Shown here: positions 1 to 64,000 of the stretch, in pieces
Numbering within the stretch: the first letter of the stretch is position 1
Layout of the letters: every line of letters begins with the position of its first letter
NCBI GenBank assembly: GCA_963798485.1
Contig: CAWCTR010000010.1
Location: forward strand, 32,001-96,000
Direction: 5' to 3'
Source: an uncultured delta proteobacterium
GTDB taxonomy: Bacteria; Desulfobacterota; Desulfomonilia; UBA1062
DNA length: 64,000 nt
Program-made: the position numbers and the translations under genes
Notes under the pieces: generated by a model
Database searches by the model: none
What the model was told of the DNA's origin: nothing
What the model saw: the letters and a program-made list of their open reading frames with translations, nothing else

Positions 1-699
1 GAGCGTTTTCTTCCCGTGCTCCCGGGGCAGGGTCTTGGGATTACCTTCAAGCAGGATCTTTCCTTGAGAAAGAAAAAGCACACGGTCGCATACCTCTTCA
101 ACCTCGTACATATTGTGCGAGGTCCATAAAACACCCCCGGTTCCCTGTGCAGTGAACTCCTTTATTTTCACCCTGATTTCACGTGCCGTTGCAGGGTCGA
201 GCGAGGCCGTCGGTTCGTCGAGGAGAAGGAGGTGAGGACTGTTGAGCAAGGCCTTGGCGAGGCCTACCCGTGTCTGTTCTCCCGAAGAGAGCACCCCGCA
301 CTTCACCTCTCGAAATGCCCCAAGATCGAACTGCATGAGGAGTTCTTCAATGCGTACCCGAAGATCCCTTACTCCATAGATAAGACCGAAGATACGCAGA
401 TTCTGATACACGGACAAGTTACCGGGCAGGGGCGCGTACACGGCCGCGAAGTTCGTGCGTTCGAGCGCATGGGACCGCCTTGTCCCTATGTCCATTCCTT
501 CGATAAGGATAGTCCCGCAGCTCGGCTCCAAGACACCGAGGATCATGTTGATGGTCGTTGTCTTCCCGGCGCCGTTGGGGCCCAAGAGGCCTACGATCTC
601 ATTTGTGCCTACATCGAACGAGACGCCGTCTACGGCCGGCGTTTCACCGTAGAGCTTGCACAGTGACGTTACCGAGAGCACTTTCACTGCAGAAGACAT
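1..699 (-). CDS. ABC transporter ATP-binding protein (runs off the left edge)
   Basis: Manual translation from the ATG at 699 gives MSSAVKVLSVTSLCKLYGETPAVDGVSF...GPNGAGKTT (Walker A), an LSSGEQ signature and LLLDEPT (Walker B). It is absent from the ORF track because no stop lies in the window. Confidence 0.9.
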   Translation of the reverse strand, partial: MSSAVKVLSVTSLCKLYGETPAVDGVSFDVGTNEIVGLLGPNGAGKTTTINMILGVLEPSCGTILIEGMDIGTRRSHALERTNFAAVYAPLPGNLSVYQNLRIFGLIYGVRDLRVRIEELLMQFDLGAFREVKCGVLSSGEQTRVGLAKALLNSPHLLLLDEPTASLDPATAREIRVKIKEFTAQGTGGVLWTSHNMYEVEEVCDRVLFLSQGKILLEGNPKTLPREHGKKTL

Positions 700-754
700 T
701 TCTTAGAAGTTCCCCCCTTTCGCGTTGAAAAGCCCCCGGGCCTTAGATATTTCT

Positions 755-1328
755 TTATTCCTCAAAATACTCGTTCTTCATCTCCAAGGTCAGGCCGTCG
801 CTGTTCATGAGGCGTCTTACAAGCCCCTCGATCTTGGGAAGCTCATAGCCATAGAAATAACGGCACGCATAGATCTTGCCGGTGTAGAAATTCATGTCGC
901 CACCCAGGAGGCTCCCCTTTTCGAGGGCCTTGTTGGCAATCAAGGCCTGCAGGAGCCACTGCCAGGCGATGGCGATGATGCCGAACAGCTCCGAGTGCGT
1001 TCAGGCCTGCCCGGCCCTTCTTCATAGTCATTTTGCGGCCCGGAAGGTCCATACCCTGGATGCCGGTAGTCCCCTCGTGGATGGGATGGATCCTCACATC
1101 GCGGTAATACTGCTCCAGAGGAAACTCATCGTAATAGCCGTACCCGCCCAGGATCTGGAGCCCCTGGCTGCAGGAAAGGATACCCATCTTCATGGCTGTA
1201 TCTATGACCATGTCGAAGACCTCCCGGCTGTGGTCGGCATAACGGGGATAGCCAAGGAGCGACTCAACATCGAACATCTCGTACAGCAGGAATCTCAGAT
1301 TTCTCTCAGAGATGAATTTTTCAGCCAT
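755..1328 (-). pseudogene. Acyl-CoA dehydrogenase pseudogene with internal deletions and a frameshift
   Basis: The N-terminus MAEKFISERNLRFLLYE is fused directly to the C-terminal motifs GGYGY and IHEGTTGIQGMDL. The final segment (FYTGKIYACRYFYGYELP) is in another frame. The total is under 200 codons versus ~600 for the family. Confidence 0.85.
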
Positions 1329-1630
1329 GGTAGATCCCCTTTCATGAAGTGAATGTGCCCTGAATAGATACGGTGATGCAGCGTGTAGTATACATAATTT
1401 CAGGTCTCTCATCCATCCCTAGATGAATCATACCCTAAACAGAGTCAATGCCTTTGTTTCGCATTTGTCCGTAATCATGCTCTACTTGGTTACTAAGAAA
1501 ATTAAGGAATATATAATGGTCCAAAATCCGGATATCTTGAGAAGATTCGAAGATGATCTGGCCCGGAAAGAGGGAAGAATTCCCATCTATTCTTCTAAGA
1601 AGAACACAGGAGAAAACGCCATGTCGATAG

Positions 1631-2755
1631 CTAACCCACTATCTCCAGTTCATATTGAGAGCTCCCGAGGCCAAGCCTTTCAGCCTCGGCAATCTGGAGC
1701 CTGCCGTCTTTTTTATGAAGAAGGCTCAAGATATCCCACCCCTCTTTGAGGACAAGGCCTGAGGCCCTGGAATCGGGGAGAGGGCTTACCTTGCTCAAGA
1801 TGTCGAGCGTCGCCGTATCGATGGCAACAGGGTCATCGGAGATCAGAATCCCCTGATCCTGGGCTATGGGCGGGTCTGCAAGGGGCATGCAGTCACATTC
1901 AGGCTGCATCTCAAGGAGGAAATTTATGTAGAGCACCCTTGACGGTTCGAATGTCTTCAGAATCGCGTTCGCCCCTTCTGCAACGGCCTTCATGAAGATC
2001 TCATGCGATACAGGGACTTCGATGGCCTCCACCGGGCATACCCGTGCGCATCTCCCGCAGCGCCAGCACTTGCCTTTGTCAACGGTGTAGACACTGTCCG
2101 GGAAGGTGATGGCCCCGATTGGGCATACATTCATGCAATCGAGACATAAGGTGCATTTCGTCTCATCCCATTGCATGATCTCCCCCATGAGAAAGTGCAT
2201 CTTTCCCCTTCCCTGATGCCAGTCGCCACCCCGCGGGGCTGCAGATATACCGCCCATGGATATGTTCTTGATGGCCCCCCCCAGTACAGCCTGGATGTGT
2301 CCTTTTACATGGGTCAGCACAACCATTGTTTTGGCATCGTGAATGGCGGAAGCTATGGCCATCTCACCTAAAGTCTCGCCTGCATACACCTTGATGGAAT
2401 CGTTCCCGAAGATCCCATCTGCCATGATCACGGGCGCGCCGAGTGTCAGGTGCGTGTATCCGGCCTCTTTGGCAATCTCCAGATATTCATAGCCGGGCAC
2501 CCTTACCGAATCGGTGACAAAGGGTTTTGCAGGCACCTTTTTTACTGCATCGACCACCTTCTTGACAAACTGCGGGCGAATAGTTTTGAAGGCACCGTGA
2601 TTGCCGAGGTGCATTTTCAATGCAACGAGCTCATCTTCAGGTATGTATCTTTTCAGGTCGAAACGCTCCAAGAAATTTTCGAATTTACCCATCAGCCCTG
2701 AGTCATAGGTGAAAGACTTCGACTGTGCAGTTATCTGGTACACCTTCGATTTCAT
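1631..2755 (-). CDS. DUF362-type iron-sulfur protein with 2x[4Fe-4S] ferredoxin domain
   Basis: KMHLG and THVKGH...GGAIKNISMG motifs, two CxxCxxCxxxCP motifs, CDC and DPVAID. Confidence 0.85.
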   Translation of the reverse strand: MKSKVYQITAQSKSFTYDSGLMGKFENFLERFDLKRYIPEDELVALKMHLGNHGAFKTIRPQFVKKVVDAVKKVPAKPFVTDSVRVPGYEYLEIAKEAGYTHLTLGAPVIMADGIFGNDSIKVYAGETLGEMAIASAIHDAKTMVVLTHVKGHIQAVLGGAIKNISMGGISAAPRGGDWHQGRGKMHFLMGEIMQWDETKCTLCLDCMNVCPIGAITFPDSVYTVDKGKCWRCGRCARVCPVEAIEVPVSHEIFMKAVAEGANAILKTFEPSRVLYINFLLEMQPECDCMPLADPPIAQDQGILISDDPVAIDTATLDILSKVSPLPDSRASGLVLKEGWDILSLLHKKDGRLQIAEAERLGLGSSQYELEIVG

Positions 2756-2843
2756 AAATCCTCCTGTTGATCTACAAAGCCCTCTTGCAGCCGTTGTTAG
2801 TCCGCTGGTCTCGTGTCAATTGTCTGATGCCTTCATTATATCC

Positions 2844-3356
2844 TTATTCATACTTTTCATAACATACTATTTTATCCAGGTCCTTTCTCGATTTCATGGG
2901 AGGCGGCTGGTCAGGATAACCGAGAGGCAGCATAGTCACAACCCGGATCCGGCCGGGAATCTTGAGGATATCTTTGACCTCATGTTCATGAAAAGCCCCG
3001 AGCCAGCAGGTTCCAAGACCAAGTTCACAGGCCTGGAGAGTCATGTATGCACATGCAATCGATACATCCACCGTGTATGCACTCTGGCCGCAGGCCATTA
3101 CACGCTCTGTCTCCGTGGCGCATGCCACGATCACAACAGGTGCCTGGGCCACAAATGTCTGTCCTAGAGCCGCCCTGGACAGTTTTTCCCTGGTGTCTTT
3201 GTCCCGAACAACAACAAACTTCCATTCCTGGCGATTGCTGGCAGACGGGGCAAGCCTGGCGGCATCCAACACCTTTTTAAGCTTCCCGTCTTCCACTTCA
3301 GTATCTTTATAGGCCCTGACGCTTCCTCTGTTACTAATTGCGGTAAAAACATCCAT
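2844..3356 (-). CDS. Nitroreductase family protein
   Basis: [23 protein letters not shown] and LGYP motifs. Confidence 0.92.
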
Positions 3357-3601
3357 ACAATTGTTCTCCTTTTATACGGATCGGTTTGAAATAACTGATC
3401 GGCCTTTAACTTATTATAAGGCCGGCTTTCATGTTTTCAATTACTTCCCTTTGTATATCTGATGATAAACCTAATAAATAAAGTATAGAATATTACAGGG
3501 ATAAAGTGAATCCAGTATTCTGGTCACTTGTCTCCCTGAAAATTACGGGGCCAAGGCCAAGCCCTCTGACACAAGACCCCGTATCATATCAAATAATCAG
3601 A

Positions 3602-4459
3602 CTATACGGAGTAATTGATCGATGTATAGTCGTCTGTACTTCCGGTGATGGTCTGGAAGAGATTCTGCAGGCTGGATGCCTGGCTCGATGCATAGGCAGA
3701 CAAGGCCTTTGCAACGAGACTGTTTAAGGATGACGAGTTTGTCGAGTCTGTCGAGCTTGTCGAACTCGTAGAGCCGATGTCATCCAGATAGGCCTGTAGT
3801 TCCGATGCACTCAATACCCCGTCACCATTGGTATCATACTTGGAAAGGATACTATTCGCGCTGGTTGTGGAGCTGCCCGCCTCGGATGATCCCGAGGGAG
3901 GAGGCGGTGGTGGAGGTGCCATCCCCGCGTTTTGCGGGGCCGATATGCCGTTGGCATCAAGGAACGAACTGAACTCCGTGGCGCTCAGTGTTCCATCGCC
4001 ATTGGTGTCGTAGGTGGAGATGGCATTGGTGGTGTCAATGGTGTTGCCGGTTGCCTTAGACATGTTCGCCGCCCAGGTGTCCAGCTGTGCCTGTGTCATC
4101 TGGCTGCTGCCGCCGGTGATGGCATTAAAGAGATCCGTGGATGCAGAACTGTCCGATGAATCCTGAGAGGTAGGCGGCGTTATGCCATTGGCATCAAGGA
4201 ACGACTTAAACTCCGCAGTACTCAGTCCGCCGTCGCTGTCGGTGTCATAGGTGGAGATGGCATTGGTGGTGTCAAGGGTTGTACCGGTGACCTGTGAGAT
4301 CTTCTTCCCAAAGGCGTCCAGCTCCGACTGGGAGATCTTGCCGTCGCCATTGGTGTCAACCTTGCTGAACAAATCTGCAAGATCCGGCTTATGTTTTGCC
4401 TGTTGGGTCTGCAGATAGTTCAAGTAACTGGTGCTTGAACTACTTATTCCGCTAACCAT
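3602..4459 (-). CDS. EF-hand calcium-binding protein, Ser/Thr/Pro-rich, with internal duplication
   Basis: EF-hand loops DTNGDGKISQSE, DTDSDGGLSTAE, DTNGDGTLSATE and DTNGDGVLSASE; an ~80-aa internal repeat; AGGAGG RBS. Confidence 0.85.
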   Translation of the reverse strand: MVSGISSSSTSYLNYLQTQQAKHKPDLADLFSKVDTNGDGKISQSELDAFGKKISQVTGTTLDTTNAISTYDTDSDGGLSTAEFKSFLDANGITPPTSQDSSDSSASTDLFNAITGGSSQMTQAQLDTWAANMSKATGNTIDTTNAISTYDTNGDGTLSATEFSSFLDANGISAPQNAGMAPPPPPPPSGSSEAGSSTTSANSILSKYDTNGDGVLSASELQAYLDDIGSTSSTSSTDSTNSSSLNSLVAKALSAYASSQASSLQNLFQTITGSTDDYTSINYSV

Positions 4460-4518
4460 ACTAGTCCTCCTTGTTTTAAGTTTGTACAGATTCGCGAAGT
4501 CTGTCCTTGACTAGATAG

Positions 4519-4533
4519 GCCAGATCCATGCCA
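4519..4533 (-). promoter_or_regulatory. Putative sigma54 (-24/-12) promoter of the EF-hand gene
   Basis: TGGCATGGATCTGGC on the minus strand with GG-N10-GC spacing, ~60 bp upstream of the start. Confidence 0.55.
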
Positions 4534-4589
4534 GAAAAGGGAAGAAAGCAGTCTGCTGCTGGTTTTGTCGGATTATTTAAGTTACGGAC

Positions 4590-4790
4590 CTATAGCCCCT
4601 GGTCTGTATGAGATCTCCGGTCATCAAGCACCTCATGGGCGCGCTTGAGCAGGATGGATTTCCAGTTCTTGATCTGGTTGGGGTGGACATGGTGCTCATC
4701 GGCAATTTCATCCAATGTCTTTTCACCCCTGATATAATCAGCCACCACCCGGGCCTTGAAGTCTCCTGAATATCGTTTGCGATTCTTCAT
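4590..4790 (-). CDS. Stand-alone IS3-OrfA-like helix-turn-helix protein (66 aa)
   Basis: RKRYSGDFKARVV...LDEIADEHHVHPNQIKNWK resembles HTH_Tnp_1. No integrase OrfB follows. Confidence 0.7.
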   Translation of the reverse strand: MKNRKRYSGDFKARVVADYIRGEKTLDEIADEHHVHPNQIKNWKSILLKRAHEVLDDRRSHTDQGL

Positions 4791-4930
4791 CGATCCTCTT
4801 TCCTTTTCAAGCAGTAACTTATTATCTACGAATAATATTTATTGTGCCTACCTATGCCGCGACTTGTTCTTAAAGACATTCGGGAAACTTTTTGCCTGTT
4901 TCAGGGGAAATAATTACCTCATTCAATGTA

Positions 4931-5368
4931 TCATGCATCGTCATTCACATAGAAGTAATCGCAATCTTCGAGGTATGGATAACTGCTGGTATCGGTATAG
5001 TAATAACTGACCCCGCCAATTGTCACGATGTCCTCATCACTGCCGGAGTCATTAGCGAGTGCATCTGAGAGATCGGTAAGATCAATGCTGGTATCAAAAG
5101 AGCATTTCACGGACTTCTTTGTATCAGAGTCCATCACAGTGACCGAATTGGTCCCTACACTGAGAAGTACGCCTTTCAGGAGGATATATGTTCCATTATA
5201 ATCCTCGTTGCTGTTTCCCAATGCCGTCCACAGTTCGGGCACCGTCAATAATGTGTATTTTGAGGTCATGTCTTTATAAGTATCATCCGTGCTTGTAGTC
5301 TCATCAGTGTTGCATCCTGACATGCATAGGGCAGCAATAAACACATACGGCCATATTTTTCTTTTCAT
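4931..5368 (-). CDS. Hypothetical lipoprotein, possibly OB-fold-like
   Basis: MKRKIWPYVFIAALCMSGC signal peptide/lipobox; GAGGGG RBS. Confidence 0.65.
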   Translation of the reverse strand: MKRKIWPYVFIAALCMSGCNTDETTSTDDTYKDMTSKYTLLTVPELWTALGNSNEDYNGTYILLKGVLLSVGTNSVTVMDSDTKKSVKCSFDTSIDLTDLSDALANDSGSDEDIVTIGGVSYYYTDTSSYPYLEDCDYFYVNDDA

Positions 5369-5558
5369 AGAAAGCCCCTCTTTTTGACGGATGATCATGC
5401 TGGAAAGAAATATAGCAGGCATTTGTGGAGAAAATGTGGATAAAGGATGTGAAGACTGTGTGGATTATCAAAATCGTTTGAAATGCTGCCAAGGGTGTAT
5501 TACTGGTATGCTTGATGATGATAATACTCCCGGAGAAAAACCGTTCAAGAGTTCAGGC

Positions 5559-7016
5559 ATGAAGGTGAAACTTGCCTATAAGCTCTTTTTTGCATTTTTG
5601 ATCACCAGCCTGATGAGCATCGTCATGATGGTGGGTATCATGCAGTACTTTGTTGTACGGAACTTTGAGGATTTCATCAATAAGATGGAAATGCAAAGGC
5701 TTGGTGAGATAGCCCAAAGGCTTGGTGCGGCTTACCATGAAAATAAAGGATGGGGGTTTATAATAAGGGACCCGGGGGCTTTTAATAATATTCTGCAACA
5801 GGATTTTCCGGGAGAAGGCCATGAGCGAATGCCTCCTGCCCCGATCCGGCCGGACATCGGCCCGGGACCACGGATGCCCGGGAATGATTTCGATCGGGAA
5901 TTACCCCCTCCGGAACCTCATCCCTTCATGGAGCAGAGGATATCTCTCTATGATGCACAAAAGCGGCTCGTGGCAGGTGGCGCCTTTCTCACCAAAGACC
6001 ATATCTTCAAAGAAATTATTGTTGACGGGAAAATTGTAGGCCGGCTCGGACTGGACAGGGGAAGACGGCCGCCGGACCCCCTTCAAGAAAGGTTTCTCTC
6101 CAGGCAGTTAGAGGCCTTTTTTATCACCGGGTGCGCTGTGCTTGTCCTTGTTGCATTGGTCTCGTTGCTGTTCTCACGGCACCTGCTGCTGCCGGTGAGG
6201 CGGCTGAACGAGGGTGCGAATGCCCTGGCTTCCCGGAAGTTCAATACGCGCATCAAGGTGAGCTCCGGAGATGAGTTGGGCCAGTTGGCCGATGCCTTCA
6301 ACCGTATGGCCCAGACCCTAGAACGGTACGAAGAACTGCGCAAACAATGGATCTCCGATATCTCCCATGAACTGAGAACACCCATTGCCATACTACGGGG
6401 CGAGATAGAGGCCATACAGGACGGCGTACATGAAATGACCCGGGAGAATATGGAATCACTGCATTCGGAGATCATGCTTTTAGGCAAGCTTGTGGGCGAC
6501 CTTCATGAGTTGTCCATGGCGGACACGGGTGCATTATCGGCCAAACAGGAACCTGTCGATGTCATCAAGGTACTTCAGGATACTGTAGGCATGTTCTCCT
6601 CAAGATTTACCAAGGAATCACTTATAGTTCATTATGATCGAAAGCCGGGAGAACCTACAATCGTTCTGGGTGACAAAGACCGGTTGGCCCAGGTGTTCTC
6701 CAATATACTCGAGAATACCCTGCGTTATACCGAAAGCCCCGGGGAGCTCAGGATTCACTGGGTCAAGACGGACAACGATGTGTGCATTGTATTTAAGGAT
6801 ACACAACCCGGTGTGCCCCACAGCGCCCTTGAGAGGCTGTTCGACAGGCTCTACCGCATAGATCCGGCAAGGTCCCGTAAGAATGGGGGAAGCGGTCTGG
6901 GCCTTGCTATCTGCAAGAACATCGTGGAGGCGTTCGGAGGAGAGATAAGGGCCGATCATTCCGACATCGGAGGACTTCGTCTGGAAATACTCCTGCCGCT
7001 GGTGCGGAACACATAA
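5559..7016 (+). CDS. Two-component sensor histidine kinase, BaeS-like
   Basis: Two TM segments, HAMP (DELGQLADAFNRMA), HisKA (ISHELRTP), HATPase (NILENTLRY, GGSGLGLAI). Confidence 0.92.
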   Translation: MKVKLAYKLFFAFLITSLMSIVMMVGIMQYFVVRNFEDFINKMEMQRLGEIAQRLGAAYHENKGWGFIIRDPGAFNNILQQDFPGEGHERMPPAPIRPDIGPGPRMPGNDFDRELPPPEPHPFMEQRISLYDAQKRLVAGGAFLTKDHIFKEIIVDGKIVGRLGLDRGRRPPDPLQERFLSRQLEAFFITGCAVLVLVALVSLLFSRHLLLPVRRLNEGANALASRKFNTRIKVSSGDELGQLADAFNRMAQTLERYEELRKQWISDISHELRTPIAILRGEIEAIQDGVHEMTRENMESLHSEIMLLGKLVGDLHELSMADTGALSAKQEPVDVIKVLQDTVGMFSSRFTKESLIVHYDRKPGEPTIVLGDKDRLAQVFSNILENTLRYTESPGELRIHWVKTDNDVCIVFKDTQPGVPHSALERLFDRLYRIDPARSRKNGGSGLGLAICKNIVEAFGGEIRADHSDIGGLRLEILLPLVRNT

Positions 7017-7033
7017 ACCGCGAGGATACTATC

Positions 7034-7714
7034 ATGATTGAACAGCATGTCCTTATTATCGAGGATGAAGATAAGATAGCATCTCTCCTTCGGGATTACC
7101 TGGAGAGGGCGGGATACAAGACGTCCCGGCTCGATCGAGGTGATGGTGCGATCCTTTTCATGAAGAACAACCCGGTCGATCTTATCCTTTTAGACATCAT
7201 GCTGCCCGGTACGGACGGTATGGAGGTATGTAAGGGAATCAGGAGGTTCTCCTTTGTCCCCATTCTCATGATAACCGCCCGCGTCGAAGAGATTGACAGG
7301 CTCCTCGGGCTTGAGCTTGGCGCGGATGACTACATCTGCAAGCCCTTCAGCCCTCGGGAGGTAGTGGCCAGGGTAAGGGCGGTTCTTAGGCGTGTTCATC
7401 CGGCAATGGAAGATCAGGCAATTAAGGCCGGCAATATCGTGCTCCATGAAGAGACGCGTGATGTCTCAATAAATGGGCATGATCTCAGGCTGACGCCCAT
7501 CGAGTTCGGCTTGCTCAAGATCCTCCTGACTCACCCGGGGCGTGTCTTTTCACGTAGTGAACTGGTAAGCCACGTGCAGGGTTATGACTATGAAGGCTAT
7601 GACCGAACCGTGGACACCCACATCAAGAATCTGCGCAGGAAGATGGCTGCCTTCATGCCGGAACAAGAGGTCATCTGTTCCATCTATGGGGTAGGATACA
7701 AGCTTCTCGTGTGA
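7034..7714 (+). CDS. OmpR-family response regulator, BaeR-like
   Basis: Receiver domain (IEDE, LLDIMLP, GADDYICKPF) and winged helix (RTVDTHIKNLRRK, YGVGYK). Confidence 0.93.
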   Translation: MIEQHVLIIEDEDKIASLLRDYLERAGYKTSRLDRGDGAILFMKNNPVDLILLDIMLPGTDGMEVCKGIRRFSFVPILMITARVEEIDRLLGLELGADDYICKPFSPREVVARVRAVLRRVHPAMEDQAIKAGNIVLHEETRDVSINGHDLRLTPIEFGLLKILLTHPGRVFSRSELVSHVQGYDYEGYDRTVDTHIKNLRRKMAAFMPEQEVICSIYGVGYKLLV

Positions 7715-8127
7715 TGAACCCGTAAAAGGATATCCTCTTCCTGCTTCTTTGTGATTATGCCCGCAACAGCGGCCTGTTTGACAAGCTTTTCGGACTGCTT
7801 GTCCATTGCCGTAATAAGGGCATCAAGCGGGACCCCGTACGCCTCAAGAATCGCAGGGGGCCCACTGCTGATGAGCAGTTGCCTGACGTTCTCCTGGGTC
7901 AGGCCCGTGAGCTCGGAGAGGACATCAATCTGCTGGTACATGAGCAGAAGTCTCATGCCGGGGGGCATAGGAGGTTCATGCGGTCCGCAGTGCGGGGGCG
8001 GCAGCGCTATGGAAGGTCCTGGTTCCTGTGAAGGGCCGCCCGGTAATTCAGCCCCGAAGGCGAGACTTAAGAATAAGACACTTACTGTCAGAATGGTTGC
8101 CATGATCACGGATGTCCTTTTCATCAT
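7684..8127 (-). CDS. Hypothetical secreted Pro-rich protein
   Basis: N-terminal signal peptide, Pro-rich segment and helical C-terminus; AGGAGA RBS; convergent with the response regulator. Confidence 0.6.
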   Translation of the reverse strand: MMKRTSVIMATILTVSVLFLSLAFGAELPGGPSQEPGPSIALPPPHCGPHEPPMPPGMRLLLMYQQIDVLSELTGLTQENVRQLLISSGPPAILEAYGVPLDALITAMDKQSEKLVKQAAVAGIITKKQEEDILLRVHHTRSLYPTP

Positions 8128-8223
8128 GATTCTCCTTCATGAATATTGATTCTTCCTCATATGTGTCATACAAATGTGAAGATCTTGAGGAGAAACCATG
8201 TGATTATTGTGGCAAAAACTATT

Positions 8224-9639
8224 ATGAGGAAGGGTTTATTGCCTGCTACCCTTCTTTCGGGTTTCCTCATTTTCTTCCCGGCGCTTTCTGCACATGCCCT
8301 TGAATACGCCATTGTCCCTGTTCACCCGGCCATGATTGCCCCGTTTGTCCTGCTGCTCCTGGCGATTGCGGTCATGCCCTTTATCAGTGCCGGCTGGTGG
8401 GAAAAGAGGTACGCTTATGTCTGCCTGATTCTCAGTTCAATCCCTCTGATTTACTATTTCATTATTCTGAGGAACGCCCCGAGGATGATAAGTACGGCCT
8501 TCGAATACTTCAGTTTTATCGCCCTGATCGGTTCGCTCTACGTCGTATCCGGAGGAATCCATATCAGGATAAAAGGGAGGTCGACGCCCCATGCAAATGT
8601 CATCCTCCTTGCCATAGGGGCCCTCATCTCGAATCTCCTGGGCACTACCGGCGCCTCCATGGTGCTCATCAGGCCCTATATCCGGGTGAACCGGTATCGT
8701 ATCTCGGGCTACCACATCGTCTTCTTCATATTTATTGTATCGAACATTGGCGGATTGCTTACCCCTATCGGCGATCCGCCGCTCTTTCTCGGCTATCTGA
8801 AGGGTGTCCCGTTCTTCTGGGTGATCTCCCGTGTCTGGCTGATCTGGATTATTGCCGTCTCATTCGTGCTGATTGTTTTTTACCTCATAGACTACTACAA
8901 CTTTAAGAAGCTCCCGGATGACATGGAACACGAGGTTGAAGAAGAGGGCGAACACGCCTATGTCGAAGGCCTGCATAACAGCATTTTCCTCATAATGATT
9001 ATCGGTGCCGTGTTCCTGAAGGAGCCTGTGCGCGAGATGGTCATGATCTTTGCTGCCGCCATGAGCTATTTCGCGACAAAAAAACAGATCCACGAGAAGA
9101 ACCGGTTCACCTTCATACCCATTCAGGAGGTTGCCATCCTCTTTGCCGCCATCTTTGCCACCATGGTACCGGCCCTGGACTGGCTCGAGCTGAATGCGCT
9201 CAGCCTCGGAATCTCAGAGCCGGGCCATTATTACTGGTGCTCGGGAATCCTCTCTTCCATCCTTGACAACGCCCCGACCTACCTCAATTTTTTAAGTGCC
9301 TCCTTTGGCCTGCACGGCCTCAGTGTTGATAACCCCTTCCATATGCAGGCCATGCTCGGTATGCTTTCCGCTCCTCAAATCCACCACCTGCGGTTTTTGC
9401 AGGCAGCCCACCTTAAGCCCCTGACCATGCAATCATGGAAATATATCCAGGCCATATCGGCCGGGGCAGTGTTGTTCGGGGCAATGACCTACATCGGAAA
9501 CGGCCCGAACTTCATGGTCAAATCCATTGCAGAGCATCAGAATGTGAAGATGCCGCACTTTATGGAGTATATCATTTTCTTTTCAATCCCCGTGCTCGTC
9601 CCGCTTTTTGTGGTTATCTGGTTTATTTTTTTCAGATAA
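8224..9639 (+). CDS. Putative cation/proton antiporter (ion transporter superfamily)
   Basis: Many TM helices; GTTGASM, SNIGGLLTPIGDPPL, LDNAPTY and TYIGNGPNFMVK motifs. Confidence 0.8.
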   Translation: MRKGLLPATLLSGFLIFFPALSAHALEYAIVPVHPAMIAPFVLLLLAIAVMPFISAGWWEKRYAYVCLILSSIPLIYYFIILRNAPRMISTAFEYFSFIALIGSLYVVSGGIHIRIKGRSTPHANVILLAIGALISNLLGTTGASMVLIRPYIRVNRYRISGYHIVFFIFIVSNIGGLLTPIGDPPLFLGYLKGVPFFWVISRVWLIWIIAVSFVLIVFYLIDYYNFKKLPDDMEHEVEEEGEHAYVEGLHNSIFLIMIIGAVFLKEPVREMVMIFAAAMSYFATKKQIHEKNRFTFIPIQEVAILFAAIFATMVPALDWLELNALSLGISEPGHYYWCSGILSSILDNAPTYLNFLSASFGLHGLSVDNPFHMQAMLGMLSAPQIHHLRFLQAAHLKPLTMQSWKYIQAISAGAVLFGAMTYIGNGPNFMVKSIAEHQNVKMPHFMEYIIFFSIPVLVPLFVVIWFIFFR

Positions 9640-9661
9640 GTCTTGTCGTAACTGTGTTAGG

Positions 9662-9718
9662 AGCCAGAAGTCAGAATTCAGAAGTCAGGAATATTCTGAA
9701 TTCTGACTTCTGAATTCT
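9662..9718. repeat. Palindromic heptamer tandem repeat (hairpin)
   Basis: AGCCAGA AGTCAGA ATTCAGA AGTCAGG followed by the inverted units TTCTGAA TTCTGAC TTCTGAA TTCT. Confidence 0.8.
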
Positions 9719-9780
9719 CAACTCTGTCTCCCTGGCATGGACTTTGTATGTTATTGCTGAGATATCAGGGGAGGGACAGG

Positions 9781-10524
9781 ATGAAAATTGCCTCAGGGGA
9801 TGTATTGGGGAGATTAATCCAAGGGCTTTCTGCGGGCCCCGCACATTCCGCCCAAAAAACTGCTGCCGGCCCGGAAGGTTTTTCACAGCTTCTGGAAGAA
9901 GTAGTGCAAGCGGCCTCAGAAGGCCCGGATACAAAGATCGATAAGGATAAGATCACTGTTATGCTTGAGCTCGTTAAGATGCAGATGAACCAGTCGGCCC
10001 TGAACTCATTTGGAGGTAATGATGGTGAGGATGACGGGGACAGTTTTCATTTCATGTCCGGCTTGACTGATATCCAGGGTACCCAACAGCAAGAGTCAAA
10101 TATCCGACAGCCTGAACCGCCTACCCGATCAATTCAGCCGCCTGCAGATATGGATGGCATAATTGACAAGGCATCTGCAACCTATGGGGTCGATAAGGGC
10201 CTCATTTCTTCGGTTATCCAGGCGGAGAGCGATTTTGATCCGAATGCCACCTCGCCTAAAGGCGCTATGGGGCTCATGCAGCTCATGCCTGACACGGCCA
10301 GGGGTCTGGGGGTGAGTAATGCCTACGACCCACAACAGAATGTCATGGCAGGCACCCGCTACCTGAAAAGTCTGTTGGACAGATATAACGGGGATGTAAA
10401 ACTGGCCCTGGCCGCCTATAACTGGGGCATGGGGAACCTGGAGCGCAGCACCGGGAACCTCCCTGAAGAGACACGGAACTATATCGCCCGGATCATGAAG
10501 AACTACGGTGTGGCAGAAGGATAG
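9781..10524 (+). CDS. Lytic transglycosylase (SLT domain)
   Basis: AES...GAMGLMQLMP, ALAAYNWG and ETRNY motifs. Confidence 0.92.
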   Translation: MKIASGDVLGRLIQGLSAGPAHSAQKTAAGPEGFSQLLEEVVQAASEGPDTKIDKDKITVMLELVKMQMNQSALNSFGGNDGEDDGDSFHFMSGLTDIQGTQQQESNIRQPEPPTRSIQPPADMDGIIDKASATYGVDKGLISSVIQAESDFDPNATSPKGAMGLMQLMPDTARGLGVSNAYDPQQNVMAGTRYLKSLLDRYNGDVKLALAAYNWGMGNLERSTGNLPEETRNYIARIMKNYGVAEG

Positions 10525-10540
10525 AGCTTATCATAACAGG

Positions 10541-11326
10541 TCACTGGCCCACTTTTATCAGCTCGTCCGTGACTGTATTCGTCACTGTGCCGTTGGAATA
10601 AACAATTGTAGAGTTAGAGACTTTCTTCACAAGCCCTGTACCTTTGCCGTACCATGAGGTTGCTGAGGTATCGCTGGTTTTGGTCTGACTATTCAGGGTA
10701 AAGGTGCAGGTAAATGATTCCAGGGTCTTTATGGTCTCGTATATACCGGCAGTAACTGTTACATTCTCAACTCCAAGGACCTTGATAGTATATTCAGTGG
10801 TCATGCTACCGAGCTTTTCGCCAAATATGCCCTGATCCGGGTCGGAATTGAGGAGATCCTCTGTACTGGATTGTGAATATTCCTCGCCAACAATCCAATC
10901 CGAGGGTACATTGCCGGTTAGGGTGGTGTGAACGGGCTCGTTACTGGTGAATATACTGAAATTATCGCTGATAACGGCATTACCGGCAGGGCTTTTATAC
11001 GTAACGGTATTGGGTGTGCCATTTATCGTAAGTGTCTCAATAGAATATGGTCCTGCAATAGCACCGGAATATCCATATTGACTGGGGATCGTGGCAATAG
11101 GAGTCGGTTCATAGCTATATACTAAGGTGGATGTCTGCGAACTCTGTTGTCCCCCTATTGTATCCACCTCTGTCTCCGTGAAGGTGTAGGTCTTGTTCAT
11201 GTCATCGCTGAGATAATCCGGGGAATAGATTGTCTCGGCCCCTCCACCGCTAGTCCCGCCTCCACCACCGCAGGCAAAGAGGATGATCCCGATCAGGATA
11301 GAGAGGAGGAAGGTGCGGTTTTTCAT
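10541..11326 (-). CDS. Hypothetical lipoprotein
   Basis: LFAC lipobox followed by a Gly run; beta-rich C-terminus with VTVTAGIYET and WYGKGTGLVK. Confidence 0.7.
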   Translation of the reverse strand: MKNRTFLLSILIGIILFACGGGGGTSGGGAETIYSPDYLSDDMNKTYTFTETEVDTIGGQQSSQTSTLVYSYEPTPIATIPSQYGYSGAIAGPYSIETLTINGTPNTVTYKSPAGNAVISDNFSIFTSNEPVHTTLTGNVPSDWIVGEEYSQSSTEDLLNSDPDQGIFGEKLGSMTTEYTIKVLGVENVTVTAGIYETIKTLESFTCTFTLNSQTKTSDTSATSWYGKGTGLVKKVSNSTIVYSNGTVTNTVTDELIKVGQ

Positions 11327-11453
11327 AGTTGTTCCCCTTGAGAATGACATAGTCTCTTCATCGTCATTAAGGAGGTAAAACATGACAGGGACAAAGCGTC
11401 AGGTGTTATTAGTTTAAGTTCTCTAACAAGGATTTGATTCCTCGCAGAATGCC

Positions 11454-12245
11454 TCAGGTGACCTTTGCCCTGGCAATAATCCGGTTGAAGATGCCGGGCA
11501 CAAAACGGTTAAGATATACACCGAGCAGTTCTTTTCCCCCAATGAGTACCTCGTCTTTGCCTTGTTCTACGGCCTGGATTATCTTCTCGGCGCATACCTC
11601 AGGCGTCATTCCGTCGGCCTGGGCGTCATCCATGACCCCGTGACAGGACCCGTCTGCACACAGGGCGTTTATTGAGATATTGGTGCGGATAAATCCCGGG
11701 CATACGATGAGGACCTTGATGCCCTTTGCAGATAACTCGGCGCGCAAGGAGTCAAAGAAACCGTGTAATGCGTGCTTGGATGCGGAATAAGTCGAGCGCA
11801 AGGGCGTACCCAATTTGCCCACCAGGCTGCTGATGACAATGATATGGCCGGAACCTCTTTCGAGCATGGACGGCAGGACTGACTTGGTTAAGGCCACCGT
11901 ACCGAAGAAGTTGGTCTCCATGATCCTACGGTCAGTATCAAGGCTGGTCTGGAGGGCAAATGACCGCTGAGATATGCCGCCGTTGTTGATGAGCATGTCT
12001 ATGCGGCCGAATTTATCAAGAACGGTTCGGACGGAATCGGAATATATCGAGGAATCGGCAAGGTCCAAAGGGAGCACGAGGTGATGTTCAGGGGATGAAC
12101 ACCGGTCTTTCACCTCATTCAACCTTTTTGTGTTGCGTGCAGAAACAATGAGATGCGCACCCTTGCCGGCAAAGGCATAGGCCATGGCCTCGCCTATCCC
12201 TGAAGATGCCCCCGTGATCCAGATGACTTTATCGTTGAAAGACAT
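11454..12245 (-). CDS. Short-chain dehydrogenase/reductase
   Basis: TGASSGIG, NNGG and YSASK motifs. Confidence 0.93.
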   Translation of the reverse strand: MSFNDKVIWITGASSGIGEAMAYAFAGKGAHLIVSARNTKRLNEVKDRCSSPEHHLVLPLDLADSSIYSDSVRTVLDKFGRIDMLINNGGISQRSFALQTSLDTDRRIMETNFFGTVALTKSVLPSMLERGSGHIIVISSLVGKLGTPLRSTYSASKHALHGFFDSLRAELSAKGIKVLIVCPGFIRTNISINALCADGSCHGVMDDAQADGMTPEVCAEKIIQAVEQGKDEVLIGGKELLGVYLNRFVPGIFNRIIARAKVT

Positions 12246-12271
12246 GGACTGGCCTCCTTTTATCGAGATCC

Positions 12272-12562
12272 TTACTTGTCTGATTCTTTTTCTCCCTGAG
12301 TGCCCTTACCCTCGCTGGCGGTATCACCTTTTGTTTCTTTATCCATTTTAAGCAGGCGCCTGGCCTCTTCCTTCATGGCCTGGTCGATGTTTTTCTTCAT
12401 CTCTTCACCCTTTTTAACCGCCTCGCCGCCCATAGCCTTATTAATGGTGTCGGCGATCGTCTTTTTTGCATCGCTGCCGTCGCAGGCTGCAAAGATAAGG
12501 GCACAGATACAGGCAAGGACCACAATCATATAGGGAAAAGTCTTTCCGAACAGGTCTTTCAT
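12272..12562 (-). CDS. Small hypothetical lipoprotein
   Basis: Hydrophobic N-terminus ending FAAC; GGAGGT RBS. Confidence 0.65.
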   Translation of the reverse strand: MKDLFGKTFPYMIVVLACICALIFAACDGSDAKKTIADTINKAMGGEAVKKGEEMKKNIDQAMKEEARRLLKMDKETKGDTASEGKGTQGEKESDK

Positions 12563-12603
12563 GCTTACCTCCCTTGTCGCTTGGTTTTCAAAGATTCAAT
12601 TTT

Positions 12604-12912
12604 TTACCTGGACTGTCCGAATTCATCGAGGACCCTTTTGATCTGCACCGGGTCCACCTCCCGCATAATGACGCCGATATACTGCTTCTGTCTTCGCCTG
12701 GCCCCATGGGTACTCATTTTTTTCATGGATATGACTGCATCTACGAGTTCATGTGGGATGCCGGCATTCTTTAAATAGGCATTAGGCAGGGTCACGAGCT
12801 GTTCTCCAAGCTTCTGCAGCTCCATCATCTCCTTTTTGAGCCTCGTCTTGCTCTTTGGTGCTTCCAGCTCAGGCGGCATCTGTTCATGAATGGGATCGTA
12901 TTCGCGTTTCAC
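12604..12912 (-). CDS. darP: Ribosome biogenesis factor DarP/YjgA (DUF615), short form
   Basis: KSKTRLKKEMMELQKLGEQL and HGARRRQKQYIGVIMR. The GTG start at 12912 follows an AGAGGA RBS. Confidence 0.75.
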   Translation of the reverse strand: MKREYDPIHEQMPPELEAPKSKTRLKKEMMELQKLGEQLVTLPNAYLKNAGIPHELVDAVISMKKMSTHGARRRQKQYIGVIMREVDPVQIKRVLDEFGQSR

Positions 12913-12929
12913 GGTAATTGCTTCCTCTT

Positions 12930-14612
12930 TTATCCGGTCAGGATATCCTTCTGCCTCTTCTTGCATACCGGGTCTTTTTCTACAAATATCTTTTCACCGG
13001 TGAATGGGTCCAACCCTGTGTAGTACATGAGGGTGGAGTAGGTGGATGGGGTGGGAGTGAAGATCTGCACCTGTTCAGGGTTCAGCTTAAGGTTCTTATC
13101 AACAAAAGATCTGAGCCCTTTCATGTCCATTTCGGTGCAGCCCGGATGCGCTACGAGGAAGTAATAGGTGAGAAACTGCTTCTTGCCTTTCTGGCCTGAA
13201 ACCTTCAAGAAACGATTCCTGAAATCAAGCAGCGTGGCCATGCCCGCCTTGCCCATCTTGCTAAGCACACCCTGAACAGTATGTTCGGGCGCCAGTTTCA
13301 TCTGTCCGGACACATGATGTTCTGCAAGCTCTCTCAAATAGGCATCCCCATAGTGTTTGTCTGCGCATACCAGGTCATGACGGATGCCTGAGCTCACAAA
13401 TGCCTTTTTAATGCCCGGGATAGCCCTGAGTCTTTCTAAGAGATGTTGCTGCCGGTTATGATTTATGCCCAGATGGGTGCAAATATCCGGGTACAGGCAT
13501 CTCCGGCGGCTGCATATACCTCTGTGCTTGTTCACTGTGCATGCAAATCCATACATGTTCGCTGTCGGCCCCCCCACATCTTGTATGTAACCCTTGAACT
13601 TGGGGTGTGATGTAAGCCTTTTGGCCTCGGCAATGATGGATACTTCGCTGCGGGAGATCACGCATGTGCCTTCATGCATGGAGATAGCGCAGAAGTTGCA
13701 TTGACCCAAGCAGCCCCTGTGGGTGGTGATGGAAAACCGTATGGTTTCTATTGCCTTCACCTCGCCAAGGGCTTGTTCGTGAGGGTGCACCTCCCGCTCA
13801 AAATCGAGCTCATAGACAGAGTCCAGTTCATTCTCTGTCAAAAGAGGCCACGGCTTATTATGAACCAGGTATCGGTCGCCATGTCTCTGGCAGACGTTGT
13901 TGCCTGTGAGGGGGTCGTTATTCTGGTAGAAGCAGTGGAACATCTCGATGAAGGCGTTCACGTCCTTTACAACATCTTCGTATGAGGGCAGTTCGATTGC
14001 GTCTTGGGGCTTATCTCTACTGATGAAGCAGATGCCCCTCATATCCTTGTAGCCTTCACCCGAACTCAAAGCGCGGGCCAGTTCTACGACCGGGTACTCC
14101 CCCATGCCGTAGACCAGGATGTCGGCCTTTGCATCGAAGAGGATGGAGCGCCTGATACTGTCCGACCAGAAATCATAGTGCGCAATGCGTCGCAGGCTTG
14201 CCTCGATTCCGCCGAGCACGAGGGGTTTCTTTTTTTTTGAGCATTGCCTGATGAGGTTTGCATATACGATAACCGCCCTATCCGGCCTTTTTGTGTTCAA
14301 ACCTCCAGGGGTATAGTCATCGGATTTCCGTCTTTTTTTTAAAGGGGTGTAATTGGCCACCATGGAGTCGATGCTGCCACCGGTAATGCCCCAGAACAAT
14401 GCCGGCTCCCCGAGCCTCATGATGTCAATCGAAGACGTGGTGTCCGGCTGGGATATGATACCCACGCGGTACCCAGCCTTGAGCAGTGCCTTGCCTACCA
14501 CCGCGACCCCGATATGGGGGCTGTCGATGTAGGCGTCTCCGGTGACCAGGATGACATCGAGTCCGTCCCAGCCAAGGGTCTTCATTTCCTGAATGGTTGT
14601 AGGGAGAAACAT
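12930..14612 (-). CDS. YgiQ family radical SAM protein (UPF0313)
   Basis: MFLPTT...VTGDAYIDSP, CLGQCNFC, GGPTANMY and QVQIFTPTP motifs. Confidence 0.92.
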   Translation of the reverse strand: MFLPTTIQEMKTLGWDGLDVILVTGDAYIDSPHIGVAVVGKALLKAGYRVGIISQPDTTSSIDIMRLGEPALFWGITGGSIDSMVANYTPLKKRRKSDDYTPGGLNTKRPDRAVIVYANLIRQCSKKKKPLVLGGIEASLRRIAHYDFWSDSIRRSILFDAKADILVYGMGEYPVVELARALSSGEGYKDMRGICFISRDKPQDAIELPSYEDVVKDVNAFIEMFHCFYQNNDPLTGNNVCQRHGDRYLVHNKPWPLLTENELDSVYELDFEREVHPHEQALGEVKAIETIRFSITTHRGCLGQCNFCAISMHEGTCVISRSEVSIIAEAKRLTSHPKFKGYIQDVGGPTANMYGFACTVNKHRGICSRRRCLYPDICTHLGINHNRQQHLLERLRAIPGIKKAFVSSGIRHDLVCADKHYGDAYLRELAEHHVSGQMKLAPEHTVQGVLSKMGKAGMATLLDFRNRFLKVSGQKGKKQFLTYYFLVAHPGCTEMDMKGLRSFVDKNLKLNPEQVQIFTPTPSTYSTLMYYTGLDPFTGEKIFVEKDPVCKKRQKDILTG

Positions 14613-14650
14613 ATGATTGCGCTAAAGGATAGCACAGGGGCCTTAATTTC

Positions 14651-15520
14651 TCAAACCAAGTGGAAGAGTGCCCAGTCCGAGGTAAGCTCCATCACGACAT
14701 TTTTATTTCTGTCCATATGCCCCAAATGGCCATTGCCCGGGACGATGCAGATATGTTTTACGCACCTCAGCGCGCCAAAGAGCAGGTGTGCTGTCTCAAC
14801 AGGGTCCACCTTATCATCCTCACCATGGATGACGAGCGTGGGGACTGTTATCAGGTGAACCCGTTTTAGGGTATCCACAATGAGTGAGGGGGTGGCACCC
14901 GGGACAGGGAAGGCAGACCACATTTCCAAGACCCTTGGGTTTTCCTTCCACCTTCGATTGACTTGTGGGTCTGATGCCACCTCTACCTTCGAAAATGGCC
15001 CCACCATAGAGAGCCTCAGATCCTCTTTCGTGATAAGGCGTTTGATCCTTCCGAGGACATCAAGGATATTCATCCCGAGATGTTCTGCCCGGGACAATGT
15101 ATTTCTCACGGTAGCATCCAAGGTAATGATACAGTGTATCCTGCTGTCGAGGAGTGCCGCCTCGAGAACGGCCGTCCCCCCTGAAGAGAGGCCGAAGACG
15201 CCGATGGAGTTTCCATTAATCTCCGGCATCTGTTCGAGGAAGTCTATGGCGCACCTGATATCCTTTACCCAGTCTTTGATATTGACGTGAAAGCGCTTCC
15301 CCCCGCTTGCACCATGACCATGCATGTCTATGGCCAGGGAGGCAATGCCTTTGCCTGCAAGGTATTCGCAGAGATCGAAGTAGTTTTCCTTGAAGTCCAG
15401 TGCCCCATGGCAAATGATGAGCGCCGGTAACGGTATGTCTGCGTCCGGAATAAACATGGTTCCGGAGATTGTATCAGGGCCTGAAAGGAATGATACATCA
15501 GTTCTGCGCATGAGCTTCAT
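14651..15520 (-). CDS. Alpha/beta hydrolase
   Basis: HG oxyanion motif, GLSSGG nucleophile elbow, HGEDD and GH catalytic motifs. Confidence 0.85.
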   Translation of the reverse strand: MKLMRRTDVSFLSGPDTISGTMFIPDADIPLPALIICHGALDFKENYFDLCEYLAGKGIASLAIDMHGHGASGGKRFHVNIKDWVKDIRCAIDFLEQMPEINGNSIGVFGLSSGGTAVLEAALLDSRIHCIITLDATVRNTLSRAEHLGMNILDVLGRIKRLITKEDLRLSMVGPFSKVEVASDPQVNRRWKENPRVLEMWSAFPVPGATPSLIVDTLKRVHLITVPTLVIHGEDDKVDPVETAHLLFGALRCVKHICIVPGNGHLGHMDRNKNVVMELTSDWALFHLV

Positions 15521-15587
15521 CGTCAATCACCGGTATGAGGGCAGGTGAATATATATTAGATCCGCCTGCTTCAAAGACACACTCAGA

Positions 15588-16919
15588 CTAGACCGCTGAC
15601 TGGCTGGAGGTCGCAGCGCTGCTTGTGGAATTGATGTAACTCCTGATACCCTCTGCAATAGTCTGGCAGGTCCACAGACGTTTTTCATCGTTCATTTCAA
15701 GCAAGGTAATCCTGAAGCCTTTTCTATCACAGCAGAATCCGGTAAGAGGCACTACACAGATACCCGTAGAGCCCAGGAGATAATAAACGAAGCGCTTGTC
15801 GACCTCTACCCCCTTGACCTTGTTCTCAATGTATTCCAAGGCCTTAGAGTTAGAGATGGGCAACGTCTGCCGGTTGTTCAGTGCTCCATCATCGAAGAGG
15901 ACCGACATGTAGAAGGCCCCCTGGGGCTTGTTCACCCTTATCCCTTCGACTCGTGAAAAGATATCCCATGCCTCTTGTGCCCTTTTCTCGTACATTAACC
16001 TCCTGGAAGTGAGATGCCCCTCATAGCGAGGGTCACCCATGACCAGAGGGATGGAATATTGAGGCAGGCTCGTGGAGCAGACTTCCAGCATCTTGGCATT
16101 GATGAGACTTTTGATATATCGCTTGAAATGAAGTTTATCCTGATTAAAAACCTCAATCCACCCGCACCGGGCCCCCGGCCAGGGAAATTCCTTGGATATG
16201 CCCCGAAGGGCAATACCCGGAACGTCTGCAATAACCTCACTCAAATGGGCTGTCTCGGCGCCGCCATAGACGAGTTTGTTATAGGTCTCATCGCAGACCA
16301 TAAACACCTTATAGCGTCTGGCTATCTCCACCATCTTGCGAAGAAGTTCTCTGGGGTAAACAGCACCGGTGGGATTGTCCGGGTTAATAATGAGAATGCC
16401 TGCGATGGAGTCGTTGTATTTAATCTTATTCTCCAGATCAACAAGGTCCGGCATCCATCGGTTGTTCGGATCGAGTTCGTAGGTGAGGTGCTCATACCCC
16501 GAGTGGGCCGCCTCGGCGGAGGAATGTGTGGAATAAGCGGGAGACGGGCCGATCACCCTCGCTTCGCGTTTCAGATAGCCGAATATCTTGGCAATGGCGT
16601 CGCCGATACCGTCGAAGAAGATGATGTCATCCTTGGTTACCTGGTAGCCGCCACGTTTATTCACCATTTCTGCGAGAAACTGGCGTGACGATGCAACACC
16701 CTGAGTGGCCACATACCCATAGGTTTTATCCTCAGAGGCCAGCTTGATAATGATATCCTTGATCCACTGGGGGATTTTCTCACCTTTGGCGATGGGGTCG
16801 CCGATGTTCTCCCAAGTGATCTCCACACCAAGCCTCTGGAGGTCTTCGGCTACGGCAACGATCTGCCGGATTTCATAGGTGAGCTGTTCCGCTCCTTCAT
16901 GTACTATATTTCTTCTCAT
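15588..16919 (-). CDS. PLP-dependent aminotransferase class I/II
   Basis: NIGDP, NPDNPTG, DETY and ISKEFPWPGARCG motifs. Confidence 0.9.
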   Translation of the reverse strand: MRRNIVHEGAEQLTYEIRQIVAVAEDLQRLGVEITWENIGDPIAKGEKIPQWIKDIIIKLASEDKTYGYVATQGVASSRQFLAEMVNKRGGYQVTKDDIIFFDGIGDAIAKIFGYLKREARVIGPSPAYSTHSSAEAAHSGYEHLTYELDPNNRWMPDLVDLENKIKYNDSIAGILIINPDNPTGAVYPRELLRKMVEIARRYKVFMVCDETYNKLVYGGAETAHLSEVIADVPGIALRGISKEFPWPGARCGWIEVFNQDKLHFKRYIKSLINAKMLEVCSTSLPQYSIPLVMGDPRYEGHLTSRRLMYEKRAQEAWDIFSRVEGIRVNKPQGAFYMSVLFDDGALNNRQTLPISNSKALEYIENKVKGVEVDKRFVYYLLGSTGICVVPLTGFCCDRKGFRITLLEMNDEKRLWTCQTIAEGIRSYINSTSSAATSSQSAV

Positions 16920-17080
16920 GGTCGTTGTCTCCCCTTAGCCTGAATTTTCAGGCCGATAAGCCTATTCAGGGGGTATCTTTCTTTCGATACATAAACAAAA
17001 GACCCGGCAAATGCAATGTGTTTCTTTAAACATAATCCTCCATGTTGGTCTTCCATATGACAGAGTATAAACAAGATTTC

Positions 17081-18529
17081 TCATGAGCGGGTAATAGATG
17101 GCAAGAGAGGCACTAAATCCTTATCAACAGAATTATTATCTTGCGAAGGAGTTGCCTTATCCCAGAGTTCCATCTTGATAAATACATCCACACAGTCTGG
17201 ACAGAGTTGGCTGCCGCTTACCTGCTGGATGATGGCCAGGGCTTGGTCCTTTGGCATACCTGCCCTGTATGGACGGTCGCTTGTAAGCGCATGGTATGTA
17301 TCTCCAACAGCGGTGATTCTTGCCCAAAGAGGTATCGATGAACCCTGGAGTCCCTCCGGATAGCCTTTCCCATCAAAACGTTCATGGTGATAGAGAACTA
17401 TCGGGATGATCGGTGCAAGAGAAGGGACAGGCCTTAGAATCTCCGCACCGATGACAGGGTGTTTTTTGATAATGGCGAACTCTTCATCCGTGAGCTTGCC
17501 GGGCTTGAGCAACACGCTGTCGATAACACCGATCTTGCCAAGGTCGTGCAGTTTGCCCCCAAGCCGGATAAGCTCGATCTCCTTTTCACAGATGCCCATC
17601 TGAAATGCAATCTTGGTGGCGATATCGGATACTGCCTCAGAATGGCCCCTGGTGTAGGAATCTCTGGCCTCCAGTGCGTTGCATAGGCTCGTAATACTTG
17701 CCAGGATAAGCCTCTGCTCGATTTCGAGACGCTCCTTCTCCTTCTGGAGGAGCAGGAGCTGGTCAGAGAGAAGTTTTTCAATCGTTATTACAAGCTGTTC
17801 AACATTAAATGGTTTCACGAGATAAGAATCAGCCCCGAGCTGGAGCATACGCCTCATAATAGGTCGCTGGTTGTTTGCGCTCATAACCACAAAGGGTATG
17901 GTGGCGAGTACAGGGTCGGCGTGAACGGCCTGACAGAAGGCCTCGCCATTCATCTCAGGCATGACGATGTCGCTGAGAATAAGATCGGGTTTTTTGTGCC
18001 GAAGGAGGTCTAAGGCTACTTTACCGTTTTCTGCCTGGATGATGGTAAACCCCACATCTTTGAGGCTCTTGCTGACCAGGGAACGAACCGTAAGAGAATC
18101 ATCCACGACCAGTATCAAACGTCCCCTCTGGAAGGTTGCCTTGAGGAGCACGTTCCCAATTGCATCGAGCAGGGCCTCTTTTGTCTGCGATTTTGGAATA
18201 CAGGCGGTTGCCCCTGCATGATATCCTCTCTGGATGCCGTCTTCGGTATTGAGTGAGTCGAGAATGATAACGGGTATCTGTTGGGTCTTCTGGTTTGTCT
18301 TTATCTTTCTACACAGCTCGATACCGCCGATCTTGGGAAGGTCGTCCTCGGCAATCACAAGGTCGATATCCCCCGATGATATATAGCCAAATGCTTGTTC
18401 GCCATCATCGGCTAGCGTTATGAGCGCACCTGACTTACCGAGTTCTCCTGAAAGGAACCTCCGGACTACTGCACTTGAATCTGCAACGAGGATATGGATA
18501 CCCTTCGGTAGGTCAAGGTTGTTCGTCAT
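17081..18529 (-). CDS. Dual-receiver HD-GYP c-di-GMP phosphodiesterase
   Basis: Two receiver domains, then YTRGHS, LHDLGKIG, HHERFDGKGYP and DRPYR. Confidence 0.92.
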   Translation of the reverse strand: MTNNLDLPKGIHILVADSSAVVRRFLSGELGKSGALITLADDGEQAFGYISSGDIDLVIAEDDLPKIGGIELCRKIKTNQKTQQIPVIILDSLNTEDGIQRGYHAGATACIPKSQTKEALLDAIGNVLLKATFQRGRLILVVDDSLTVRSLVSKSLKDVGFTIIQAENGKVALDLLRHKKPDLILSDIVMPEMNGEAFCQAVHADPVLATIPFVVMSANNQRPIMRRMLQLGADSYLVKPFNVEQLVITIEKLLSDQLLLLQKEKERLEIEQRLILASITSLCNALEARDSYTRGHSEAVSDIATKIAFQMGICEKEIELIRLGGKLHDLGKIGVIDSVLLKPGKLTDEEFAIIKKHPVIGAEILRPVPSLAPIIPIVLYHHERFDGKGYPEGLQGSSIPLWARITAVGDTYHALTSDRPYRAGMPKDQALAIIQQVSGSQLCPDCVDVFIKMELWDKATPSQDNNSVDKDLVPLLPSITRS

Positions 18530-18752
18530 ATCCTCATCTCAAAAACCTGATAAGACACTTGTTATCACTATACTTTTCATGTCAAACCTTATAGAGGCAC
18601 AATTTATCCACACCTCTTTTCCCCTATCGGAAAAAAAATGCGGTTTCATGAGATAAAGTCATTTAATGAAAAAGACTTATAAAGAGAAAGACCGCCTCTT
18701 CTTACATCCATAGAGGTCCGGCAGGCAAGTGCCCGTTGTAAGGAGTCAATGT

Positions 18753-19817
18753 TTATACATCCCGGGGTATTGTCTGGCCTATCCTTGTCTTGAGGACGGC
18801 ATGGAGAAGTGTCGCCAGAGGAATGGCAAAGACCAGGCCCCAGAAGCCCCAAAGTCCACCAAAGATAAGGATTGAGATGATGATCGCTACAGGGTGGATC
18901 TTAACGACTTTTGAGAGGAGAAGTGGTGCGATAATATTCCCGTCAAGTGCATGCAGGAAGGCATAAGCTATGATGAGATAGATCATATTTGCCCCGAGGC
19001 CCCACTGGAAAAATCCTATCATGATCGTTGGAATAAACAGGACTGCGGCGCCTATATAGGGGACCAGAACGGCCAACCCAATGAACAGTGACATGATCAC
19101 TGAATATTTCAATCCGAGAAGTGCAAAGGCTGCATAATTAATACTCCATACAAAGAGTATCTCGAGTATTTTACCCCTGAGGTAGTTGAAAAACTGCTTG
19201 TAGACCTCTTCCCACACCTTTATTGCCAATCCGCGTTCCTCTGGGAGATGTATCCGTATCCAATCTAGGATGAGTTCTTTATCCTTGAGGAAGAAGAATA
19301 CGAGGAAGGGTACTAGGATCAAATAGATAATGATTCCGATTATCCCCCGGACAGAATAAACGGATATCTGAATGATGCTCTTTCCAAGATTGTCGAACCC
19401 GGTATCCGGCAGCGCAATGACCTGGTTGATCCTCTCTTCGGAGATGACACCAGGGAATTTTTGTGGAAGGAAGAGCAACTCGCTTTTTATCCTCAATAGT
19501 ATGGATGGCAGATCGTGTGCAAGCTGGCCTATCTGGTGGGAGATCAGGGGGAGCAGGATAACCAGCAGGTCCAGGAACAGGGCCAGAAAGAGCAAAAATA
19601 CAAGATAGACACCTGCTTGGCGACGCACATGATAGCGTTTTAGCCATTCAATTATGTTGTCCAACAGTAGCGCTATGATGATGGACACAAACACCGGCAT
19701 GAGCATCTTGCCGAATATAAAGATAAGGAAGAATCCGACCAGGATAAAAATAATGAGGATCATGAACTGCGGGTCAGAAAAATACTGATTATGCCATCTG
19801 CGTAGGACTTGCTTCAT
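18753..19817 (-). CDS. AI-2E family transporter (PerM-like)
   Basis: Multi-TM protein with LVPYIG and IHPVAIIISILIFGGLWGFWGLVFAIPL. Confidence 0.88.
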   Translation of the reverse strand: MKQVLRRWHNQYFSDPQFMILIIFILVGFFLIFIFGKMLMPVFVSIIIALLLDNIIEWLKRYHVRRQAGVYLVFLLFLALFLDLLVILLPLISHQIGQLAHDLPSILLRIKSELLFLPQKFPGVISEERINQVIALPDTGFDNLGKSIIQISVYSVRGIIGIIIYLILVPFLVFFFLKDKELILDWIRIHLPEERGLAIKVWEEVYKQFFNYLRGKILEILFVWSINYAAFALLGLKYSVIMSLFIGLAVLVPYIGAAVLFIPTIMIGFFQWGLGANMIYLIIAYAFLHALDGNIIAPLLLSKVVKIHPVAIIISILIFGGLWGFWGLVFAIPLATLLHAVLKTRIGQTIPRDV

Positions 19818-19894
19818 TTTGCCTCAACGCTAAAAATCTCTAAGGTGATGAAAACATAATGTAGAGTATTCAAAATTGGGAAGGGAGAATAGTA

Positions 19895-19937
19895 TGCAGA
19901 GGGCTCGGGGGCAAAGCAGCCCCTCGAGCCCTCTGCA
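19895..19937. terminator. GC-rich hairpin downstream of the chalcone-isomerase-like gene
   Basis: TGCAGAGGGCTCG...CGAGCCCTCTGCA inverted repeat; no clear U-tract. Confidence 0.55.
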
Positions 19938-19951
19938 GGCAGTTTCAAAAC

Positions 19952-20515
19952 CTACTTGCCGAGCATAGCCTCTTTCAACGATTCCTGGGCAGGTTTGTTG
20001 CAGAGCCAGATGCCGAACAGGGCCTTTTTAAAATCAAGTCCCTGGATCGTAGAAACCATCTGCCCATTCTTATACATCTCTACACCCTTGCCGGGCACAT
20101 AGACAAAATCATAGACAATGCCAGAGGCAATCTCTTTGAAGACAGCGGTAAAGGCATCAATCTTGGCCTTGATCGGGGCGACATTCCCGCCGGTGGAGTT
20201 CTCGAAACCTTCATTGATAGCATTTTTCATCTTGTCGGCGGTTACCAGTCCGGATGTAACCTGCAGCTTGATGGCCATAGGCTCGTCAGCATCGATGATC
20301 TTCTGGGCATCATTATCCTTCTGCTTGAGATACAGGGCTGCCACATACACCTTCATCATAAACTTGGTGCGTTTGGCGCCGCCATTGAAAACAAGATCCT
20401 GTCCTCCGGCCTTGATGGTGTCAGGCATCTTGATACCGGCCACATCTATGGCAAAAGCCGATGTGGATAAAAAGAGCATTGCGAACAGTATGACAAAAGC
20501 TTTCCTTAGAATCAT
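19952..20515 (-). CDS. Secreted chalcone isomerase-like protein
   Basis: Signal peptide; LVFNGGAKR..KVYVAALYL; FKKALFGIWL..P. Confidence 0.85.
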   Translation of the reverse strand: MILRKAFVILFAMLFLSTSAFAIDVAGIKMPDTIKAGGQDLVFNGGAKRTKFMMKVYVAALYLKQKDNDAQKIIDADEPMAIKLQVTSGLVTADKMKNAINEGFENSTGGNVAPIKAKIDAFTAVFKEIASGIVYDFVYVPGKGVEMYKNGQMVSTIQGLDFKKALFGIWLCNKPAQESLKEAMLGK

Positions 20516-20723
20516 ATTACCCTCCTCGTTATATTGGGATTACCGCTTACGGGATAAGCGTCAACATAGCACATATGCAACGGGCTTGAGTATAGTAAAC
20601 TCAATACCCATACTGCATGTATTCTTAATACCTCGATACTGCAATTATTATCAAGAAGGAAACACATGCACCTTGTTGAACGGCCCTGGTAGTTATTTCC
20701 ATTCGGTTAAACCCGGGCATAGG

Positions 20724-21635
20724 TTAAAAACAAGGCAATTTTAAGGGAGGTCCGATCTGGGAAGAGTCCTTTACTCCAAGCGCCTTGTATATCCCCAGGG
20801 TCGCATAGGCGTTGTTGAGTGTGTAGAAATGAACACCCCTGACCTTATTCTCGATGAGGTCTCGGACTTGATTGGTTGCCCATTCAATACCGATCTTCTC
20901 TATAACTTCTGTGGATTCGGCCTGGTTGACAGCCCTCATAAGCCTTGCAGGAAAACGCGCCCCTGCTGCCAGCTCGGCCATCCGGATCATGCCGTTTTTC
21001 GTGATTATGGGCATGATGCCGGCAATGATCGGGATGTTAATACCTGCGAGGTCACATCGTTCACAAAAATCATAAAAATCCCTGTTATCGAAAAAAAGTT
21101 GCGTTATGATGTAGTCAGCACCGGAATCCACCTTGGCCTTTAGGTAATCGATCTCCTTGAGCCTGTTGGGTGTCTCGGGATGGCCCTCAGGGAAGCCTGC
21201 AACCCCGATGCTTATAAAGGGAAAGTGTTTCTTGATGAATGTGACGAGGTCAGAGGCATGAGCGAAACCATTAGGCGGTGCAGACCAGGTGCAGAAGCCT
21301 ACAGGAGGATCCCCTCTGAGTGCAAGGATGTTTTCTATGCCGTTGTCTGTATAACGGGTTAATATTTTTAAGATATCTTCCTGGGTGGATTCCACACAGG
21401 TAAGGTGGGAAACAACGGTGAGGTCAGTTTCTCTCTTTATGCGCATGACCAGTTGGTGCGTGTTCTCGCGGGTTGATCCGCCGGCGCCGTACGTGACGCT
21501 TACCCATGAAGGTTTAAGAGGCGTAAGGTCGGATATAGTATGAAAAAGGTGCTCCCATGCGGCATCGTTCCTGGGTGGAAAGAATTCAAAACTGAATGTG
21601 GGCCCCGTATTATTAAGGATACTTTTTACGAGCAT
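20724..21635 (-). CDS. metF: 5,10-methylenetetrahydrofolate reductase
   Basis: SFEFFPP, SVTYGAGG, LALRGDPP, ITQLFFD and HFYTLN motifs. Confidence 0.96.
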   Translation of the reverse strand: MLVKSILNNTGPTFSFEFFPPRNDAAWEHLFHTISDLTPLKPSWVSVTYGAGGSTRENTHQLVMRIKRETDLTVVSHLTCVESTQEDILKILTRYTDNGIENILALRGDPPVGFCTWSAPPNGFAHASDLVTFIKKHFPFISIGVAGFPEGHPETPNRLKEIDYLKAKVDSGADYIITQLFFDNRDFYDFCERCDLAGINIPIIAGIMPIITKNGMIRMAELAAGARFPARLMRAVNQAESTEVIEKIGIEWATNQVRDLIENKVRGVHFYTLNNAYATLGIYKALGVKDSSQIGPPLKLPCF

Positions 21636-21683
21636 AATTCACCTTTTGTATTCTCTTCCAAGTCAACAAAACCCCTGGTGGCC

Positions 21684-22691
21684 TTAGTATCCGTGAGGAT
21701 TGTTTGACTGCCATCTCCATGTATCTATACACATTTCTTCAATCCCTCGCTTGGCAGCCCAGCCGAGCTCCCTGTTCGCCTTGGAGGGATCTGCAAAACA
21801 GGCCGCAATGTCTCCATCTCTCCTCCCCACGATTTGAAAGCGTATCTTTCTGCTGCAGGCCTTCTCAAAGGCACTCACTACCTCTAGAACACTATACCCG
21901 CGACCCGTACCGAGATTGTATGTCATAACACCACTGCCTGCCAAGAGTCGGTCAAGGGCATAAAGATGGCCTTGTGCCAGGTCAACAACATGGATGTAGT
22001 CCCTAAGACCCGTACCATCAGGGGTAGGGTAATCATTCCCAAAGACCTTCAACTCTTGTAGTCTTCCCACCGCCACCTGGGAGATATAAGGGACTAGGTT
22101 GTTCGGTATGCCATCCGGATCTTCGCCGATGCGTCCGCTTTTATGCGCACCTATTGGGTTGAAGTATCTTAGCAGGGCTATGTTCCATGATGGGTCGGAC
22201 ACGAACAGATCCTTGAGGATTTCTTCGATCATTAACTTGGTGCGGCCATAGGGATTGGTTGGTCCAACCGGAAAGTCTTCCCGGATGGGAACAGCAGCCG
22301 GGTCGCCATAGACCGTAGCAGAAGAACTGAACACGATATTCTTCACAGAGTGTTCGGCCATTACTTCACACAGGATGAGGGTGCCGGTAATGTTGTTGTG
22401 GTAGTACTTCAAGGGTACCCGGACTGATTCACCCACGGCCTTAAGCCCTGCAAAATGAATCACCGCATCGATGTGATGCCGTGTGAATATGTCTATAAGG
22501 GCGTGTCTGTCAAGGAGATCAACAGGGTTAAATATCAGAGGTTTCCCCGTGATTTCTTGCACCCGTTTGAGGGATTCTTCCTTGGAGTTCATGAGGTTGT
22601 CAACGACAACGACTTCATGGCCTGTCTCCAAGAGTTCGAGGCAGGTATGACTCCCGATATATCCGGCTCCGCCTGTTACAAGTATCTTCAA
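21684..22691 (-). CDS. galE: UDP-glucose 4-epimerase
   Basis: [26 protein letters not shown] and LRYFNP motifs. Confidence 0.97.
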
Positions 22692-22718
22692 TGGGTTCTC
22701 CCAAGTGGAAAAGGAATC

Positions 22719-24842
22719 TTAATGGGCCACTGTTTGGGCTTGTTTTGAAGTATTCGACTTGTTCTTAATCACGAGATAATCCACCAGAATATTCCCGCTT
22801 TCAACAAGCTCGGCATCATCCTTTGCGGGTTTGGTCCGCTGAGATTCATCCTTGTCTTCATTCAATTGATCAAGATTTGTTATGGGTTTGAGCCCCTTGG
22901 CCTTTCTGAGCTTATTCTCAAGCGCAATCCTTTGTACTTCATTTGTTTTCTTTTCCTGGAGTCTTGTAGAAAGCCTCAGGGAGATCTTTTTTTTATCCCG
23001 CGCAGCTTTCAGGTACTTCATCATACCGAGGGTATAGGTGTAGTCGGGGTCATGTTGCATGCGTGTGGTATGCATGGAACGAAGCTGAGCCTTATAAGGC
23101 GAGATATCCCCAAAAACGTAGTGAGGTACGGCGCTGATGGCATCCCATGGCATGGCATCCTTGAGCGAGCTTTCGCCGATTGTGTCCTTATCGTAAAGAC
23201 TCGGATAATAGAGATCCGGGACTATACCACGGTGTTGGGTGCTTTCCCCGGAGATCCGATAGAATTTGGCTGTGGTCACTTTGAGCTGCCCGCGAGAGAG
23301 ATTGAGCAGTGTCTGAACCGTTCCTTTGCCAAAGGTGCTGTCTCCTGCGATGATCCCGCGACCATAATCCTGGATTGCGCCTGCAAATATCTCGGATGCG
23401 GATGCGCTCAACCGGCTGATAATAACTGCCAGGGGGCCTGAATAATAAGCTTTGGGGTCACGGTCATAGAGGGTCTCTGTCGCGCCATCAGCTGAGCGTA
23501 TAAGAACAGTAGGACCGCGCTTAATAAACAAACCCGTTAACGTGTTGGCCTCCTGCAGTGATCCTCCGCCGTTATCTCTCAGGTCGATGACAACACCATT
23601 CACATGTAGCGCTTCGAGCTCGCCTAATATACGTTTTACATCCCTTGTTGTGCTTTTGTAGTCCTCGCTGTCGGATTGCATTGCCCTGATATCGAGGTAA
23701 AAGGTGGGTATATGGATAATGCCTACCTTATAGGTTTTGCCGCCTCTGGTTATATCGATTACATCCTTGCTGGCAGCCTGGTCTTCAAGCCGGACCATGC
23801 CCCGCATGAGCTTTACGATCTTGGTCTGATGGTCATCACTTGCATCGGCTGGAATGATTTTGAGGCGAACCAAGGTATTTTTAGGGCCACGGATGAGATC
23901 AACGACATCATCAAGGCGCCAACCGACTACATCTGTAATCTCTCCCTCCGGCCCCTGGCCCACCCCGGTGATTTTATCATTAGGCTTGATCTGTTTGGAT
24001 TTGTCGGCAGGCCCGGCAGTAATAAGCCGCACAACCTTGGTGTGCTCGTTCTCCGTGGTGAGCATGGCGCCGATACCTTCGAGGGAAAGGCTCATATTAA
24101 TATTGAAGTTCTCGGATGATCTCGGGGAGAAATACGAGGTATGAGGGTCATAGCTTGTTGCCAATGAATTCATGAATACTTGGAATACGTCCTCGCTCGT
24201 GTTTTGGCGGAGACGCTTGAGTTGGCTCCAGTAGCGTTTCGATAGGGTGGTGGTGATCTCGGGCATGGACTTGCCTTCAAGCTTCATATTGATAACGTCG
24301 TTCTTGAGAGCCTTGGTCCACAGTTCTTCGAGCTCGGAGCGGGAAGCAGGCCATGCTGCATTATCCCGGTCTGTTTCTAAATAGTCTGTCTTTTCTAAGT
24401 TTATATCTTTGAGGCCGCCTTCTATCCGGCTGATGATGAAGACGAGTCTTTGTGCAATCCTTTCATCATATCTGTTGAAGATTGTGAAGGCAGGGGTTAA
24501 ATCTCCCTTCAGGAGACCGTCATCCAGCCGGTAGCGGAATGGTTCGAATTCTTTGATATCAGATGCAAGGAAATACATATGTGAAGGATCAATATCCGAC
24601 AGATATCGGTCAAAGACCTTGCTGGAGAGCGCATCGTCTATAGCGACCTTCTTGTAGTGGTTCTTTTTGAGATCCCTGAGGATCTCGGTGGTAACACGCT
24701 GGTACTCTTTTAAGGGTGTAATCTCTTTTATATAGTCCGATGGTTTAAGGGAATCGGATGCCAGCGGTTCGCTGCCGACTGCAGATATAGCAATAAGCCA
24801 CGTGATTATAAGTAAATATATGTATTTTGATTTTGTGCTCAT
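22719..24842 (-). CDS. prc: Carboxy-terminal processing (tail-specific) protease, S41
   Basis: DPHTSY, PDZ (LEGIGA), DLRDNGGG, SASASEI and TFGKGTVQ motifs. Confidence 0.93.
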   Translation of the reverse strand: MSTKSKYIYLLIITWLIAISAVGSEPLASDSLKPSDYIKEITPLKEYQRVTTEILRDLKKNHYKKVAIDDALSSKVFDRYLSDIDPSHMYFLASDIKEFEPFRYRLDDGLLKGDLTPAFTIFNRYDERIAQRLVFIISRIEGGLKDINLEKTDYLETDRDNAAWPASRSELEELWTKALKNDVINMKLEGKSMPEITTTLSKRYWSQLKRLRQNTSEDVFQVFMNSLATSYDPHTSYFSPRSSENFNINMSLSLEGIGAMLTTENEHTKVVRLITAGPADKSKQIKPNDKITGVGQGPEGEITDVVGWRLDDVVDLIRGPKNTLVRLKIIPADASDDHQTKIVKLMRGMVRLEDQAASKDVIDITRGGKTYKVGIIHIPTFYLDIRAMQSDSEDYKSTTRDVKRILGELEALHVNGVVIDLRDNGGGSLQEANTLTGLFIKRGPTVLIRSADGATETLYDRDPKAYYSGPLAVIISRLSASASEIFAGAIQDYGRGIIAGDSTFGKGTVQTLLNLSRGQLKVTTAKFYRISGESTQHRGIVPDLYYPSLYDKDTIGESSLKDAMPWDAISAVPHYVFGDISPYKAQLRSMHTTRMQHDPDYTYTLGMMKYLKAARDKKKISLRLSTRLQEKKTNEVQRIALENKLRKAKGLKPITNLDQLNEDKDESQRTKPAKDDAELVESGNILVDYLVIKNKSNTSKQAQTVAH

Positions 24843-24945
24843 GTGAGTTCAGCCAGTGAGTGCATAGTGTGTGCGCTTATATAGCAACTCTATCGGCAAA
24901 ACACAATGCCAGGTTAGATACAGGCACTGGGAAGATGAGATTTTT

Positions 24946-24972
24946 CATATAAATCATATAAATCATATAAAT
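24946..24972. repeat. Perfect 9-bp tandem repeat x3 (CATATAAAT)
   Basis: Read directly in the intergenic region. Confidence 0.85.
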
Positions 24973-25030
24973 AAGGTTGCCTTGATGCCGGAGATGCCCT
25001 GGAGCAGCCAAAAAAGAGAAGCAGCAGCTG

Positions 25031-25495
25031 TTACTCCTTTGCAAATCTTCTGATGAGATTATCTGTTATGTCCTTAAGTATAGGGACCTTCCGGAAGAAG
25101 GATGGGATTTTGAGTTTTACCTCAATTACAGGCATGTTCTCCTCACCAGTCCCGTCATGGGCCCCAATTCCTTTTTCGGGCGTAGAGCTGAAAGAAACCT
25201 TCACCTGGAGCCTCTTTGTGCCGGCCGATACCTGGTTATTCACCGGGGAGATCAAGGATATAGTGGAGGGTTTCTGCTCATCGTTGCCGCTAATTCCCTG
25301 GATGTGCTCTATATGTTCAACGATCTCGAAGGCCTTGATCATTTGTTTGTTCCTGGCTGAGTCCGCAGGGGTCTTATCTGTATTTTCGTTTGATCTGAGG
25401 TCCTGGCTTGATGAGAGAATCTCGTCGGGTTTTTCTTTAACCGTGGCCTGATTTTCATTCAACCTTTTTCTTTTTCTTGGCAGTGACATAGTCAT
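25031..25495 (-). CDS. Hypothetical protein, probable ParA partner
   Basis: Overlaps the ParA gene end. Basic N-terminus (LPRKRKRL), low-complexity middle, ordered C-terminus. Confidence 0.6.
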   Translation of the reverse strand: MTMSLPRKRKRLNENQATVKEKPDEILSSSQDLRSNENTDKTPADSARNKQMIKAFEIVEHIEHIQGISGNDEQKPSTISLISPVNNQVSAGTKRLQVKVSFSSTPEKGIGAHDGTGEENMPVIEVKLKIPSFFRKVPILKDITDNLIRRFAKE

Positions 25496-26204
25496 TCTCC
25501 ATCAAGGTGGTAATGGTTTTTGCGATCTCTTCCATATCATGAACTGCAATGAGGGTTTGTTTGTGATGCCTTTTATTTGTGCTGACTGACAGGGAATATT
25601 CACCCAACGTGATACCTTCACGATTGAAATTCTCATAAACGGTTCTAGCCGGATAGGTTATGTTCAGACATCCCACGTTTGGAGGAAGGATTGCAGTGAA
25701 ATAATCCGCTATTGTCTTCGTATTGGCCTTGGGGTGGGTAAAGGATGGGAGCACAAAAAAATTCCCCTTCCTTTTCGGATCGATCTTGATGACCTCCTTG
25801 ATGATTGGGTAGAGATTATCTGCAAAGGCCGCCTCATCGTTGGTGGAGGTCCTCATGGGTATGACAACCAGGTCAGATACGGCACAGGCAAAACGGGTAT
25901 GAAGCTTGCCTGTGCTCTCCCCGGGTATGTCCATGACAATGAGATCGTTGTGGGCTGAAATGGATTTGATCCCATCTGCAAAGACCTCTTTCTGGGTGCT
26001 GGATATATGATGGAATGACACGCCCGGCGATTTTCTCCCGAGTTCTGTGCGCTCATCCCACCATGCCCGAAGAGTTCCCTGGGGATCCAATTCTACCAGC
26101 GCAATGGAACGAAACATTCCATTAATATATTTTGAGAATGCAATATTCAACGCCAGCGTGCTTTTCCCGGTTCCGCCCTTGGTCTGGACAAAGCTGATGA
26201 TCAT
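25455..26204 (-). CDS. ParA/MinD-family ATPase
   Basis: Deviant Walker A KGGTGKST, ELDPQG and MDIPG. Confidence 0.9.
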   Translation of the reverse strand: MIISFVQTKGGTGKSTLALNIAFSKYINGMFRSIALVELDPQGTLRAWWDERTELGRKSPGVSFHHISSTQKEVFADGIKSISAHNDLIVMDIPGESTGKLHTRFACAVSDLVVIPMRTSTNDEAAFADNLYPIIKEVIKIDPKRKGNFFVLPSFTHPKANTKTIADYFTAILPPNVGCLNITYPARTVYENFNREGITLGEYSLSVSTNKRHHKQTLIAVHDMEEIAKTITTLMENDYVTAKKKKKVE

Positions 26205-26327
26205 GATCTCCCCTGCATGATTATCTTACCGCACTATACCCACCTCAACTTTTACGAGATAGCCCCATGGGTGTCAAGGAACAATACGCATTGAATAAAA
26301 GGATGGTATAGGCCTTTGTCATGTGGT

Positions 26328-26654
26328 TCATCTGCATACGGTTTCAATCCAGTTTAAGTATTTTTCCAGCCCCCCGGTTGCGGGGACCATTAAAATTTCA
26401 GGCACTTCATAAGGGTGGTTTCTTGAGATGAAATCCTCGATACTGTTATAGAGGGAACTCTTTGTTTTGATAAGGAGGAGCCGTTCCTCTTCTTTGCAGA
26501 TCTCCCCCTTCCATTCGTAAAAACTCCTAATGGGCATTATCTGTACACATGCAGCGAGCCTGCTTTCAATAAGGGATCGGGAGAGCATCTCTGCATGACC
26601 ATCGTTTGGACATGAGCAGAAAACAATACAATATCGTTCTTTATCAGGCATCAT
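26328..26654 (-). CDS. cutA: Divalent-cation tolerance protein CutA
   Basis: LAACVQI..SFYEWKG, LLIKT and HPYEVPEI; AGGAGG RBS before 26654. Confidence 0.93.
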   Translation of the reverse strand: MMPDKERYCIVFCSCPNDGHAEMLSRSLIESRLAACVQIMPIRSFYEWKGEICKEEERLLLIKTKSSLYNSIEDFISRNHPYEVPEILMVPATGGLEKYLNWIETVCR

Positions 26655-27027
26655 CGGCTTGTCCTCCTGAAAGTAATTATTCTGGAACAACCCTTGTATG
26701 TCAAGCAGGTGTACACGGGACTCGGGCGCCCCAGGATCGGATGGGATATCGATCATTGAGTTGAAGTGTTGCCATGACACTGGAAATCACGGCCCGCGCC
26801 CTCTTGAGCGTTATTCAATTTCAAGGCGTTCAGTAAAATCAACTAATCAAATTTTCTACGTATTAAAAAGAACTCTTGATTCATTTGTCAGATAATTGAA
26901 TACTAGAATACTACGCACTGTATTACAAACCTATAATAAGAAGTATTAGATTTGTATGATGAGACGACAAGATAAGAAAATCACACCACTATGCGGTGTA
27001 TAATAAACCAACAGGAGGGGGATTAAG

Positions 27028-28893
27028 ATGGCGAGCTTGATTTTGGATGAAAGGGATCAGCAGTTTGTTCTCTATGAGATGCTTGGGGTGGAGGAGGTAT
27101 GTGAACAACCGAAGTACGCGGATTTCTCCAAAGAGACCTTTAACATGATCCTCACCGAGGCTAGGAAGATCGCAGAGGAAGAGATCCTTCCCATACTCTC
27201 GGAGGGTGATAAGGAAGGGTGCAAGCTCATTGACGGTAATGTGCGCGTGCCTAAATGCTTTCACCGGGCATATAAGCTCTTTTGTGAAGGCGGATGGATC
27301 GGGATGTCCTTCTCCCCTGAGGAAGGAGGGCAGGGGATACCGGAGAGCGTGAAATATGCAGCTATTGAGTGGTTCTACCATAATTTCGCCTTTATTGCAT
27401 ATCCCTTTGCCACCGAAGGAGCGGCCCACCTTATCCTGACCTACGGGACCGAGGCACAGAAAAAGAAGTACATGGAGAAGATGATCCAGGGTGTCTGGGG
27501 CGGGACTATGGCGCTGACCGAACCGGGTGCAGGCACCGATGTGGGGAACCTGAGCACCAAGGCGGTCCGACAGAGTGATGGGACGTTCAAGCTCCAAGGC
27601 ACCAAGATATTCATCACCGGTGGAGACCAGGACTTGGTGGAGAACGTTATCCATCCGGTTCTTGCCAGGATCGAGGGTGACCCGGCCGGCACCAAGGGGA
27701 TTTCAATATTCATAGTTCCCAAGTATCTCGTCAACGAGGATGGCACTCTGGGAAGGCGCAATGATTATGAGATAGCCAAGATCGAAGAGAAGATGGGCAT
27801 CCATGGCAGCGCGACATGCTTGATCAATTTCGGTGATAGCAACAATTGTTATGCCGAACTGCTGGGTCAGGAGCGCGAGGGCATGAAGATCATGTTCCAG
27901 ATGATGAACGAGGCCAGGCTTGCTGTTGGCATGCAGGGCCTCTGCAGTGCATCCATCGCCTATCTGCACGCGCTGCAGTATACCAAGCAGAGGCTTCAGG
28001 GATCATCCCTCATGGAAATGAAGAACCCGTTGGCGCCGCGTGTCCCCATTATACAGCACCCGGATGTGAGAAGGATGCTCCTGTGGATGAAGTCCAACGT
28101 GGACAGCCTGAGGGCCATAACTTACTTTACGGCATACTGTTTCGACATGCATAAGATTGCAGCGGATGATGCGGAAAAGGACAAATGGCTCGGGTATGCA
28201 GAGATCCTTACCCCTATCGTAAAGGCCTACAGTTCAGACATCGGGTTCAGGGTTACAGAGACTGCCATGCAGTGCTATGGCGGATATGGCTTCTGCAGCG
28301 AATACCCGGTGGAGCAGTTCATGCGGGACGAAAAGATTGCATCCATCTATGAGGGGGCGAACGGTATCCAGGCCCTGGACCTCATCGGCAGAAAGCTGGG
28401 CATGAAGAAGGGCGCCTATTTCATGAATATACTGGGCCTCATGGGTTCTACCGTGACGAAATATAAAGACGTGAGCGGCTTGAAGGATCTTGCCGACGGT
28501 GTTCAGGCCGGGGTGAATGCCCTTGCCGATATGGGTCTTTACTTGGCGAATTGTGGCAAGGCAGGTAAGTTCTTCGTGCCCATCAGCAGCGCTTACCCCT
28601 TCCTTATGATGATGGGCAAGGTGGTATCCGGCTGGTTCCTCTTCTGGCAAGCGGGTGTTGCCAAGCAAAAGCTTGATGGGCTTGCCAGGCAGAACGGTAT
28701 TGATCCTGCCGATAAGGTGGGTCTGGCCGGGTTGGCAAAAACCAGCAAGGATGCCGCATTCTACATGGGTAAGGTTGCCGGCGCCCAGTATTTCATCAGA
28801 AATGTGCTCCCAGAGGTGGAGGCCGCAGTGAAGGCCATCAAGAACGAAGACATGTCCATCATCGAGATACCGGAAGAGAGTTTTGCCTCGTAA
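27028..28893 (+). CDS. Acyl-CoA dehydrogenase (long type)
   Basis: TMALTEPGAGTD, KIFITGG, EEKMGIHGS, GGYG and IYEGANGIQALDL. Confidence 0.95.
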   Translation: MASLILDERDQQFVLYEMLGVEEVCEQPKYADFSKETFNMILTEARKIAEEEILPILSEGDKEGCKLIDGNVRVPKCFHRAYKLFCEGGWIGMSFSPEEGGQGIPESVKYAAIEWFYHNFAFIAYPFATEGAAHLILTYGTEAQKKKYMEKMIQGVWGGTMALTEPGAGTDVGNLSTKAVRQSDGTFKLQGTKIFITGGDQDLVENVIHPVLARIEGDPAGTKGISIFIVPKYLVNEDGTLGRRNDYEIAKIEEKMGIHGSATCLINFGDSNNCYAELLGQEREGMKIMFQMMNEARLAVGMQGLCSASIAYLHALQYTKQRLQGSSLMEMKNPLAPRVPIIQHPDVRRMLLWMKSNVDSLRAITYFTAYCFDMHKIAADDAEKDKWLGYAEILTPIVKAYSSDIGFRVTETAMQCYGGYGFCSEYPVEQFMRDEKIASIYEGANGIQALDLIGRKLGMKKGAYFMNILGLMGSTVTKYKDVSGLKDLADGVQAGVNALADMGLYLANCGKAGKFFVPISSAYPFLMMMGKVVSGWFLFWQAGVAKQKLDGLARQNGIDPADKVGLAGLAKTSKDAAFYMGKVAGAQYFIRNVLPEVEAAVKAIKNEDMSIIEIPEESFAS

Positions 28894-28912
28894 CCATGTG
28901 GAGGGGGTACAT

Positions 28913-31027
28913 ATGGAAAAGCTTTTTTATCCTGAATCAATAGCGATCTTCGGGCTTTCTTCAAAATCCAGCAATATTCCCCGGATGACCCTGGAAAACA
29001 TGCTCCGCTGGGGATACCGGGGTAGGATCTTCGGGATCAATCCCAAAGGCGAGGACATTCATGTCGACGGCATAAAGATATACCGCAGTCTTACGGACCT
29101 TCCGGAAGTGCCGGACATGGCATACTGCCTTATCCCTGCCAGGTTTGTACCCGAAGTGGTCGAGCAATGCGGAAGGTTCGGCATCAAACGGATGGCGATC
29201 TCGAGCGGAGGCTTTTCCGAGTTCAGCGAAGAGGGGAGGAAGCTTTCAGAAGAGACACTCGGGGCGGCCCGGAAATGGGGGATCAGGTTCGTCGGGCCCA
29301 ATGGGGTAACGGTTGCCAACACAGCCAATGGCCTGTGTCTGCCTTTCGTCCCCCTCCACAAGGCGCCTGAGGGCGGCATGTCGGTGATAGCCCAGAGCGG
29401 AGGGGTTGCCCTCATGATGTTCAATTTTCTTGTAGACGAGAATATCGGGATGGCCAAGTTTGCGAGCATCGGGAACAAGCTCGATCTTGACGAAGTAGAC
29501 TTCCTCGAATATTTCATTTCCGACCCGGATACGAAGATCATCTGTCTGTATCTGGAGAGCATCGAAAGGGGGCAGAGGTTCATCGAGGTTGCCATGCAGA
29601 GCCCCAAGCCCATTGTTGTCCTGAAATCAAATACGACGAGCGCCGGAAGAAAGGCCGCCATGAGCCATACCGCTGCGCTCAGCAATGATGATGCAATCAT
29701 CGATACGGCCTTTGAGCGCGCTGGTGTTATCCGAATCCACGACTACCATGATTTCTTTGCTATAGTGAAGGCATTCGAGCTCCCTCCCATGAAGGGAAGG
29801 AGGGTCATGGTGATGAGCCCTGCCGGAGGGTTTTCCGTCATAACTACAGACCTTTGTGAGAAGGCGGGTTTTACCTTTGCAGACCCTGGCCGCGATTTCT
29901 ATGACAGCTTGCAGAAGTTTTCCAATGCAGGCGTCATAAAGTTCTCAAACCCGCTGGATATGGGGGATATCTATGATCCGCAGCTTTCAGCCCATGTGAT
30001 CTATTCCGTAATGCACAGCGATCAGGTTGATGGCGTGCTCTTTGTCGGTCAACGCCCACAGATGCCGGCCGGGGAAAATGTCTTTTACCGTATGTTCCTC
30101 ACCGATATGTCGAAGGAGGCCTGGGGCACGATCCTCTCCTCGGGAAAGCCTCTCGGGATATGCCTTTTTGGACCATCCAGGATGATCCTGCAGACAAAGC
30201 GGACAGTGAACTTCCCGGTTTTCAACAGCGCTGAGGAGATGGTCCGGGTCATGGCCATGCAGATGAATTTTTATGAGCACAGGTCGCGGCCTGCTTTTAA
30301 AACTGAGATGCCGACAGCGGTCCGGTTGCGTAAAGCCGACTCGTGGATTCAGGACAAGTCCGGTGACATAGGAGAAGAGACTATAGAGCTTTTGGAGACA
30401 TTCGGGGTGTCTGTAGCAAAAAGCATGGTGATTCAGGATGCCAATCAGGCTGCAAAGTATGCTCAGAAGATAGGATTTCCTGTTGTGATGAAAGTTGTCT
30501 CTCCGGATGCACTCCACAAGTCCGAAGCAGGGGGTGTTGTGCTTAATGTCAGTGATGTGGGCCAGGTAAGGCAGTCATATAAGGGGCTCCGGGATAATCT
30601 CTATGCTTACAAGAGGGATGCACGGTTCAAAGGAGTAAGGATCGGACCAATGGCGCCTGATGGATGCGATATGTTCATCGGTGCGAAATATGATGCATCG
30701 TTCGGGCCGGTTGTGTTCTTCGGAATGGGTGGTGTGTATATTGAGATCTTAAAAGATGTTGCATCTGCATTGTGCCCGACAACGCCACAGGAGGTGATGG
30801 AAAAACTGGAAAGATTGAAATCCTTCGCTTTGCTCAAGGGATACCGGGGACAAGATCCTTATGACATCGATGCGTTTGTTGATTGTGTGGTGAGGGTATC
30901 CCATCTTATGAGCAGATTCACCCGGATAGAAGAGCTTGATGTCAATCCGGTCAGGGTGTTCTCCGGAGGCAAAGGTCTCCTTGCGCTGGATGCACGAATG
31001 AGAATCAGAAAATCATCATCCGCTTGA
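28913..31027 (+). CDS. Acetate/acyl-CoA ligase (ADP-forming), fused alpha-beta
   Basis: CoA-binding domain (GPN, QSGG), SHT phospho-His motif, ATP-grasp (HKSEAGGV, FGPVVFFGMGG, ELDVNP). Confidence 0.9.
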   Translation: MEKLFYPESIAIFGLSSKSSNIPRMTLENMLRWGYRGRIFGINPKGEDIHVDGIKIYRSLTDLPEVPDMAYCLIPARFVPEVVEQCGRFGIKRMAISSGGFSEFSEEGRKLSEETLGAARKWGIRFVGPNGVTVANTANGLCLPFVPLHKAPEGGMSVIAQSGGVALMMFNFLVDENIGMAKFASIGNKLDLDEVDFLEYFISDPDTKIICLYLESIERGQRFIEVAMQSPKPIVVLKSNTTSAGRKAAMSHTAALSNDDAIIDTAFERAGVIRIHDYHDFFAIVKAFELPPMKGRRVMVMSPAGGFSVITTDLCEKAGFTFADPGRDFYDSLQKFSNAGVIKFSNPLDMGDIYDPQLSAHVIYSVMHSDQVDGVLFVGQRPQMPAGENVFYRMFLTDMSKEAWGTILSSGKPLGICLFGPSRMILQTKRTVNFPVFNSAEEMVRVMAMQMNFYEHRSRPAFKTEMPTAVRLRKADSWIQDKSGDIGEETIELLETFGVSVAKSMVIQDANQAAKYAQKIGFPVVMKVVSPDALHKSEAGGVVLNVSDVGQVRQSYKGLRDNLYAYKRDARFKGVRIGPMAPDGCDMFIGAKYDASFGPVVFFGMGGVYIEILKDVASALCPTTPQEVMEKLERLKSFALLKGYRGQDPYDIDAFVDCVVRVSHLMSRFTRIEELDVNPVRVFSGGKGLLALDARMRIRKSSSA

Positions 31028-32677
31028 TCAACCCCCGTATTTCCGGGCGTACTGTTCCACCATCCTATACTTCTGCACCTTGCCGCTCGCGGTCATGGGC
31101 ACTGATTCCACGAATTCCCAATATCTTGGTATCTTATGACGGGCTATCTTTCCCTGACAGAAGGAGATAAATTCATTGTCCGTGGCCTTCTCTCCCGGTT
31201 TTAACATAATGGCGGCAAGGACCTGCTCACCATATTTTTTATCAGGGATGCCGACTACATAGACATCCATCACCTTTGTGTTTTTACGGAGATACTCCTC
31301 GATCTCTCTGGGATATATGTTTTCACCGCCACGGATGATCATCTCCTTGATCCTGCCGGTGACCTTAAAATAACCATGTTCATCAAGGGTGCCCAGGTCG
31401 CCGGTATGGAGCCATCCATCTTTGTCAATTGCATAGGCAGTTTCATCTTGCATCTTATAATAACCCTTCATTACGCATGAGCTCCTGGTGACGATTTCAC
31501 CTTGAACATTGGGGGGAAGATCCTCTCCTGTCGCCGGGTCTATGATTTTGCCCTCTATGTCAGGCAGCAGCCTCCCAACGGTTGCAACCCTCAAGTCGAT
31601 AGGATCACCCCTCCTTGTCATGGTCATCACCGGAGAGGATTCGGTCTGACCGAAAGCGATCACGACTTCAGGACAATGCATTATCTCTATTACCTGATTC
31701 ATCGTCTCAATCGGGCAGGGTGCCCCGGCCATGATGCCTGTCCTGAGGGACTTCATTGAATACTTGCTGAAATCCGCATGACCAAGGATAGTGATGAACA
31801 TGGTGGGGACCCCGTTAATCGCAGTGCACTTCTCCTGCTCGATGTATCTCAATGCCTTTGCAGGATCAAAATACTCCACAAGCACCATGGTTGAACCGTG
31901 CACCATACAGTTAAGCGAGCTCATGACGCAGCCGAAGCAGTGGAAGAGGGGGACCTGTATAAGCAACCGGTCTTTCTCGGTCATACCCATGACATCGCCG
32001 ACCATCCGTGCATTATTGATGATATTGTAGTGGGTGAGCATGACACCTTTGGGGAAGCCGGTGGTACCGGATGTATACTGCATGTTCACAACATCATTGA
32101 AGTGAACCATGTTCTCGCGCCTTGCAAGCTCATCATCAGATATATCCTTGCCCATGGCAAATATCCGATCAAATGAAAACATCCCGGGGATCTCTTTCCT
32201 ATTACCGATGTAAATCACATTCTTGAGATAGGGCAATTTCGGTACGCCCAGTTTCCCCGCCTTGGCAGTATCCAACTCAGGGATAACCTCATGGGCGGTT
32301 CTGTAAAAGTTGGTGTCCCTGTATTCCTCCATAAGCACCAAGGTTGTGGAATCGGATTGGTTGAGGATATATTCGAGTTCATTGGATTTATAATTGGTGT
32401 TCACGGTCACAAGTACGGCACCTATCATCCCGAGCCCGAACTGCATGTATACCCATTCAGGTATATTTGTCGTCCACACTGAGACGTGATCACCCTTCTG
32501 TATACCCAGCGCCATGAACCCCTTTGCGACCCCTATAGTTTTTTCGAGCAATTCCTGATAGCTCAGCCTGAGGTTGATATCCGGATATACGAGGGCGTCG
32601 TTGTTCGGAAATTTCGATGCGGTCTCTCTGATGAGTTTACCCATGGTGATCTCTCGGAAGGCTGTCATGGCTGTCAT
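31028..32677 (-). CDS. AMP-binding acyl-CoA synthetase
   Basis: YTSGTTGFPKG, FGQTESSP, LHTGDL, GGENIYPREIE and SGKVQK. Confidence 0.95.
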   Translation of the reverse strand: MTAMTAFREITMGKLIRETASKFPNNDALVYPDINLRLSYQELLEKTIGVAKGFMALGIQKGDHVSVWTTNIPEWVYMQFGLGMIGAVLVTVNTNYKSNELEYILNQSDSTTLVLMEEYRDTNFYRTAHEVIPELDTAKAGKLGVPKLPYLKNVIYIGNRKEIPGMFSFDRIFAMGKDISDDELARRENMVHFNDVVNMQYTSGTTGFPKGVMLTHYNIINNARMVGDVMGMTEKDRLLIQVPLFHCFGCVMSSLNCMVHGSTMVLVEYFDPAKALRYIEQEKCTAINGVPTMFITILGHADFSKYSMKSLRTGIMAGAPCPIETMNQVIEIMHCPEVVIAFGQTESSPVMTMTRRGDPIDLRVATVGRLLPDIEGKIIDPATGEDLPPNVQGEIVTRSSCVMKGYYKMQDETAYAIDKDGWLHTGDLGTLDEHGYFKVTGRIKEMIIRGGENIYPREIEEYLRKNTKVMDVYVVGIPDKKYGEQVLAAIMLKPGEKATDNEFISFCQGKIARHKIPRYWEFVESVPMTASGKVQKYRMVEQYARKYGG

Positions 32678-32815
32678 TCTCCTTTGGTAGATGGTCTCAT
32701 TTTTTACTATGTACACCTAGGTAATACGAATAATTACAAAGAGATAAAATTGACTTAATTATCAAACTAACACGAGTATAAATAATCCTGATCCGTATGT
32801 CAATAAGAATTTGTC

Positions 32816-33583
32816 TTAGAACATGATAGCGGTGAGAACGTAATCTGCAATCAGGATGCTTACCGAAGAGAGTACTACTGATTGTGTAGCAGCCTGCCCG
32901 ACGCCTTCCGCGCCCCCGCTTGTGCTGTATCCCTTGTAGCATCCGACTATTGCCAAGATTGCCCCGAAGAAGGCGCCCTTGATCAATCCGGAAAACAGAT
33001 CCGTGTACCCGACATACTCGATAATGCGGGACATGAATACCCCTTTATCGATACCAAGTATTGCTGTTCCAACAAGGTAGGATCCGATCATCCCGATACT
33101 ATCGAAGATAAGGGTGAGCATGGGCATCGTAATGATAGTAGCGACAATCCTCGGAATGATAAGGTATTGAAAAGGGTTAACACCCATAACAACCAGCGCA
33201 TCGATCTGTTGTGTCACACGCATGATCCCGATCTCGGCAGTCATTGCGGAGCCGGCTCGGGCTGTCACCATTAAAGCTGCAAGAACCGGTCCGAGTTCTC
33301 TTAGTAGGCCCAGGGCAGTTGTAGATCCGACAAGAGACTCTGCCCCGAAGAGGCTGAACCCATGATAAGTCTGCAACGCGCTCACCATGCCGGAGAATAT
33401 GCCTGTGAGCATTACAACGGGTGTTGAACGAATGCCGATAAACTCCATTTGTTTAAAGAGCTGCTTAATAAACACTGGGGGTTTTACAATATGGGTTATT
33501 ACCTGGAAGAAGAAGATGAAAAAGGCGCCCAACTCCTCCACAAAGGAGATTGTTATCTTGCCGATGTACTCTAAGATATTCAT
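32816..33583 (-). CDS. mlaE: MlaE-family ABC permease
   Basis: RELGPVL, ARAGSAMTAEIG, QQIDAL and GAEGVGQAATQSVV. Confidence 0.92.
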   Translation of the reverse strand: MNILEYIGKITISFVEELGAFFIFFFQVITHIVKPPVFIKQLFKQMEFIGIRSTPVVMLTGIFSGMVSALQTYHGFSLFGAESLVGSTTALGLLRELGPVLAALMVTARAGSAMTAEIGIMRVTQQIDALVVMGVNPFQYLIIPRIVATIITMPMLTLIFDSIGMIGSYLVGTAILGIDKGVFMSRIIEYVGYTDLFSGLIKGAFFGAILAIVGCYKGYSTSGGAEGVGQAATQSVVLSSVSILIADYVLTAIMF

Positions 33584-35076
33584 GTATTCCTGTGGTTGGA
33601 TATCACCCTAGCCACAATCTCCTTCCAGCCCGAATACATTTTTTCCCTGGTGTCTCCATCGATCTTTGGTAAAAAGATATGATCAGAACCTCTTAAAGAC
33701 CTGATTTCATCTCCCGGGTTCCAGAAGCCCGTTGCTATGCCTGCAAGATAGGCCGCCCCCATACCGGTTGACTCTATATGATTGGATCTGTCTACCGGAC
33801 AACCCAGGATATCGGACTGGAACTGCATCAAAAAATCGTTTCTGCATGCACCCCCGTCGACTTTCATGTCTGAGAATGATGTACTCGTGCACTGTTCGAA
33901 CGCGCTGATGAGATCCTTTACCTGATAGGCTATGCCCTCAAGGGCTGCACGTACAATATGCGCCTTTGTGGTGCTTCGGGTAATCCCCATGATGGCGCCC
34001 CGTGCATACATATCCCAGTAGGGTGCACCTAATCCTGCAAAGGCAGGAACCATGTATACCCCGTGAGAATCGCTCACGCTCTCGGCAATCTCCTGGCATT
34101 GTGCAGCATCGGCAATCAGTCCAAGCCCGTCGCGCAACCACTGTATCGCAGCCCCTGCAATGAACACAGATCCTTCGAGTGCATAACAGGGTTTTCCTGT
34201 ATCATCGCACGCCAGTGTGAGGATAAGACCGTTTTTCGGCTCAATCTTTTGAGTTCCGACATTCAGCAGGAGAAAACAGCCTGTTCCGTAGGTGTTCTTT
34301 GCCTGTCCCGCATTAAAGCACCCCTGGCCGAACAGTGCCGCCTGCTGATCGCCTGCAATGCCCGCAATGGGTATGGCAACCCCCGTGACATCAGGATCGG
34401 ACTTGCCGATGATTTCTGCAGATGACACAACGCGGGGAAGCATGGCGCGGGGAATATCGAGAATTTCTAAGAGTTGATCATCCCAGGATCTTTCATGGAT
34501 ATTAAACATCAAGGTCCTGGATGCATTGGTGTAGTCCGTTACATGGAGCCTACCCTTGGTGAGCTTGGCTATAAGCCAGGTATCAATAGTACCAAAGGCG
34601 ATCTCCCCGGACTTCGCACGGGACCTTAAGCCCGGGATCGTATCAAGAAGCCATTTGACCTTGGTGCCTGAAAAATATGCATCGAGAACGAGGCCTGTCT
34701 TTTCTTGGAAAAGGCCTTCATTCCCTTCATGTTTTAATGCATCACAGATCTGTGCTGATCTCCTGCATTGCCAGACAATGGCGTTATGCACGGGCTTTAA
34801 TGTGTCTCTGTCCCATAAAACGGTTGTCTCCCTCTGGTTTGTGATCCCAATGGATATAATCTCTTTGGGCTGGACATAGGCAGCATCAAGGGCCTTTCTC
34901 ATGACACCCAAGGTTGTCTCCCAAATCACCTCAGGGTCATGCTCAACCCAACCTGGCCGGGGAAAGATCTGGGGAAATTCAGAGTAAGCCAATCCCACCA
35001 CCTGACCCTTGTGGTTAAGGATCATAACCCTGCTTCCTGTTGTCCCCTGATCAATTGCCAGTACATAGCCGTTCAT
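33580..35076 (-). CDS. glpK: Glycerol kinase
   Basis: DQGTT, TNQRET, YFSGTK, GDQQAALFG, KNTYGTG and APYW. Confidence 0.97.
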   Translation of the reverse strand: MNGYVLAIDQGTTGSRVMILNHKGQVVGLAYSEFPQIFPRPGWVEHDPEVIWETTLGVMRKALDAAYVQPKEIISIGITNQRETTVLWDRDTLKPVHNAIVWQCRRSAQICDALKHEGNEGLFQEKTGLVLDAYFSGTKVKWLLDTIPGLRSRAKSGEIAFGTIDTWLIAKLTKGRLHVTDYTNASRTLMFNIHERSWDDQLLEILDIPRAMLPRVVSSAEIIGKSDPDVTGVAIPIAGIAGDQQAALFGQGCFNAGQAKNTYGTGCFLLLNVGTQKIEPKNGLILTLACDDTGKPCYALEGSVFIAGAAIQWLRDGLGLIADAAQCQEIAESVSDSHGVYMVPAFAGLGAPYWDMYARGAIMGITRSTTKAHIVRAALEGIAYQVKDLISAFEQCTSTSFSDMKVDGGACRNDFLMQFQSDILGCPVDRSNHIESTGMGAAYLAGIATGFWNPGDEIRSLRGSDHIFLPKIDGDTREKMYSGWKEIVARVISNHRNT

Positions 35077-35096
35077 GAATCGAGCCCCCTTCTAAC

Positions 35097-35669
35097 TCAT
35101 TCGCCTTGCAATTGTACTCCGAATTTTTTCAAGTCTTTGTAGAGATGAGAAAGCGGCAAGCCAATGACATTGGTGTAGCACCCATGGATTTTTTCTATGA
35201 ACAATGATCCAATGCCTTGTACTGCATACGCCCCTGCCTTGTCCATGGGTTCACCGGTTGAGACATACCAGGAGATCTCTTTTACAGTCATGGCCCTGAA
35301 ACGGACCTTTGTTTTTACCACCTTTGATAGAGAACGATTCCCTGATGCTATAGTATACCCAGTGAGAACATCATGCATTTTATCTTGAAGGAGCATGAGA
35401 AAATCATAAGCTTCACTTGGGCCCCGAGGTTTGCCAAGGATCGTTCCATCAATCACGACAATTGTGTCTGCCCCGATGACCAGTGCATCAGGATATTTCT
35501 GCGACACTAGAATCGCCTTTTCCTTGCTGACCCGCAAGCAAAATGATCGCGGTGTTTCATCCGGTAGCTGAACTTCAGGTATGTTGGGGGCTACTACTTG
35601 GAAGGGTATTCCAAGCAGCGAGAGCAGTTCTTTTCGCCTCGGAGAGCCCGATGAGAGTAACATCTGCAT
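35097..35669 (-). CDS. maf: Maf nucleotide pyrophosphatase
   Basis: SGSPRR, GADTIV, GKP, DKAGAY and NVIGLP. Confidence 0.95.
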   Translation of the reverse strand: MQMLLSSGSPRRKELLSLLGIPFQVVAPNIPEVQLPDETPRSFCLRVSKEKAILVSQKYPDALVIGADTIVVIDGTILGKPRGPSEAYDFLMLLQDKMHDVLTGYTIASGNRSLSKVVKTKVRFRAMTVKEISWYVSTGEPMDKAGAYAVQGIGSLFIEKIHGCYTNVIGLPLSHLYKDLKKFGVQLQGE

Positions 35670-35742
35670 AGCCCCACAGACTAAGAGAAATTATTGCGTC
35701 TGTCAACTTATCTGGGGTGAGGGGCATCGAAGGTGAGGTGTG

Positions 35743-36111
35743 TTAGGTGCGTTCATTCATGTAACGGGGCGAAGTGGAATTTTTCTGTTTATAGCCCTTG
35801 AGTGAGACTTGGCTTTTTCTTAAAGTGCCGATCTCTTGTGCGAGCTCTTCAGTCTGGGTCTTTAGGGACTCGATGAGCTTTTCCTGCTCCTTGTGAAGCC
35901 CCCCGATCATGATAGAGATATTCTTGTCTTTTACAAGGGAGTTTGATGCTGCAAACACATGGCTGAGCCGTTGCTGAATTGTTAAGGTCATTTGAAAAAG
36001 CCTTTCCAACTCATGGATGTTTCCCTGGGATAGGGCTTCACTTCCTTTGTTCAGGATAACCCGCCACGACTTGAGGAGTTTCAGTGCTGTTTCAGGATTA
36101 TGGTCTGCCAT
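35743..36111 (-). CDS. Small helical flagellar chaperone-like protein (FliT/FlgN-like)
   Basis: Directly downstream of and overlapping fliS; coiled-coil character; typical size. Confidence 0.55.
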   Translation of the reverse strand: MADHNPETALKLLKSWRVILNKGSEALSQGNIHELERLFQMTLTIQQRLSHVFAASNSLVKDKNISIMIGGLHKEQEKLIESLKTQTEELAQEIGTLRKSQVSLKGYKQKNSTSPRYMNERT

Positions 36112-36461
36112 GATTCCCTGAGCTCCTGTAGATAACCGATTACCTCATTGAGAGGGTCGATAGTATTATGGTACTGGGCGTCTATGAGCCGTCTGATCAT
36201 GTAGTTGTAAAGTGAATCGAGATTATATGCGATTTCACCTGCCTCAAAGTTCAGGCCGTTAATCAACTCCCACAAGACGTTTTGACTCTTGGTGAGCAAT
36301 TCGCTCATGGCATCAACATTCTCCTCCTTGTGAGCCTTAATAGCCTGTCTAATGAAGTTTATGGCGCCGTCATAGCACAAGAGGATAAGATTTCCCTGGT
36401 CAGATGTCTGGATCTGGGTCTTCTTGTATGCTTGGTAACCGATTGTATTTATATTCATCAA
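36081..36461 (-). CDS. fliS: Flagellar export chaperone FliS
   Basis: AYKKTQIQT, LILLCYDGAI, LDSLYNYM and LRESW. Confidence 0.93.
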   Translation of the reverse strand: MMNINTIGYQAYKKTQIQTSDQGNLILLCYDGAINFIRQAIKAHKEENVDAMSELLTKSQNVLWELINGLNFEAGEIAYNLDSLYNYMIRRLIDAQYHNTIDPLNEVIGYLQELRESWQTIILKQH

Positions 36462-36492
36462 AGAGCCCCCCCCAACTCCTTTTCTACTAATA

Positions 36493-36519
36493 CTATCGGT
36501 GTCGTCAGATATTTCTTTA
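36493..36519 (-). promoter_or_regulatory. Putative sigma28 (FliA) promoter of fliS
   Basis: TAAA-N15-ACCGATAG on the minus strand, matching TAAA-N15-GCCGATAA. Confidence 0.7.
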
Positions 36520-36544
36520 GAGTATTCTTAAAGATCTTCATGGA

Positions 36545-37723
36545 TTACTTCAGTGAAGAAAGGGCTTCCTTGATTCTTGCAAGACCCTTGGTAATGTTTT
36601 CTTCCGAGGTGGCAAATGATAATCTTACATGGTTCGGCGCGCCGAACTCTCCACCAGGGACAAGAGCCACCAAGGCCTTCTCGATAAGGTATTCCGAGAA
36701 GGCGGTTGCATTGCCGAACCGTTCCATGTAACCGTTAATAGAGGGAAATGCATAGAAGGTCCCGTCCGGGGGTATGATATCGATCCCCGGGATCTCTCTG
36801 AGCTTGGCAACGATAAGATCCCGTCGTTTTTCAAAGATCTTTCTTCTCTCCTCCACAACCAACTGGGTTTGATCACTTGTGAGAGAGGTAATGGCGCCAT
36901 CCTGGGCGAAGCTGGTAGGGTTGGATGTGCTCTGACTTTGTAGCCTCTCCATGGCCTTGATAACCTTGCTGTCTCCTATGCAGTAACCGATACGCCACCC
37001 GGTCATGGCATAGGTTTTTGAAGACCCATCTACGATGAAGGTTCTTTGGGCGACCTCGGGGGAGATCATGGCGGTACTGGAAAACTTAAGCCCATCAAAG
37101 ATGATCTTGCGGTAGATATCGTCTGATATGATCACAATATCATGCTTCACACATAACTCGGCAATCCTCTCAAGCTCCAACTTATCGATGATACCTCCTG
37201 TGGGATTAGAGGGAGAATTGATTATGATGCCTTTTGTGCGCGTGGTGATTGCCTCGGCTACCATTTCTGCATGGAGCTTCATGCCGGTAGGCCTGGTGTC
37301 GATGGTTATTGGGGTGGCGCCTGTCATCTCCACCATGGGCGGGTATGATACCCAGTATGGACCAGGGCAGATTACCTCATCCCCTTTTTCGAACAGGGTG
37401 AGGAATAGGTTATAGAGGCTGTGTTTGGCCCCACAAGAGACAATCACATTTTCAGGGGAAACGCTCAAGGCGTAATCCTTTTTGATATTCGCACAGACAG
37501 CCTCCTTGAGCTTGGGGGTGCCGCCGACCGGTGTGTATTTCGTGCTTCCCCTTTTGAGTGCTTCAATGGCAGAGGTTTTGATATTCTCAGGGGTATCGAA
37601 ATCGGGTTCTCCTGCAGTGAATCCGATAACATCCTTTCCCTTTGCCTTGAGCTCATTGACCTTGGCGGTCAAGGCGAGGGTCGGTGAACCTGGGATCTTG
37701 GAAACGAGTTTAGATATCTTCAT
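36545..37723 (-). CDS. Aspartate aminotransferase-like class I aminotransferase
   Basis: AGEPDFDTP, NSPSNPTG, SDDIY and SKTYAMTGWRIG. Confidence 0.93.
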   Translation of the reverse strand: MKISKLVSKIPGSPTLALTAKVNELKAKGKDVIGFTAGEPDFDTPENIKTSAIEALKRGSTKYTPVGGTPKLKEAVCANIKKDYALSVSPENVIVSCGAKHSLYNLFLTLFEKGDEVICPGPYWVSYPPMVEMTGATPITIDTRPTGMKLHAEMVAEAITTRTKGIIINSPSNPTGGIIDKLELERIAELCVKHDIVIISDDIYRKIIFDGLKFSSTAMISPEVAQRTFIVDGSSKTYAMTGWRIGYCIGDSKVIKAMERLQSQSTSNPTSFAQDGAITSLTSDQTQLVVEERRKIFEKRRDLIVAKLREIPGIDIIPPDGTFYAFPSINGYMERFGNATAFSEYLIEKALVALVPGGEFGAPNHVRLSFATSEENITKGLARIKEALSSLK

Positions 37724-37735
37724 AGCAAATCCTCC

Positions 37736-38245
37736 CTAGTCGTGGTGCTTGGTATTCATATGGGGGAACTTCTCAAGGAGTTTATCCAATGCAGGCTGCG
37801 GTATCAGGCCTTCGACCCATCCGCCTGCTGCGGCTGTTGCCTTGACGATGGTTGAACTGACAAAGAGATGGTTGTAATCCGTCATAAGGAAAAACGTCTC
37901 TGCCTCATCACAGAGCCTCCTGTTCATGAGGGCAAGTTGCATCTCCAGCTCAAAGTCGGAGATGACCCTGAGGCCCCGCAGGATGGCGCAGGCGCCGACC
38001 TTCTTGATGTAGTCAACGAGCAGACCCTCGAATGAATCAACTTCTATCCTTGGGTTCCCCTCTACGGATTTCTTGATCATGTCGATCTTTTCCTCCGTGG
38101 TGAACAGATCCTGCTTCAGGGGGTTATGACCCACTGCAATTATCACCTTGTCGAAGACACAAAGGCCTCGGCGGACGATATCAAGGTGTCCATTGGTGAT
38201 GGGGTCAAAGGAGCCGGGGCAGACGGCGATCTTTTCCCTTTTCAT
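37736..38245 (-). CDS. coaD: Phosphopantetheine adenylyltransferase
   Basis: PGSFDPITNGH, RGLR..SDFE and VSST. Confidence 0.97.
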   Translation of the reverse strand: MKREKIAVCPGSFDPITNGHLDIVRRGLCVFDKVIIAVGHNPLKQDLFTTEEKIDMIKKSVEGNPRIEVDSFEGLLVDYIKKVGACAILRGLRVISDFELEMQLALMNRRLCDEAETFFLMTDYNHLFVSSTIVKATAAAGGWVEGLIPQPALDKLLEKFPHMNTKHHD

Positions 38246-38772
38246 TCCTCACTCCTCACAAAATATGAAACGGCGGTGTCCCCATACCTTTTCGTTTTCC
38301 ATGCAGACAATGGGATCTCCTCTTTCGTTGAGTGTTCCACCACCAATATCCCTCCAGGGTTCAGGAGGTTATATACATGAGGCGCCAATTGCGAGGCAAG
38401 ACCTTTATGGTAGGGAGGGTCCATGAATATGAGGTCAAAGGAGGTGCTGCATGTATTGATATAGGTGCGGGCATCGATCTTGATGATGATCGCAAGCTGA
38501 TTCGCATCTATGACATGGATATTCCGCTCAATGACAGTGATGCACTCCCTGGCATTCTCGACAAAGGTGACCCGGGCCGCACCCCTGCTTATGGCCTCAA
38601 TCCCCAGGCCGCCGCTGCCTGCAAAGAGGTCTAAGACTACGGAATCTTGAAGATGATGGATCAGTGTAGAGAAGATCGCTTCCTTCACGCGATCGGTTGT
38701 CGGCCGCACCTTTGAAGCAGGGCATTCAAGACGAATAGAACGGTATCTTCCGCCGCATATCCTGGTAGACAT
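38242..38772 (-). CDS. rsmD: 16S rRNA m2G966 methyltransferase
   Basis: RPTTDRVKEAIF, LDLFAGSG and DPPY; canonical rsmD-coaD pair. Confidence 0.95.
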   Translation of the reverse strand: MSTRICGGRYRSIRLECPASKVRPTTDRVKEAIFSTLIHHLQDSVVLDLFAGSGGLGIEAISRGAARVTFVENARECITVIERNIHVIDANQLAIIIKIDARTYINTCSTSFDLIFMDPPYHKGLASQLAPHVYNLLNPGGILVVEHSTKEEIPLSAWKTKRYGDTAVSYFVRSEE

Positions 38773-39081
38773 GGACGGTAGGATAAGGGAGAACGCCCGG
38801 GAGGTCAATACGACTGTCGAACGAATATGAGAGAGCATGGAGGGGTGGTATGTTGAAATAACATACAAAGATGAGACCAGAAATGGAATTCAATTTCCGC
38901 TGAAGAAGAAAATGTTTATACCAAGGTGCCTCTTGCAAAGCATTTCAATTTTCTAATTTATTGAAATCATGCGCAACAGATATTTGCATAAGTTTTGCAT
39001 GCAATAATATCTTAATAATTAATTCTTTGTTATGATTTTCCTCCTTTATAACTCTACATAGTTTAGAGGAGGTTTCTTGTG

Positions 39082-42000
39082 ATGAACAACACTTGCAAAA
39101 GGTTTTATAGTGGGTCTTTGTATGGCTTAATATCCGTATCTCTTCTATGCAGAGTACTTCTATTCCTGATTCTGCTCAACATTGCATCCATCCCTCTCAT
39201 TAATAATGTCGCAGCCTGCCCGCCGGACCTCAAAGGGGATGTGGTTTTCGACAAGGACCGGCCCCTGGGGAGCGAGATCACGCTGAACAGCACGCTGTTC
39301 AATGTCTCGGGCAACCCCCTCTTCTATCAATGGTGCGGCCCTTTCTCCACGGTGATGGACCCCGGACCGATTGTCTTCCTACCCGAAGGCACCCATGCCA
39401 TAACACTGTTCGCCTATGAGGGCATTCAGCGCTCCGGCCCGTTTACGCTCTATTTTGCAGTTGACCCTGAGTATTACATCCTGCCCATCGCCCTGAAAGG
39501 TAAAGTGTTTGTCGGCTGGCTGCCTGTAAAAGATGCACAGCAGTATCAGCTATACCGGGCGATTGAGACAACCCCCTCCAGTTTTGTAAAGATAGCTGAT
39601 CTCCCATCAAGCTCTATCACCTACACTGACCCCAATCTCAGGGATGCAACATACTTGTATGTCCTGGGCGCACTGGTGAACGGTAAGTGGACTTTTTCCC
39701 ACATAGCTAGCGCGCACCCGTTTACCAGCCTCCCCAAGCTGAACTATCCACCGGTCATATACTCGCAGCCCGTCATCCCGGCTACGGTGGACGTGCCGTA
39801 TACCTACAATGTCCTGGCGATCGACCCGCTGCCCGATATCCTCACCTACAGCCTCCTCAGCTCACCCCCGGGAATGACCATAAACAACCTGACCGGTCTC
39901 ATCCAATGGATGCCGCCCGCCATGGGCGATTACGAGGTTATTGTCAAGGTCAAGGACTTGAAGAACACCTACATGATCCAGACCTTCATTGTGGAAGCTG
40001 ATGAATTGAAGGCCCCCAACAGACCTCCCGTCGCCCATGCAGGCGGGCCGTATACCGCGGATGTCGGCAAGGCAATGGTCTTCGACGGCTCTGCAACATA
40101 CGACCCGGACGGTGATACCCTGCAGTATGCATGGAACTTTGGTGACGGCAATAATGGAACCGGTGTATCTCTCAGCCATACCTATAACACCGTAGGTGCG
40201 CATCAGGTCACACTCGTGGTCACGGACGGCAAAGGCGGGGTTTCAACCGATGCCACAACTGTAACAGTAACCTGTCAACAGCCCATGGTGGAGTTCTCAG
40301 CCGACCCGAATTCCCTACGCCCAGGCGACCCGTGCACCCTCGTATGGTCTTCGGTAAACGCACAGAATGTAAGCATCGATGACGGCATCGGGCCTGTCAA
40401 TGCATCGGGAACCATGACAATACACCCCCAGAGCACAACGACCTACACCATCATGGCCGCAAGCCCTTGTGATAGCGCCACAAAGTCCGTTACGGTGATC
40501 GTGAACCAGCCGCCCGTTGTAACCATAGACGCCTCCCCGAAATCCATTATCCTAGGCCATTTTGCAACACTCACCTGGACCTCCGCCAACGCGGCTGCCA
40601 TCACCATCGACCAAGGCATTGGCTCGGTTATGCCGAATGGCTCCTTGTCGGTATCTCCGGCAACAGCCACCAACTATACCATTACCGCCCAGGGCCCCGG
40701 CGGGACCGCCACTGCCAGCGTCGAAGTAAAGGTAAGCCCTCCACCGGCTCCCACAGTAAGTTTAACTGCAAACCCCACATCCATAATCCAAGGCGCATTT
40801 TCCACCCTCACTTGGACCTCCGCCAATGCCGACACCCTGAGCATCAGTAGCGGCATCGGCCCGGTCAACCCGAACGGCTCCACTATTGTAACTCCCACTC
40901 AGACCACCACCTACACCATCACTGCCCTTGGCCCTGGCGGGACTGCTACTTCGAGCGCTGCAGTCACGGTAACGCCTGCAAACGGCCCTCCCAGAATCGA
41001 CAGTTTTACTGCCGCCTGCGGCGATAACCCTATCCTTAGAGGTTCATCCACTACACTAAGCTGGCGTTGCTCCAATGTGGATAATGTCACAACAGTCTAC
41101 ATCGAACCTGTAGGCTCGATTAATATCAGCGCATCTCCTCTTACAGTCTCCCCCCAGGTGACCACCGCCTATAACCTCACGGTTTCGAACCAGTGGGGTT
41201 TTGCGAGCGCGCAGGTCATCGTGAAGGTAACGGTTCCCCGTACGCCGCTGCCCGACGGGTCCTTCGGGAAACAGTATGAAGGGTTCATCCCCATTGATTC
41301 TACAGTGCAGCAATATAATACCAACCGGTTTTCTGTGATCACCGGCATCATGCAGGACAATACCAACGCCCCGCTGCCCGGGGTATCGGTCACGATCCTC
41401 GGACACCCCGAGTACGGCACGGCACAGACAGACAGCCAGGGGAGATTCGCACTGCCTGTTGAAGGCGGCAGCCTCATGACCGTGGTATACAGCAGGAATG
41501 GCTTTCTCATAGTGCACCGGAATCTCAATGTACCGTGGAATGAAATAGCTGTTGCCGAGACCAGCGTGATGATCCCACGGGATACGGCGGCGACTACCAT
41601 CACCCTTGACGGGAACCCTCAAGCATCCTTTGTTCACCAGAGCGGTATCTCATCGGATAAGGACGGCACAAGGTCATGCACCCTGGTATTCAAGGGAGAC
41701 GCCATTGCAACAGCCGTAGATGCCGCAGGTAACACCACCAAGACCCTGCCAAGCACGATGTCGGTCAGGGTAACCGAGTTCACCGTGGGTCCTAATGGGA
41801 ACCCAGCCATGCCCGCTGAGCTTCCGCCCCAATCGGCATACACCTTCTGCGCCGAGTTCCAGGTAGACGGCGTCGAGAGGGTCAGGTTCAGCAAGCCCGT
41901 GGTTGCATGGGAGGATAACTTCCTCGGGTTACCTGTCGGCACCATAATCCCGGTAGGTTACTATGACCGGGATAAGGGTGTATGGGTACCCCATGCCAAT

Positions 42001-43791
42001 GGTGTGGTTGTCAGACTACTCGATACGAATGGCGACGGCATTGTGGATGCCATCGATGCCAAAGGGAGTGGTCAGCCCACCGACCTCAATGGTAATGGTG
42101 ATTTTTCAGACGAAGTGGCGGGTCTCCAGCAGAACACATCCAGGTTCCAGGTCGGTAAAACATACTGGCGGGTGGAGATGTCTCACTTCAGCACAATGGA
42201 TTTTAACTTAGCATATCTTGTCCCCAATGATACCCAAGAGCCTAATCCGAAGTATGATCCTCTGCTGCAGGGAGGAGAATACAATAAAGAGAATGTTCAT
42301 CAGTGTTATCAGGTCCCTAATGCAGCATGTTCCGTAGAGGACAGGTCACAGAGCGTACATGAGGACATCCCAGTCCCCGGTACGGATATAAGCCTTCATT
42401 ATGCAAGCAGCAGGGCACAGGGTAACAGGTACACCATCACCGTTCCTGCGAGCGGGGATACGGTATCGTCAAGTCTCTCATATATTAGTGTCCAGATGAG
42501 CATTGCCGGGAAGGTGTATTCCAATACACTAACCGCAGGGCCTAACCGCGTTGCAACATTTGTATGGGACGGGCTGGATGCATGGGGGAACCAGGCCTGT
42601 GGGAGAATTCTGGCAGATATTAAAATAGGTTTCGCTTACCCCGCACACTATGCTTCCATTGCAGAAGCGGTAAACAATCCTTCCCTCATGGTCTTTGGAA
42701 GAAACGGTGGTGGCTCAACCTGGACGCTTGGCTCCGCCACACGTTTGGAGACGATTGTATGGAAACAGTTCAGGATTGTTATTCAGAAGGAATCACTCGA
42801 TAATTCCATTGCACATGGATGGTCGGCCAACATTAACCACCATGTGACGCCATATGATCCGAACATAATTTACAAAGGTGATGGGTCTATTGTGGATAAT
42901 GAGAGTGTGAGGATGATCAGCACCTTTGCAAATTTCTCAAGCAGCCCCGGAAGCATTAGAGATGTTGCATGCGATTCTCAAGGGAATGTTTATGTAGCCC
43001 TTTTAAGCGGATCTTGGGGGCTCTATAAATTTGACAAGAATGGTGTTCGCACTACGTTGGATACAAGACCTATAGCTGCAGTAACGGTTGATAGTCATGA
43101 TAATATCTACTATTCGGTACACCCGGGCCATTGCGTTGGGAACATTTCCACGGACTGCGGGGATATGATTTATAAAATAGGGTCTGATGGAATACCAGCC
43201 TATGTTGCAGGGACGCAATATGGCAACGGGAGTGAATCGGATAATATACCAGCAACACAGGCCTATCTGCCCATCACAAGCCTGGCTGTTGATAAAGATC
43301 AGAACATCTATTTCGGTGCAGCATTCTATAACTACTCAGGTGAGGCAGGACCTCGTGTCCGTAAGATTGATACAAACGGGATTGTTTCAACAGTAGCGGG
43401 AAGCGGCTGGACTTGGATGCATGGTGGAAATTACAATTATCCCGGGCCGGCCCGGGGGATTGATCTTGAAGGTGCTTATGCTGTCACACTTGACGCACAC
43501 GGGAACATATATTTTTCAGGTGGGTCAGCAATTTTCAAGGTGGATACAAGCGGGTGGCTCACCTGTATTGCAGGAGGGAGGTATGCATCATCTTTTAATG
43601 ACGGCATACCTGCAACAAGCGCAATTGTAGGAGCTGCCGGGTTAAAGATTGATGGATCCGGGAACATCTTTTTTTCAGAAACAAGTAGTTATAAGACTGG
43701 AATCATGAAAATTGATTCCAGAGGCATTATATCAACTATAGCAGGCGGTGTTACACCAGGATTTTATCGGAGACGGTGGTCCTGCAATTAA
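39082..43791 (+). CDS. Teneurin-like Rhs protein, N-terminal part (signal/TM, Ig/PKD repeats, carboxypeptidase-like and FN-plug domains, NHL propeller); frameshifted
   Basis: PKD (PVAHAGGPY, WNFGDG); repeated TLTWTS..A Ig modules; PLPGVSV..TDSQGRF; VHEDIPVPGTDISLHYASSR, FVWDGLDAWG, GWSANINHH; NHL repeats. Ends at GVTPGF followed by out-of-frame residues. Confidence 0.88.
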   Translation: MNNTCKRFYSGSLYGLISVSLLCRVLLFLILLNIASIPLINNVAACPPDLKGDVVFDKDRPLGSEITLNSTLFNVSGNPLFYQWCGPFSTVMDPGPIVFLPEGTHAITLFAYEGIQRSGPFTLYFAVDPEYYILPIALKGKVFVGWLPVKDAQQYQLYRAIETTPSSFVKIADLPSSSITYTDPNLRDATYLYVLGALVNGKWTFSHIASAHPFTSLPKLNYPPVIYSQPVIPATVDVPYTYNVLAIDPLPDILTYSLLSSPPGMTINNLTGLIQWMPPAMGDYEVIVKVKDLKNTYMIQTFIVEADELKAPNRPPVAHAGGPYTADVGKAMVFDGSATYDPDGDTLQYAWNFGDGNNGTGVSLSHTYNTVGAHQVTLVVTDGKGGVSTDATTVTVTCQQPMVEFSADPNSLRPGDPCTLVWSSVNAQNVSIDDGIGPVNASGTMTIHPQSTTTYTIMAASPCDSATKSVTVIVNQPPVVTIDASPKSIILGHFATLTWTSANAAAITIDQGIGSVMPNGSLSVSPATATNYTITAQGPGGTATASVEVKVSPPPAPTVSLTANPTSIIQGAFSTLTWTSANADTLSISSGIGPVNPNGSTIVTPTQTTTYTITALGPGGTATSSAAVTVTPANGPPRIDSFTAACGDNPILRGSSTTLSWRCSNVDNVTTVYIEPVGSINISASPLTVSPQVTTAYNLTVSNQWGFASAQVIVKVTVPRTPLPDGSFGKQYEGFIPIDSTVQQYNTNRFSVITGIMQDNTNAPLPGVSVTILGHPEYGTAQTDSQGRFALPVEGGSLMTVVYSRNGFLIVHRNLNVPWNEIAVAETSVMIPRDTAATTITLDGNPQASFVHQSGISSDKDGTRSCTLVFKGDAIATAVDAAGNTTKTLPSTMSVRVTEFTVGPNGNPAMPAELPPQSAYTFCAEFQVDGVERVRFSKPVVAWEDNFLGLPVGTIIPVGYYDRDKGVWVPHANGVVVRLLDTNGDGIVDAIDAKGSGQPTDLNGNGDFSDEVAGLQQNTSRFQVGKTYWRVEMSHFSTMDFNLAYLVPNDTQEPNPKYDPLLQGGEYNKENVHQCYQVPNAACSVEDRSQSVHEDIPVPGTDISLHYASSRAQGNRYTITVPASGDTVSSSLSYISVQMSIAGKVYSNTLTAGPNRVATFVWDGLDAWGNQACGRILADIKIGFAYPAHYASIAEAVNNPSLMVFGRNGGGSTWTLGSATRLETIVWKQFRIVIQKESLDNSIAHGWSANINHHVTPYDPNIIYKGDGSIVDNESVRMISTFANFSSSPGSIRDVACDSQGNVYVALLSGSWGLYKFDKNGVRTTLDTRPIAAVTVDSHDNIYYSVHPGHCVGNISTDCGDMIYKIGSDGIPAYVAGTQYGNGSESDNIPATQAYLPITSLAVDKDQNIYFGAAFYNYSGEAGPRVRKIDTNGIVSTVAGSGWTWMHGGNYNYPGPARGIDLEGAYAVTLDAHGNIYFSGGSAIFKVDTSGWLTCIAGGRYASSFNDGIPATSAIVGAAGLKIDGSGNIFFSETSSYKTGIMKIDSRGIISTIAGGVTPGFYRRRWSCN

Positions 43792-46700
43792 CGCAATGTT
43801 CAATTACCCGGAGGGACTGGATATTGACCCCCTGGGTAATATTTATGTTGCTGATCAGGGCAATTACCGGGTACGGAGGATCACTACCAATACCAGTATC
43901 AGTTTGTTGTTATCCCAAATGACACAGGATGATATCCCTGGAGTCGAAGAGGGGTTGGGTTATATCTTCGACTATGCCGGTTATCATAAAAAGACTCTTG
44001 ATCTGCAGACCGGCTCCCAGCTCTATGCCTTCGGGTATGACAGCAACAGGAACCTCACCTCGGTCATTAACCGATTCGCCGAGACAACCACCATCGAGTA
44101 TGCAGGCGGGGTTCCTTCAGCCATAGTCTCATACGACGGCATCAGGACAGCGCTGGCTGTCGATGAGGGACGCAATATCACGGATCTCACTTTCTCCGAC
44201 GGCAATGGGTATCATTTCGATTACAACAACGGTGGCTTCATGACCCGGGAACGAGATCCGAGGGGCAACGATTTTATTCATAACTTTGACGACACAGGCA
44301 AGGTCATGGACGTGACCGACCCTGAAGGAGGCCACTGGGTCTACACGCGGCAGGTCAACCAGGCAACAGGGGAAACGGATTATGCCATAACCTCGGCCGA
44401 GAACAACACAACAACCTATGCAGACACCACTGATTCCGCAGGGTTCCATTCCGTCATCACCGGCCCTGCAGGGGATCAGACGAACTACTTCCAGACCTCA
44501 AGCGGTCTGCATGTGGAGAAGACGTTCTCGTGCGGCATGGGCCTCACGAGCGACTACGGCCTGGATGCGGCATACAAGTTCAAATTCATGAATAAGCTTG
44601 TGGAGAACACGGGCAGTCTCTCCCGTACAACTACCTTTGCCAGGATCTATGCTGACTCAAATTCAGACGGCATACCCAACGACACCAATGCCGACGGCGT
44701 GCCCGACCTCATCACCGAGACCTCGGTGCTGAACAGCAAGACTGCAATACTTGCAACCGACACCATCAACCACACCCATACCCTTACGAGCCCGGAGGGC
44801 AGGGGGACCACGTTCACGTATGACCCTGGCACGCTGCTGACCACCCTGCTGCATGTGCCGGGGCTCATTGACACCTCCTACCAGTATGACAACAGAGGCA
44901 GGCCCGTTGGCGTTACGAGCGGCAGCCGCCCAACGAGTTTTGCGTACAATGACGCGAACGTGAATGACCGGACATCTGCAATCACAGACCCGAGGAATTT
45001 CACCACAATCTATCACTACAACAGCCGCGATCTCCTCTTCCAAGTGGACCGTCCGGATGGCAGCGGCATAAACTTTGACTATGACGCCGACGGCAACATG
45101 ACTGTGCTGAGCAAGCCCGGGCCGACTTTAAGCGCCATGGTTGATCACGACTTCGGCTACAACCGCGTCAACCTGCCGGCATCGTACCAGACCCCGCTGA
45201 ACAACACCTATGCCTACACCTACAACAGGGACAGGCAGCTCTTGGGCATCAGCATGCCTTCGGGAAAACAGATCAGCAACACTTTTGCGTTCGGCCTGCT
45301 CACCCGCGTGCAGGCGCCCGAGGGTAACATAGACATCACGTATTCCTGCCCGTCCAAGATCAGCACCCTGACCAGAGGCGCACAGGGTATTTCTTATGGA
45401 TACAACGGCTCGCTGCTGAGCTCCGAGACCATGAGCGGCTCCCTGAGCCAGAGCCTGAATTACACATACAACAACGACTTTGACATGAGCGCAGTGACCT
45501 ATGCAGGCAGCGCCATGAACCTCACCTATGACAAGGACCGCCTGCTCAAACAGGCAGGCGCATATGCAATCACCCGTGATGCGGGCAACGGCCTGCCCAC
45601 GGCAGTATCCGACGGAACTCTCACCATCGGCCGCACCTTCAATGGCTACGGGGAGCAGGCAAGCCTGTCATTCTCGGCCGGAAGCAGCGGGCATTCATGG
45701 AGCCTCACCTACGATAACACAGGCAGGATAACAGGAAAGACCGAGACCGTGAACGGTACCACGAATACGTATGCCTATGCATACGACTCGCTGGGCAGGC
45801 TCCGCACCGTAACGTTGAACAACAGCGTGGTGGAGGATTACAGCTACGGCAACAATGGTGCCCGGATCTCGGAGATGAATGTGTACAAAGGCATCACAAC
45901 ATCAAGGACCCTGAGCTATTCCAATGACGACCAAGTGATCACCGCTGAAGGATCATCATACGCATACGATGCGGACGGGTTCCTGCATACAAAGACACAG
46001 GGTTCTTCCACAACGACCTACACATATTCCAGCCGTGGTGAGCTGTTGAGGGTTAACCTGCCCGGTGGGACTGTGATAGAATACGACTACGACCCGCTGG
46101 GGCGGAGGATAACGAAGAAGGTCAACGGCTCGATCACCGAGAAATATCTCTGGCAGAGTTCCACTCGTCTCTTTGCTGTGTACAATGGAGATAACACCTT
46201 AAGATACCGTTCCGAGTATGCAGACGGAAGGATGCCTGTAGCCATGACCGACGGCAGCAGCACTCGATACTACCTGAGCTATGACCAGGTGGGGAGCTTG
46301 AGGCTGGTGACGGATACTGCGGGGCATGTGGTGAAGAGGGTGGATTATGACACCTTCGGGTATGTGGTGAATGACACGAATCCATCAATGACCATGCCGT
46401 TTGGATTTGCAGGCGGTCTGTATGACGGTGACACCGGAATCATCCGCTTCGGTGCCCGCGACTATGACCCTGACACCGGGAGATGGACGGCAAAAGACCC
46501 CATCCTCTTCAATGGCGGGGATATGGATCTGTATGGGTATTGTCTCAATGATCCGGTGAACCTGATTGATCCAGTTGGATTATGGAATCTTAGCCTATCA
46601 GTTTACTATGGATATGGTGGGTCTTTAACTCTCGGGCATGATAGTGGAAGGTTTTCCTTAAGGGTAGCCGGTGGCTTTGGTGTTGGAGGTGGAATTAGTT

Positions 46701-46978
46701 TTAAACCAACTGGAAAATTTCCAAAATCTCCCGATGCACCATGTAGTGGACCTCTTGGATTTATTGGCGCAAGCGCTTGGGCAGGTGCCTCATTAGGTCC
46801 CATATCTGGTGGGTATAACTCCTTAGCAGGATTATCAATTTATCAACAAAGCGATGGGCGCCCGGATATGAGTTATATAGAACAGAGTGGACCATATGGA
46901 AGTTTAGTAGGTAAATCAGGCTGGGGGGTCAAATTGGGAGGTGGAATCAATATTGTAGATGTCGGAGTTGCATGGTGA
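43748..46978 (+). CDS. Teneurin-like Rhs protein, C-terminal part (end of NHL, YD shell, Rhs-associated core, toxin tip)
   Basis: Continues ...IGDGGPAINAMFNYPEGL; many YD repeats; PFGFAGGLYD, RFGARDYDP.TGRW..KDP and NDPVNLIDPVGL cleavage motif; ~130-aa Gly-rich tip. Confidence 0.92.
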   Translation: MLHQDFIGDGGPAINAMFNYPEGLDIDPLGNIYVADQGNYRVRRITTNTSISLLLSQMTQDDIPGVEEGLGYIFDYAGYHKKTLDLQTGSQLYAFGYDSNRNLTSVINRFAETTTIEYAGGVPSAIVSYDGIRTALAVDEGRNITDLTFSDGNGYHFDYNNGGFMTRERDPRGNDFIHNFDDTGKVMDVTDPEGGHWVYTRQVNQATGETDYAITSAENNTTTYADTTDSAGFHSVITGPAGDQTNYFQTSSGLHVEKTFSCGMGLTSDYGLDAAYKFKFMNKLVENTGSLSRTTTFARIYADSNSDGIPNDTNADGVPDLITETSVLNSKTAILATDTINHTHTLTSPEGRGTTFTYDPGTLLTTLLHVPGLIDTSYQYDNRGRPVGVTSGSRPTSFAYNDANVNDRTSAITDPRNFTTIYHYNSRDLLFQVDRPDGSGINFDYDADGNMTVLSKPGPTLSAMVDHDFGYNRVNLPASYQTPLNNTYAYTYNRDRQLLGISMPSGKQISNTFAFGLLTRVQAPEGNIDITYSCPSKISTLTRGAQGISYGYNGSLLSSETMSGSLSQSLNYTYNNDFDMSAVTYAGSAMNLTYDKDRLLKQAGAYAITRDAGNGLPTAVSDGTLTIGRTFNGYGEQASLSFSAGSSGHSWSLTYDNTGRITGKTETVNGTTNTYAYAYDSLGRLRTVTLNNSVVEDYSYGNNGARISEMNVYKGITTSRTLSYSNDDQVITAEGSSYAYDADGFLHTKTQGSSTTTYTYSSRGELLRVNLPGGTVIEYDYDPLGRRITKKVNGSITEKYLWQSSTRLFAVYNGDNTLRYRSEYADGRMPVAMTDGSSTRYYLSYDQVGSLRLVTDTAGHVVKRVDYDTFGYVVNDTNPSMTMPFGFAGGLYDGDTGIIRFGARDYDPDTGRWTAKDPILFNGGDMDLYGYCLNDPVNLIDPVGLWNLSLSVYYGYGGSLTLGHDSGRFSLRVAGGFGVGGGISFKPTGKFPKSPDAPCSGPLGFIGASAWAGASLGPISGGYNSLAGLSIYQQSDGRPDMSYIEQSGPYGSLVGKSGWGVKLGGGINIVDVGVAW

Positions 46979-47041
46979 TAGTCTTTTTTGCAGGCCATAA
47001 ACAAGAATTGTATGCTTTCAAGCACGATTATTTTGGAAATG

Positions 47042-47073
47042 AAGAGGTATCCTTTATCTATGAGGATACCTCT
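47042..47073. terminator. Perfect 12-bp hairpin after the Rhs stop
   Basis: AAGAGGTATCCT-N8-AGGATACCTCTT. Confidence 0.55.
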
Positions 47074-47083
47074 TTGTGAAATA

Positions 47084-47368
47084 ATGAGAGCAGAAGAATA
47101 CTCTTTCGTAGACCTTCTAATATTTTTAGGCATAGTTGCCAGCTTTATCATCTTCGGGCAATCCATTGGATGGAGATTGGTGGGTATATATCAGCTCTTC
47201 TTTACATTTAATATTTTTCGAGAAAAAAAGATTGGCTTAGGGTATCTAGGTTTTATTCCGTCTACCTATATTAAAGGATATCTCTCAATATTGCTCGGCT
47301 TAATCAGCTTTTGCATAGCTGTAATGCTGATAATATTTCCGGAAAAGACAGTAATGAGATTGTTCTGA
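47084..47368 (+). CDS. Small membrane protein, candidate immunity protein 1
   Basis: AT-rich, ~3 hydrophobic segments, directly after the Rhs tip. Start is uncertain (the ORF opens at 46988). Confidence 0.55.
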   Translation: MRAEEYSFVDLLIFLGIVASFIIFGQSIGWRLVGIYQLFFTFNIFREKKIGLGYLGFIPSTYIKGYLSILLGLISFCIAVMLIIFPEKTVMRLF

Positions 47369-47396
47369 TTTAAAGCAAGTTAAAGGGGGCTGTAAA

Positions 47397-47771
47397 ATGC
47401 CAACACCATTATTTTATGAAAATGTGGCCGTTAAATTGAAACGATATATACCCTACTTTACAACTTGCTTTGTCATGGGCATCATTTTATGTCTTCTTTC
47501 CGCTGTGTTTATTAAAACCGTTCCAAACGGATTTTTAATTTTTGGAATAGGTATATTACTCATCATTTGGGGCTGGGGTTTATTCCTAGTTTGTAAATGG
47601 TTTAACCCTTCTGCTAGTATCTTCAAAATAGATCAAGATAATCTACAGAGTGATAATAAAATGTTAACGGTATTAAAAGCAGGTGGAAGATGGAGTGCAT
47701 CAATATTTCTAACAATATGGTTTTTATCAACCATTGGTATTCTTTTTTTCATTTTAAGTAGGTTGAGATAG
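47397..47771 (+). CDS. Small membrane protein, candidate immunity protein 2
   Basis: AT-rich, three TM segments, AAGGGGG RBS. Confidence 0.65.
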   Translation: MPTPLFYENVAVKLKRYIPYFTTCFVMGIILCLLSAVFIKTVPNGFLIFGIGILLIIWGWGLFLVCKWFNPSASIFKIDQDNLQSDNKMLTVLKAGGRWSASIFLTIWFLSTIGILFFILSRLR

Positions 47772-47871
47772 AGAAAACCGATAGGGAAAACGAGGGAAGA
47801 AAACGGATTTAGAGACGAATAAAAATAAAGACGTCCGAAGCCTGTATGACGCTCGCCCGCTGTCACGTGTG

Positions 47872-48010
47872 CTGCAAGTTATTTACATAACACAGCTCAG
47901 TTATCGATCCGGCACGGTCATGCCCTGTGCAGGTCAAGGAAGCCGGAGCAAGGAAGCGCACAGGCCACGCCCATGCCGGCCGCTAACCCGTGTTATGCAA
48001 AAAACAGCAG
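47872..48010. repeat. Long imperfect hairpin containing two inverted dif/Xer-like sites
   Basis: CATAACAC/GTGTTATG, GTTATCGATCCGGCACGG/CCATGCCGGCCGCTAAC and CCTGTGC/GCACAGG pair. Confidence 0.7.
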
Positions 48011-48167
48011 CCCCCGCGCCAGCGGGCTTTTGCCCAGTCTCCCGCTCGGTACTTCGTAGCACGCCCGGGGTGCAAACCCCACGCCCTGCGACAATTGCCC
48101 GCCCTACCGCAGCACCTCCGCCCCCTGGGTGCCATGCCACGGCAGGTGCTCCATTGCCCGGGGAAAC

Positions 48168-48240
48168 GGGGTCAGGTCTTGCTTTTTGCTTTTTTATAAA
48201 CTGTGTATGTACCAATAAGCAAAAAACAAGACCTGCCCCC
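48168..48240. repeat. REP/REPIN-like inverted repeat pair
   Basis: GGGGTCAGGTCTTGCTTTTTGCTT ... AAGCAAAAAACAAGACCTGCCCCC (24-bp arms, 2 mismatches). Confidence 0.8.
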
Positions 48241-48250
48241 TCGCTTTCCG

Positions 48251-48603
48251 CAGACGGCATACCCAACGACACCAATGCCGACGGCGTGCCCGACCTCGTC
48301 ACCGAGACTACAGCAGTGAACGGCAAGAGCGCAACCCTTGCAACCGACACCATCAACCACACCCGCACCCTCACGAGTCCTGAAGGCAGGGCGACCACGT
48401 TCATGTATGACCCGGGCACCCTGCTGACCACCCTGCTGCACGTGCCGGGGCTCACTGACACCACCTACCAGTATGACAACAGGGGCAGGCCCGTTGCCGT
48501 TACGAGCGGCAGCCGCACAACGAGCTTAGCGTACAATGACGCGAACGTGAATGACCGGACATCTGCAATCACAGACCCGAGGAATTTCACCACAATCTAT
48601 CAC
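48251..48603 (+). pseudogene. Orphan Rhs core fragment, diverged 353-bp copy of 44664-45016
   Basis: Colinear DNA and protein (DGIPNDTNADGVPDL...DPRNFTTIYH) with scattered substitutions. Confidence 0.92.
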
Positions 48604-48695
48604 GAAGGGAAAAGAAAGGAAAAGGGTGAAAGGAAAAGGAAAGAAAGGAAAAGGGAAAGGAAAAGGGAAAGGAAAAGGGGACGTTTCTATTTTTT
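48604..48695. repeat. Stuttered purine tract ending in the left inverted repeat of the RAYT element
   Basis: Iterated AAAGG/AAAAGGG units, then AAAAGGGGACGTTTCTATTTTT, the reverse complement of 49467-49488. Confidence 0.8.
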
Positions 48696-48802
48696 CTTGG
48701 AAGATGATTTTGTGGTGTATCTTGGCGATGAAATGAACTTGCCAGAAGGACTGATTTCATGGATACATGGGATGATTGTTATGATGTGGAATGGAGGAAG
48801 TT

Positions 48803-49474
48803 ATGCCAAGGAGTCACCGACCTATTCCGCCAGATGGTTGTTTGCACATTATGTGCCGAGGGAACAACAAGCAGCTCATTTTCAATTCTGATGAAGATTT
48901 TCAATATTACTGTGAACAACTCTGTGAATTGAAAGAAGAGAATCAAATAGAAATCTATCATTATTGTTTGATGAGCAATCACGTTCATTTAATAGCGAGA
49001 ATCCGTGCAGGCAGCACATTGCCGAAGTACATGAAGCAAGTAAATTTGAGTTATTTTTATTATTTCAAGAGGCAGCACGCATATAGCGGACATCTATGGC
49101 AGGGCAGGTACAAGAGCTGCATAATAGAGAAGAACAATTATCTATTACAATGTGGCAAGTACATAGAGCTGAATCCAGTAAGGGCAGGGATTGTAGAATC
49201 ACCAGAGCAGTATAAGTATTCATCCTTCGAGTATTACTCAAAGGGGACCCCAGATAAACTATTAATAGAGAACCCTTTGTATCGAGAGCTTGGATCAACG
49301 GAAAAGAGGAGAAGAGAAGTATATATAGATTTTGTTTTGCCGGAAAGTATCAAAATCCGGTTAGGGATGGAGAGATTTATTGGGACAGGAGGTTTTATCC
49401 AAATGAATGAGGCAGGGTTTCACCTTAAAAATACAAGACTCAGACGAGGACGCCCTCGGAAGGAGGAAAAATAG
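48803..49474 (+). mobile_element. REP-associated tyrosine transposase (RAYT; Y1/HUH family)
   Basis: HIMCRGNNKQLIF, YCLMSNHVHL (HUH), GHLWQGRY, YIELNPVRAG, YSS and a C-terminal RGRPRK; flanked by 22-bp inverted repeats. Confidence 0.92.
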
Positions 49475-49506
49475 AAACGTCCCCTTTTTCTTTCCCTTTT
49501 TCTTTC

Positions 49507-49970
49507 CATGAAGCAAGTAAATTTGAGTTATTTTTATTATTTCAAGAGGCAGCACTCATATAGCGGACATCTATGGCAGGGCAGGTACAAGAGCTGCATA
49601 ATAGAGAAGAACAATTATCTATTACAATGTGGCAAGTACATAGAGCTGAATCCAGTAAGGGCAGGGATTGTAGAATCACCAGAGCAGTATAAGTATTCAT
49701 CCTTCGAGTATTACTCAAAGGGGACCCCGGATAAACTATTAATAGAGAACCCTTTGTATCGAGAGCTTGGATCAACGGAAAAGAGGAGAAGAGAAATATA
49801 TATAGATTTTGTTTTGCCGGAAAATATCAAAATCCGGTTAGGGATGGAGAGATTTATTGGGACAGGAGGTTTTATCCAAATGAATGAGGCAGGGTTTCAC
49901 CTTAAAAATACAAGACTCAGACGAGGACGCCCTCGGAAGGAGGAAAAATAGAAACGTCCCCTTTTTCTTT
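49507..49970 (+). pseudogene. Tandem near-identical duplication of the RAYT 3' part plus its right inverted repeat
   Basis: 477-bp period copy of 49030-49493. ORF 49508-49951 lacks the HUH motif and differs by a few substitutions (e.g. A>S, V>I, S>N). Confidence 0.9.
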
Positions 49971-50307
49971 CGTATCATTACATTAGCTACAAAACGTTGT
50001 AAAGATCTAAATGATATCATTAGATATAAAAGTAATTTTAAGTTAATAAACCTAAGATTTTTTGTGCCAACTCCTAAAACTAAGTTTGGATAATACGCAC
50101 CATAGATTATAACTCAAAATCATCACAATACTTATTGTGAATATTCCTGCGATAACTCATCAATCCTATCTTCAGGAGATCAATCGTTGATTTCAGGTTG
50201 AAATCTTCAGTAATCCAATAACATTCGCGGATCGTTCGCGCGGCACTTGTATAGCATGGCATAGCAAGATACTGAACAGATTCAAATCCTATGCGATCTA
50301 CCATAAC

Positions 50308-50342
50308 AAAAAACAGCCGGCTGATTCCATTCAGCCGGCTGT
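50308..50342 (-). terminator. Rho-independent terminator of glgP
   Basis: ACAGCCGGCTGA...TCAGCCGGCTGT stem followed by a T-tract on the minus strand. Confidence 0.85.
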
Positions 50343-50362
50343 ATCACTTGTAAAATAAACCC

Positions 50363-52510
50363 TCACCCCAGTATCCCGGTCTCGGTTGATGTCGCGCTGG
50401 CTGCGGGCATGTAGAAACGCTCGGCATAGTCCTTGACCATGCGGTCTGCAATGAAGCGCCAGCCAAGGGTCTGCATGGCGTGTTTCATGCGTTTGACCCA
50501 CTGGGAGGGGATTCCGTGGATGTCCCTATGGTAGTAGAGCGGGATCACCTCTTTTTCGAGTGTCTCATAGAGATATGCAGCGTCCCTTGCGTTCTGCACG
50601 GCCAGGTCGTTGTGCATGCCCCCGTGGCCTACGGCAAAACCGTTGTTGCCGTCGTACGCCTCGTTCCACCAGCCGTCCAGCACCGAGAGGTTGAGGCCAC
50701 CGTTCAGGACGATCTTCTGCCCGCTGGTGCCGCATGCCTCAAGCGGTCTGCGCGGGGTGTTCAGCCACACATCCACCCCCTGTACGAGGTGGCGTGCCAC
50801 GTTGTAGTCGTAGTTCTCAACGAACACGATGCTGCTCCTGAAGTTCTTTGTATAGCTGAGCTGGGCGATTTTCTGCAGGAGCAGCTTGCCCTCGTTATCC
50901 ATGGGGTGGGCCTTACCTGCGAAGATGATCTGGATGGGGCGGCGGGAGTCATTGATCATCTTGGTAAGGCGGTCCATGTCCGAGAGAATCAGGTCCCCGC
51001 GCTTATAGGTGGCAAACCTGCGTGCGCAGCCTATGGTCAGCACATCCGGGTCCAGGATGTGCTCGACCTGTTTGGCCATATCCAGATCTCCTCTGCGCTC
51101 GGCCTGTATGCGCAGGCGGCGCCTCACAAATCGGATCAGTCTCATCTTCAGGCTCTGGTGCGTCTCCCACAGCTCCCCGTCTTCGATGTCTTCCATACCC
51201 TCCCAGATATCCGGGTGCACCATGCGCGTGGCCCAGTCCTGGCCGAGGCGTGTCTGGAACAGCTGGTACATCTGGGGCGCCAGCCAAGACAGGACATGCA
51301 CCCCATTGGTGATGTGGCCGATAGGCACCTCTGACTCAGACCTCCCAGGCCAGAGGCTGTTCCACATGAGGCGGCTCACCGAGCCGTGGATGGCCGAGAC
51401 GCCGTTTGCATGACGGCAGCTCTTCAGCGCCAGCACTGTCATGCAGAAGGGTTCTGTCTTGTTGCCAGGATCAACGCGGCCAAGGGCCATGAAATCATCG
51501 TGGGACAGCCCCAGCCTTTCCCGGAAAAGACCGAGATGCTCATCGATCAGTTCGGGCGAGAAGCGGTCATGGCCTGCAGCAACAGGGGTATGCGTGGTAA
51601 AGACCGTATACAAAGATACGCGCCGGTGTGCGCGATTAAAGGGGATCTGGTCATACTCCATTATCCGGCGCACCTCTTCAAGGATGGCAAAGGAGCTGTG
51701 TCCTTCATTCAGGTGGAGTACACCGGGGAAGATGTTCAGCCCCTGTAGTATGCGTGCGCCCCCAATACCCAGCAGCAGCTCTTGCCGGATGCGGAGCTTA
51801 GTGTCGCCCCCGTACAACCGGCAGGTCAATTCGCGGTCCTCGGCTGAGTTTCCTTCCATGTTGGAATCGAGCAACAGCAGGCGGATGCGTCCCACCTGAA
51901 CCTGCCAGACACGGGCCAGCAGAGGGGTGCTCCTGGTATCTACCCGTACAACCAACGGCTGTCCGCTTGAATCCATAACCTCTTGCAGCGGCAGCTTTTT
52001 TATGTCGATGTTGAGGTATTCTTCTTCCTGCCATCCCTCCTTGTTCAGGCGCTGACTGAAATAGCCCTGCTGGTAGAGGAGCCCGATACCGATCAGGGGA
52101 ATTCCCAGGTCAGAGGCGCTTTTCAGGTGGTCGCCCGCCAGGATGCCCAGGCCCCCGGAATAGATCTGCAGGGATTCATGCAGGCCGAACTCGGCAGAGA
52201 AATAGACCACCGGCCGGTTGTTCAGATTGCCGCAGTGAATGGCGCCCCAGGTCTTCTGCAGCTCAATATACTCATTGAGCCGCCTGAAGGCATAGTTTAT
52301 ACGACTGTGGAGTACCAGCTCCGAGGCCCGGTCCTCCACCTGTGAAGGGGTGATCTGATTCATGAAGGCAACCGGATTATGTTCCACCTGTCGCCACAGA
52401 TGGGGGTCCAGGTCGGTGAAGATGCTGATGACCTCAGGATGCCATGTCCACCAGAGATTATCGGCCAGGGTGCGGAGACGTTTATGGAGATTGATGTTTG
52501 TGTCTGTCAT
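50363..52510 (-). CDS. glgP: Alpha-glucan (glycogen) phosphorylase
   Basis: YFSAEFG, YSGGLGILAGD, HLNEGH, ARRFATYKR and EACGTSGQK. Confidence 0.96.
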   Translation of the reverse strand: MTDTNINLHKRLRTLADNLWWTWHPEVISIFTDLDPHLWRQVEHNPVAFMNQITPSQVEDRASELVLHSRINYAFRRLNEYIELQKTWGAIHCGNLNNRPVVYFSAEFGLHESLQIYSGGLGILAGDHLKSASDLGIPLIGIGLLYQQGYFSQRLNKEGWQEEEYLNIDIKKLPLQEVMDSSGQPLVVRVDTRSTPLLARVWQVQVGRIRLLLLDSNMEGNSAEDRELTCRLYGGDTKLRIRQELLLGIGGARILQGLNIFPGVLHLNEGHSSFAILEEVRRIMEYDQIPFNRAHRRVSLYTVFTTHTPVAAGHDRFSPELIDEHLGLFRERLGLSHDDFMALGRVDPGNKTEPFCMTVLALKSCRHANGVSAIHGSVSRLMWNSLWPGRSESEVPIGHITNGVHVLSWLAPQMYQLFQTRLGQDWATRMVHPDIWEGMEDIEDGELWETHQSLKMRLIRFVRRRLRIQAERRGDLDMAKQVEHILDPDVLTIGCARRFATYKRGDLILSDMDRLTKMINDSRRPIQIIFAGKAHPMDNEGKLLLQKIAQLSYTKNFRSSIVFVENYDYNVARHLVQGVDVWLNTPRRPLEACGTSGQKIVLNGGLNLSVLDGWWNEAYDGNNGFAVGHGGMHNDLAVQNARDAAYLYETLEKEVIPLYYHRDIHGIPSQWVKRMKHAMQTLGWRFIADRMVKDYAERFYMPAASATSTETGILG

Positions 52511-52675
52511 AGTAAACCCCTCAAAAGTTAATGTGTTGAAAATCTGGTAAGACAGCTTAAACATACTTTAAGCATCATAGGTAGTATTTAGCATTAAGGG
52601 CATGGGACAGGAAACGGTAAAATATAATTTATTCAGTATTCATCACCGTGAAAGAGTGTGATAATAAATGCCTCC

Positions 52676-52897
52676 ATGATTGAAAAGATCCCCTTCATGC
52701 ACCGGCAGAAGACATATAACATCATCATCGAGGATGACATCGCCTTCACGGCCCTGCATTCCATCCTTGACGATCTCATCAGCCGGGGGGCCTTCCCTGC
52801 AGAGGAAGGCTGTGCAGATCTTTATGATGTGACCCACGAAGAGATGTGCTATACTATAGGCGTTGACGGCACTGATGTCATCATTGCGGTAAAATAG
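52676..52897 (+). CDS. Small acidic hypothetical protein
   Basis: Plausible codon usage; first gene of an apparent operon ending in nadCAB. Confidence 0.55.
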   Translation: MIEKIPFMHRQKTYNIIIEDDIAFTALHSILDDLISRGAFPAEEGCADLYDVTHEEMCYTIGVDGTDVIIAVK

Positions 52898-52908
52898 CGG
52901 TCTGGTCC

Positions 52909-53721
52909 ATGGTCGATATCCACCTGTGCCAGCCTGACGCCCAAAAATCATGCGCTGCTTGCTGCGGGATCTATAATTACACGGACAACACCAGGGACTC
53001 CCTGGAAAAACGCTTTCTCTCCCGCACGAATCTTTTCTCCCGGGTGAGGGGAAACACGCTTGCCATCAAAGACTATCAGGCCATTATCCGTCACAAGGAG
53101 AACTCGAAGCGCATCTATTCCACCATCTACACCTGCGAGTTTGTGGGTTTCTTGGATGAGGGCTTCAAACGGGTAGGGTGCATGCTCCATCCCCTGATGA
53201 ATTACGGGGACGACCTGCGCATTATCAGTTTCTATGGCAGGGATATCTGTGAAGGCCACTTCTGTCCCAGCTACCAGAAGCTTGATGCCCATGAGGCGCG
53301 CATCCTCCTGGCTGCGCTCGATGACTGGTACCTCTACGGCAGCGCCATTACGGATATCGACTTTGTGAAGACCTTTTTCAAGATCATCCAGGACCGCCTG
53401 GGCGGGACGCTGGACGTGAAAAAGGTCAGGTCTGCGCCAGGGCTCCTTGGCATTATCAGGCGCTATTGCGGCCTGAAGGTGACCTGGCCGTTCCGGGATA
53501 ACAGTAGGCCCCGGTTCGGAAAGTATTACTTCGTGGGAGAGGAATATGATATCGCCCGCATCGACTATGCATCGCTCTCTGCCCCTGTCTCTGTCTATGA
53601 CGCCATCTTTGTGAGCCTGTCCTCCCTGTTTAAAAGCAAGGTTGAGCTGGACAAGGCCGCCCGGATGATAGATGCTCTGATCGAGGAGTTCTGTTGTGGA
53701 TACAGCCGAACTGATGGATGA
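52909..53721 (+). CDS. Cys-rich hypothetical protein (possible metal/Fe-S binding)
   Basis: CQPD...SCAACCG, CEFVGF, GCMLHP and C..HFCP. Confidence 0.7.
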   Translation: MVDIHLCQPDAQKSCAACCGIYNYTDNTRDSLEKRFLSRTNLFSRVRGNTLAIKDYQAIIRHKENSKRIYSTIYTCEFVGFLDEGFKRVGCMLHPLMNYGDDLRIISFYGRDICEGHFCPSYQKLDAHEARILLAALDDWYLYGSAITDIDFVKTFFKIIQDRLGGTLDVKKVRSAPGLLGIIRRYCGLKVTWPFRDNSRPRFGKYYFVGEEYDIARIDYASLSAPVSVYDAIFVSLSSLFKSKVELDKAARMIDALIEEFCCGYSRTDG

Positions 53722-54529
53722 TATCATTCAACTGGCGCTGGATGAAGATGGAATAGACATCACCACCGAGGCCATCTTTCCCGAAGAGTGCACGCTACAG
53801 GCCGTCATGAAGGCAAAGGCGGACGGCATCATTGCCGGCGTGCAGGTGGCAAAAAGGGTCTTCAGCCTTGTAGACCCCGGCATTGCATGCTTATTCGAGG
53901 TCCACGATGGACAATCCGTGGTTGCAGGTTCTAAGATCGCTGTTATCTCCGGGCCTGCCAGGGGCATACTCAAGGCGGAACGGGTGGCGCTCAACTTTTT
54001 ACAGCGCATGAGCGGCATTGCCACCGGCACGGCACGATATATGAAATGCCTCGAAGGGACCAAGGCGCGTATCCTGGACACACGAAAGACCTCGCCGGGT
54101 CAGCGCGTACTCGACAAGATGGCCGTACGGATGGGGGGCGGGAATAATCACCGTATGGGGCTCTTTGACATGGCACTCATCAAAGACAACCACATCGATG
54201 CGGCCGGGTCCATTACAGAGGCGGTTGACAGGGTCAGAAAGGCTTCCCCTGGTGTTGCCATCGAGGTAGAGGCCAGGAATCTTGATGACGTGAGGACACT
54301 GCTGGGATTGAATGTCGATCGCGTCATGCTGGACAACTTTTCCATCAAAGAGATGAAACAGGCCGCCAAGCTCGTAGCAGGCCGCATACCGCTGGAGGCC
54401 TCGGGCGGCATCACGCTGGAGACCATCCGGGCAGTGGCCCTGACCGGGGTGGACTATATCTCTGTGGGCGAAATCACCCACTCGGTCAAGGCCCTTGATA
54501 TATCCATGATCATCGAGGTGGGACAATGA
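53696..54529 (+). CDS. nadC: Nicotinate-nucleotide pyrophosphorylase (carboxylating)
   Basis: ERVALNFLQRMSGIAT, DTRKT, NHRMGL, LIKDNH, MLDNF and EASGG. Confidence 0.97.
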   Translation: MDTAELMDDIIQLALDEDGIDITTEAIFPEECTLQAVMKAKADGIIAGVQVAKRVFSLVDPGIACLFEVHDGQSVVAGSKIAVISGPARGILKAERVALNFLQRMSGIATGTARYMKCLEGTKARILDTRKTSPGQRVLDKMAVRMGGGNNHRMGLFDMALIKDNHIDAAGSITEAVDRVRKASPGVAIEVEARNLDDVRTLLGLNVDRVMLDNFSIKEMKQAAKLVAGRIPLEASGGITLETIRAVALTGVDYISVGEITHSVKALDISMIIEVGQ

Positions 54530-55560
54530 CGGACCAGGAGGCCCGCGATATAATAATCAAGGTGAAACATGACCTCGGCAACAGGCTCGTCATCCTGGGC
54601 CACCACTACCAGAAAGACGAGATCATCGCATTCGCGGATTATGTGGGCGACTCCCTGGAGCTTGCCAGGAAGGCCTCGCAGATCGATGCGGCCGAGTACA
54701 TCATGCTCTGCGGTGTGTACTTCATGGCTGAAACGGCCGCCATCCTGGCGCCCAAAAAATCCGTGTTTATCCCGGAAATGGCGGCTGGCTGCCCCCTGGC
54801 CGATATGGCGAAGATCGAAGACGTGAACATTGCATGGGATGCCATCACGTGTATAAGCCCTGACGTGATACCTGTCACCTATGTAAATTCCTCAGCCGAG
54901 CTCAAGGCATTTTGCGGACGGAACCATGGCGCTGTCTGTACCTCGGCCAATGCAAAAAAGGTTGTTGCCTGGGCCTTGGACAAGGCCGCGAAGGTGTTCT
55001 TCATGCCTGATATGAACCTTGGCAGGAACACGGCCGGAACCATGGGTATAAAAGATGAAGAGATAGCAACCTGGGACCCTGGTCTGCCAAGCGGAGGGCT
55101 CCAGGCAGCCTATATAAAAAGGGCGCGGATGATCCTGTGGAAGGGCTGGTGTCCGGTGCATTGCCCGGTGTTCACCGTGGCGGATGTTCAGAGGGTGCGT
55201 GCTGAATACCCCGGCATCACGATCATGGTGCACCCGGAGACAGACCCTGCAACCCTCAAGGCGGCCGCGTCATCGGGCTCCACATCCCAGATCCTGGAAT
55301 ACATAGCAACGCTGCCCAAGGGGGGGCGCCTGGCCGTGGGCACCGAGGCAAACATGGTCCTGCGTGCTGCAAAGAAAAATGCCGGTCGTGTTGAGATTAT
55401 CCCTTTAAAAGAGGTATACTGTGACGACATGGCCAAGATTACTCTCTCGAAACTGGCCGTGTCTTTAATGGGTATGACGAGCGGGCAGGGCAACGTCGAG
55501 CTGCCCAAGGCCGTTGCGGCAGAGGCCAAAAAGGCGCTGGATGCCATGTTGAGGATATAG
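54526..55560 (+). CDS. nadA: Quinolinate synthase
   Basis: GHHYQ, GDSL, CGVYFMAE, GCPLA, TYVNS, GWCPVH and HPE. Confidence 0.96.
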   Translation: MTDQEARDIIIKVKHDLGNRLVILGHHYQKDEIIAFADYVGDSLELARKASQIDAAEYIMLCGVYFMAETAAILAPKKSVFIPEMAAGCPLADMAKIEDVNIAWDAITCISPDVIPVTYVNSSAELKAFCGRNHGAVCTSANAKKVVAWALDKAAKVFFMPDMNLGRNTAGTMGIKDEEIATWDPGLPSGGLQAAYIKRARMILWKGWCPVHCPVFTVADVQRVRAEYPGITIMVHPETDPATLKAAASSGSTSQILEYIATLPKGGRLAVGTEANMVLRAAKKNAGRVEIIPLKEVYCDDMAKITLSKLAVSLMGMTSGQGNVELPKAVAAEAKKALDAMLRI

Positions 55561-55562
55561 CT

Positions 55563-57194
55563 ATGAGCACCAAACGCAAAGAGACCGAATGCCTTGTCAT
55601 CGGCACGGGTATTGCCGGCACCACGTGCGCGCTCATGGCCGCAAAGATGGGTATCAAGGTCTGCCTTATCACCAAGCGTTCCGACATCTATGCCACTAAC
55701 ACCAACCGCGCCCAGGGGGGCATCGTATATAAGGGGAACGGCGATTCGTCTCAATTGCTCGTGGACGACATCATGCGGGCGGGCAGGGATATCAACTCGG
55801 TGGAGGCCGTGGAATTTCTGGCGAGAAGGGGCCCGGAGGTGGTCAAGGAGGTGCTCATCGACGAGCTCATGGTGGACTTCACACACTTGACCGGCGCGCA
55901 GGACGAGGATTTCGACCTCACCAGGGAGGGGGCGCACTCGGTTAATCGCATCCTCTATTCGGCGGACAACACGGGTGAGGTGATCGAAAAGGCCCTTATC
56001 AAGGCGGTGAAGGCGCATCCTAATGTCGAGATCATCACCGAGGCCACTGCTATCGACCTTATCACGCTCCACCACCACTCTATTGATATCCAGGCATCCT
56101 ACCAGCTCGATAACCGCTGCCTGGGCGCGTATGTGTTCCTGAACCGGAAGAAGGAGGTTCTGGCCATCCTGGCACAGAACACCGTGCTCGCCACAGGCGG
56201 TCTTGGGGACATCTATTTGCACACCACCAACGAGAAGGGAACGGTGGGCGACGGCATGGTCATGGCACAGCGCGCAGGCGCCCGCATGATCAACATGGAA
56301 TTCATGCAGTTTCACCCCACCACACTCTACATACCAGGAGCCCGGAGGTTTCTCATATCCGAGGCGGTCCGGGGCGAGGGGGCCAGGCTCAAGAACCTTC
56401 GCGGCGAATATTTCATGGAGCGGTATAATCCCGAGTTTAAAGACCTGGCGCCCAGGGACGAGGTGGCCCGCGCCATCTGGGAAGAGATGCTCCACAATTC
56501 CGAAGACCATGTTCTGCTGGATGTTGCGAATTTTGTCCATGAGGATATCCCTGCCCGTTTCCCGACCATATATGCCACATGCAAAGAGGCGGGAATCGAT
56601 ATCACCAGGGAACCTGTTCCCGTAGTCCCTGCGGCCCATTATTTCTGCGGAGGGGTGCATGTGGACATCAGGGGACGGACATCGTTGAAAGGGCTTCACG
56701 CAGTGGGAGAGGTATCCTGCACCGGGCTCCACGGCGCGAACCGGCTTGCCTCCACCTCGCTGCTCGAAGGCCTCACCTGGGGATACTATGCGGCCATCGA
56801 CATCACCGAGCGGATCAATGCAGGCAAGACCGTGAGCGCATCCGTGCTCGGCTCGGCCCGTGACTGGATCCCTGCAGGCAACGTCGAGAATGAAGACCCG
56901 GCGCTCATCGCCCAGGACTGGATGGCCATCAAAAACACCATGTGGAATTATGTGGGCATCGTCCGAACGCCACCCCGGCTTAAACGCGCCATTGAAGACA
57001 TGCGGCACATGTACCTGAGGATCGAGGAGTTCTACAAGGAGACCCCGGTATCCAAAGACATCATCAGCCTGTTCCAGGGCACCCAGTCGGCCATCATGGT
57101 GGCAGAGGCCGCTCTGAGGAATCGCACCTCCATCGGGTGCCATTACATCGCGCCCTCGCGGGGCCTGGAAGGCAACTTCCCGGCCATCAGGTAG
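55563..57194 (+). CDS. nadB: L-aspartate oxidase
   Basis: AQGGI, TREGAHS, QFHPT, SEAVRGEG, AAHYFCGG and HGANRLASTSLLE. Confidence 0.96.
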   Translation: MSTKRKETECLVIGTGIAGTTCALMAAKMGIKVCLITKRSDIYATNTNRAQGGIVYKGNGDSSQLLVDDIMRAGRDINSVEAVEFLARRGPEVVKEVLIDELMVDFTHLTGAQDEDFDLTREGAHSVNRILYSADNTGEVIEKALIKAVKAHPNVEIITEATAIDLITLHHHSIDIQASYQLDNRCLGAYVFLNRKKEVLAILAQNTVLATGGLGDIYLHTTNEKGTVGDGMVMAQRAGARMINMEFMQFHPTTLYIPGARRFLISEAVRGEGARLKNLRGEYFMERYNPEFKDLAPRDEVARAIWEEMLHNSEDHVLLDVANFVHEDIPARFPTIYATCKEAGIDITREPVPVVPAAHYFCGGVHVDIRGRTSLKGLHAVGEVSCTGLHGANRLASTSLLEGLTWGYYAAIDITERINAGKTVSASVLGSARDWIPAGNVENEDPALIAQDWMAIKNTMWNYVGIVRTPPRLKRAIEDMRHMYLRIEEFYKETPVSKDIISLFQGTQSAIMVAEAALRNRTSIGCHYIAPSRGLEGNFPAIR

Positions 57195-57481
57195 TGGCAC
57201 ATGTTGACATCGGATATTCTGACATCGAGAAAAATTTCGGACGAGTACCGATTGAAACAGGGCTAAACAACACAAACCAAAAACACTCTATTCATAAACA
57301 GGCTGGTGGATTTAGATTGTTATGAATGCACATGGCCTGATGAATATTATCTCTGGAAATATTAGCTTGTGGTGATATTGAGTTGGTAAAAAACTGAAGA
57401 TAACGTGATAATCATCTAAAAGGCACCTCCGCCAACATCGCACGGCTATAATACAAGTACTAAGTCAATAGGAGGTGTGTC

Positions 57482-58507
57482 ATGAGAGAGCTGCATGCCG
57501 GGTTGGATCTACATTCAGGGAACACTTACATCGGACTGATCGAGAAAGGGACAATGAAGCGAGTTTTCGAGAAGCGGGTAAGGAATAACCTGGACGAGGT
57601 TGTCTGGACCCTGGCCCCTTACCGTGAGGAGATCAGGGGGATAGCTGTCGAGAGCACTTTTAATTGGTATTGGTTAGTAGATGGGTTGAATGAGGCTGGA
57701 TATGACTGTGTGCATCTGGCCAATCCTGCAGCAATACAACAGTACAAAGGACTCAAGTACGCTGATGACAGGCACGATGCGTTCTGGCTGGCGCAGATGC
57801 TGTCTCTTGGGATCCTCCCCGAAGGATATATTTATCCCAAGGAAGAGCGACCGGTTCGGGACCTGCTGAGGAAGAGATCCTTCCTGGTAAAGCAAAAGAC
57901 AGCCCATATCATCTCGCTTCAGTCGATGATCGAGCGAAACACTGGCGTGCACATGAGTGCGAATGCCTTGAGGAAGGTCAAGGCAGAAGACATTCAGCAG
58001 ATACTGAAGGAAGAACACCTCGTGCTCCTTGGGACAACGAGCCTTGAGACCATAACCTTTCTCGGGAAGAACATCAGGAATATCGAGAAGACGGTCAAGA
58101 GAGAAGTGAAGATAAGAGATGCTTTTGAGAAGCTGCACATGGTTCCCGGGATCGGTGATATCCTAGCCATGACGATCATGCTGGAGGTGGGGGACATCTC
58201 ACGATTTTCATCAGTGGGTAACTTCTCTTCGTATTGCCGGTGTGTCCCTACCGGCAGGTTATCCAATGGGAAGAGCAAGGGCAAAGGCAATGTAAAGAAT
58301 GGGAACCGGTATCTGGCCTGGGCATTTATCGAGGCGGCGTATCTCTCAATGAGGCAATCCCCCAAGATCTCCGGCTACTACAAGAGGAAGGCTTCGAAGA
58401 CTCACAAGATGGTAGCGGTCAAGACCATAGCAAGTAAGCTGGCCAGGGCCTGCTATTATATCCTCAGGGATGGGGTTGAATTCAAGGAAGAGCTGCTCTT
58501 TTGCTGA
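57482..58507 (+). CDS. IS110-family DEDD transposase/bridge recombinase
   Basis: GLDLH, AVESTFNW, ADDRHDA (DEDD), VPGIG and SNGK...KNGNRYLAWAFIEAA. Confidence 0.95.
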   Translation: MRELHAGLDLHSGNTYIGLIEKGTMKRVFEKRVRNNLDEVVWTLAPYREEIRGIAVESTFNWYWLVDGLNEAGYDCVHLANPAAIQQYKGLKYADDRHDAFWLAQMLSLGILPEGYIYPKEERPVRDLLRKRSFLVKQKTAHIISLQSMIERNTGVHMSANALRKVKAEDIQQILKEEHLVLLGTTSLETITFLGKNIRNIEKTVKREVKIRDAFEKLHMVPGIGDILAMTIMLEVGDISRFSSVGNFSSYCRCVPTGRLSNGKSKGKGNVKNGNRYLAWAFIEAAYLSMRQSPKISGYYKRKASKTHKMVAVKTIASKLARACYYILRDGVEFKEELLFC

Positions 58508-58509
58508 GC

Positions 58510-58935
58510 AGGGGAAAACGGCGAGACAGTGATTCTGGTGGCTAAGAACCCTTTTCGTGGTTGCTCCGCCGTTTACCCCTCTCATATAAACAAGAATCCA
58601 GCGGGGAAGTTGCTATGATTCAGATCTGCCTTTGCCATGAGTCTGTATGGTGTGGCCGGAAGAGCCTTTTATCGTGTCACTTACAATTGAACATGACAAG
58701 GAACCGATATTTTTCTGGGACAGTAGATGCTGTCAGGGACGTACAGGTGGAGAGGGCTACTCTTCTGATTTCATCCTCTCAGTGTACAGTCTAAAGCCGG
58801 ATGGGTGCCTGGTGCGGATCATTATCCGTCACCTGAGTATCGTGAAAAATAGGGCGCAGAAAGGGAGTCATTGGAATGGTCCTAGCTGGCTGTACGTTAG
58901 ACCTGCAAAAAAAAGTGCGACGGTGAACTATGTTT
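58510..58935 (+). ncRNA. Candidate bridge/seek RNA of the IS110 element
   Basis: ~430-nt non-coding region with multiple hairpins. It contains ATGGGTG (58801), identical to the right end plus core, and ATTATC (58821) / GAGTATC (58835), complementary to the left end GATAATC. Confidence 0.65.
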
Positions 58936-59031
58936 TTGTTGACAGGGGCCTTTTAATGGGTGCCAGTATCGGCGCTCTGGTATGCTATACCTATTTGTGG
59001 AGATCATCTGTTTATACACATTTAAAATTAT

Positions 59032-59376
59032 TTATAGAGCCTTTTCGTAGATTTTCTGCCAGCGGTTATCATCGGATGTGCTAGTGATCTTAATTGCCCC
59101 TTCACCTTTTTTAAGATCTACCCAAGCAATAACTCCGTTGATTGTAATACCATCAGAGGGGATCATAAACTGGAGTGATCCGCCTATGTAATCTATGGCC
59201 TGAATTGTGGTCCTTGGTTTAAAAAGTTGAGGACACATAAGGCACATGCCATGCTGGTTGATATCTTTTGTAAAACCACGACTGTTAAACAACCTTCCTA
59301 CTTTGATCAAAAATGTGATCTTAACTTTTTTCCGCTCCTGTTTCCTTCGCTCATGAACAACATTATTAATTTCCAT
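59032..59376 (-). CDS. Stand-alone PilZ-domain c-di-GMP-binding protein
   Basis: RRKQER (RxxxR), DINQHG (D/NxxxxG) and GVIAW. Confidence 0.85.
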   Translation of the reverse strand: MEINNVVHERRKQERKKVKITFLIKVGRLFNSRGFTKDINQHGMCLMCPQLFKPRTTIQAIDYIGGSLQFMIPSDGITINGVIAWVDLKKGEGAIKITSTSDDNRWQKIYEKAL

Positions 59377-59478
59377 CCTGAAATCTCCACCCACTTTCTG
59401 TATAGGTCTTTCCTTGAAGTACTTTAAAAATATTGGCTTAAGTAATTATCATATAAAGTAATGGCCCTCTGAATATGT

Positions 59479-59494
59479 TGCAATGTCGATGCCA
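59479..59494 (-). promoter_or_regulatory. Putative sigma54 promoter of the PilZ gene
   Basis: TGGCATCGACATTGCA, near consensus. Confidence 0.7.
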
Positions 59495-59620
59495 TTAGAA
59501 AAATAACGAGATATCATATGGTTAGAACGAGCAATAATAACCTTCTGTGCAGAGAAGTAATATATTACCATTTATATGGAAATAGAGTGCTGTTTTTAAA
59601 GTAGGCCGAAGTATAGGTGT

Positions 59621-59696
59621 GTGCCAGGTGCAACGCTCTGGCTTGAAGTGATAGGCTTCGTATGTTTCGAACCAAAATCTTCGGTTTTAGGGCTTT
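59621..59696. repeat. Dispersed ~75-bp repeat, copy A (similar to 60866-60940; core also at 58960)
   Basis: GTGCCAG-N10-CTGG...GATAGG(C)TTCGTATGTTT...CCAA.ATCT; about 70% identical to copy B by hand alignment. Confidence 0.75.
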
Positions 59697-59756
59697 TCGA
59701 AAACGCCAATTTATTGCAGAAATCTCTGCCTTAGACAACTTAACTATATCAAGTTA

Positions 59757-60323
59757 CTAAATGTCATTAGGTCTATCTTCAAAAGTACTCATAGGTTTCG
59801 CTGTTGACCATTCTGCTAAGAGATCCTCAAGTTTCTTCACTTCGGGGTTTATACTAACATAACCTTCGAGTTCAAGAAGCTCCCCAAAACCTCTATCAGC
59901 AGTGACAACTTGTATTTTTGATATACCATTAAGAAAGCGGAGGTGATTAACTTTCGTTTTAATATAATCCATATCCCAATTATTTTTGCCAATTGTGAGT
60001 TTGTGGCGTTCTACTAGTTCATCCTCTGTAATGTCTTTATCTGGCAAACCCGGAAGCGAGGTGTCTCCACGAACATGAATCAATCGCTTAAACAAGTCTG
60101 TAGCCATGATATTTATTTGATCGGCCTGATCCTGTGAAATTTGACCAGACCGGCATTTCATGTCTATTACGTCAAAAAATTCCTGTCTAACCATTGGACT
60201 TGATGTACAACACATTCCACATAGAAGGGCTTTCTTTGAACATAGCCAGCTTACAACCTCACTCCCCTTTTCGGGTAGGAAGTATTTTAGGATCGCACAA
60301 GTATCTAAGAACAAGGTTCTCAT
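59757..60323 (-). CDS. PIN-domain (VapC-like) ribonuclease
   Basis: N-terminal LFLDTCAILKYFLPEKGS, conserved E, D and VVTADR; AT-rich. Confidence 0.8.
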   Translation of the reverse strand: MRTLFLDTCAILKYFLPEKGSEVVSWLCSKKALLCGMCCTSSPMVRQEFFDVIDMKCRSGQISQDQADQINIMATDLFKRLIHVRGDTSLPGLPDKDITEDELVERHKLTIGKNNWDMDYIKTKVNHLRFLNGISKIQVVTADRGFGELLELEGYVSINPEVKKLEDLLAEWSTAKPMSTFEDRPNDI

Positions 60324-60336
60324 GACTATAATCTCC

Positions 60337-60612
60337 TCAGCTCACCAGACCCTTCACGGCTTCGATGACCGGTGCAGTGAACAGGGCAACAAGGACTGCA
60401 TACAGGGCAAAAGAACCGACTGCCTCGGTGAGGTATATCTTCGGATAACGGTATTTTAAAGAGATGACGGTGAGCCCGCCTATTGCCAGGCAGCCAAGAT
60501 GGAGGAAGGGGAAGTTCTCGGCACCGGAAGCTGTCGCCGCTGCGATGGCAAAGGTTGAAGTGATAAGAACTACGAAGACTGCCACGATCATTGTCTGGAT
60601 TGTCCTTTTCAT
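60337..60612 (-). CDS. Small membrane protein
   Basis: Signal-like N-terminus plus two TM segments; genome-typical GC. Confidence 0.7.
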   Translation of the reverse strand: MKRTIQTMIVAVFVVLITSTFAIAAATASGAENFPFLHLGCLAIGGLTVISLKYRYPKIYLTEAVGSFALYAVLVALFTAPVIEAVKGLVS

Positions 60613-60653
60613 TTTAACTTCATCCTTCATGTTTACTTGATGCTCTCTATAAC

Positions 60654-60668
60654 GCATACAGTGTGCCA
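60654..60668 (-). promoter_or_regulatory. Putative sigma54 promoter of the small membrane protein gene
   Basis: TGGCACACTGTATGC, GG-N10-GC. Confidence 0.6.
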
Positions 60669-60865
60669 ACTATGGGGACTGATCGAAATTAACCATATAG
60701 TATCTTGTTAATATTGATTATAAACTGAATCGCAGCTCACAGATTATAATGACTGTGCCTCCCCAAAACCTTGATCCATTCAATGGAATGTTCAAAGGGA
60801 TTGAATGAATCGTGCGAATCTCAGGGTTACTATAATCTAAGCTTGTGAATTACTCATGTGACCAC

Positions 60866-60940
60866 GTGCCAGTTTTTACAATCTGGTATGATGAGATAGG
60901 TTCGTATGTTTTAACCCAAGATCTACAGTCTTCAGCCTTC
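60866..60940. repeat. Dispersed ~75-bp repeat, copy B
   Basis: See copy A. Confidence 0.75.
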
Positions 60941-60952
60941 ATAATCCCGGAA

Positions 60953-61389
60953 TGTGTTCACCGGGTGAACAAAGGACCAGGCCGAGGGGTGGTATGGATG
61001 CACCAACCCGAGGAGCGAACGGAAGCATTCAGTGCAGGAAACTGGCACCAAGGGTAACCAAGGTGCCGGTGACGGGCAGGGAGGAGTCGGAGTATCTCAT
61101 AGTACTTGAGAAGGAGGGGAAGTCACCCCAGGCGACCCTCTGGAGGGAAGGGGATACCTGGATACAGAGCTTTTGGAGGGAAAGATGGCGGGAACATCGA
61201 GTCCCACAACCGTCTCAACGAGACTTCAGAAGATAGCGGAAATGGCCAGAGGCCTATGTTCCTCGGAAATTGGGTGGGGATTGTATCTACGTCCTTAGCG
61301 AATCTGTATCCTGAGGAGCCGGATGCGGGAAATCCGCACGTCCGGATCTGTGGAGGGGCCGGGGAGAGTAATCTCCCTGGTCCCTCGAC
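60953..61389 (+). mobile_element. Group II intron remnant with deleted RT ORF (5' boundary uncertain)
   Basis: Domain V GAGCCGGATGCGGGAAATCCGCACGTCCGGATC (61316-61348), a domain VI hairpin ending in GAC, DIII-like ATAGTAC...GGAGGGAAGGG, and an IEP-like start MAGTSSPTTVSTRLQKIAEMAR at 61185 that stops after 37 codons. Confidence 0.88.
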
Positions 61390-61411
61390 CCAAAATCAAA
61401 GCTTTCCCGAA

Positions 61412-61527
61412 CCAATTGCAAAACTCGAAAAAAGCCGTCACCCCCGCGAAGGCGGGGGTCCAGAGATCCATGAAAAGACTGGATTCCCGCTTCCGCGGGA
61501 ATGACGTTCCGGGAGTTTTGCAATTGG
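61412..61527. repeat. REP/MITE-like nested palindromic element
   Basis: 15-bp terminal IR CCAATTGCAAAACTC/GAGTTTTGCAATTGG enclosing GTCACCCCCGCGAAGGCGGGGGTCCAG...CTGGATTCCCGCTTCCGCGGGAATGAC. Confidence 0.85.
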
Positions 61528-61638
61528 CTCTTCCCTATATTGAATATTACTCCGATTTCTTATCAGTTTTAAGATGCCGGAAAACTGAAGATCTTTAGGC
61601 AGAATATATGCATAGATCCTACAGCTCAGTGCCTGTTT

Positions 61639-63021
61639 TCATTTGCCGCGTTTGCGGAAATGGTGTAGTGCGGCAGCCAGGAATAAGACGCAGCGTCCCA
61701 TCTCGTCAAAGACCGGAATCCCCAGATTTTCAAGGCCGGCCCTTAGCGTCTTCATTCTGTCTCCTACACCGGCAAGCCATGCCACTACAGGTTTCCCGAG
61801 CTCATCTTTCAGCCTGCCGAGGTTTTCAAACATAGAGGCCTCAGGCATACTGGCAAAGATGTGGATGATGACCGAATCCACACGGTCATCGTGCATGATG
61901 GATTCGGAAACGGCGCTATAAACCTTTTGTAAGCCGCTATGCTCGATAGCAGGCCAGATGTCTGCAGGGTTTCCCGGGTCCATCCATGGGGGGTAGACTG
62001 CCTTTAAGGCGGTCAGGGTTTCAGGGCTCAATTCTGCGAGGCTCAGGCCTGACTCATACAGCAAATCGGATGTGACGATGCCGCCGCCGCCTGAAAAGGT
62101 TACTATAGCAGTACCGGCATTGTCATAGACCCTACAATGTCTGGTCTTGGAGAAACCCCTTAGGAAGTCCATAAGCTCGGTCACATCCGTAACCTCGACA
62201 ATGCCTGCCTGTCTCATGGCCGAGCGCATGATCGTATGATCAACCGCCATGCTCGCTGTGTGGCTCATGGCCGCCTTTGCCCCTCCGGGGCTGCGGCCGC
62301 CCTTGAGCAGCACGATGGGTTTATCGGTTTCGGACGCCAGCTTGAAAAATCTCCTCGGGTCGGCGATGGATTCCGCATAGTGTCCGATAATCTTGGTAGA
62401 GGGGTCTTTGATGAAAAACTCTAACAGCTCGGTTTCATCGACATCGCATTTATTGCCGATGGAGCACATCTTGCTTATATCCAGCCCGCCACGCTCAAGG
62501 ATCATCATGAGAAAACCCGCGGAGAGCATGCCGCTCTGAACAGTCAAGGATACATCACCGGGTTTCATCAATGTCTTCCAGGCATCCGTATACATGAAAG
62601 AGAAAACATGACCTTTGTGGGCATCCAGCAAGCCCATGCAGTTTGGCCCCCAGAGCCTTATGCCATGCCTCTTCGCAAGGGCAACACACTCCTCCTGCAG
62701 TTTGGCGCCCTCAGGGCCTACTTCAGCAAATCCTGCGGACTCGATGATGATGCCCCTTACCTTTTTCTTAGCGCATTCTTCGATGGTCTTCAGAAGGGAA
62801 GGTGCAGGGATGAAGTAGATGGCAAGGTCAAAGTCCCTTGGGATGGATGATATGTCCGGATAGCATTGCCTGCCCAACAGGGATCCATAACGAGGGTTGA
62901 CCGGGTAGACCTCGCCCTTATAGCTTTGAAGGGTATTATTGAAGAGGTGAAACCCGCCCTTGGCCTTGTTGTCGCTGGCACCGATAACGGCGATGCCCTT
63001 GGGATTGAAAAAGAAATCCAT
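61639..63021 (-). CDS. Acyl-CoA ligase (ADP-forming) alpha-type CoA-binding protein
   Basis: IAVIGAS, YPVNP, GPNCMG, QSG, SHT and NPAD; no ATP-grasp domain. Confidence 0.88.
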   Translation of the reverse strand: MDFFFNPKGIAVIGASDNKAKGGFHLFNNTLQSYKGEVYPVNPRYGSLLGRQCYPDISSIPRDFDLAIYFIPAPSLLKTIEECAKKKVRGIIIESAGFAEVGPEGAKLQEECVALAKRHGIRLWGPNCMGLLDAHKGHVFSFMYTDAWKTLMKPGDVSLTVQSGMLSAGFLMMILERGGLDISKMCSIGNKCDVDETELLEFFIKDPSTKIIGHYAESIADPRRFFKLASETDKPIVLLKGGRSPGGAKAAMSHTASMAVDHTIMRSAMRQAGIVEVTDVTELMDFLRGFSKTRHCRVYDNAGTAIVTFSGGGGIVTSDLLYESGLSLAELSPETLTALKAVYPPWMDPGNPADIWPAIEHSGLQKVYSAVSESIMHDDRVDSVIIHIFASMPEASMFENLGRLKDELGKPVVAWLAGVGDRMKTLRAGLENLGIPVFDEMGRCVLFLAAALHHFRKRGK

Positions 63022-63209
63022 AGAAGCATGATCCTCGCTGTATGCTGATAATAGCTGCATAGAGGATTTGGTATGCCTTGTCAATTATGGCCCGAAGACC
63101 AAACTATGGTGCAAAGGCATAAGGCATCAAAGGCATAACAAGGCCGGGTAAATTCTCATTGGACCACGCAATATGTTGATATTATAATGCCTAAGCCTAG
63201 TATGAAACG

Positions 63210-63225
63210 TGGCATGGCATTCGCA
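63210..63225 (+). promoter_or_regulatory. Putative sigma54 promoter
   Basis: TGGCATGGCATTCGCA, GG-N10-GC, upstream of the Cys-rich ORF. Confidence 0.5.
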
Positions 63226-63244
63226 ATTACCTTCAGAAAAAACA

Positions 63245-63556
63245 ATGCAGGGTTCTCTTATGGAAGCAGACAGCAAGGGCCTGAGATTGTGCGGCATCTG
63301 CAATGACAGACAGGCCATCATAGAGTGCGATGGCTGCCTGAGGCCTTTGTGCAAGAAATGCAGGGGTATTGAAATATGGCGCACTGCAGATGAGGAGGTC
63401 ACCATCAAGTCCTTTTGCCGCGAGTGCCGGGATAATCCTCAAGTGAATCCGCATGGCCGGGGGGGCAAGGTCTTCGGCCTCGGCCGGGTGACGGATATGG
63501 TCAACCAGGAACAGCTCAAGTTTAACAAATTCAAGATCAGACTGAAGATCAGATAG
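63245..63556 (+). CDS. Small zinc-finger (B-box-like) hypothetical protein
   Basis: Four CxxC pairs (CGIC, CDGC, CKKC, CREC). Confidence 0.7.
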   Translation: MQGSLMEADSKGLRLCGICNDRQAIIECDGCLRPLCKKCRGIEIWRTADEEVTIKSFCRECRDNPQVNPHGRGGKVFGLGRVTDMVNQEQLKFNKFKIRLKIR

Positions 63557-63688
63557 GAGAGGAAAACCATAAGGGTATGGTTTGCTGACCATAAATAACA
63601 CATGATTTATTGGGTGAAGCCACCAAACAGATGGAAGGCATAATAGTAAATTAAAATATAATCAGCATATTATAAGCACAGAGCCCGA

Positions 63689-63704
63689 TGGCATGCATCT
63701 GGCA
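63689..63704 (+). promoter_or_regulatory. Putative sigma54 promoter of a small transcript
   Basis: TGGCATGCATCTGGCA, GG-N10-GC, preceded by an AT-rich tract. Confidence 0.55.
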
Positions 63705-63811
63705 ATACATGTAACAAGAAAGACAGTAATGGTAACGGGAGCCAGAATAAATTTCAAGAGAATAGGAAGGTCAATACTAAAAAACAAAGTCTTAACTGAA
63801 ACCTCCTTTTA

Positions 63812-63879
63812 ATGCCAGAAGATGGGACACTCCATTCCGCAACCGTCCCCCACACCTAATTCTTCTGGCATATTTTTTT
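63812..63879 (+). terminator. Terminator-like hairpin with a large structured loop and T-tract
   Basis: ATGCCAGAAGA/TCTTCTGGCAT 11-bp stem followed by ATTTTTTT. Confidence 0.7.
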
Positions 63880-63981
63880 GTTTCGAAAACCCAATCTTTT
63901 ACGGCCTTTTCCCTTGACAACACCCGGTACATTCATTAATAGCTCTTCATTCTTAGAACGACCATGTTTTCGAGGTGCATC

Positions 63982-64000
63982 ATGTATGCGGTTATAAGGA
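63982..64000 (+). CDS. rplU: Probable start of 50S ribosomal protein L21
   Basis: GAGGT RBS then MYAVIR..., the typical bL21 N-terminus; TTGACA upstream at 63914. Only six codons are visible. Confidence 0.6.

Follow-up and report, generated by a model that had tools for sequence, protein, structure and literature searches.

A probable IS110-family element of IS1111 organisation with two candidate target-binding loops in an uncultured delta proteobacterium

Bridge and seeker RNAs are under development as programmable recombination tools, and the design rules published so far rest largely on IS621 and a small number of IS1111 members. For the IS1111 elements ISEc11, ISPa11, ISKpn4 and ISPst6, the available part of the account by Siddiquee et al. 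2024 (PMC11187229) describes a DEDD recombinase of 330–350 aa, subterminal repeats, a long downstream non-coding region and a promoter that exists only in the circle. Their seekRNA is located in the 3' non-coding region and carries one pair of target matches, the top-strand match standing 5' of the bottom-strand match and overlapping it at the insertion point. The donor-binding bases of IS1111 elements have been located in a multiloop (PMC11208160, in its accessible text), and Table 1 of a review (PMC13604230) gives seekRNA lengths of 82–96 nt for the short form and 148–172 nt for the long form. In IS621, as described in the accessible portions of Durrant et al. 2024 (PMC11208160) and Hiraizumi et al. 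2024 (PMC11208158), helix-closed loops pair with opposite strands around a dinucleotide core, CT, using a 5' guide of 8–9 nt and a 3' guide of 4–7 nt, and the 3' guide is adjoined by two bases matching the second DNA partner (handshake guides, PMC11208158). Finally, for CazIS110-1, the available part of a preprint (Sun et al. 2025, 10.1101/2025.10.25.684509) reports that a target-loop-only RNA, a truncated form of the single loop, cooperates with the full bridge RNA.

The element analysed here lies in a window of 64,000 nucleotides (the whole stretch of DNA examined) from an uncultured delta proteobacterium. It shares with the IS1111 seekRNA elements the recombinase type and size, the subterminal repeats, the long downstream non-coding region, the predicted circle-only promoter and the order and overlap of the target matches, but its 455-nt non-coding region appears to hold two such pairs, and three in some relatives. 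With IS621 it shares helix-closed loops predicted to pair with opposite strands around a dinucleotide, as well as putative handshake bases, and its guides, up to 9 nt and 5+2 nt long, may be compared with those given above. Unlike in IS621, the RNA would come from the other element end, the core is TG and the strand roles are mirrored; moreover, the donor bases sit in a predicted multiloop, one donor guide can be identified and there is an extra putative target loop. No description of two target-binding loops, or of three as in some relatives, was found within the searchable literature; multi-loop IS1111 RNAs may already appear in the supplements of Durrant 2024 and Siddiquee 2024.

The element, its ends and its core

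Judging from sequence comparison, the DNA from 57408 to 58962 (1555 bp with one TG) is very probably a recently active IS110-family copy with IS1111 organisation and with the guide map given in Table 1. The recombinase matches PF01548 (E 1.7e-08) and PF02371 (E 3.5e-16) and scores 183.6 bits against NF033542 (cutoff 140), while its best matches among solved structures are ISCro4 (E 1.3e-06) and IS621 (E 7.3e-06). Among 80 relatives, conservation of residues D9, E57, D96 and S261 reaches 95% or more, and D99 is present in the window protein; D9/E57/D96/D99/S261 are probably the counterparts of IS621 D11/E60/D102/D105/S241. The C-terminal motif of the window protein is V-P-TGRL-S-N-G, and that of the IS1111 group is GL-P----S(T)G. 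IS1111 transposases are described with S/T-G, whereas here serine is followed by N or D, and the variants listed for the 80 relatives have S (T in one) and then N or D. The recombinase is < 30% identical to IS110-family transposases of E. coli plasmids, and one such plasmid element (L120) carries an inverted repeat of 13 bp and ~270 nt of non-coding DNA.

Table 1. Features of the element and of its flanks, in window coordinates (LE and RE, left and right end; LT and RT, left and right target half)
Feature	Position	Strand	Remarks
LT, GAAGATAACG	57396..57405	+	final five bases would be read by the putative left-flank guides
Left TG core	57406..57407	+	TG in 71/73 left junctions
LE	57408..57481	+	starts with ATAATCATC; subterminal repeat TAAAAGGC at 57417-57424
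LE, first five bases		+	complete the predicted -10 hexamer GATAAT in the circle
Recombinase gene	57482..58507	+	341 aa; PF01548, PF02371, NF033542
D1 loop	58514..58576	+	outer helix 58514-58523/58567-58576; inner hairpin 58539-58551
D1 5' guide, TGATTCTGG	58530-58538	+	9 nt; predicted to pair with right flank
D1 3' guide, TTTCG	58553-58557	+	left flank; then TG at 58558-58559
D1 bases after core, GT	58560-58561	+	AT in most relatives, equal to the first two LE bases
D2 loop	58630..58701	+	paralogous to D1, same layout; outer helix 58630-58639/58692-58701
D2 5' guide, TGG	58648-58650	+	just 3 nt in the window copy
D2 inner hairpin	58653-58666	+	
D2 3' guide, TATCG	58670-58674	+	then TG at 58675-58676
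TTTTCTGG and hairpin Ha	58711..58738	+	Ha 58719-58724/58729-58734; conserved; structural, not a guide
Hairpin Hb	58739..58793	+	variable; length and sequence differ among relatives
D3 donor guide, ATGGG-TG-CC	58801..58809	+	ATGGG equals the last five RE bases, CC the first two right-flank bases
Hairpin Hc, GCGGAT/ATCCGT	58814..58829	+	compensatory change G:C to A:T between host-genome subfamilies; holds ATTATC
RE	58939..58960	+	predicted -35 TTGACA 58939-58944; repeat GCCTTTTA 58948-58955; terminal ATGGG 58956-58960
Right TG core	58961..58962	+	60 right junctions: TG 55, CG 5
RT, CCAGTATCG	58963..58971	+	pairs 8/9 with the D1 5' guide of its own subfamily, 4/9 with that of the other

The gene is preceded by 74 nt and followed by 455 nt of non-coding DNA, an IS1111-like short left end, and the clade median of the 3' non-coding region is 457.5 nt. 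The 8-bp subterminal inverted repeats TAAAAGGC/GCCTTTTA fall within the IS1111 range of 7–17 bp and covary, with 8/8 matches in seven sequence variants among homologue end pairs. Together with the guide–flank covariation described below, the domains and repeats support the earlier note on this DNA in placing the element in the IS110 family, IS1111-style and putatively RNA-guided. Related stretches occur in at least 570 places in species-representative genomes across many phyla. Most homologues come from metagenome bins, in which flanks can be misassembled.

The host genome contains five full copies, of which one is 99.6% and three are 87% identical to the window copy. All five end at identical bases, with N-TG then ATAATCATC at the left and TTTTAATGGG-TG then CCA at the right, so the ends proposed earlier hold in every copy. 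Their flanks are conserved as GAT..CG / CCA, with TG at both junctions. The copies fall into two subfamilies with identical donor ends, and the D1 5' guide of the subfamily other than that of the window copy would be expected to direct insertion to CCAAACGTC-type flanks. We regard it as scarcely credible that the element is an inactive relic, or that it is targeted by protein–DNA contacts alone. It is true that 3' fragments of the element are also present in the host genome, and that neither the circle junction nor the empty site was seen in the contigs of four DNA runs, which gave only loose ends at 57391 and 58965. However, the two 99.6% identical copies occupy different sites with their reading frames intact, and contacts by the protein alone leave the guide–flank covariation unexplained.

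The core shared by both junctions is TG, without the preceding G. A core of GTG had been proposed earlier, and this string does stand at 57405-57407 and 58960-58962 (like ATAATC from 57408 and all other strings quoted in the earlier note, it was correctly placed). The base before TG, however, varies in relatives: it is C in 30, T in 26, G in 13 and A in 4 of 73 left junctions, and G in 54 and A in 6 of 60 right ends. That a third base is shared is hence an accident of this particular target. Apart from its core, the reconstruction of the empty target holds, and the site would be better written GAAGATAACG-TG-CCAGTATC. This exact empty target was not found in the host genome, where look-alikes (16-letter pattern, <=3 mismatches) occur at 80 places versus 53 for the reversed control. 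Look-alike target sites adjoin the edge of a dispersed repeat.

Once joined, the ends read TTGACA-17-GATAAT. TTGACN occurs in the right end of 44/44 distinct homologue end pairs. From there to the hexamer that begins with the core G, the spacing is 17 nt in 25 pairs, 15 nt in 10 pairs and 18 nt in 9 pairs, and 35 of the 44 have GATAAT as this hexamer. The near-consensus promoter predicted earlier for the circle junction is thus conserved across the clade and goes beyond chance.

Candidate target-binding loops and donor module

Two paralogous loops, D1 and D2, lie in the 3' non-coding region. Flank covariation was drawn from ~50 homologues, with guide windows defined by regular expressions and MAFFT alignment; among 60 non-coding regions, 52 yielded a parsed D1 and 48 a parsed D2 (the D2 loops of L078 and L080 were misparsed and left out of two counts). 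The eight pairs of the D1 outer helix are each paired in 40–45 of 45 sequences, with several pair types. It should be noted that RNAalifold predicted no pairs on one D1 alignment and that the helix rests on a separate alignment. L020, L044, L053, L064 and L078 have an additional, third module of the D1 type.

The mutual information between the non-coding region and the flanks peaks at 58808/RT1 (1.30 bits), 58557/LT-1 (1.25) and 58674/LT-1 (1.17). LT-1 has the same letter as 58557, in D1, in 87% and as 58674, in D2, in 85% of cases, and on the other side 58538 is complementary to RT1 in 75% and 58536 to RT3 in 84% of sequences. Guide and flank fit better in real than in shuffled pairs for the D1 5' guide (run of 5.20 vs 2.49; 49 pairs), the D2 5' guide (3.28 vs 1.93; 46 pairs), the D1 3' guide (4.23 of 5 vs 2.61; 39 pairs), the D2 3' guide (3.91 of 5 vs 2.66; 35 pairs) and the dinucleotide of the donor module D3 (1.84 of 2 vs 1.28; 55 pairs). 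In each of the five tests, 0/10,000 shuffles reached the observed value, a significance that is overstated, as relatedness was ignored in the permutation.

The D1 3' strand (TTTCG-TG) copies the left flank and the core, and would therefore pair with the bottom strand. In both D1 and D2, the top-strand target match stands 5' of the bottom-strand match. The D1 5' guide fits its flank perfectly (9/9) in L068 and L070. In the two host-genome subfamilies, flanks match their own D1 5' guide at 8, 8 and 8, 7, 8 of 9 positions, versus 4, 4 and 6, 5, 4 of 9 for the guide of the other subfamily. The D1 3' guide of the window copy matches just 3/6 left-flank bases, and flanks do not fit the guides in L023, L066 and L021, nor in L056 unless 4 nt extra are allowed at the right end.

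The covariation of two loops with the flanks suggests a layout other than the one-target-loop plan of IS621, and we read D2 as a probable second working target loop. The earlier note had raised more than one target-binding module and had proposed guide–target covariation across homologues as a check; such covariation is found in ~50 homologues, with TTTCGTG (58553) and TTATCGTG (58669) as putative left-flank guides of the paralogous loops. A further target match proposed there, TCTGGGAC (58714), belongs to TTTTCTGG and its hairpin, unchanged where targets differ. The strongest guide, TGATTCTGG at 58530-58538, had been missed.

Alternatively, only D1 and the donor module would guide, D2 being a structural or regulatory duplicate (scaffold, decoy) with an inherited or gene-converted likeness to the target. 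We consider this rather doubtful, even if the right flank is better fitted by D1 in 26 of 41 distinct elements (9 ties, D2 in 6), the D2 5' guide of the window is only 3 nt long and IS1111 seekRNAs are described with one pair of target matches in the available part of PMC11187229. Against a mere duplicate, compensatory changes occur in 9 of the 12 pairs of the D2 outer helix, and the D1 and D2 3' guides are identical in just 4/41 elements. Moreover, between groups that all have the D2-specific features the target switches and the D2 guides switch along, so that they must have changed since the duplication. One D2 guide beats its D1 counterpart on the flank in L043, L062 and L085, and the D2 3' guide does so on the left flanks of 4/5 host-genome copies.

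The D3 motif occurs in 58/60 non-coding regions, at a constant position flanked by two hairpins, and pairs with the donor bottom strand in 96–100% of 53 elements. The two bases after it equal those of the flank at both positions in 47 cases, at one in 8 and at none in 3. Three D3 rows labelled CT/CC likely reflect a one-base register slip, as they read ATGGGTG then cc, and the counts are unchanged. Right-end tandem duplications are visible in several relatives (L017, L021, L029, L035, L062, L076, L081, L088), as would be expected if the internal ATGGG-TG-CC were a fossil right-end junction left by duplication of the end. This origin appears very improbable, because the bases following the motif occur in five states (AC, CC, TC, GC and TA), in each case in agreement with the present-day flank, and a relic would be left behind as targets changed. 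Its near-constant presence at one place also speaks against a fossil, as does a Nitrospirota group in which the right end ATGGA-TG is mirrored by an internal ATGGATG. The TA state comes from a second element fragment on L062.

ATGGGTG (58801), one of three strings that the earlier note had matched to the donor halves, is thus upheld as a putative right-end guide, whereas ATTATC (58821) and GAGTATC (58835) are not. GAGTATC matches the right flank instead (AGTATC, 58965-58970), and ATTATC sits in the loop and 3' arm of the hairpin at 58814-58829. Both differ between subfamilies with identical donor ends, and hence are not donor guides. For the left donor end, no guide with conserved pairing was found among 53 elements, and no clear signal emerged from the mutual information with donor positions. 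A scan for 6-mers able to pair with one or the other donor strand in 60% or more of the 53 elements brought out just the ATGGGTG block, a TGATTG block and some marginal cases; TGATTG, conserved after the D1 core, is constant where the left end differs, and was therefore not called a guide. Single-sequence folds predict a helix closing the D3 multiloop, between 58711-58718 and ~58857-58864. An Rfam scan of 57300-59100 (E up to 10) gave no real family match; the sole match was a chance snoRNA within the coding sequence (E 0.55, 19 bits vs a gathering score of 85).

Proposed cycle and meaning for the family

By analogy with ISEc11 and IS621, the element would excise as a circle, in which the joined ends would create the promoter TTGACA-17-GATAAT. 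This promoter would drive transcription of the 455-nt 3' region together with the recombinase gene, and the RNA, bound by the recombinase, would pick the landing site by base pairing, with recombination at the TG dinucleotide. The bases after the core, which in D1 copy the start of the left end and in D3 the start of the right flank, may act as handshake bases for the recombined product. In our reading, this arrangement mirrors that of IS621, provided that the element is read from its other end.

We favour a division of labour in which D2 and D3 would form a bispecific bridge RNA and D1 a separate, stronger seeker. More broadly, we tentatively propose, as a reading with a fair claim though short of an even chance, that the clade hard-wires two, sometimes three, independently evolving target loops, D1 being a stand-alone seeker and D2 with D3 the bridge RNA. 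A similar division of labour may be seen in CazIS110-1, as far as the available part of the preprint goes (10.1101/2025.10.25.684509), but its short RNA is a truncated form of a single loop, whereas the present element has a separate loop encoded in its DNA.

The ~50 natural guide–target pairs with a fixed donor make the putative guide code directly readable: one flank is addressed by as many as 9 nt and the other by 5 nt + TG, and both modules carry 2-nt handshake bases. The clade would thus offer a mirrored version of the IS621 handshake logic. If D2 is dispensable, the element would be an ordinary new member of its IS family with an unusually well resolved guide map. As a natural two-target-loop case, it makes testable whether a separate target-loop RNA aids recombination. 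If the two-loop reading is true, the element could interrogate a single target twice or recognise two related ones, and the cooperation of a loop-only RNA with a bridge RNA, so far reported only as a processing product, would be encoded in the DNA.

Ends, core and family membership

The element encodes a recombinase with both IS110-family domains (PF01548 and PF02371), which scores 183.6 bits against NCBIfam NF033542, 'IS110 family RNA-guided transposase' (curated cutoff 140). The nearest solved structures, the ISCro4 and IS621 transposases, are weak matches (E 1.3e-06 and 7.3e-06). A scan of species-representative genomes gave 570 or more related stretches, of which we took the best 80 (49–68% protein identity); most come from Desulfobacterota, Nitrospirota and other metagenome bins. 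In their alignment D9, E57, D96 and S261 are kept in at least 95% of sequences; D99, also present in the window protein, gives a D-x-x-D spacing. Residues 194–273 of the recombinase (57482–58504) also show a weak, sub-cutoff match to NF052498, TIGR-Tas RNA-guided endonuclease (E 1.4e-05; 25.2 vs 100 bits).

The left and right non-coding parts measure 74 and 455 nt, the right one ranging from 260 to 806 nt across the clade (median 457.5), and the subterminal inverted repeat covaries between the ends of relatives (seven sequence variants, each an 8/8 match). Siddiquee et al. (PMC11187229) and Durrant et al. (PMC11208160) set IS1111 apart from IS110 by these features. The element thus likely belongs to the IS1111 group, although its serine motif is S-N/D rather than S/T-G. 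Rfam gave no match to the non-coding parts.

Five full copies, plus 3' fragments, occur in the window's genome; the other four match the window copy at 99.6% (one) or 87% identity (three). All five start with ATAATCATC after N-TG and finish with TTTTAATGGG-TG, so the ends read earlier from a single copy recur in the others; the left flank reads (A/T)GAT(A/C)(A/T)(C/T)G and the right flank CCA. Both ends of relatives are nearly identical to these. The shared GTG core of the earlier note was not borne out. The base preceding TG varies at the left junctions of relatives (C 30, T 26, G 13, A 4; 73 loci) and is G 54 times and A 6 times at 60 right ends, while TG itself is found at 71/73 left and 55/60 right junctions, the other five right junctions having CG. 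These counts thus indicate that the core is the dinucleotide TG; GTG had been read because the target here happens to have G as its last left-flank base. The original target is GAAGATAACG-TG-CCAGTATC. Contigs of four metagenome DNA runs diverge at 57391 and 58965, just beyond the ends, and among them no joint, circle or empty site was seen.

The CG right junctions belong to L025, L039, L040, L064 and L065; the four with a left end found have TG (L025, L040, L065) or TA (L039) there, and the 3' guide of the first target loop in L040 likewise has CG. Such differences are consistent with strands being exchanged in a staggered way at a two-base core when the target's core is mismatched. Right-end tandem duplications of the last 14–55 bp, with ATGGGTG twice, occur in L017, L021, L029, L035, L062, L076, L081 and L088. 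Two solo right-end stubs lie in the window's genome (G000): L007 (C10, ~122.5 kb; ~80 bp) and L008 (C22, ~18.5 kb; ~50 bp), with breakpoints at window 58884 and 58915, GAT(A/T)ACG-TG, like a left flank, before them and TG-CCA after. One internal CGATGG site is the start of both the L017 repeat and the L008 stub. The stubs look like deletions from the left junction to internal right-end-like sites (AATGG-TC-C, AAG-TG-CGA), and may be products of mis-guided excision.

Unoccupied target look-alikes (GATnnCG-TG-CCA) in this genome, e.g., C4:417988, C17:105144, C28:13998, C5:121845 and C30:132276, lie along the left border of a ~50–60-nt dispersed repeat with moderate conservation in its right part (...TGAAnATTTC...ATAATCTTnACT). 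These sites suggest that the element's natural target is a repeat family, as in other IS1111 members. About 25 nt upstream of three look-alikes of the form GAT..CATGCCA (C7:627402, C24:43413, C18:56203) stands ATAATCATC(G/A)(A/G)AAAA..GGGGCATGG, which looks like the left end of the element and may have been left behind by a related one.

Features of the element (window positions)
Feature	Position	Remarks
Whole element	57408–58962	one core counted
Subterminal inverted repeat	57417–57424 and 58948–58955	8 bp
Recombinase gene	57482–58507	341 aa
D1 (first target loop), outer helix	58514–58523 with 58567–58576	closes the loop; directly after the stop codon
D1 5' guide	58530–58538	TGATTCTGG; end of the loop's 5' side
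D1 3' guide	58553–58559	TTTCG-TG; after a short hairpin
D2 (second target loop), outer helix	58630–58639 with 58692–58701	same layout as D1: 5' guide, hairpin, 3' guide and TG
D3 (donor module) motif		between variable hairpin ~58739–58793 and hairpin 58814–58829

Two loops that follow the target

To locate guides, we aligned the 60 non-coding regions with a placeable right end and, for all well-occupied columns, measured mutual information with 12 flank positions per side. The strongest signal linked 58808 to right-flank base 1 (1.30 bits, identical letter in 92%), followed by 58557 and 58674, both linked to the final left-flank base (1.25 bits, 87% the same; 1.17 bits, 85%), with adjacent diagonals at 58553–58556 and 58673. 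Position 58538 is complementary to right-flank base 1 in 75% of sequences, and 58536 to base 3 in 84%. The left flank with TG is thus copied twice in the same sense (58553–58559, 58670–58676), the right flank once in antisense, ending at 58538, and the right junction once in the same sense (58801–58809).

Guide–flank pairing was compared with 10,000 flank shuffles, none of which reached the observed value in any of the four tests below; relatedness among elements was ignored, so true significance is below nominal. We give most weight to three things: the diversity of target states, the contrast between subfamilies within this genome and the compensatory changes in the helices. For the D1 5' guide, mean unbroken pairing from the first flank base was 5.20 vs 2.49 shuffled (49 distinct pairs), and the D1 3' guide matched 4.23 of 5 left-flank bases vs 2.61 (39 pairs). 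The 9-mer tracks the right flank in relatives, for example 9/9 in L068 and L070, 8 plus the core G in L036, and 9 with one wobble in L015. It differs between the genome's two subfamilies, where the guide of a copy's own subfamily fits its flank at 8, 8 and 8, 7, 8 of 9 positions vs 4, 4 and 6, 5, 4 for the guide of the other subfamily. Eight pairs of the D1 helix are paired in 40–45 of 45 sequences, several with at least three pair types. As in IS1111 seekRNAs, for which this order is described (PMC11187229), the top-strand match precedes the bottom-strand match. In L040, L046 and L049 the recombinase frame is ~40 codons longer and overlaps D1, so that guide loop and gene end share sequence.

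The guides of D2 likewise track the flanks (5' guide run 3.28 vs 1.93, 46 pairs; 3' guide 3.91/5 vs 2.66, 35 pairs after two mis-parsed loci were dropped), and alignment and fold give 12 pairs, nine with compensatory changes. D1 and D2 are visibly paralogous in relatives, one group having GGGGT-TGG...CC-A.AAGAT.-TG in both, and a third module of the D1 type is present in five relatives whose non-coding regions are long. D1 fits the right flank better in 26 of 41 distinct elements (tie 9, worse 6); on the left flank 17 of 34 tie, D1 being better in 11 and D2 in 6. Their 3' guides are identical in only 4/41 elements, and in the window's genome that of D2 (TTATCG) beats that of D1 (TTTTCG) at 4/5 left flanks. 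After the core, the D2 strand often reads (TG)ATAA(A), left-end-like over 4–6 nt rather than 2 (L028, L056, L078, L035 and many ACCCC-target elements); the window copy has TCAC, unlike the left-end start.

These patterns, which show the covariation of guide loops with insertion sites that the earlier note proposed as a check, support its suggestion of more than one target-binding module, with TTTCGTG at 58553 as a guide. TCTGGGAC, also put forward as a target guide, is part of TTTTCTGG plus hairpin, constant across elements with different targets.

Donor module and junction promoter

The D3 motif, GATGGGTG or a one-letter variant, is kept in 58/60 non-coding regions, and the two bases after it equal the first two right-flank bases in 47 cases (one equal in 8, none in 3). 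As a same-sense copy of the right junction, ATGGGTG at 58801 thus holds as the candidate donor guide proposed before. In the Nitrospirota group the right end ATGGA-TG goes with an internal ATGGATG, the one clear donor-side covariation. A search for a conserved guide to the left donor end found none; of the two proposed, GAGTATC varies between the genome's two subfamilies though their ends are identical, and ATTATC, which likewise differs, sits in hairpin 58814–58829, where a compensatory G:C to A:T change separates the subfamilies. The position of D3 between hairpins agrees with the IS1111 donor-binding bases, described in a multiloop (PMC11208160).

The D1 3' guide of most relatives runs on as TG-AT, AT being the left-end start; the window's GT would still pair, via wobble. 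D1 would then read left flank–core–left end and D3 right end–core–right flank, matching both junctions of the recombined product. For IS621, the two bases next to the 3' guides are reported to base-pair with the partner DNA once strands have been exchanged, and to promote this exchange (PMC11208158); read in the opposite orientation, long 5' guides and short 3' guides with two handshake bases appear to match the IS621 scheme (PMC11208160).

Joining the ends gives TTGACA, 17 nt and GATAAT, and the potential junction promoter noticed earlier is kept in relatives: TTGACN is carried by the right end in 44/44 distinct end pairs, GATAAT follows in 35/44, and the spacer measures 17 nt (25 pairs), 15 nt (10) or 18 nt (9). 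A simple promoter scan of the integrated copy found 3 vs a mean of 2.4 in shuffled sequence, none stronger than shuffled gives. Relatives (L011–L016 and most others) have an A-run/T-run hairpin ~25 nt ahead of the -35 box, e.g., GCAAAAAA...TTTTTTGC, which may be a terminator or insulator; copies in the window's genome are without its T-rich arm (11-nt alignment gap; 58904–58925).

A proposed mode of action

The ends, core, subterminal repeats, conserved potential promoter, two target loops and one donor guide covarying with the flanks can be read from the DNA. By analogy with the family, the element would form a circle, the 3' region would be transcribed from the junction promoter, and an RNA–protein complex would carry out strand exchange at TG. 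Since a target-loop-only RNA is reported to coexist and cooperate with a bridge RNA in another IS110 element (preprint 10.1101/2025.10.25.684509), we propose that D2 and D3 may form a bispecific RNA and D1 a separate seeker. In excision, the same guides are reported to act in other combinations (half-match recombination preprint 10.64898/2026.08.31.748434; 2026 IS621 excision structures, PMC13626964). IS1111 RNAs of 82–96 nt and 148–172 nt are listed with one target-match pair (review PMC13604230, Table 1), whereas the element here has two target loops. A literature search of main texts returned nothing relevant on two target-binding loops; supplements may hold more. The kind of element is thus already known, and its two target loops would be the new feature.
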